A stretch of DNA of 63,743 bases, the filler included, from Reclinomonas americana ATCC 50394 (taxonomy: Eukaryota): the NCBI GenBank assembly GCA_048213135.1. It is 4 parts of 2 records of this genome, joined end to end, with 100 filler letters (N's around TTAATTAATTAA, not from the genome) between each part and the next. Parts side by side here need not be neighbours in the genome. Positions count along the whole stretch, not along the records: positions 1 to 29,627 come from PS015073.1; 3 more parts are not named here. One strand, 5' to 3'. The position numbers and the translations under genes were made by a program. Position 1 is the stretch's first letter; each line of letters opens with the position of its first letter. This document shows positions 1 through 63,743 of the stretch, in pieces. Below the pieces are notes generated by a model that was given only the letters and a program-made list of their open reading frames with translations, was not told where the DNA came from and searched no databases.

Positions 1-495
1 TATCTCTCCTCTCTCCTCTCTCTCCTCTCTGTTTTCTCTGTTCTCTGCTCTCCTTTTCTCTTCGTTCTCTCTGTTCAATCTGTCCTGTTCTCTCCTGTTA
101 TTTCTGTTCTCTCTGTTATCCCCGTTCTCTCCTGTTCTCTTGTTCTCTCTGTTCTCTCTGTTCTATCTTGTTCTCTGTTCTCTCCTGTTCTCTCTCCTAT
201 CTCCTCTCTGTTCTCTCATGTTCTCTCCTATTTTCTCCTGTTCTCTCCTGTTCTCTCTCGCTCTGTTCTCTGTTCTTTCTGTTCTCTCTGTTCTCTCGCT
301 CTATCACTGCATCTTCTTTGAGCGATGCTATCTGTCGTGAAGGAATGCAACTGATGACAACCAGTCTTTTCCAGCCTCATTCTTTTGCAGCGAGAGAGGA
401 AGCGGGGTTATGTGATGCTTAAAAGAGGAAAATTTAACGAGCAACTGACTGTGCTCCTTTCCCAATTCCCCCTCCCCCCTTCCCCTTTCCTGCAG

Positions 496-3400
496 ACTAC
501 CACCACCCCCCACCCATCGTCCGCCAAACGGAGCGCAAGGCGCACACTCGCTCGCAGCGCCGCGATCCAGTCTCCGCCTGGTCACTGAACAACCCCGACC
601 GCCCCTTCCACTGGTTTGTGCGCGAGGGTGAAATGTCGGCTGGGCGGCCGCCGAATCCGCTGCTGGCGTGCCGTGGTGATTTTGACGTGGACTACAACGC
701 CAAGATCGAGTCGGTGAAGCAGTGGGTGGAGCAGAATGCGGATTTCCCGCAGGCTGGTCTGTGTGCGGATAATTATCGCATGTCGGTGGCGCCGCCGGAG
801 CGCATGTGGAATAAGAGTATGATTGCGAAGGAGAAGATGCAGTACATCAAGGTGAGCAGAGAGGGAAAGGGAGGAGAGAGGAAAGGGAGGGAGAGGGAGG
901 AGAGGGAACTTGGATCGCCGGTCGTCTTATTGTGTTGCATCTCGTGCTCAGAACTCGCTGCTTCGCGACCTCGGACTCGCCACGTGGCGTCGCCTCACTT
1001 TCTGGACGACGCTGCTCATCTTCTTGGTGGTCGGCTGGTTGCGCTACGTGCCGCACTACTTTGGCACGTGGCTGTACTTGAACATGTTTGGCGTCAGTCT
1101 GCGCAGTCAGGTTTGTTAGTGGAAAGGCGTGGGTGTGGAAGGAGAAGTCTCTGTGTGTATTCGCAAAGGGTTGCTTTGTATTTGTGTGAGATTGACTTTA
1201 TGGCAGCGAGTGTCTATATGTGTTTATGCATGTGTTCGTGGGCTTCATCGTTGCGGATTGCGTGTGTTCCAGTGTTAATGAGAGCGAGCGCGCGTTCCCT
1301 TTGTGTGTTTGTGTTGTGCTGTTGGTCGTTGTCTGATGAGAGCGTGCATTTTGTTGTGCTTAATGTGGGCGATGAGTGTGTATGTCCTCCTCCTTGTCTC
1401 CTGTCCCCTCTCGTTGCTGATTTTCTTGCATGTCTCCTTCTCCACTCTCGTTTCTTGTCCTTCTCCTGGCTTTTTTCTCTTTCTTCATGTGCGTTCGTAT
1501 CGTTTCTGCAGTTGAGATTGCTTGCATCGCTTTTCTTGAGAGTGCGAGACCTTGTGTCTGGCGTTGTGTCTGAGCGAGAGTGTGTTCTTTCTGTGTTTGT
1601 TTCTGTAAGTATGTCTGTGTCTGTGAGTGGGACGCCGTTCTTGCTCGTGTTTGTGTGTTGATCCATCGTATTCCCCCTTCACCTCCACTCACGACACCCT
1701 TCTCCCTTCCACAGACATGGACGTTCTACACTGTGCGCTTCGAGTACCAGGGCACGCAGTACACACCCGGCTTCGAGGTCGGCTCCACCATCTTTGGCAC
1801 ATTATTCCTGGTCGTCCTCTTTTTCGTGCTGGTGCTGCTCGCCTGGGTCGCCCAGCTGCTGTTCCACTACTTTTCACCGTTCCTGTCGCGCGTGCTTTTC
1901 GCACTGGGAGTTGGTTGCGTGCAGAATGAGGACTAACTCACTGAATTCTTGTCGCTCACGTTCCGTGCTTGCGTGCAGCTTGCGTTCTCGACCCCATCCT
2001 CATTACGATTGTGGATGCCGCGCTCAATTACTGGGAGGGAGAGCCGTCGCGCTTGTTTAATTATTATCAGAGTGAGTCGACACACTCCTCATTCCTTTGT
2101 GTGTTGAAGTGCTCACTCTCGCTGCGTGCAGCCAATGAGGGCAATGGAGCCATTGGTCTCCTGTTGACCGTGTTTTTATACGTTCAAGTCATGTTTATCG
2201 CGGCATTGGTGTTGTATCAGGTTTGTGTCATAGTTCGCTGACTGCATGCACCCCTCCACTCACTTCTCCCCTTCGCCAGTACTCGTTGAGCTTCCACATG
2301 AACGGGCGCATGATGGATGTGTACCGACGGCTGCACGCGCCGGAGGAGGAGTTCTTCTTGCCGCACGATTTGGAGGTGTCTAACGAGCAGTTGACGCATT
2401 TGTGCGAAAAGGCGGCGATGTGGAGGGGGCAGAATGGGGCGTGGCGGAAGGTGAGGCAGATGGGGAGCAGAAAGAGAGGGAAAGAGAGTGGAAGCGCGGA
2501 AAAGGGGAAGGGAAGGAGAGGGAGCGGAAAGAGAGGGAAATGGAGTGGAAATTCGGGGAAAGGAGAAGGGAAGGAGAGGAGCAGAATGAGAGCGAAAGAG
2601 AGTGGAAGCGCGGAAAAGGAGAAGGGATGGAGAGAGAGGGAAAGAAAGTGGAAAAATGGGTAAGGATAAGGGAAGGAGAGGGAGCAGAGAGAGAGTGAGG
2701 GAAAGGGAGTGGAAGCGCGGAAAGGAAAAGGGATGGGGAGGGGAGCAGAGAGAGGGAAAGAGAGTGGAAACACGGAAAAGGAGAAGGGGAGGAGAGGAGC
2801 AGAATGAGAGGGAAATGGAGTGGAAACACGGGATTGGAGCAGGGGAGGAGAGGAGCAGAGAGAGAGAGAGGGAAAGAGAGTGGAAACACGGAAAAGGAGA
2901 GTGAGCGAGAGGCGGCGGGCGAGAACCGGGGAAGACAGTGTTGAGAAGCAGGTTAGATAACGAGAAAGCGAGGATCATGGAGGGAGATTAAGAGAGATTG
3001 AAGCAGCGGTGAGGCAGAACGATACGCGCAGCGTGAGCAGTGAAGTTACAAACATGGATGAGGGAGGAAGTTTGCTTTCCATGCGATTTCTCGAAGTTGC
3101 ATGTCATCTCATCCCTTTCCTCTTCCCCAGGTGGTGGTCTGGCCATACGCCGAGCTGGAGATTGTGCCCTTCCTCGAGCGTCTGCATTTGCTGCTGGAGG
3201 CCGACTGGGCGATTGACTTTTGGTCGCGCGTGCCACTCGTCAACTTCCGCATCAACTCGGATGTGGCGACGTTTGCACGCAAGCATCTGCGTGGGTTCTT
3301 GGAGGCGGAGGTTTGCTGGGGGAAAGGCTCTCTTTACTGCGCGGCGACATGCATCTCTCTCTCTATCTCTCTCTTTGCCTTCGCATCTCTTGCCTTCCAT

Positions 3401-3513
3401 CTTCCATTCGATGTCTGCGTCCTTTCTCCGCAACGTTCTCATTCTTCTCTATTTCTTCTTCAATATTTCCTCTCTGTGTGATCTCTGTTCTTCACCCGCC
3501 CACCGTCACTCAC

Positions 3514-3549
<36 letters not shown>

Positions 3550-6058
3550 CTTTCTCTTGCCCATGTCTCTCCGGCTTCTTCTCTCCCGAGTCCCTGTCTC
3601 TCTAGTTCTCTCTCCTTTGTCCCTGTCTCTCCAGTTTCTCGAATCCGTCTCTGTCTCTCTAATTCTCTCTTCCGAGTCTCCATCTCTCTGGTTTCTCTCA
3701 CCCGAGTCCCTGTCTCACTGTCTGCCTCTTCCTTGTCTTCCGTATTTCTTTATCACATTCCTCTCTTTCTCTCTTCTCTCTCACTCTCCTCGCCCTATGT
3801 TCATGCCACTCCCTATTCCATCTCACTTCAACCTCCCTCCTCTCTCTCTCTCTCTCTTTTCTCCCTTTCCCATTCTCTCCCTTCCCACTCACTCCCTCCT
3901 GTTGCAGCAATTCGGTCTGATCACCGAGGAGCTCATTCGACGCACGCTGCTGCTGTATTTCATGGCGCGCTGCTCGAAGGACCCGGCCGACGGCCAGCAC
4001 TTGCTGGCGGACGACGAGTCGGACGACGAGGAGATGACGCCGGAGACGTGGAGCAAGCGTGTGCGCTCGGTGCAGGCGGTGCGTTGTTCGTGAAGCTGTG
4101 CATGTCGAGAGTGTTGCTGAATGCGTGTGCAGCTGGGACACATTGACCTCGCTCTTGACGACCTCACCGTGTCGGGCAAGGACAACGAAGACGACGACGA
4201 CATGGAGGTGGGGTCGCTGCGATCGCCGCTGAGCCTGGTCAGTGACTCGCCCGCCAGCCGCCCGGGAAGTCGCGCGCTGCCGCGCAAGAGGTGAGTGTGA
4301 CGATTGTCCTGCGTGCGTGCCAGTGATCTCACTCAGTGATACGCAGTGCCAAGCGTCCGTTCTCCGGCGCGGGTCGACGACGCAGTTGCGTGTGGCAGCC
4401 TCGTAATCTTTTGAATGCACTTCGCTGACTCTTAGTCGCAGATGTGGTGACCGAAGAGCACGACGCCAATGTGCCGGAGGTGCCGCGGGAGTTTGCTGTC
4501 GACGAGCGGCAGGTGGCGGCGCAAAAGCCGGCGGTGTGGATCAATGAGCAGCAGAGGCAGTTGGATTACAATCTGGCGGTGCTGGAAGAGTTGGATCAGG
4601 ATCAGAGGGCGGCGGCGGATAGGATTCTCGAAGGTTCGCCGATAGGGGAAGGGCGGAGGGGGGAAGAGAGAGAGAAGTGGGAGAGGGAAAATTGGAAGGG
4701 ATAGAGAGAGCGTGAAGGAAGAGAGTAAGGGAAAGGAGATTTTTAGGAAGAGAACAGGGCAGAGAACAGTGGAAAAAACGAGGGAAGAGAAGGGACTACA
4801 AATGGGAACCGACGACGAAAGACAAGTTGGGTTGTGAGAAGAGTGGAGGAAAGGACTGGAGAGAAGTACACAGCGAGAGGATAAGACTGTGGACAAGAAA
4901 AATGAGAAATGATGAGTGGGCAACTGCCCAGATTTGTTTGCGTTTACGCGCGAGCGTGTCAGAATGTGCAGTAGTGAGTGATTCTCCAGAAAGGCAGGAT
5001 GAGGGGTGAGGAGAGAGTCAAGTATATCATCTGTTGCGGCTGTGAAACACCGACTGGTGATATAGAAAGAGCAGAGTTACAGAGAGAGAGAGAGGAGGGT
5101 GAGTGAGAGAGAGCACGACAACTGGAGGAGAGGGTCAAGTACAAGACATTGTGCGTGCGATATCAGAGTGTATCTGCATTGGAGTGAAGCGCAAAGAGAT
5201 AAAGTGATGTTGAGATACAGAACTGGCATAAGTGCGAGTGCAATCTGTTGCGTGTGTGGTAGACTGGTGTTGATACAGACAAAGAGAGAGAATGAAAGAG
5301 TGGACACAAACAACTGCAATAGAGGAGGCAGAGAAGGACATCACACACGATGAGAAAAAAGGGAACTAAATGTGTGTCAAGAGAGGACGATGATGCAGAG
5401 CTGAGAGAGCTTAATTGATTCACAGTTGAGTGACTGGTTCTATGCCCTTATCTCACTGACTTCTCTCTCACAGAGAACATTGCCGGCGTCTTTGAGATCC
5501 GTGACCCGCAGCTCCTCGCCGACGTGTTGTTCTGGGAGATCAACGACCGCCACGAGCGCTTCGTGCTGCTGTTCCAGATGCTGAAAAAGTACAAGTTCCG
5601 CTCGGTGTGGCAGCCGTTTTCGAGCCGCGAGGTATCTTGTCCTTCAATCTCCTCTCTTCCGTCCTCCTCTTCTCGCTCACTCTCTCTGGTTGCACACAGT
5701 CGACCGACAGCTTCCAAACTGGCGACGTGACGGGCCCAACGGGCGCCGGGTTCTTTATGCGCGAGGACGGCAAGTTTACGCAGGATGAGCGCAAGAAGAG
5801 CATCAGTTTGGACAGTGTGGATGACAAGAAGCCGCGGGAGTGTCTGGCGTTCCACATTATTCTGTTTACGCAGACGCTGGACTTTGAGAAGGAGGTTTGT
5901 GGAAAGGGAAGGGGGGAGAAGGGGGAGGGAAAGTGAGGGAAAGTGAGGGAAAGGAGGTTTGTGGAAGAGGTAAAGGGAGAAAAGGGGAGGGGAAGGGATA
6001 GGGGGAGCAGGGAAAGAGACAGACGAGGATAATGTGACTGGCAGTCAGGTAGACAGTG

Positions 6059-6102
<44 letters not shown>

Positions 6103-7456
6103 TGCACAGGCATTTAGAGAGCGAGCGAAAGACAGGGGCATAGAAGACAAGAAAGAGAATGGAAAGGAAGGCGGACGGACGGTTAGAGAGAGACTGTGTG
6201 TAATCAATGTTTGAAGTGGAGATTGATGATGTCCTCTTGCTGACGGTGGCTCGATGACGACCCTTTGTCACTGTCGTTTTTTTCCCGGTAGATGGCCGTG
6301 GAAGTCTCGTGCTGTCTTTATGTCTTTCTCATTTTTACTTTTTGAGAGAAATAGAAACAAGAAAAGAGAGAGAGAAAGATGGAGAGAGTTGGAGAACGAA
6401 CTGGTAAGCGGGAGAGAGCGAGGGAGAGAAAAGGTAATCTAGAGAGGAAAAATGAGATCGCGAAAAAGTAAGAACAGCAGAGCATGAGAGAAAGAAAAAA
6501 GTGGAATCAGTGAGAGTGAAAGCACGAGCGATAGACAAGGAGAAAGTGGGAGAGGACGTCAGACAACAAGACGGGCAGGGGAAAGAGAGGGATGATACGC
6601 AAGACAAAAGCCTGACAGGGAGAAAGAGTATGGCGACACAAAATGATCCTGACAGGCGATTTAGAGAGCTGTGTGCGCGTGTGTTTGATGACGAGGTCGA
6701 CGGTGGCCACTTGTTAACATTGGCCCGTTTGATGATCTTGTTCCCTGTCTTCGGTCTCGCCTTGGATTGCATTGAGTGCGTGACAATCATGTGTCTCCAT
6801 GTCTCTTTTATTTTGGTTGTTTTATGAGAGAGAGAGAGAGGAGGGAGAGGGAGAGAGTGAGAAACAAGACAGAGAGAGAGAGAGAGAGAGAGAACAGAGA
6901 GAGATTCCCTGCACACTGAGAGCGGCGACGAATGAGAGCGCAGACAGTAAGAGGGACTTTCTGAATGGCGATGTCCCCTTGCAGACAGAGACATCTCGTT
7001 CTCGCACAGAGTGCAATCTGTCGTGACATTCATGTTGTCTCCATGTCGCTTCCATTTTGGTTGTTTTATGAGAGAGAGAGAGGGAGGGAGGGAGAGAGAG
7101 AAATAAAGAATGACAGTGAGAAAGAGAAAGAACGAGTGACAGAACGAGCTGGAGTCTCTCTCCATCCTTTCCCTCACCCTTCTCCCCGTCTCACACCTCC
7201 CCCTCCCCCCACGCAGCTCTACCGCCACTTTATCCGCGGCCCGGACGGCGCGATCGCCGAGGTGTTCACGGAGGACGACTACTCGTCGCCGGAGAACTTC
7301 CGCCGTAGCATTCAGGCCTGGTCGAACCGCTCGATCGAGCACTGGATCCACAAGGTGGCGCCGTTTATGGTGCACCTCATTCGCGAGCTGGAGAATCAGC
7401 AGCTGCTGCCCGACGATGTGAAGGTGGCGGTGTCGAATGTGACGGAGGAGGACTAA
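496..7456 (+). CDS. OFCC1/ojoplano-like multi-pass membrane protein, 5'-partial, about 13 exons
   Basis: GT-AG exons at approx 496-851, 952-1110, 1715-1913, 1979-2071, 2132-2220, 2280-2450, 3131-3310, 3909-4078, 4134-4289, 4442-4634, 5473-5631, 5699-5894, 7218-7456. The protein has several hydrophobic helices, then HMNGRMMDVYRRLHAPEEEFFLPHDLEVS..KAAMWRGQNGAWRKV and a terminal LYRHFIRGPDGAIAEVF, which I recognise as OFCC1-family motifs. Confidence 0.7.
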
Positions 7457-7613
7457 AAGGAGGGGAAAATTACTGTGAAAAATAACTCGTGTTTGCAAAC
7501 AATGTAGATGTTGTTGTTCAAGTTGATTTCACTATTGGTTCCTGTTTTTTTTTCTCGCTCAGATGGTGAAGAGGAAGAAGAGAGTGTTCATGAGAGGGGG
7601 GGGGGGATCATCA

Positions 7614-15480
<7,867 letters not shown>

Positions 15481-15953
15481 GGGGGGTGGTGAGAGTGGGG
15501 GGAGGGTGAGAGACAGGGGGGGAGTAAGAAAATGTCCTGTGGTGATGCATGAACGTCGCGAGAGACAACTTCGTTGAGGGGAGCAGCAAGACGACTCGCA
15601 TGGTCGCTTATTGCAACTGTAGCGTCGTTTTGTGAGAGCAATGATGTCGCGAGCCTAGCAATCATCACCAACGTATCTCTCAACAAGCACGTGCACGCGC
15701 GCGCGCGTACGTGCGCGCGAGCGAGAGAGGTTTGTGCGTTAAATGCAAAGATAATTGGAGGTTTGATACTGGAGACTTGTGGAGTGCGCGTAACAGCCGA
15801 GCGATCGCAAAGCGACAAAGCGCTTCGACAAGGGATACGTTCATTGTCGAATTATTTGTGGGCTTTTGTCGCATTGTTGGAAGGAGGCGAATGAAGTGTT
15901 TGTTTGCTTTCATCATGGCAAACCTCTCTATTTCGACAGGGATGTGGTGACGT

Positions 15954-18900
15954 TTACCCAAACAGAGTGTCGGAGAAATCTAGCAAAAAGGAACCAAAGA
16001 CGCGCTCAACCAAGTCTCCCTGTCGAACAAGGTACATCGCCTTATCTAATGCAGCAATGGCGAAGTCGTATGACTTGACTGCAGCGCGGGTTGTGCCGGT
16101 AAAGTCGTTTAGTGCGTCTAGCGGCACTTCTTCTCCACTTGCGAGGGACCACACACGCACGACATCATCACTACTCGCACTTACAATGTGCTGTCCGTCA
16201 GAAGAGATTGCGACTGACCATACATCTGCTACATGGCCTTCCAAGAGAAGGATTTCTTCACCAGTTGCCGTGGACCATACTCGCACGGTCTTGTCTCTAC
16301 TCCCACTCACAATTAATTCACTGCCCGGAGCAACGACGACCGACAATACCCTCTCAGTGTGTCCTTCCAACCGTCTTACTTCTTCTCCACTCGCCGCTGA
16401 CCACTTTCGGACTGTATAATCGTCACTCCCACTCATTATGTGCAGACCATCCGGAGCAACCGCGACAGAGAACACACCCCCAGTATGTCCCACCAGTCGT
16501 CGCACTTCATTTCCACTCGCCAGTGACCATATTCGCACAGTATCGTCATCGCTCCCACTGATTACGTTCTCACCATCGGGAGTGACGGCGACAGAATTCA
16601 CCCATCTCGTGTGTCCTTCAAATCGTCGCACCTCCTCACCACTCGCCAGTGACCACAATCGAACCGTTTTGTCAACACTACCGCTCACTACGTGCTTACC
16701 ACTGGGAGTGACTGTGACGGAAACAATGAAGCCAGTGTGCCCCACCATCTGTCGCACTTCTTCGCCATTCAACAGAGACCAAACTCGCACTGTCTTGTCA
16801 TCACTTCCACTCACGATGTGCTGACCATCAGGCGTGACGGTGGTAGACGTCACAACTCCAGTGTGCCCCTCCAACAGTCGCACATCTTCTCCAGTCGCCA
16901 GTGACCAAACACGAACTTGCATGTCTTCGCTCCCGCTGACTACGCGTTGACCATCCGGAGTGACAGCAACAGAACGCACAAATCCGGAGTGTCCCTCCAA
17001 CTGTCTCACTTTTTCTCCACTCGCCAGTGACCACACTCGCACAGTCTTGTCCGCACTCCCGCTCACAACATGTAGACCATCGGGTGTGATGGCGACAGAC
17101 AGAACCCACCCAGTGTGTCCTTCCAGCCTTGTCATTTCCTTTCCGCTCGTCAACGACCACACACGAACTGTCTCGTCATAGCTGCCGCTCACAACGTGCT
17201 GACCGTCGGGAGTGACGGCGACAGCATGCACCTCTCCAGTGTGTCCCACTATTGGCTTCCTCGGCCACTTCACCCCCGTCACATCCGCCCCCCTGAAATC
17301 CGCCTCCCTTGCAAACGCCATGCACACATTCACCCCCTGCAAGTCTGCTCCCCTCCACACCGTCCTGTGCATCACCGCATCCCTCAAATCCGCACCCCTC
17401 ACTCGCACACCCGACAGATCTCGCCCACTGAACGACACTTGTGCCACACACAACACCGTCGCTGCATTCGCCGCTGCTGTCACCACTCGCTCCTCATCCA
17501 CCTCGCGTGACAGCTCAATCACCTCCCACAATCTCGCTTGCAACGCAGGAGATCGTCGCACCACCTCGGCCATCTGCTCCACCAGCGATGGTCGATCATT
17601 AAGCAGTCGCACTGCCAGCACATGCTGCTGCACATCCTCGATTGCCAGCTTCCTTCCCTCCTCCCACGTCTCCCACACAAAAACATGGCGTGCAACGCAG
17701 TGCTCCAGTAACGAAACGTGCACGAATCCCCACTGGTCTGTCCCGTACCGTCGCACAATCGGACAGCACACTCGCACATGCTGGTTCTTGTGGCCAAGGA
17801 ACTTGTCAAATGGCCCGTCCTCTGCTCTCGCAGCTGGCGACGAAGGAGCACCGCCAAAGTCATCCTCCTCCCCAACCTCACCTGATCGACTCTCCGTCAC
17901 AGACACACGCACCACATTTCTCTCATGCATCAACCGTGCCAGTCCCTCACAGAATGCTAGACACGTCTCCTCCTTCGGCACACGCTCTGCACCAAGACGT
18001 GTCTGCCTCTCCTGCTCCCTCACAATCCACTGTCGAATGAATCGGTCAAACACGTCACACCGAGTCGGTCGCTGCACTCCACTCGCCACCAATTGCGGCA
18101 GCACACGAGCCACCACTGCCAACATGAATGGATTCGACACCAGTGCATCCAGTCCATGCACACTCTTCAGTCCACGATTGTACTCCTCGGCAGTCGACCA
18201 CCGTAATTCGCTGCAACTACCGTCAACACTGCCAACAAGCACCAGTCGCTCAAAGTACTCCTCAATCTGTTCTGCGCTGAACGGTGCAATGTGCCGCTCC
18301 ACCAGCTGATGCATGCTTAACTGTCCTCGTGTATCCATAGATGCAAAATACCGTCGACATTGCGTATCACCACCGAGAACTGTGAGCGCATAATCACCTC
18401 GACAAGTGATAATCACCTTCACATCGCGACACATATCAAGCTGGTTCTTGACGAAGAGATTCACACCACGATACAACTCGTCGTACCCGTCGAGTAACAA
18501 CAGCAGCGGTTCCTCCTTCAACCGTCGCACGTCCGCCTCACTGAATCCCAACTCGGGTGACAGTCGCTCCAGTGCCTCCTCCAACAATCGCTCCTCGGCA
18601 TTGCGCAGAGCACCCAGTGGCACACGAATAGGAACCCGTCGTCCGTATCCTCGTGACTGTCGTTCTTTCCATGCATGCGCAGCCAGCACCGACATGGTGG
18701 TGGTCTTGCCGGCTCCACTGCTACCAAATAGCACCAACACACGATGGGTGGTGTTGGCGTCGGAGAGGAAAGTATTCACCTCCGCCAACAATTCCGTCAT
18801 TTTGTCTCTCGAAGAGACGTCGCTCTCAGGTGAGCACAGCAGTGGCACATACATCTGCATGTCCTTGCGCACACTTTCGTCACGCTGATAGAACAAGTCC

Positions 18901-20118
18901 TCACGCAGAGCCAGTCGATGAAGCCGCTCCTCGAATGTGCTGATGACGTGCTGAACGAAACGCGCTTCCGATATGCGAGTGGAGAATTGCGCACGTTCGT
19001 CAGCCGTTAGCTGCAGTCGAGCGAGTATAGAGAGAAAGACACCACCGTCACCGAGGTACTCTTGCACACTGGTCTCAGTCAACGCCGACGACCCGTGCAC
19101 CAACTCGTTACGCACCTGGCGTATCTCTTCCAGCGCATTGCGTTCTTCAACATCGTCAATCAGCAGCAGTGTGCGACCGTCATCACGCACAAGGCCACCG
19201 AATAGCAGGATCGACACCAAGGCCGTCACATCGAATGTATCACACGAAGGATCGGAGGTGGGGTCGGCATCGAAAGCAGACTTCCAGTTGAGCATGTGCT
19301 GCTGCTGCTGTGCATACAACTTGACGCGACCGGGGGCGAGTGGTGCATGCCGCTCGTACCACTCCCGGATCATCAACGGATGCCAGAACAACGGAGGCGT
19401 CCACACGTCAGGAGTCCAAGCCCGCACATCAAAGTTCGGATGATCACGGCACATTTGCGCAAGTGATCGGCGACACCGAAGACGCATGGTGTCGGTCACC
19501 GTATCCATCGCCACTTCGATACGATTCGAGTGGACCATTCTGCACAGACCGCAACGCAGAGAGAGAGAGAGAGAGAGATATGAACACAATTGACATCGGA
19601 TGGAACAAAGTTTTCTGTCGCAGACGACAAACCGCTCTGACCATGACGATGTCCTGATCGGCGAGAACGCACGCGCGTGAGCTCAACACGTCGAAGCACG
19701 AACCAAGTGTTGCACTTAAATTACCTCGTGACTTCGCCCGCAGACGCAGCAGACGCAGCAGGTGACATGGTCATCCGCACCACCACTGGCGTACTCGCCT
19801 TGATGCCCAGACTGCGCAGCTTCGCTCCGCTCATGTCTCCCAAGTCGAACTCAGCCGGCCTCTCTACTCCAACAATCTCTATACACGCATCTCCACTCCT
19901 GTCGCACAGCAAGCGGGTGGCCTCGCGCAGCAAGTCCGCGAGAGTGGACAGGGCCGTCAAGCCCTCCACAAACACCGCGAGAGCCGAATCATGAGCCGCA
20001 CTCACGTGCACAGAGAACTACGTCATACGTACACAAAGACAAAACGGCGGTCAATTAAACGTAGCGAGAGAGTCACTATTTATCCGCGCATGATTATGCG
20101 ACATGCGCTCACCGACAT
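15954..20118 (-). CDS. NLR-like STAND protein: ubiquitin-like + HEPN + NACHT + pentapeptide repeat + 9 WD40 repeats (about 1301 aa)
   Basis: Phase-consistent exons 20118-20113 (ATG TCG), 20017-19725, 19653-19633 and 19539-15954, all GT-AG. HEPN-like FDVTALVSIL...EEIRQVRNELVH (RxxxxH); Walker A GSSGAGKTT; NACHT Walker B LLLLLDGYDE; KVIITCR; NPFMLAVV; winged-helix FVHVSLLEH; AAANAATVL followed by pentapeptide repeats; nine 42-aa GH...W repeats. Confidence 0.88.
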
Positions 20119-20544
20119 TTTTGAGTTCTCTTCTCACACACTCTCCAGCAGCGCACGGCAGCTGCTTAAGGTTCTCACAAAATCAACACACACGGCCGAT
20201 CTCTTCTCGTGTTGCGACACGCGATCCTCCAAGTCGTGCGTGTGATCGCGACGTCGTCGGTGATCTCGCGTGTGACAGGACGTTCGACGGTCTCAATCAC
20301 CGCGCAAACTTGCTCATCTTCTCCGCTCCCCTCTCTCTCTTCCTCCCCACTTCATGTATCCCGCGACACGTGCTGGATATAATGACGCTGCGCATGTGGT
20401 CACAGTTGACCGCGAGAGACGTCGACGTTGACAAGAACTCGACGTCGCGATCGCCAATTTGGCGATCACTGGTTGTGCTGACGTCGTTGTGCTCACTGTT
20501 GTGCATAGATTAGTGAAGTTTTTATTATAATTATTGCCCCTCCT

Positions 20545-33142: not shown

Positions 33143-33703
33143 TACGCGGACAATACAGAAACAGCTAGCTCTCACCTTGTTTCCTTGTGTGTGTTCAGAC
33201 TCGCTGCATAGTGCGCTGCGCAGCCGCACATTGAATCCTGTAGCGCTGGTTGCCGTGATTTCTCTCCTGCATGAGGGTTCCCTTCACTGTTGCATTCTCG
33301 CAGATGTCGCTGCGCACTGTTTGGGGAAGACAGCGGACAATATACAGCAGCACTTTTGTCTTTTTCATCAATCAACAGAGCAAATCATGGGCGCTGGTGC
33401 CAGCAGAGCCGGTGGCAGAGTATACGAGCCACCGCCGCGTCCAATCGTGCGTCCAGCACCTTTCCCGAGCTTCGATACCACCCTCAAAGTCGGCATGGGA
33501 ACTTTGACCAGTCTGACGCCTTCGCAATCTCAGCAGTCGCAGCAGCCCAATCCCTTCCACCGTTGAGAGATGGCTGGTCGTGGTCCAAGCCTCGAAGAGA
33601 CGTGTGATCAAGTGAAACGTGCAATGAATGTCACCACTGTCTTGATCGACATAATAGTGAAAGATGAGTAGTGTGGCGTTCAGTTAGCTGGAGGAGACAG
33701 AGA

Positions 33704-33739
<36 letters not shown>

Positions 33740-34050
33740 TAAAGAAAGAGAGAGAGATAAAGAAAGAGAGAGACAGAGATAAAGAGAGACAGAGATAAAG
33801 AGAGAATGAGAGACAGGAGAAAGAGACAGAGAGACAGAGAGAGAGACAGAGATAAAGAAAGAGAGAGACAGAGACAAAGAAAGTGAGAGACAGAGAAAAA
33901 GAGAGGGAGAGACAGACAGGCAGAGACAGAGAAAAAGAGAGGGAGAAAGAGGGAGTGAGACAGAGAGACAGACAGACATACATACAGACCAAAAAACGCT
34001 TCTGAAAAAATGACACCGCGCAGTGAATGGTAGGTGGTATCACATCTGCT

Positions 34051-34920
34051 TTATCTCTGCCCCACCTCCTTCGCCTCCACAAACACATCGGTGTTAATCT
34101 CCATGACATACTGATCCACTCGCGCGGCCACCTCCTGCAGCTCCATCGGCACGTTCCCCTCGTCGTCGGGGAACTCAAACTTGTGCGGCGCCACAAACTT
34201 GTCAAACCGCACATCCGGCACCAGCCACAAGAACTTGATCCTCCTGCGGTTGCCCTCCTCCAAGAACCCCAACTGTTCTGCCACCGCCAGGACTCCCTCT
34301 TTCGGAGCAATCTTGATCTTCTGCTCCGTGTTGATGGAGATGGTGCCGAGCGTGCCGTCTGGTCCAATCGTGTCGACGGCGGCAATTGCAAAGGTCTTGG
34401 AGTACGGCCGCCACCGGATGCCGGCAGCTGCGGCGTCAATCTCGCTGACCTTGTCGAAGAAACGCTCCTCCGCGGGCGGCAGGGTGATGGTGAATTCCCC
34501 ACTGCCTCCTCCTCCTTGAACCAGTCGACGGCAGCGAAACTGGCCGCCGCGCAGCAGCAGTAAGTGGGCCATACCCTCCAAAAGGTCGCCAAAGGCACCG
34601 CCAGCAAACTCAGTGTCCCGCGCCCACCGAACAAAGTGGTGTACATGGCAGGCCGGGTATCGCTCCCACCGCTTCAGCAGCACGCGCAGCACAAACTGGG
34701 AGGCGAAGCGGTAATCGGCGCACACGCTAAAGTCTCTCCGAGCAACCTCAAAATGCACCAGCAGATGTATATATGAGATCTCGGTCGCCATCCTCCAGCA
34801 AGGCGGGAATCGCCATCAGATTGCTCTCCACCGCCTGTCTGAGCGACCGCATCAACTGCTGCTGTTGTGCCGGTGCGCCGAGCGACAGCACGTATCGCGG
34901 CACCCCACCCCACTTGCCCT
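34051..34920 (-). pseudogene. Crinkler (CRN)/RHS-type effector C-terminal fragment (end of NTPase module + restriction-endonuclease-like domain), apparently frameshifted
   Basis: One frame reads GKWGGVPRYVL..., then stops. A second frame continues HLLVHFEV..RFASQFV..GDLLEGMAHLLLLRGGQFRCRRL..WRPYSKTFAIAAVDTI. These motifs are typical of CRN/RHS proteins. The frame switch is near 34770-34800 and the 5' part is lost in an N gap. Confidence 0.65.
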
Positions 34921-35147
34921 ANNNNNNNNNNNNNNNNNNNNNNNNNNNNNNNNNNNNNNNNNNNNNNNNNNNNNNNNNNNNNNNNNNNNNNNNNNNNNNN
35001 NNNNNNNNNNNNNNNNNNNNNNNNNNNNNNNNNNNNNNNNNNNNNNNNNNNNNNNNNNNNNNNNNNNNNNNNNNNNNNNNNNNNNNNNNNNNNNNNNNNN
35101 NNNNNNNNNNNNNNNNNNNNNNNNNNNNNNNNNNNNNNNNNNNNNNG

Positions 35148-36539
35148 CCTCGGCTTGATGTCTGGACATTTCCACGTTGCGTTGCGAGGCCCAACTGCAG
35201 TGTTGTGGATGAGTATGATACGTATCTGCCGTGGTACAAGGTAAGGACATGGATACCTGGAGCGGAGTGAGGCCTCGGTGGCTCTTCTCGAGGTCTGCTC
35301 CTCCATCATCGACTGAAAATCTGCGGCAAAAACACAGGAGGCTTGAGGATTCGCGGAGTAACGGTGACGAACTCTCGACTACCACGCACCAGTGAGTCGC
35401 ATGTCGGCAATGTTGCTCTCGGAAAAGTAGTCGCCGTCCAGTGCAAAACCTACCACCGATCGAGACCTGTTGGAGTGCCACCCACTAGTGAGCCACCACG
35501 TCAAGCAAAGCAACGGAGAAAACGCCCTCCTACTGCACCTGTCTTCCCGTCGCATAGAGCCCTGCCGAGAGTTGGACCGCAGGCGCATCCCAAACGCAGA
35601 TGCCGTTCGCTGAGACGGCGACGACTGCTCCACATCGCACTGCCGGTCGTCGTGCTGTTGCAGCTCTGCCCGATACTCATCGTCGTCGTCGTCGTCATCA
35701 TCACCATCACCATCACCGTTTCCTTCACCACCACCACCTCCTCTGTCGTCGTCATCATCTTCGTCTCCATACAGGTCAGCCCCTCGTCGTCCAAGAGCGC
35801 CAGTGGCGGCAGCAGCAGAAGGAGAAGCTCCGTGCCGCCGTCGAGTGGTGTTGGCCGAGGCAGCCTTGCGCCCTCTTCCCGGTGGAGATCGCCCGTTCGC
35901 CGGTGGTTTCGGCGGCAGAAGGGCGCCACCAAGGCTGGTCTCCGCCCGCGGTGGTGGCTGCGGAAACGAATGCGAGGGATGGAGTGGTGGTGGTGGTGGC
36001 GGAGACTGCACAGAGTCACCGCCCGCCCCAATCATGGACGACACGGGAGACGGCGAGGCGGCGGAGGAGGACGATCGCGAGGCCGAGCTCGTGCGACTGA
36101 CACGCGCCAGCAAGCTGACCATGGCAGTCGGTGAGGTCGACCGTGGCGACCCGGCATTGGCGGTCGCCGCCACCGCAGCCACACTGCGTCTTCCACGCAG
36201 CGCCACGGGCGGTGAGTCGGCCAGACCAACCTCCAACAAATCCATCTGCGCCGTCGCTCCCGGACTTGCCCCGCCCCCGTACGGAGGAGAGTAGTCAGTG
36301 GCCAGCGACTGGGCGCGGAACAGTCGCGGGCTGTCACCAGCAGCAGCTGCTACTGGAGGAGGAGCACGAGTATTGCGAGCAGACCGTGGTGACTCGGGTG
36401 CACTGAATTGACCGGCTAATACACCCGCCGAGGTCGGTGTGGTGGGACTTGTGTTCCCACTGGCGCCGGCTGCGGTGTACTTGCTCGCCCGGAAGCGAGT
36501 GGACGGAGGCCGCGCGCTCAACAACGAGGCGTCCATGTC
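35148..36539 (-). CDS. Hypothetical protein with a disordered Ser/Pro/Asp-rich N-terminus, 3'-partial (runs into gap)
   Basis: A long first exon from MDASLLSARPP is followed by three short phase-compatible GT-AG introns (about 35540-35468, 35388-35321, 35256-35196), giving ..REDR|SRSVVG..RLT|DFQSMMEE..RS|SWASQRNVEMSRHQAE. Confidence 0.55.
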
Positions 36540-36730
36540 CAACTCGTGACACGCACGCACACACGTCACTAACGCGCACGTTACTCAGCCAAGTACACGT
36601 GGCGACGGTGAGTAAGAGCGAGCGCGATGGGGGAGTGTGGAACGCGCGAGTGAATGCGAGTGGGGACAAGCTCAATGATAAAGAACTGACAATCTACGAC
36701 AGTTTCTGTAGACATGACTCATTCATGGTT

Positions 36731-37253
36731 TCACTTTTCCTGCTCGGCCTGCTGCTTCCTCTGCTCCTCCGCGGCCGCGGCCATGTGCTGCAAACGTGCT
36801 TCGCGAGCCGGGGCCATCAGCTGCTCGATTTCCTCGACACTGGTCGGCACACTCGCCGTCAGCACCTCGCGTCCTTCCTTCGTCACCATCACGTTGTCTT
36901 CGATGCGGATGGCGATGCCACGGTACCTGCTCGTGTGGCGATCAGCATAGAGTGGGGGGAGACGTGAAGGAACTGGCCACAGCGCGCAACTTTTCCGGCA
37001 CGGTTTCGTCGTCACGGCGCAGATACAGGCCCGGCTCGATGGTGACCACCACGCCCGGCACGAGCGGAGTGGTGAGGCGCACGTTCTGCGAGTCGTGCAC
37101 GTCGATGCCGAGGTAGTGGCCGATGGAGTGCGGGTAGTATTTGAAGTAGTCGGTGGAGCTGGGCAGCGTGAAGCCGAGGCGGCGCAGGCCGGCGGTGAGA
37201 AGTTGCACGGAGGCGAGGTGGATGTCGTGCATCGTGCTGCCGGGTTGGACCAT
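36731..37253 (-). CDS. Xaa-Pro aminopeptidase (peptidase M24B, Icp55/XPNPEP3-like), last two exons only
   Basis: Metal-ligand motifs YYPHSIGHYLGIDVHD, PGVVVTIEPGLY and GIAIRIEDNVMVT. One short intron at about 36989-36927. Confidence 0.85.
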
Positions 37254-37886
37254 CTGGAGGGCGAAGGAGAAGGGGAAGGAAAGGGGAAGGGAAATGAGGG
37301 AAGGAACAGGGGGAAGGGGGAAGGGGAAGGACGGGGAAGGGAGAAGGGGGAAGGAGAAGGGGGAAGGAGAAGGGGGAAGGAGAAGGGGAAGGAGAAGGGG
37401 GAAGAGCAGGGAAGGAAAAGCGGGAGGAGAGGGGAACGGAGAACGGAAGAAGGAGAACCGCAGAAGGAGAAAGGGGGAAGGAACAGAGGAAGCAATAGGG
37501 AAAGGAGCAGAGGAAGGAGCAGAGGAAGGAGCAGGGGAAGGAGCAGAGGAAGGAGAAGGGGGGAAGTTGAAGGGAGACGAGCACATCTTTCTACCACTGC
37601 CTTCTCTGACTCTTGGCCGTGGGCACTCGACCACAATGCGTCGATTGTCAAGAGTTGCACAACGGGTGTCGTTCCACTCAACTCCTGCTTCTCCCTCTAG
37701 GGAGACAACGAGGGAGAGGCTGATTGCACTTTGTCCCTTTTCTTCCTCTCTCTCTCTATCTCCATGCTGTGAGCTTTCTGACTCAAGTGTCGCTCTCTTC
37801 CTCTCGCGAGAACCTTCTGCGCACGCACCACTTGCTGTTCTCCCTCCCTCTCCCTCCCTCCCTCCTCCTCCTTCCCCCTTCCTCAC

Positions 37887-39353
37887 CTCGCTCAATCTTG
37901 CTGCGCTGCAGCGTGTCAAACAACTCCGACAGCGGTCGTCGATGCGGCGGCAATTCATAGTGCAGCGTGCCACCGACCACATTCTTCTGCTCGGCGCCGA
38001 CAAACTCCGCGGTGACCCACCTGTGCACACATGCGAGTCAGGAGACACACACGGTGGAAACAGAAGGCACGTCCAGCACGCAACGCCGACAGCGCCGGAA
38101 TGTTGGGCGGCAAGGTGCGAATGGCGAGTCGATAACCGCCACCGTACTTGTTCTTCAGCTCCTGCGGCGAGCCCAGGCACCGCATGACTCCGTTGATCAT
38201 GATGCCGATACGGGTGCACAGCGCGTCGGCCTCCTCCTGTTGGCGGTTGAGCGTGAGGAGAAGGAGAAGAAGGAGGAGAAGGAGGAGAAGGAGGAGGAGG
38301 AGACAGACCGAGAGAAGGAGGAGGAAAGAAGAGAACAGTAGACGATGATGATGAAGGCGAACGAAGAAGAAGGTTAGGAGCAAGGGGGAAGAATGAAAAA
38401 GGGAAGAAATCAGGTGAAGGAGGAGGAGGAGGACAAAGAGGAAAGGAGGCGAAGGAGAAGAGGAAAAGAGAGGAGGAGAAACAAGAAGCAGACCAAAGAA
38501 ACGACAGAAAGAGAAGAACATGAAAAAGAAGAAGCAGACGGGTGATGATGACAAGGGACGAGGAGGAAGAGGAGGAGAGGGAGAAGGAGAGGAGGAGGAG
38601 GGGAAACATGAAGCAGACCAAGGAAACGAAGAAGAATGAAAGGGGAAGGAGAGAAGGAGGAGGAGAGAAGGAGAAGGAGAGTAAGAAGAAGAAAAGAACA
38701 ACAACAAGAAGAAGAATAGAAGAAGCAGAAGGCGACAATAAAAAAGGCGAACGAATAAGAAGGATAGGAGCAAGAAGAAGGGGAAGGAGCGATTGGAGGA
38801 AGTGGTGACGCACAAGATGAAGAAGTGGTGACGTACAAGATAAAGAAGAGAGGGAGCAAATAGAGACAGAGAGAAGAAGACAAAAAGACGAAGAAGCAGA
38901 TGATAACAATAGCGGAAAAAGAAGAACAAGATGACAAGAGAAGCACTCACGCGCGCGCACCATGAAATGTGTGGTCAAAATCACACAGCGATCGCGCTTC
39001 TTCTCGAGAATCATGTTCCACAGTTTGCGTCGAGTCACTGCAACACAGAATGTAAACAACAACACACGCTGCAAAGAACATGATACCAGAAGTACGCACC
39101 GGGATCCATGCCAGAAGAAGGCTGCAGTAAAACAGACAACCGTGAGCAAACCACTCACATAAGACGCACAAGCAAACCCACCTCGTCAAGCAACACGACA
39201 GCTGGATTGCCGATGAACGCCAGGGCCACGCTCAGCTTCCGCTTATTGCCACCGCTGAGCTCCACGCTCGGCTTGTTGGCGTGCTCCTGCAAGTCGAACT
39301 ACGTCGAGCACCGCGCAAGTCAGGGGAAATGCCGAGAAGACAAACACCTGCGC

Positions 39354-39391
<38 letters not shown>

Positions 39392-41241
39392 GCNNNNNNN
39401 NNNNNNNNNNNNNNNNNNNNNNNNNNNNNNNNNNNNNNNNNNNNNNNNNNNNNNNNNNNNNNNNNNNNNNNGGCCTTGCACCGAGGCGTCACCAGCCGAC
39501 GGGCCGACCACGCCAGTCAGTACGCCAATCAGAGTGGTTTCTGAGAAAGGGAGGGCGTGGTTAGCCTCGCCAAAAAAGCAGCAAGAGTCCACAAGCACGC
39601 AACTGCCGGCGCCATTGGGGCCAAGCAGACCGAAACACTCGCCCATGCCCACTCCGAGAGACACATTGTTGACAACGTGCTTTAGGCCGAACAGCTTGTT
39701 CACATTCTTGACCTCGAGCACGTGACCTTGTCCATCTGCGACGCGAGACGTAAGCACAGCACAGAAAATGCTGACGAGCGACAAGCAAGACAAAACGCAA
39801 CGCCGTTGGTTGATGCGTTCCCTCTCGGCCCGCACATCGTCGTCCTCGTCGGGCGATGGCACAAACGTGGCACTGCGCGCACGCAGCGCACCTGTGCGAA
39901 GACGGCGGAACTTGACGTACTCGATCGTGGCAATGATGCCGGCAAACACGGCGATCTCGCCCAACTGAATCAAGTAGAGCGACAGGATGGTGGTGTTGGA
40001 GACAATGGCACTGGCCGGCAGCGTGCTCTTGAGGGCCGTCGCTTGCGTCAGCAGCTGCAGGAAGAAGGAAATCGAGTAGGTCGGGATTACGCTGAAGCCA
40101 ATGTTGGGGCTGCGCGAATAATAGTGGAGGGTCAGCGGAGTTGTGAAGACAGCATGCACGCGCGAGCACTCACCCATCGGGCGGCGTCGAATTGAGGCCA
40201 CCAAAGACGAAGCGAATAATGTAGTACGGAACAATGGTGAAGATGGAGAGGACCAGCGGGAAGAAGCCTGCGATAGGTGGGAGTCAACAAGCTTTCCCCT
40301 CCGCACCGCCCTCCCACCCAACGCAACGAGTGGCATTCTCGGCCGAGTTGAACAGGAACGAGAGGCAGTGCACGAAGAGCACCAGGCAGGCGGGCATCAA
40401 TAAAAAGTAGATGATGTAGATGAGTGGAGAGATGTTGCCCTGGAAGGGCGGCATTTGGAAGGCGAGGCCGAGAATCAACATCAGAATGGAGGCCAGCAGC
40501 ACAAAGAGGTAATCGCTGATGAATTCGCCCAGCCAGTACATGCGCAGCGGCAGCGACGAGAGCTGCAGCTGGAGCTTGAGGTGCTTCTCGCGCTCGGTGA
40601 CCACCAGAATCACCAGCGTCGTGCTCATGAACACCAGACCGTAGCCGTACAGCACGGGTCCGGTGAACAAAAAGGTGAAATCGGCGAGGTTGAAGTTCGG
40701 ATAGATGAGCATCGAGCCGGGCATGGAAAGCGCCTGATTGTTGGTGCTCGTACGCAACAGGCCATTGGCCACCAGCGACACCGTGCTCAACAAGTCGTAG
40801 TTCGACGAGGTGTTGTTGAAGTACGTGTTGACAGAGGCGGACGAGGGCGACGCCGCCGAGAACGTCACTCCCGTGAGGTAATCCGCCGCATTGTTCTCCA
40901 AGTACGTGTTGAAGTTTGTCGACGAAGCGACACTGTTCAGCACCAGTGACGAGCCGGCAATGCCCGCCGACAGGATCGCCGCCACTTGCCCCGCATCAGC
41001 CGCGCCCAGCGCCTGGTACGGCACAGTGGGGCGGCCGGAGAAGTGACTGCGAATTCACAGCGACGCGATGAGAGGCACAAGCAAGAAGGGAAAGAAGAGA
41101 GAGGGAGTTGAAACGAAACTCGGGCGTCAGGGAGGTGGGCGTCGGAGGTGACGGGGTCAGCACCTTGTACAGGATGCCGGCGACGAGCACGAACACGCAG
41201 GGTGTCATGAGGCCGAGGAAGAAGGCGCGTCGGTTGCGCCA
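37887..41241 (-). CDS. ABC transporter subfamily A, second TMD + NBD (partial at both ends)
   Basis: [30 protein letters not shown]; Walker [14 protein letters not shown]; signature [12 protein letters not shown]; Walker [45 protein letters not shown]. Spread over 10 or more GT-AG exons. Confidence 0.92.
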
Positions 41242-41759
41242 CTGGAGAGGGAGAAGGGAGGGCGGAAGAGGGAGAAGCGAGGGTGAGGGGGAAGGGAGGG
41301 TGCGGGGGAAGGGCAAAGGGGGAAGGGAAAGGGAAAGGGAGAAGGGAAAGGGAAAGGGGGAAGGGGGAAAGCAGGAGAGAAAGGGAGAAGGGAAGGGAGG
41401 GTGCGAACAGTGTACGTGCGACAGGAGAGCATGAGGAAGGAAGCAGGAGAGAAACGGAGAGCACAGACAGAAGCGAGGGGACGGGGAAGTGAGGAATGGA
41501 AAGGAGGAAGGGACGGAGGAGAGATGGAGCGGACTCTGCATTAGTGAGTGCGAGTGGAGGATGAGGGAGCAAGCAGGAGAGAAACGGATAGCGCAGACAG
41601 AAGCGAGGGCGTGAGTGAGAGAGACAAAGGACAAGGGAGAGAGAGAAGGGAAGGAAGTGAGAGATGAGTGACAGAGTGAGTGACAGAGTGAGTAAGAGAG
41701 TGTGTTGGCGAGTGAGTGAATGTTCGTAAGTGAGTGTGTGCGAGAGAGAGAGAGGTGAG

Positions 41760-42165
41760 AGAGTGAGAATGCACTGAGTAGTCAGCATGCATGCATGATC
41801 GAGAATTTCTCCAGCAACTGCACAAGCATGCAAGAGCGAGTCTGAGTGAGTGAGTGAAAGGGAAGAGATGGGAGAGTGTGTTGGCGAGTGAGTGAATGTG
41901 CGTAAGTGAGCGTGAGCGTGCGTGCGAGAGAGAGGCGAGAAAGCGATAATGCACTGAGTAGTCAGCATGCATGCATGATCGAGAATTTCTCCTGCAACTG
42001 CACAAGCATGCAAGAGCGAGAGTGACAGGAAGAGATGGGAGAGTGTGTTGGCGAGTGAGCGAATGTGCGTAAGTGAGTGCGTGCGAGAGAGAGAGAGAGG
42101 TGAGAAAGTGAGAATGCACGGAGTAGTCAGCACGCATGCATGTTCGAGAATTCTTCCTGCAAAAT
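41760..42165. repeat. Three tandem 165-180-bp repeats
   Basis: GCAC(T/G)GAGTAGTCAGCA(T/C)GCATGCATG(A/T)TCGAGAATT recurs at 41771, 41951 and 42116. Confidence 0.85.
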
Positions 42166-43295
42166 GTGCATCAGTGTGTGTGCAAGTGAGTGTGCCAGAG
42201 AGTGCATGCCAGCGAGAGAGTGCACAACAGAAGAGAGCGATCACCAAAAAAATCTCCATCGCATCTCGTCGGCTTCTTGTCACCATCCACTGCCATTTTC
42301 CTCCCCATCTCTCCTGCGACGGACGGAGCTCATACGACAGCGACGCAACTATAATCGTGCGCTTGCGACGAAGAAGAGCCAAGAGTGTTCCCATTATTAT
42401 CACAAAGCAAAGGCAAAAGGCCACAAATGCTCTCAGCGAGCACACAGGCTCTGTCACTCACTCACTCACTCACTCACTCACTCACTCACTCACTCACTCA
42501 CTCACTCACTCACACTCACACTCACACTCACACTCACNNNNNNNNNNNNNNNNNNNNNNNNNNNNNNNNNNNNNNNNNNNNNNNNNNNNNNNNNNNNNNN
42601 NNNNNNNNNNNNNNNNNNNNNNNNNNNNNNNNNNNNNNNNNNNNNNNNNNNNNNNNNNNNNNNNNNNNNNNNNNNNNNNNNNNNNNNNNNNNNNNNNNNN
42701 NNNNNNNNNNNNNNNNNNNNNNNNNNNNNNNNNNNNNNNNNNNNNNNNNNNNNNNNNNNNNNNNNNNNNNNNNNNNNNNNNNNNNNNNNNNNNNNNNNNN
42801 NNNNNNNNNNNNNNNNNNNNNNNNNNNNNNNNNNNNNNNNNNNNNNNNNNNNNNNNNNNNNNNNNNNNNNNNNNNNNNNNNNNNNNNNNNNNNNNNNNNN
42901 NNNNNNNNNNNNNNNNNNNNNNNNNNNNNNNNNNNNNNNNNNNNNNNNNNNNNNNNNNNNNNNNNNNNNNNNNNNNNNNNNNNNNNNNNNNNNNNNNNNN
43001 NNNNNNNNNNNNNNNNNNNNNNNNNNNNNNNNNNNNNNNNNNNNNNNNNNNNNNNNNNNNNNNNNNNNNNNNNNNNNNNNNNNNNNNNNNNNNNNNNNNN
43101 NNNNNNNNNNNNNNNNNNNNNNNNNNNNNNNNNNNNNNNNNNNNNNNNNNNNNNNNNNNNNNNNNNNNNNNNNNNNNNNNNNNNNNNNNNNNNNNNNNNN
43201 NNNNNNNNNNNNNNNNNNNNNNNNNNNNNNNNNNNNNNNNNNNNNNNNNNNNNNNNNNNNNNNNNNNNNNNNNNNNNNNNNNNNNNNNNNNNNNN

Positions 43296-43625
43296 ACGAT
43301 CAGTGCTGGAGCAGACTGCAGCCATCGCTTGCCCAAGGAGGAACGACAAAGGATAAGTGAACTTGTTGTTGAACTTGTTGTTGCTGTTGTGCACCTGTGA
43401 AGAGTTGCGCGTTTCTCTTCCCTTCTCGACACGCCTTCATCGGCACGATCGGTGCTGGAGCAGACTGCGGCCATGGTTGGTCTCCGCCTGCCCAAAGAGG
43501 AAACGACAAAGGATAAGTGAACTTGTTGTTGCTGTTGTGCACATGTGAGGAGTTGCTCGATTCCCTTCCCTTCTCGACACACACGATCGGTGCTGGAGCA
43601 GACTGCAGCCATCGCTTGCCCAATT
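43296..43625. repeat. Tandem 140-150-bp repeats next to a gap
   Basis: ACGATC(A/G)GTGCTGGAGCAGACTGC recurs at 43296, 43445 and 43583. Confidence 0.85.
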
Positions 43626-43705
43626 GATAGACGGTTCCCGCTCTCCCTTTCTTCGCCATGATGCGTGTATGTGTCCTTTACAAAAAATATCCATCTCTTT
43701 TTTCT

Positions 43706-46700
43706 TTAGTTGCCATTGACTCGAGCGGGCATGGCGATGGCCACCCACGTCACGTACGTCTCGCCAATCTGCGCACCACTCGACGGCGTGATCACCATGC
43801 GGCCGTATGCGCCTGTCGGAGCTGTGCCCTGTTCCGGCACTCCGTTGCTGCGGAGGATGGAGGGCGCGACGCTGCCGGCCGTCGTCGTTAGTGTCTTCCA
43901 TCCGCGAAGGAAGAGTGCGTACTGGAAGCCTGACTGGCGGAGGCCGTAGGGTGCGGCACTTCTGTTGATGAACGACGCAGTGACAGCCGCCGTTCCCACA
44001 TGCTTGGTCTCTGTAGTGGCCAAACACAGCTGAGAATACGCTGGGAGCCAAGATGGTACCACACAATATAGAACACACACCTCCGCTGAGCATAATGTAT
44101 CCCGACATGTTGTCGCGCTCGTCGATAGCGGAGCCAATGAACAAGTACCGGCAAGCCATGCTCTCCACTCGGCTGTCGCCGCGCACTGTCAGCCGCAGCG
44201 ACGCCGTGTTGCCTCCACTCTGCCGACTGACGGCCACCTCAAACTCCTCGTTGCGAATGTTGCCGGCACCGGCCAAGCGCACAGTCGAGACGCCCGACAG
44301 AACGACGGCGACACTTGGCGGATACTCAAACTGCTGAACCTGGCGAACGTTGACCAACTGCGGCAAGACGGATAAATTGTGAGCCGCACTCGAATCCACA
44401 CAGCCAGCGCGTCCGCCGATTTTCTCTCACACCCTATAATTGCACTCACTCACTCTCACTCACTCACTCAATGACTCGAGCTCACTCTCATGCACTCATT
44501 CACTCACTCCCTCTCTCCCTTCCCTCCCTTCCTCCCTCTCTCTCCCTCTCCCTCCAGTCGATCCCTTCTCCCACTATCTTCTCCTCTCCAACGCAACAAT
44601 GCTCGACCGCTTGTTCGTGCTCGTGTTCGTCCAGATGGCCGGTCCGCGGATCACTCCCGTCTGCCCGGCAAACGTGAGAACAGAGCCCACAGGGCTGTAC
44701 GTCGCAATGTAGTCTACAGAGGTCGACAGTAAGAACAACGCCACAGATGAGCATATCGGCAAGTGAGCGCGCTCAACTGGTGATCAGCGACGTGAGGCGC
44801 GTGGTGCCAAACACGGAGCATCGAACAGCCACGTTGGTCGTCGTCACGGTGGGAATGCCGCAAAACACTTGCGTGTTGTCCTCCGTTTCGTTGACGATCG
44901 CCGACAGGCCAATGAGGACACGCGGAGTGCCAGCGAATGGCGACGGGAACGTGTGCGTGATGAGCGACGAACGCACACCAGTACCCGTCGACAGCTGCGC
45001 GTGCGCGGAGGAGAAGTGAATTCGGGTTAGCGACAACAGGGGAGGGGGAACATCAACGACAACGCACGGTGGTCGACACTTGGTTGGCAGCCACGCTGGA
45101 CGTTTGTACCGTGATGCCCGACGACACATTATCGCCTCCAAACACTGAGGCCGGACCAGTTGGGTATGTCGCGACGCAGAGCTTGGTGTTTCCTGACGTC
45201 GTGGCGGTGACCGAGATGGTGTATGTGGAGCAGCCAGTGCTTGAGCATGCCGACGCGTCAAGCACTCCCGCCACATACGACGACACCGTCGCCGTCGCTG
45301 GAGGTGCAGAGTGCGTCAGAGAATTCAATATGAGAAGCAACGGAGCACGGAAGAGACGAACCAGAAGCCGCCGAGTTCTGGCAGTCAGTGAGATTGACCA
45401 CGCTGTTCGTTTCCACAATGCGGAAGCGCGTGCAGCTGGTGAAGGCGCTGTTCACGGAGCGAATGCTCACTTGCGTGGCCCTGTTCAGCGCAAAGTTGGA
45501 CGGCACCATGAAACCAATGACTGGAGTGGCCGAGGCAGTGATTGTGAACGTGCTCCCGACTGGCACGTACGATCCGTCTTGGTAGCTGTGTTCGAGAGGG
45601 GGAGGAAGGGAGAGGGAGAAGGAGAGGGATAGGGAGAGTAAGAGGGAGAGGGCGAGGAAGAGGATGAGGATGAGGATGAGGATGAGGATGAGGATGAGGA
45701 TGAGGATGAGGATGAGGANNNNNNNNNNNNNNNNNNNNNNNNNNNNNNNNNNNNNNNNNNNNTTAATTAATTAANNNNNNNNNNNNNNNNNNNNNNNNNN
45801 NNNNNNNNNNNNNNNNNNAAGACAGAGAGTGACAGAGACGGCGACGAGAGTAAGAGGGAGAGGGCAAGGAGGAGGATGAGGGTGAGGGTGAGGGAGAGGG
45901 CGAGGGAGAGGGAGAGGGCGAGGAAGAGGGGCAGGGTGAGGGATAGAGAAGGGGGAGATTAGGGGAGAGAGAGAGAGAGGGAGAGGGAGAAGACGAGGAA
46001 GACGAGGAAGACGAGAGAGAGTGGGACAGAGAAGAAAAAAGGCGATGGGGAGGGTGACGGGCAGAGTGAGGGAGATAGAGTTAAAGAGGGCAAGGAGAGG
46101 GAAAGGAGGGATATTCTGGCAGCAAGAGTGACAGCGAGTGGAGAGGGAGTGAGATAGAAAGAGGATAGAGACGGAGACAGCAGAATGAACGCGGGACAGA
46201 GAGAGAAAGAGAGAATCAGAGATAGATACGAGCGGGAGAGAGGGGGATGCATCTCCGAGTAATGTGCAACAAATTGCATACCGCAAGCAAATTTGGTACT
46301 CCGCCGCTGCGTAGAATGTGCACGAGGCGGCTGACACAGCAGAGGCCGTCGACACGGCCAGGCGGATCGCATTCGGAGTAACTGCGCTGACCGTGACGGG
46401 AACGTCTGCTGAGGCACAGGTGGCCGATGTGGACAAGAAGATCGCGGCTGCACTCGGTCCCGGAGTCGCTGGATTCGTGCCGTTTGCAGCCGTGCTTGGA
46501 ATTGACGTGGAGAAGCCAGCGCCGGTGATCTGCACCTGCTGGGCCAGCAAGCCCTGCGGCAGCATAGCCGGAGTAACAGCAGTAATCGAGTCTGTGCGAG
46601 GTAGACGCGTGTGTCAGCTGCAATCATTCATCTCCAAAAGTCAGTGGCACGCAACAAATGGTGATCGTGGCAGCCAACTGCGGCGCAAGCACTCCGTTAG

Positions 46701-63743: not shown

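Follow-up and report, generated by a model that had tools for sequence, protein, structure and literature searches.

A NACHT-pentapeptide-WD40 gene of Reclinomonas americana whose orphan N-terminal domain may be a divergent HEPN RNase

The minus strand between positions 15954 and 20118 of the window (the whole stretch of Reclinomonas americana ATCC 50394 DNA that was analysed, 63,743 nucleotides with filler) encodes a large NACHT-WD40 protein of an intron-bearing eukaryote, and the gene is a real one. The analysis supports its identity as a STAND/NACHT NTPase that carries a pentapeptide and WD40 sensor arm at the C-terminus. The reading favoured here, with some reserve, is that of a STAND-type receptor composed of an orphan N-terminal helical domain (likely a divergent HEPN RNase), the NACHT domain, a helical region, a pentapeptide linker, and nine WD40 repeats. 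The parts of the receptor body are as follows.

18246..18743, minus strand: NACHT NTPase, aa 283-448 (Pfam PF05729, E 2.4e-10)
18702-18725, minus strand: Walker A, GSSGAGKT, aa 289-296 (alignment with relatives)
18477-18491, minus strand: Walker B, the DGYDE (D367-E371) of LLLLDGYDE (alignment with relatives)
17265..17438, minus strand: pentapeptide-repeat linker, about aa 718-775 (Pfam PF00805, E 9.7e-7)
16113..17246, minus strand: nine tandem 42-aa WD40 repeats, aa 782-1159 (Pfam WD40, E 1.4e-94, 9 stretches)
15954..16112, minus strand: C-terminal tail of 52 aa and the TAA stop, TAA at 15954-15956 (read from sequence)

The main open reading frame spans 15954-19589 on the minus strand and, if counted from a TTG, has the 1211 aa given in the initial annotation; its first ATG is M18, at 19538. 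Genes with a SAP domain and with an RSB motif flank it on its own contig. The next gene, with the SAP domain, has its ATG at 15480, about 470 nt beyond the NACHT gene, and neighbouring genes are spaced by about 430-470 nt; a C/T-rich run lies directly before the SAP ATG. The earlier view of the host as an intron-bearing eukaryote is borne out by the verified 52-nt intron of the adjacent TLDc gene, with the SAP and RSB-motif genes alongside. It is very improbable that the frame is bacterial contamination or the dead relic of a horizontal transfer: the NACHT-WD40 body has its closest kin in bacteria and the 3.6-kb frame lacks an intron, but it lies on a single contig between intron-bearing eukaryotic genes of the same strand, is open through all 1211 codons with every NTPase motif intact, and matches the window in composition.

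The PF05729 match scores 40.9 bits (cut-off 26.7) and covers profile positions 1-162 of 167. G289, S291-K295, and D367-E371 are invariant columns in an alignment of 5 family sequences, in agreement with the intact P-loop and Walker B first reported. The pentapeptide repeats and nine WD40s are likewise confirmed by their Pfam matches; the WD40 units start at aa 782, each exactly 42 aa long, and TRF reads the array as a 126-nt period with 6.3 copies and 71% matches. Compared in pairs, the repeats are on average 61% identical in amino acids and 66% in nucleotides, with repeat-to-repeat variation concentrated at repeat positions 5, 7, 23, and 25, which we take to be the top face of the propeller.

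The body is collinear with a mainly bacterial family that includes Mycoavidus (many copies), Chlamydiae, Legionellales, Coxiellaceae, and Nitrospirae, and also Mortierella. Relatives are encoded by 59 of 553 pattern-matched stretches (55 loci) and are 24-36% identical over about aa 225-1160, with tblastn E down to 7e-151. The bacterial and Mortierella proteins, such as the Nitrospirae metallophosphoesterase-NACHT-WD40 protein (P0004/L035), the Mycoavidus cysteinexigens copies (L001-L039), and a Mortierella protein (P0006), align collinearly with the Reclinomonas protein from around aa 225 through to its C-terminus; they share Walker A and B, the ITCR, SNPFxL, and HxSxxE blocks, and a linker with AANAxTxL...FSGxDLxG...GADL that leads into the WD40 repeats. 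The Reclinomonas copy differs from its bacterial relatives in sitting on a eukaryotic, intron-bearing contig. In the tree it groups with Nitrospirae, a metagenome protein, and Chlamydiae (SH-like support 0.91), while inner nodes have SH-like support of 0.20-0.50.

Homology to these relatives begins only at aa 214-246. Of the N-termini of 38 relatives, 14 match ARM_5, one matches Metallophos, four give only weak TPR matches, and 19 match nothing; none resembles the N-domain studied here, and HEPN was found in none of the 38. The N-terminal slot differs between members of the NACHT-pentapeptide-WD40 family, as these sequence comparisons show. The family is also hugely expanded inside single endosymbiont assemblies. 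A variable N-terminus with massive expansion is typical of conflict systems. Both traits, and the concentration of repeat variation at four positions, speak against a non-immune NACHT-WD40 scaffold or regulator whose N-domain serves housekeeping interactions only; this is quite unlikely, although WD40 repeats only 61% identical would suit it, since the WD40 repeats of fungal incompatibility NLRs are near-identical.

The N-terminal region holds three features of concern to the HEPN reading.

18951..19538, minus strand: orphan N-terminal helical region, candidate HEPN effector, aa 18 to about 213 (profile and atlas leads)
19206-19235, minus strand: FDVTALVSIL, aa 119-128 (read from translation)
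19095..19112, minus strand: RNELVH, R160-H165, candidate Rx4H catalytic motif (read from translation)

A search of 1.84 billion representative proteins found no relative of the N-terminal ~200 residues, and the N-domain has no homologue among 758 candidates at E<=10; if it is a HEPN, it would therefore be a new branch of the HEPN superfamily. A PDB sequence search of the N-domain gave no match to a HEPN. The first 100 residues, rich in Trp, have no match at all. The stretch EEIRQVRNELVH carries R160...H165 at 19095-19112, a HEPN-type Rx4-6H motif with a polar N after the R (R160-N-E-L-V-H165). In the AF2 single-sequence model of the N-domain, which is all-helical and, at pLDDT 42.1, too uncertain for a fold search, RNELVH ends the helix at 130-148 (N-domain numbering) and is followed by GSS; Rx4-6H is described at a helix end before a loop in PMC3710099.

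Profile matches point the same way at low scores: Pfam HEPN_RiboL-PSP (E 0.015-0.06, 13.7-15.6 bits, cut-off 28.4), Pfam HEPN_Swt1 (E 0.056, 14.2 bits, cut-off 27.5), and PADLOC RTasHEPN (E 0.015) are all below threshold, and no HEPN profile of Pfam or PADLOC reaches its curated threshold on the N-domain. In hhalign the comparison with 12 bacterial HEPN_Swt1 domains gives P 0.028 over the motif helix, with a probability of only 1.8%. A self-built profile of 28 RiboL-PSP-HEPN domains scores the N-domain at 11.6 bits; one plain shuffle in 3000, four motif-keeping shuffles in 3000, and none of 902 real decoy windows scored as high. A self-built Swt1 profile gives 5.3 bits (22 of 3000 shuffles, 3 of 902 decoys). 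Both sets of counts are optimistic because both families were chosen as Pfam's best-ranked for the N-domain. The HEPN alignments are confined to some 22-43 residues surrounding the motif and are therefore not independent of it. In the atlas, where scores below 0.9 are leads only (one third of shuffled proteins reach 0.8, and one third get ten out of ten in one clan), the named clusters are led by HEPN_DZIP3 (0.82, with 172 of 256 features in common), HEPN_Swt1 (0.78), and HEPN_DZIP3 (0.75), and the ten best family-bearing matches all fall in one clan.

Two details of the initial annotation are weakly supported. The FDxxxL match to particular HEPN clades is no better than chance, as 2440 of 20000 shuffles equal the FDVTALVSILL helix. 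The DZIP3-like label comes from the atlas scores of 0.75-0.82; three Pfam scans of the region gave no HEPN_DZIP3 (PF18738) match at E<=10. As for the broader claim of a HEPN with RxxxxH, the motif is there and the profile matches all stay below threshold. A very divergent HEPN RNase with R160-N-E-L-V-H165 as its motif is, from sequence, the most likely identity of the N-terminal domain, and this reading is weakly supported.

Alternatively, with the body of the protein unchanged, the N-domain may be a helical domain peculiar to the lineage and without kinship to HEPN, for instance an adaptor or a bundle that disrupts membranes, as the helical heads of other NLR-like proteins do, and RNELVH would then be coincidental; this is fairly unlikely. 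Shuffled sequences contain RNx3H in 1.8% of cases, R[NDH]x3H in 10.8%, and an Rx4-6H that includes a polar residue in 28.5%. The rates of the looser motifs, the confinement of every subthreshold HEPN match to one helix, the lack of any database relative, the unmatched Trp-rich start, and a family with no HEPN and a non-enzymatic ARM-like repeat in 14 of 38 members all suit such a domain. Against it, three libraries or tools converge on the HEPN superfamily out of thousands of families, the RiboL-PSP score is rare among decoys and motif-keeping shuffles, and no other N-terminal NLR head domain gave a Pfam match at E<=10. Should the head prove not to be a HEPN, the locus still illustrates cleanly how the effector slot is swapped in the NACHT-pentapeptide-WD40 family.

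On the HEPN reading, the WD40 arm would bind a ligand, whereupon the NACHT module would form oligomers, as STAND proteins do elsewhere, and bring the N-terminal domains together. This forced dimerisation would activate the HEPN-like RNase, which would cut cellular or invader RNA and cause growth arrest or cell death. From the domain architecture, we infer an immune or cell-death output through ligand-triggered oligomerisation. RNase L, the Ire1 KEN domain, and other HEPN RNases act as dimers. The protein proposed here would resemble RNase L and Ire1 KEN as a metal-independent Rx4H RNase activated when an upstream module pairs two copies (for the catalytic R and H of such HEPN RNases see PMC3710099), but its switch would be a NACHT oligomer instead of a kinase or pseudokinase, and sequence similarity does not extend beyond the motif helix.

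In fungal HET-E/NWD-type proteins, tandem WD40 repeats come after the NACHT domain, the N-terminal effector varies, and the output is presumed to be cell death. The Reclinomonas protein has the same order and a variable N-terminal slot, but differs in its pentapeptide linker and in a repeat identity (61% aa, 66% nt) lower than fungal near-identity; neither HET nor HeLo gave a Pfam match in its N-domain. NACHT-WD40 NLR-like proteins of this fungal type are mentioned in PMC7159879.

The novelty first claimed for a HEPN-NACHT fusion was overstated, as such fusions are described in animals, Capsaspora, and bacteria. Animals have NACHT proteins that carry HEPN domains of the DZIP3/hRUL138 and CXorf38 families, and Capsaspora shows a lineage-specific expansion of them (Anantharaman et al. 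2013, PMC3710099; Table 1); N-terminal HEPN with STAND occurs also in bacteria (PMC3710099); a preprint describes bNACHT proteins with enzymatic N-terminal effectors, HEPN being among the RNase effectors (Kibby et al., 10.1101/2022.07.19.500537). The animal and Capsaspora proteins resemble the candidate in being eukaryotic, with a predicted RNase head N-terminal to NACHT, and are read as immune or apoptotic effectors (PMC3710099). Its likeness to the DZIP3 group lies in the best named atlas clusters; it differs in having neither a Pfam HEPN_DZIP3 match nor a detectable sequence homologue, in a NACHT body of a bacterial-type family, and in a sensor arm of pentapeptide and WD40 repeats where PMC3710099 gives LRR, ankyrin, or TPR. 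With the bNACHT/STAND defence proteins it shares the effector-NACHT-repeat layout and a body whose nearest relatives are bacterial, but it is eukaryotic, possibly with spliced 5' exons, and has no phage-defence context. A working HEPN RNase at its head would make it a further non-animal case of a STAND sensor with a built-in RNase, as known from bacteria and invertebrates, and a receptor body of nearest-bacterial kin would then bear on how often eukaryotic NLR-like immunity arose from bacterial parts.

Upstream of M18 lie the pieces that had been proposed as additional exons.

20113..20118, minus strand: putative first coding mini-exon ATGTCG, followed by donor GTGAGC (read from DNA)
19725..20017, minus strand: putative exon 2, 293 nt, ubiquitin-like peptide FSVHVS...VVVRM...GEVT (open frame, codon usage, atlas)
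19540..19724, minus strand: putative intron, 185 nt, GTAATT...CT-run...CAG (read from DNA)
19633-19653, minus strand: optional 21-nt exon inside the putative 185-nt intron (read from DNA)
19540-19542, minus strand: acceptor CAG (read from DNA)

The positions, GT...AG borders, and consistent phase of the three proposed exons hold, but the 21-nt exon is unnecessary: 19725 joined directly to 19539 is also in frame, and the reading frame also continues without a stop through the 93 nt from the 21-nt piece to 19539. The coding score of the putative 185-nt intron is near zero. The 293-nt piece begins just after TAG and ends at GAG|GTAATT. The mini-exon donor is of the GTGAGC/GTAAGT type, like that of the verified TLDc intron; the donors GTAATT and GTTTGT depart from GTRAGY at +5.

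The proposed frame of the 293-nt piece has a coding-like codon-usage score of +0.19 bits/codon, while each of its five other frames scores below zero; by this score it ranks 11th of 359 among open reading frames outside the main one. Open frames of 96-98 codons are not unusual locally; 44 open reading frames of at least 80 aa overlap 14500-21500. The peptide matches three unnamed atlas clusters (0.89-0.91), then ubiquitin (0.89), Rad60-SLD (0.88), and Ubl (0.87), and no family in Pfam (E<=10) or NCBIfam; its AF2 model has low confidence (pLDDT 52.9) and no strands. The suggested resemblance to Crinkler headers was not borne out, as the peptide has no Pfam family at E<=10 and no Crinkler cluster is among the atlas matches listed for it.

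The ubiquitin-like peptide, encoded 184 nt upstream of M18, may serve as a spliced N-terminal header; judged from the DNA, the chances are about even. The competing gene model, in which the NACHT gene starts at M18 behind a CT-rich leader and the ubiquitin-like frame is a separate small gene (MS and 98 residues) or not part of the protein, falls a little short of an even chance. The 293-nt frame reaches a TAA (19723-19721) that overlaps the proposed donor, so it could equally end a small separate gene, and the donor GTAATT lacks the +5 G of the verified intron and of the GTRAGY-selected matches. Because a C/T-rich run precedes the SAP ATG too, the CT-run before M18 may belong to an ordinary leader rather than mark an acceptor. 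The main frame owns a good ATG, and a ubiquitin-like domain joined to a protein of the NACHT-pentapeptide-WD40 type was found in no homologue. Splicing is favoured by the short distance to M18, against about 430-470 nt between neighbouring genes, by the matching phases, by a CT-run and CAG that form a good acceptor 1 nt before the ATG, and by the lack of an ATG in the ubiquitin-like frame, which itself needs the upstream mini-exon. The putative spliced product would have a parallel in vertebrate sacsin, which combines Ubl with a C-terminal HEPN (PMC3710099, Table 1); sacsin differs in domain order and in all other domains, and its HEPN is of the nucleotidyltransferase-associated group.

A more far-reaching scenario, which must be called unlikely, is that a unicellular or early-branching eukaryote took the receptor body from a bacterial pool and capped it by exon addition with a lineage-invented Ubl header and an orphan HEPN-like RNase, giving a self-contained sensor-executioner that would arrest or kill the cell by cleaving RNA. 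If true, eukaryotes would have invented the HEPN-NLR design independently, and the RNase would be divergent enough to define a new HEPN family. The bacterial pool of such a scenario includes intracellular symbionts, among them Chlamydiae, Legionellales, and Mycoavidus.

The longest open reading frame in the window, by a wide margin, runs on the minus strand from 19589 to 15954 and comprises 1211 codons counted from a TTG; its first ATG is M18, at 19538. Pfam finds all three elements that the initial annotation had assigned to the encoded protein, namely a NACHT module, pentapeptide repeats, and nine WD40 units:

Aa 283-448, NACHT domain (E 2.4e-10, 40.9 bits, cut-off 26.7)
Aa 746-773, best stretch of the pentapeptide repeats (E 9.7e-7)
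Nine stretches, WD40 repeats (E 1.4e-94)

The WD40 arm starts at aa 782 and is built of nine exact 42-residue units, with mean pairwise identities of 61% (amino acids) and 66% (nucleotides) and, in TRF, a 126-nt period. Variation among the nine units clusters at unit positions 5, 7, 23, and 25 (7, 8, 7, and 5 different residues, respectively), which are the top-face sites usually in contact with ligand in WD40 structures. A 52-residue tail followed by TAA forms the 3' end of the gene.

The genomic setting of this NACHT-WD40 gene is eukaryotic. A TLDc-domain gene lies directly upstream on the same strand, and a SAP-domain gene lies downstream:

20546-21334, minus strand, TLDc domain (E 4.6e-11)
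20990-20939, 52-nt intron (GTAAGT...GCTAAC...CAG) splitting the TLDc gene
15238-15480, minus strand, SAP domain (E 2.7e-9)
8912-9847, minus strand, RSB motif (E 8.9e-13)

With the intron taken out, the TLDc reading frame is continuous; just past the stop codon of that gene, the sequence is AT-rich and contains AATAAA-like signals. The SAP and RSB-motif pieces point to a single Acinus-like gene, more than 6 kb in extent and containing CT-rich introns as well as three gaps of N. Because intron-bearing eukaryotic genes flank the open frame on both sides, bacterial contamination was rejected as its source; an extension of the frame beyond 15954 by splicing was also rejected, since the next gene begins 470 nt downstream of its end.

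The relatives of the receptor body are mostly bacterial. A word-index search with aa 1-480 returned only four proteins, at 28-32% identity (8000 candidates scored), one of which carries a Mortierella label, while a pattern scan, with each prokaryotic species represented by a single genome, gave 59 relatives in 55 loci from 553 pattern-matched stretches. More than 30 of these 55 loci (numbered among L001-L039) are in assemblies labelled Mycoavidus cysteinexigens, an endosymbiont of Mortierella; further loci come from Chlamydiae, Coxiellaceae, Legionellales, Nitrospirae, Myxococcales, and Gammaproteobacteria. With one near relative labelled Mortierella, host-symbiont exchange is therefore possible, as is mis-binning. 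Collinearity of the relatives with the window protein starts near aa 225 and extends over the NACHT motifs, a conserved pentapeptide block (AANAxTxL...FSGxDLxG...GADL), and the WD40 repeats. In a FastTree phylogeny of 40 NACHT-containing regions, limited to loci with a piece of at least 450 residues and a P-loop match, the window protein clusters with a metagenome sequence and with sequences from Nitrospirae and Chlamydiae (SH-like support 0.91), a group whose inner nodes have support of just 0.20-0.50. On the collinear alignment and this grouping, the receptor body is a member of a largely bacterial family. Within the Mycoavidus cysteinexigens assemblies the family is hugely expanded, with N-termini that alternate between ARM-like repeats and an unrecognized region of about 530 aa, and one locus of this set (L021) is a single open reading frame of 3225 aa. 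Three other members (L009, L012, and L034) are in assemblies of Coxiellaceae, Chlamydiae, and Legionellales, lineages that live within eukaryotic cells.

Similarity of the relatives to the window protein starts only at aa 214-246, and what precedes it differs from one relative to another. Among the N-termini of 38 relatives, ARM-like repeats are found in 14, a metallophosphoesterase in 1, weak TPR only in 4, nothing recognizable in 19, and HEPN in none. The N-terminal slot is variable, as expected for an effector or adaptor position, and its occupant in the window protein is unique. This N-terminal region (aa 18-282, here the N-domain) had no match at E<=0.001 among 1.84 billion representative proteins, and a word-index search with aa 100-245 left 0 of 758 word-sharing candidates at E<=10. 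A PDB sequence search gave four matches at E 0.4-0.97, none of them a HEPN; an NCBIfam scan gave nothing; and tblastn with the N-domain and the peptide of a putative upstream exon (exon 2) against the 55 related loci and the window gave only noise at E>0.2.

The initial annotation had taken the N-domain for a HEPN RNase. HEPN active sites are described as Rx4-6H, usually with N, D, or H after the arginine, located where helix 3 gives way to the loop leading into helix 4 (Anantharaman et al., PMC3710099). The N-domain carries VRNELVHG at aa 159-166 (R160 and H165), and in a low-confidence AF2 model (pLDDT 42.1, too poor for a fold search) this motif closes a predicted helix, which fits the description; in shuffles of the region, R[NDH]x3H arises by chance in 10.8% and RNx3H in 1.8%. 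Library matches on the motif helix all fall below threshold: Pfam HEPN_RiboL-PSP at E 0.26, 0.06, or 0.015 depending on the slice scanned, Pfam HEPN_Swt1 at E 0.056, and PADLOC RTasHEPN at E 0.015. In a protein atlas, the top three named clusters are HEPN_DZIP3 (0.82, with 172 of 256 features in common), HEPN_Swt1 (0.78), and a second HEPN_DZIP3 cluster (0.75), scores that by the tool's own figures count as leads only.

Test sets for the two Pfam families were gathered from Pseudomonadota genomes: 12 HEPN_Swt1 domains (matches in 13 of 401 genomes, 12 above cut-off) and 28 RiboL-PSP-HEPN domains (matches in 51 of 401 genomes; 28 of 30 loci given, the two left out being a partial locus and a locus of an unpublished genome). 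By hhalign, the N-domain aligns with the Swt1 set over 22 columns (P 0.028, probability 1.8%). The self-built Swt1 profile scores 5.3 bits, reached by 22 of 3000 shuffles, 29 of 3000 motif-keeping shuffles, and 3 of 902 real decoy windows, and the RiboL-PSP profile 11.6 bits, reached by 1 of 3000, 4 of 3000, and 0 of 902, respectively; these counts flatter the result because both families were picked after Pfam had ranked them best. Since few motif-keeping shuffles or decoys reach these scores, the resemblance to HEPN appears to extend past the motif into its flanking residues. An FDxxxL helix, which had also been matched to HEPN clades, is the top-scoring window against the Swt1 helix, with the right spacing (40 vs 36 residues), but 2440 of 20000 shuffles match equally well, and it was discarded as evidence. 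Overall, a HEPN identity for the head is modestly favored. Five bacterial loci (L056-L058, L062, and L063) have HEPN_Swt1 domains at the start of 1050-1223-aa open frames, which fits the fusions of HEPN to large ATPases noted in PMC3710099.

Upstream of the main frame, three pieces had been proposed as spliced exons encoding a ubiquitin-like (Ubl) header:

20113-20118, minus strand, mini-exon ATGTCG
19725-20017, minus strand, exon 2 (293 nt)
19633-19653, minus strand, 21-nt exon

All are present in the DNA as described, the 21-nt exon being superfluous; independent support exists for exon 2 alone. Read in the proposed frame, it has codon usage like that of the main frame (+0.19 bits per codon), each of the five other frames scores negative, and it ranks 11th of 359 open reading frames. 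For its peptide, the atlas scores ubiquitin, Rad60-SLD, and Ubl clusters at 0.87-0.89, after three unnamed clusters. Pfam and NCBIfam scans of the peptide gave nothing, and the AF2 model (pLDDT 52.9, too poor for a fold search) has one helix only and no beta-grasp. Exon 2 has no ATG of its own and starts directly past a TAG usable as acceptor, 3' of ATGTCG|GTGAGC; against splicing to the main frame, GTAATT and GTTTGT are poor donors, a TAA at the donor closes the exon-2 frame, and the neighboring gene likewise has a C/T-rich leader ahead of its ATG. The odds are roughly even between a putative Ubl header fused to the receptor and a small Ubl gene standing on its own.

An N-terminal HEPN on NACHT or STAND proteins is a known design. 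PMC3710099 (Table 1 and text) reports it from bacteria and animal lineages and notes expansions in Nematostella, oyster, and Capsaspora; a preprint (10.1101/2022.07.19.500537) counts HEPN as one of the enzymatic effectors carried by bacterial NACHT proteins, and PMC8195603 includes it with STAND-linked effectors. In full-text searches of a limited library, a description of this exact combination was not found; papers that mention NACHT, pentapeptide repeats, and WD40 together deal with cyanobacterial caspase homologues and with bacterial conflict systems. The most original claim for the window protein is still a proposal. In a mechanism drawn from established STAND biology and the HEPN literature, of which domain content alone is observed, the WD40 arm would keep the protein closed until ligand binding; nucleotide exchange in the NACHT module would then drive oligomerization, and the clustered N-terminal domains would pair. 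If these are HEPN domains, composite Rx4H sites could cut RNA, and the cell would be arrested or killed.

Elsewhere, the window is rich in (CT)n, (CA)n, and (GA)n microsatellites and has 19 N runs, several of them paired (44 N each, 12 bases between). Strand-specific composition is strong over many kb (GC skew up to +0.38, AT skew up to +0.49), and no Rfam family was found across the 63.7 kb. A scan for GTRAGY...YTRAY...YAG gave 11 plus-strand and 15 minus-strand intron candidates, a pattern that presupposes the donor type, gives no unbiased consensus, and has at least one match inside WD40 coding sequence. An exon-sized Peptidase_M24 match (profile positions 120-191) at 37020-37262 on the minus strand, where a long low-complexity open frame ends, implies another intron-split gene. 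A second, unrelated WD40 frame at 60749-61693 on the plus strand (315 aa open, THOC3/WDR-like) has generic WD40 matches only, at identities of <=39%.
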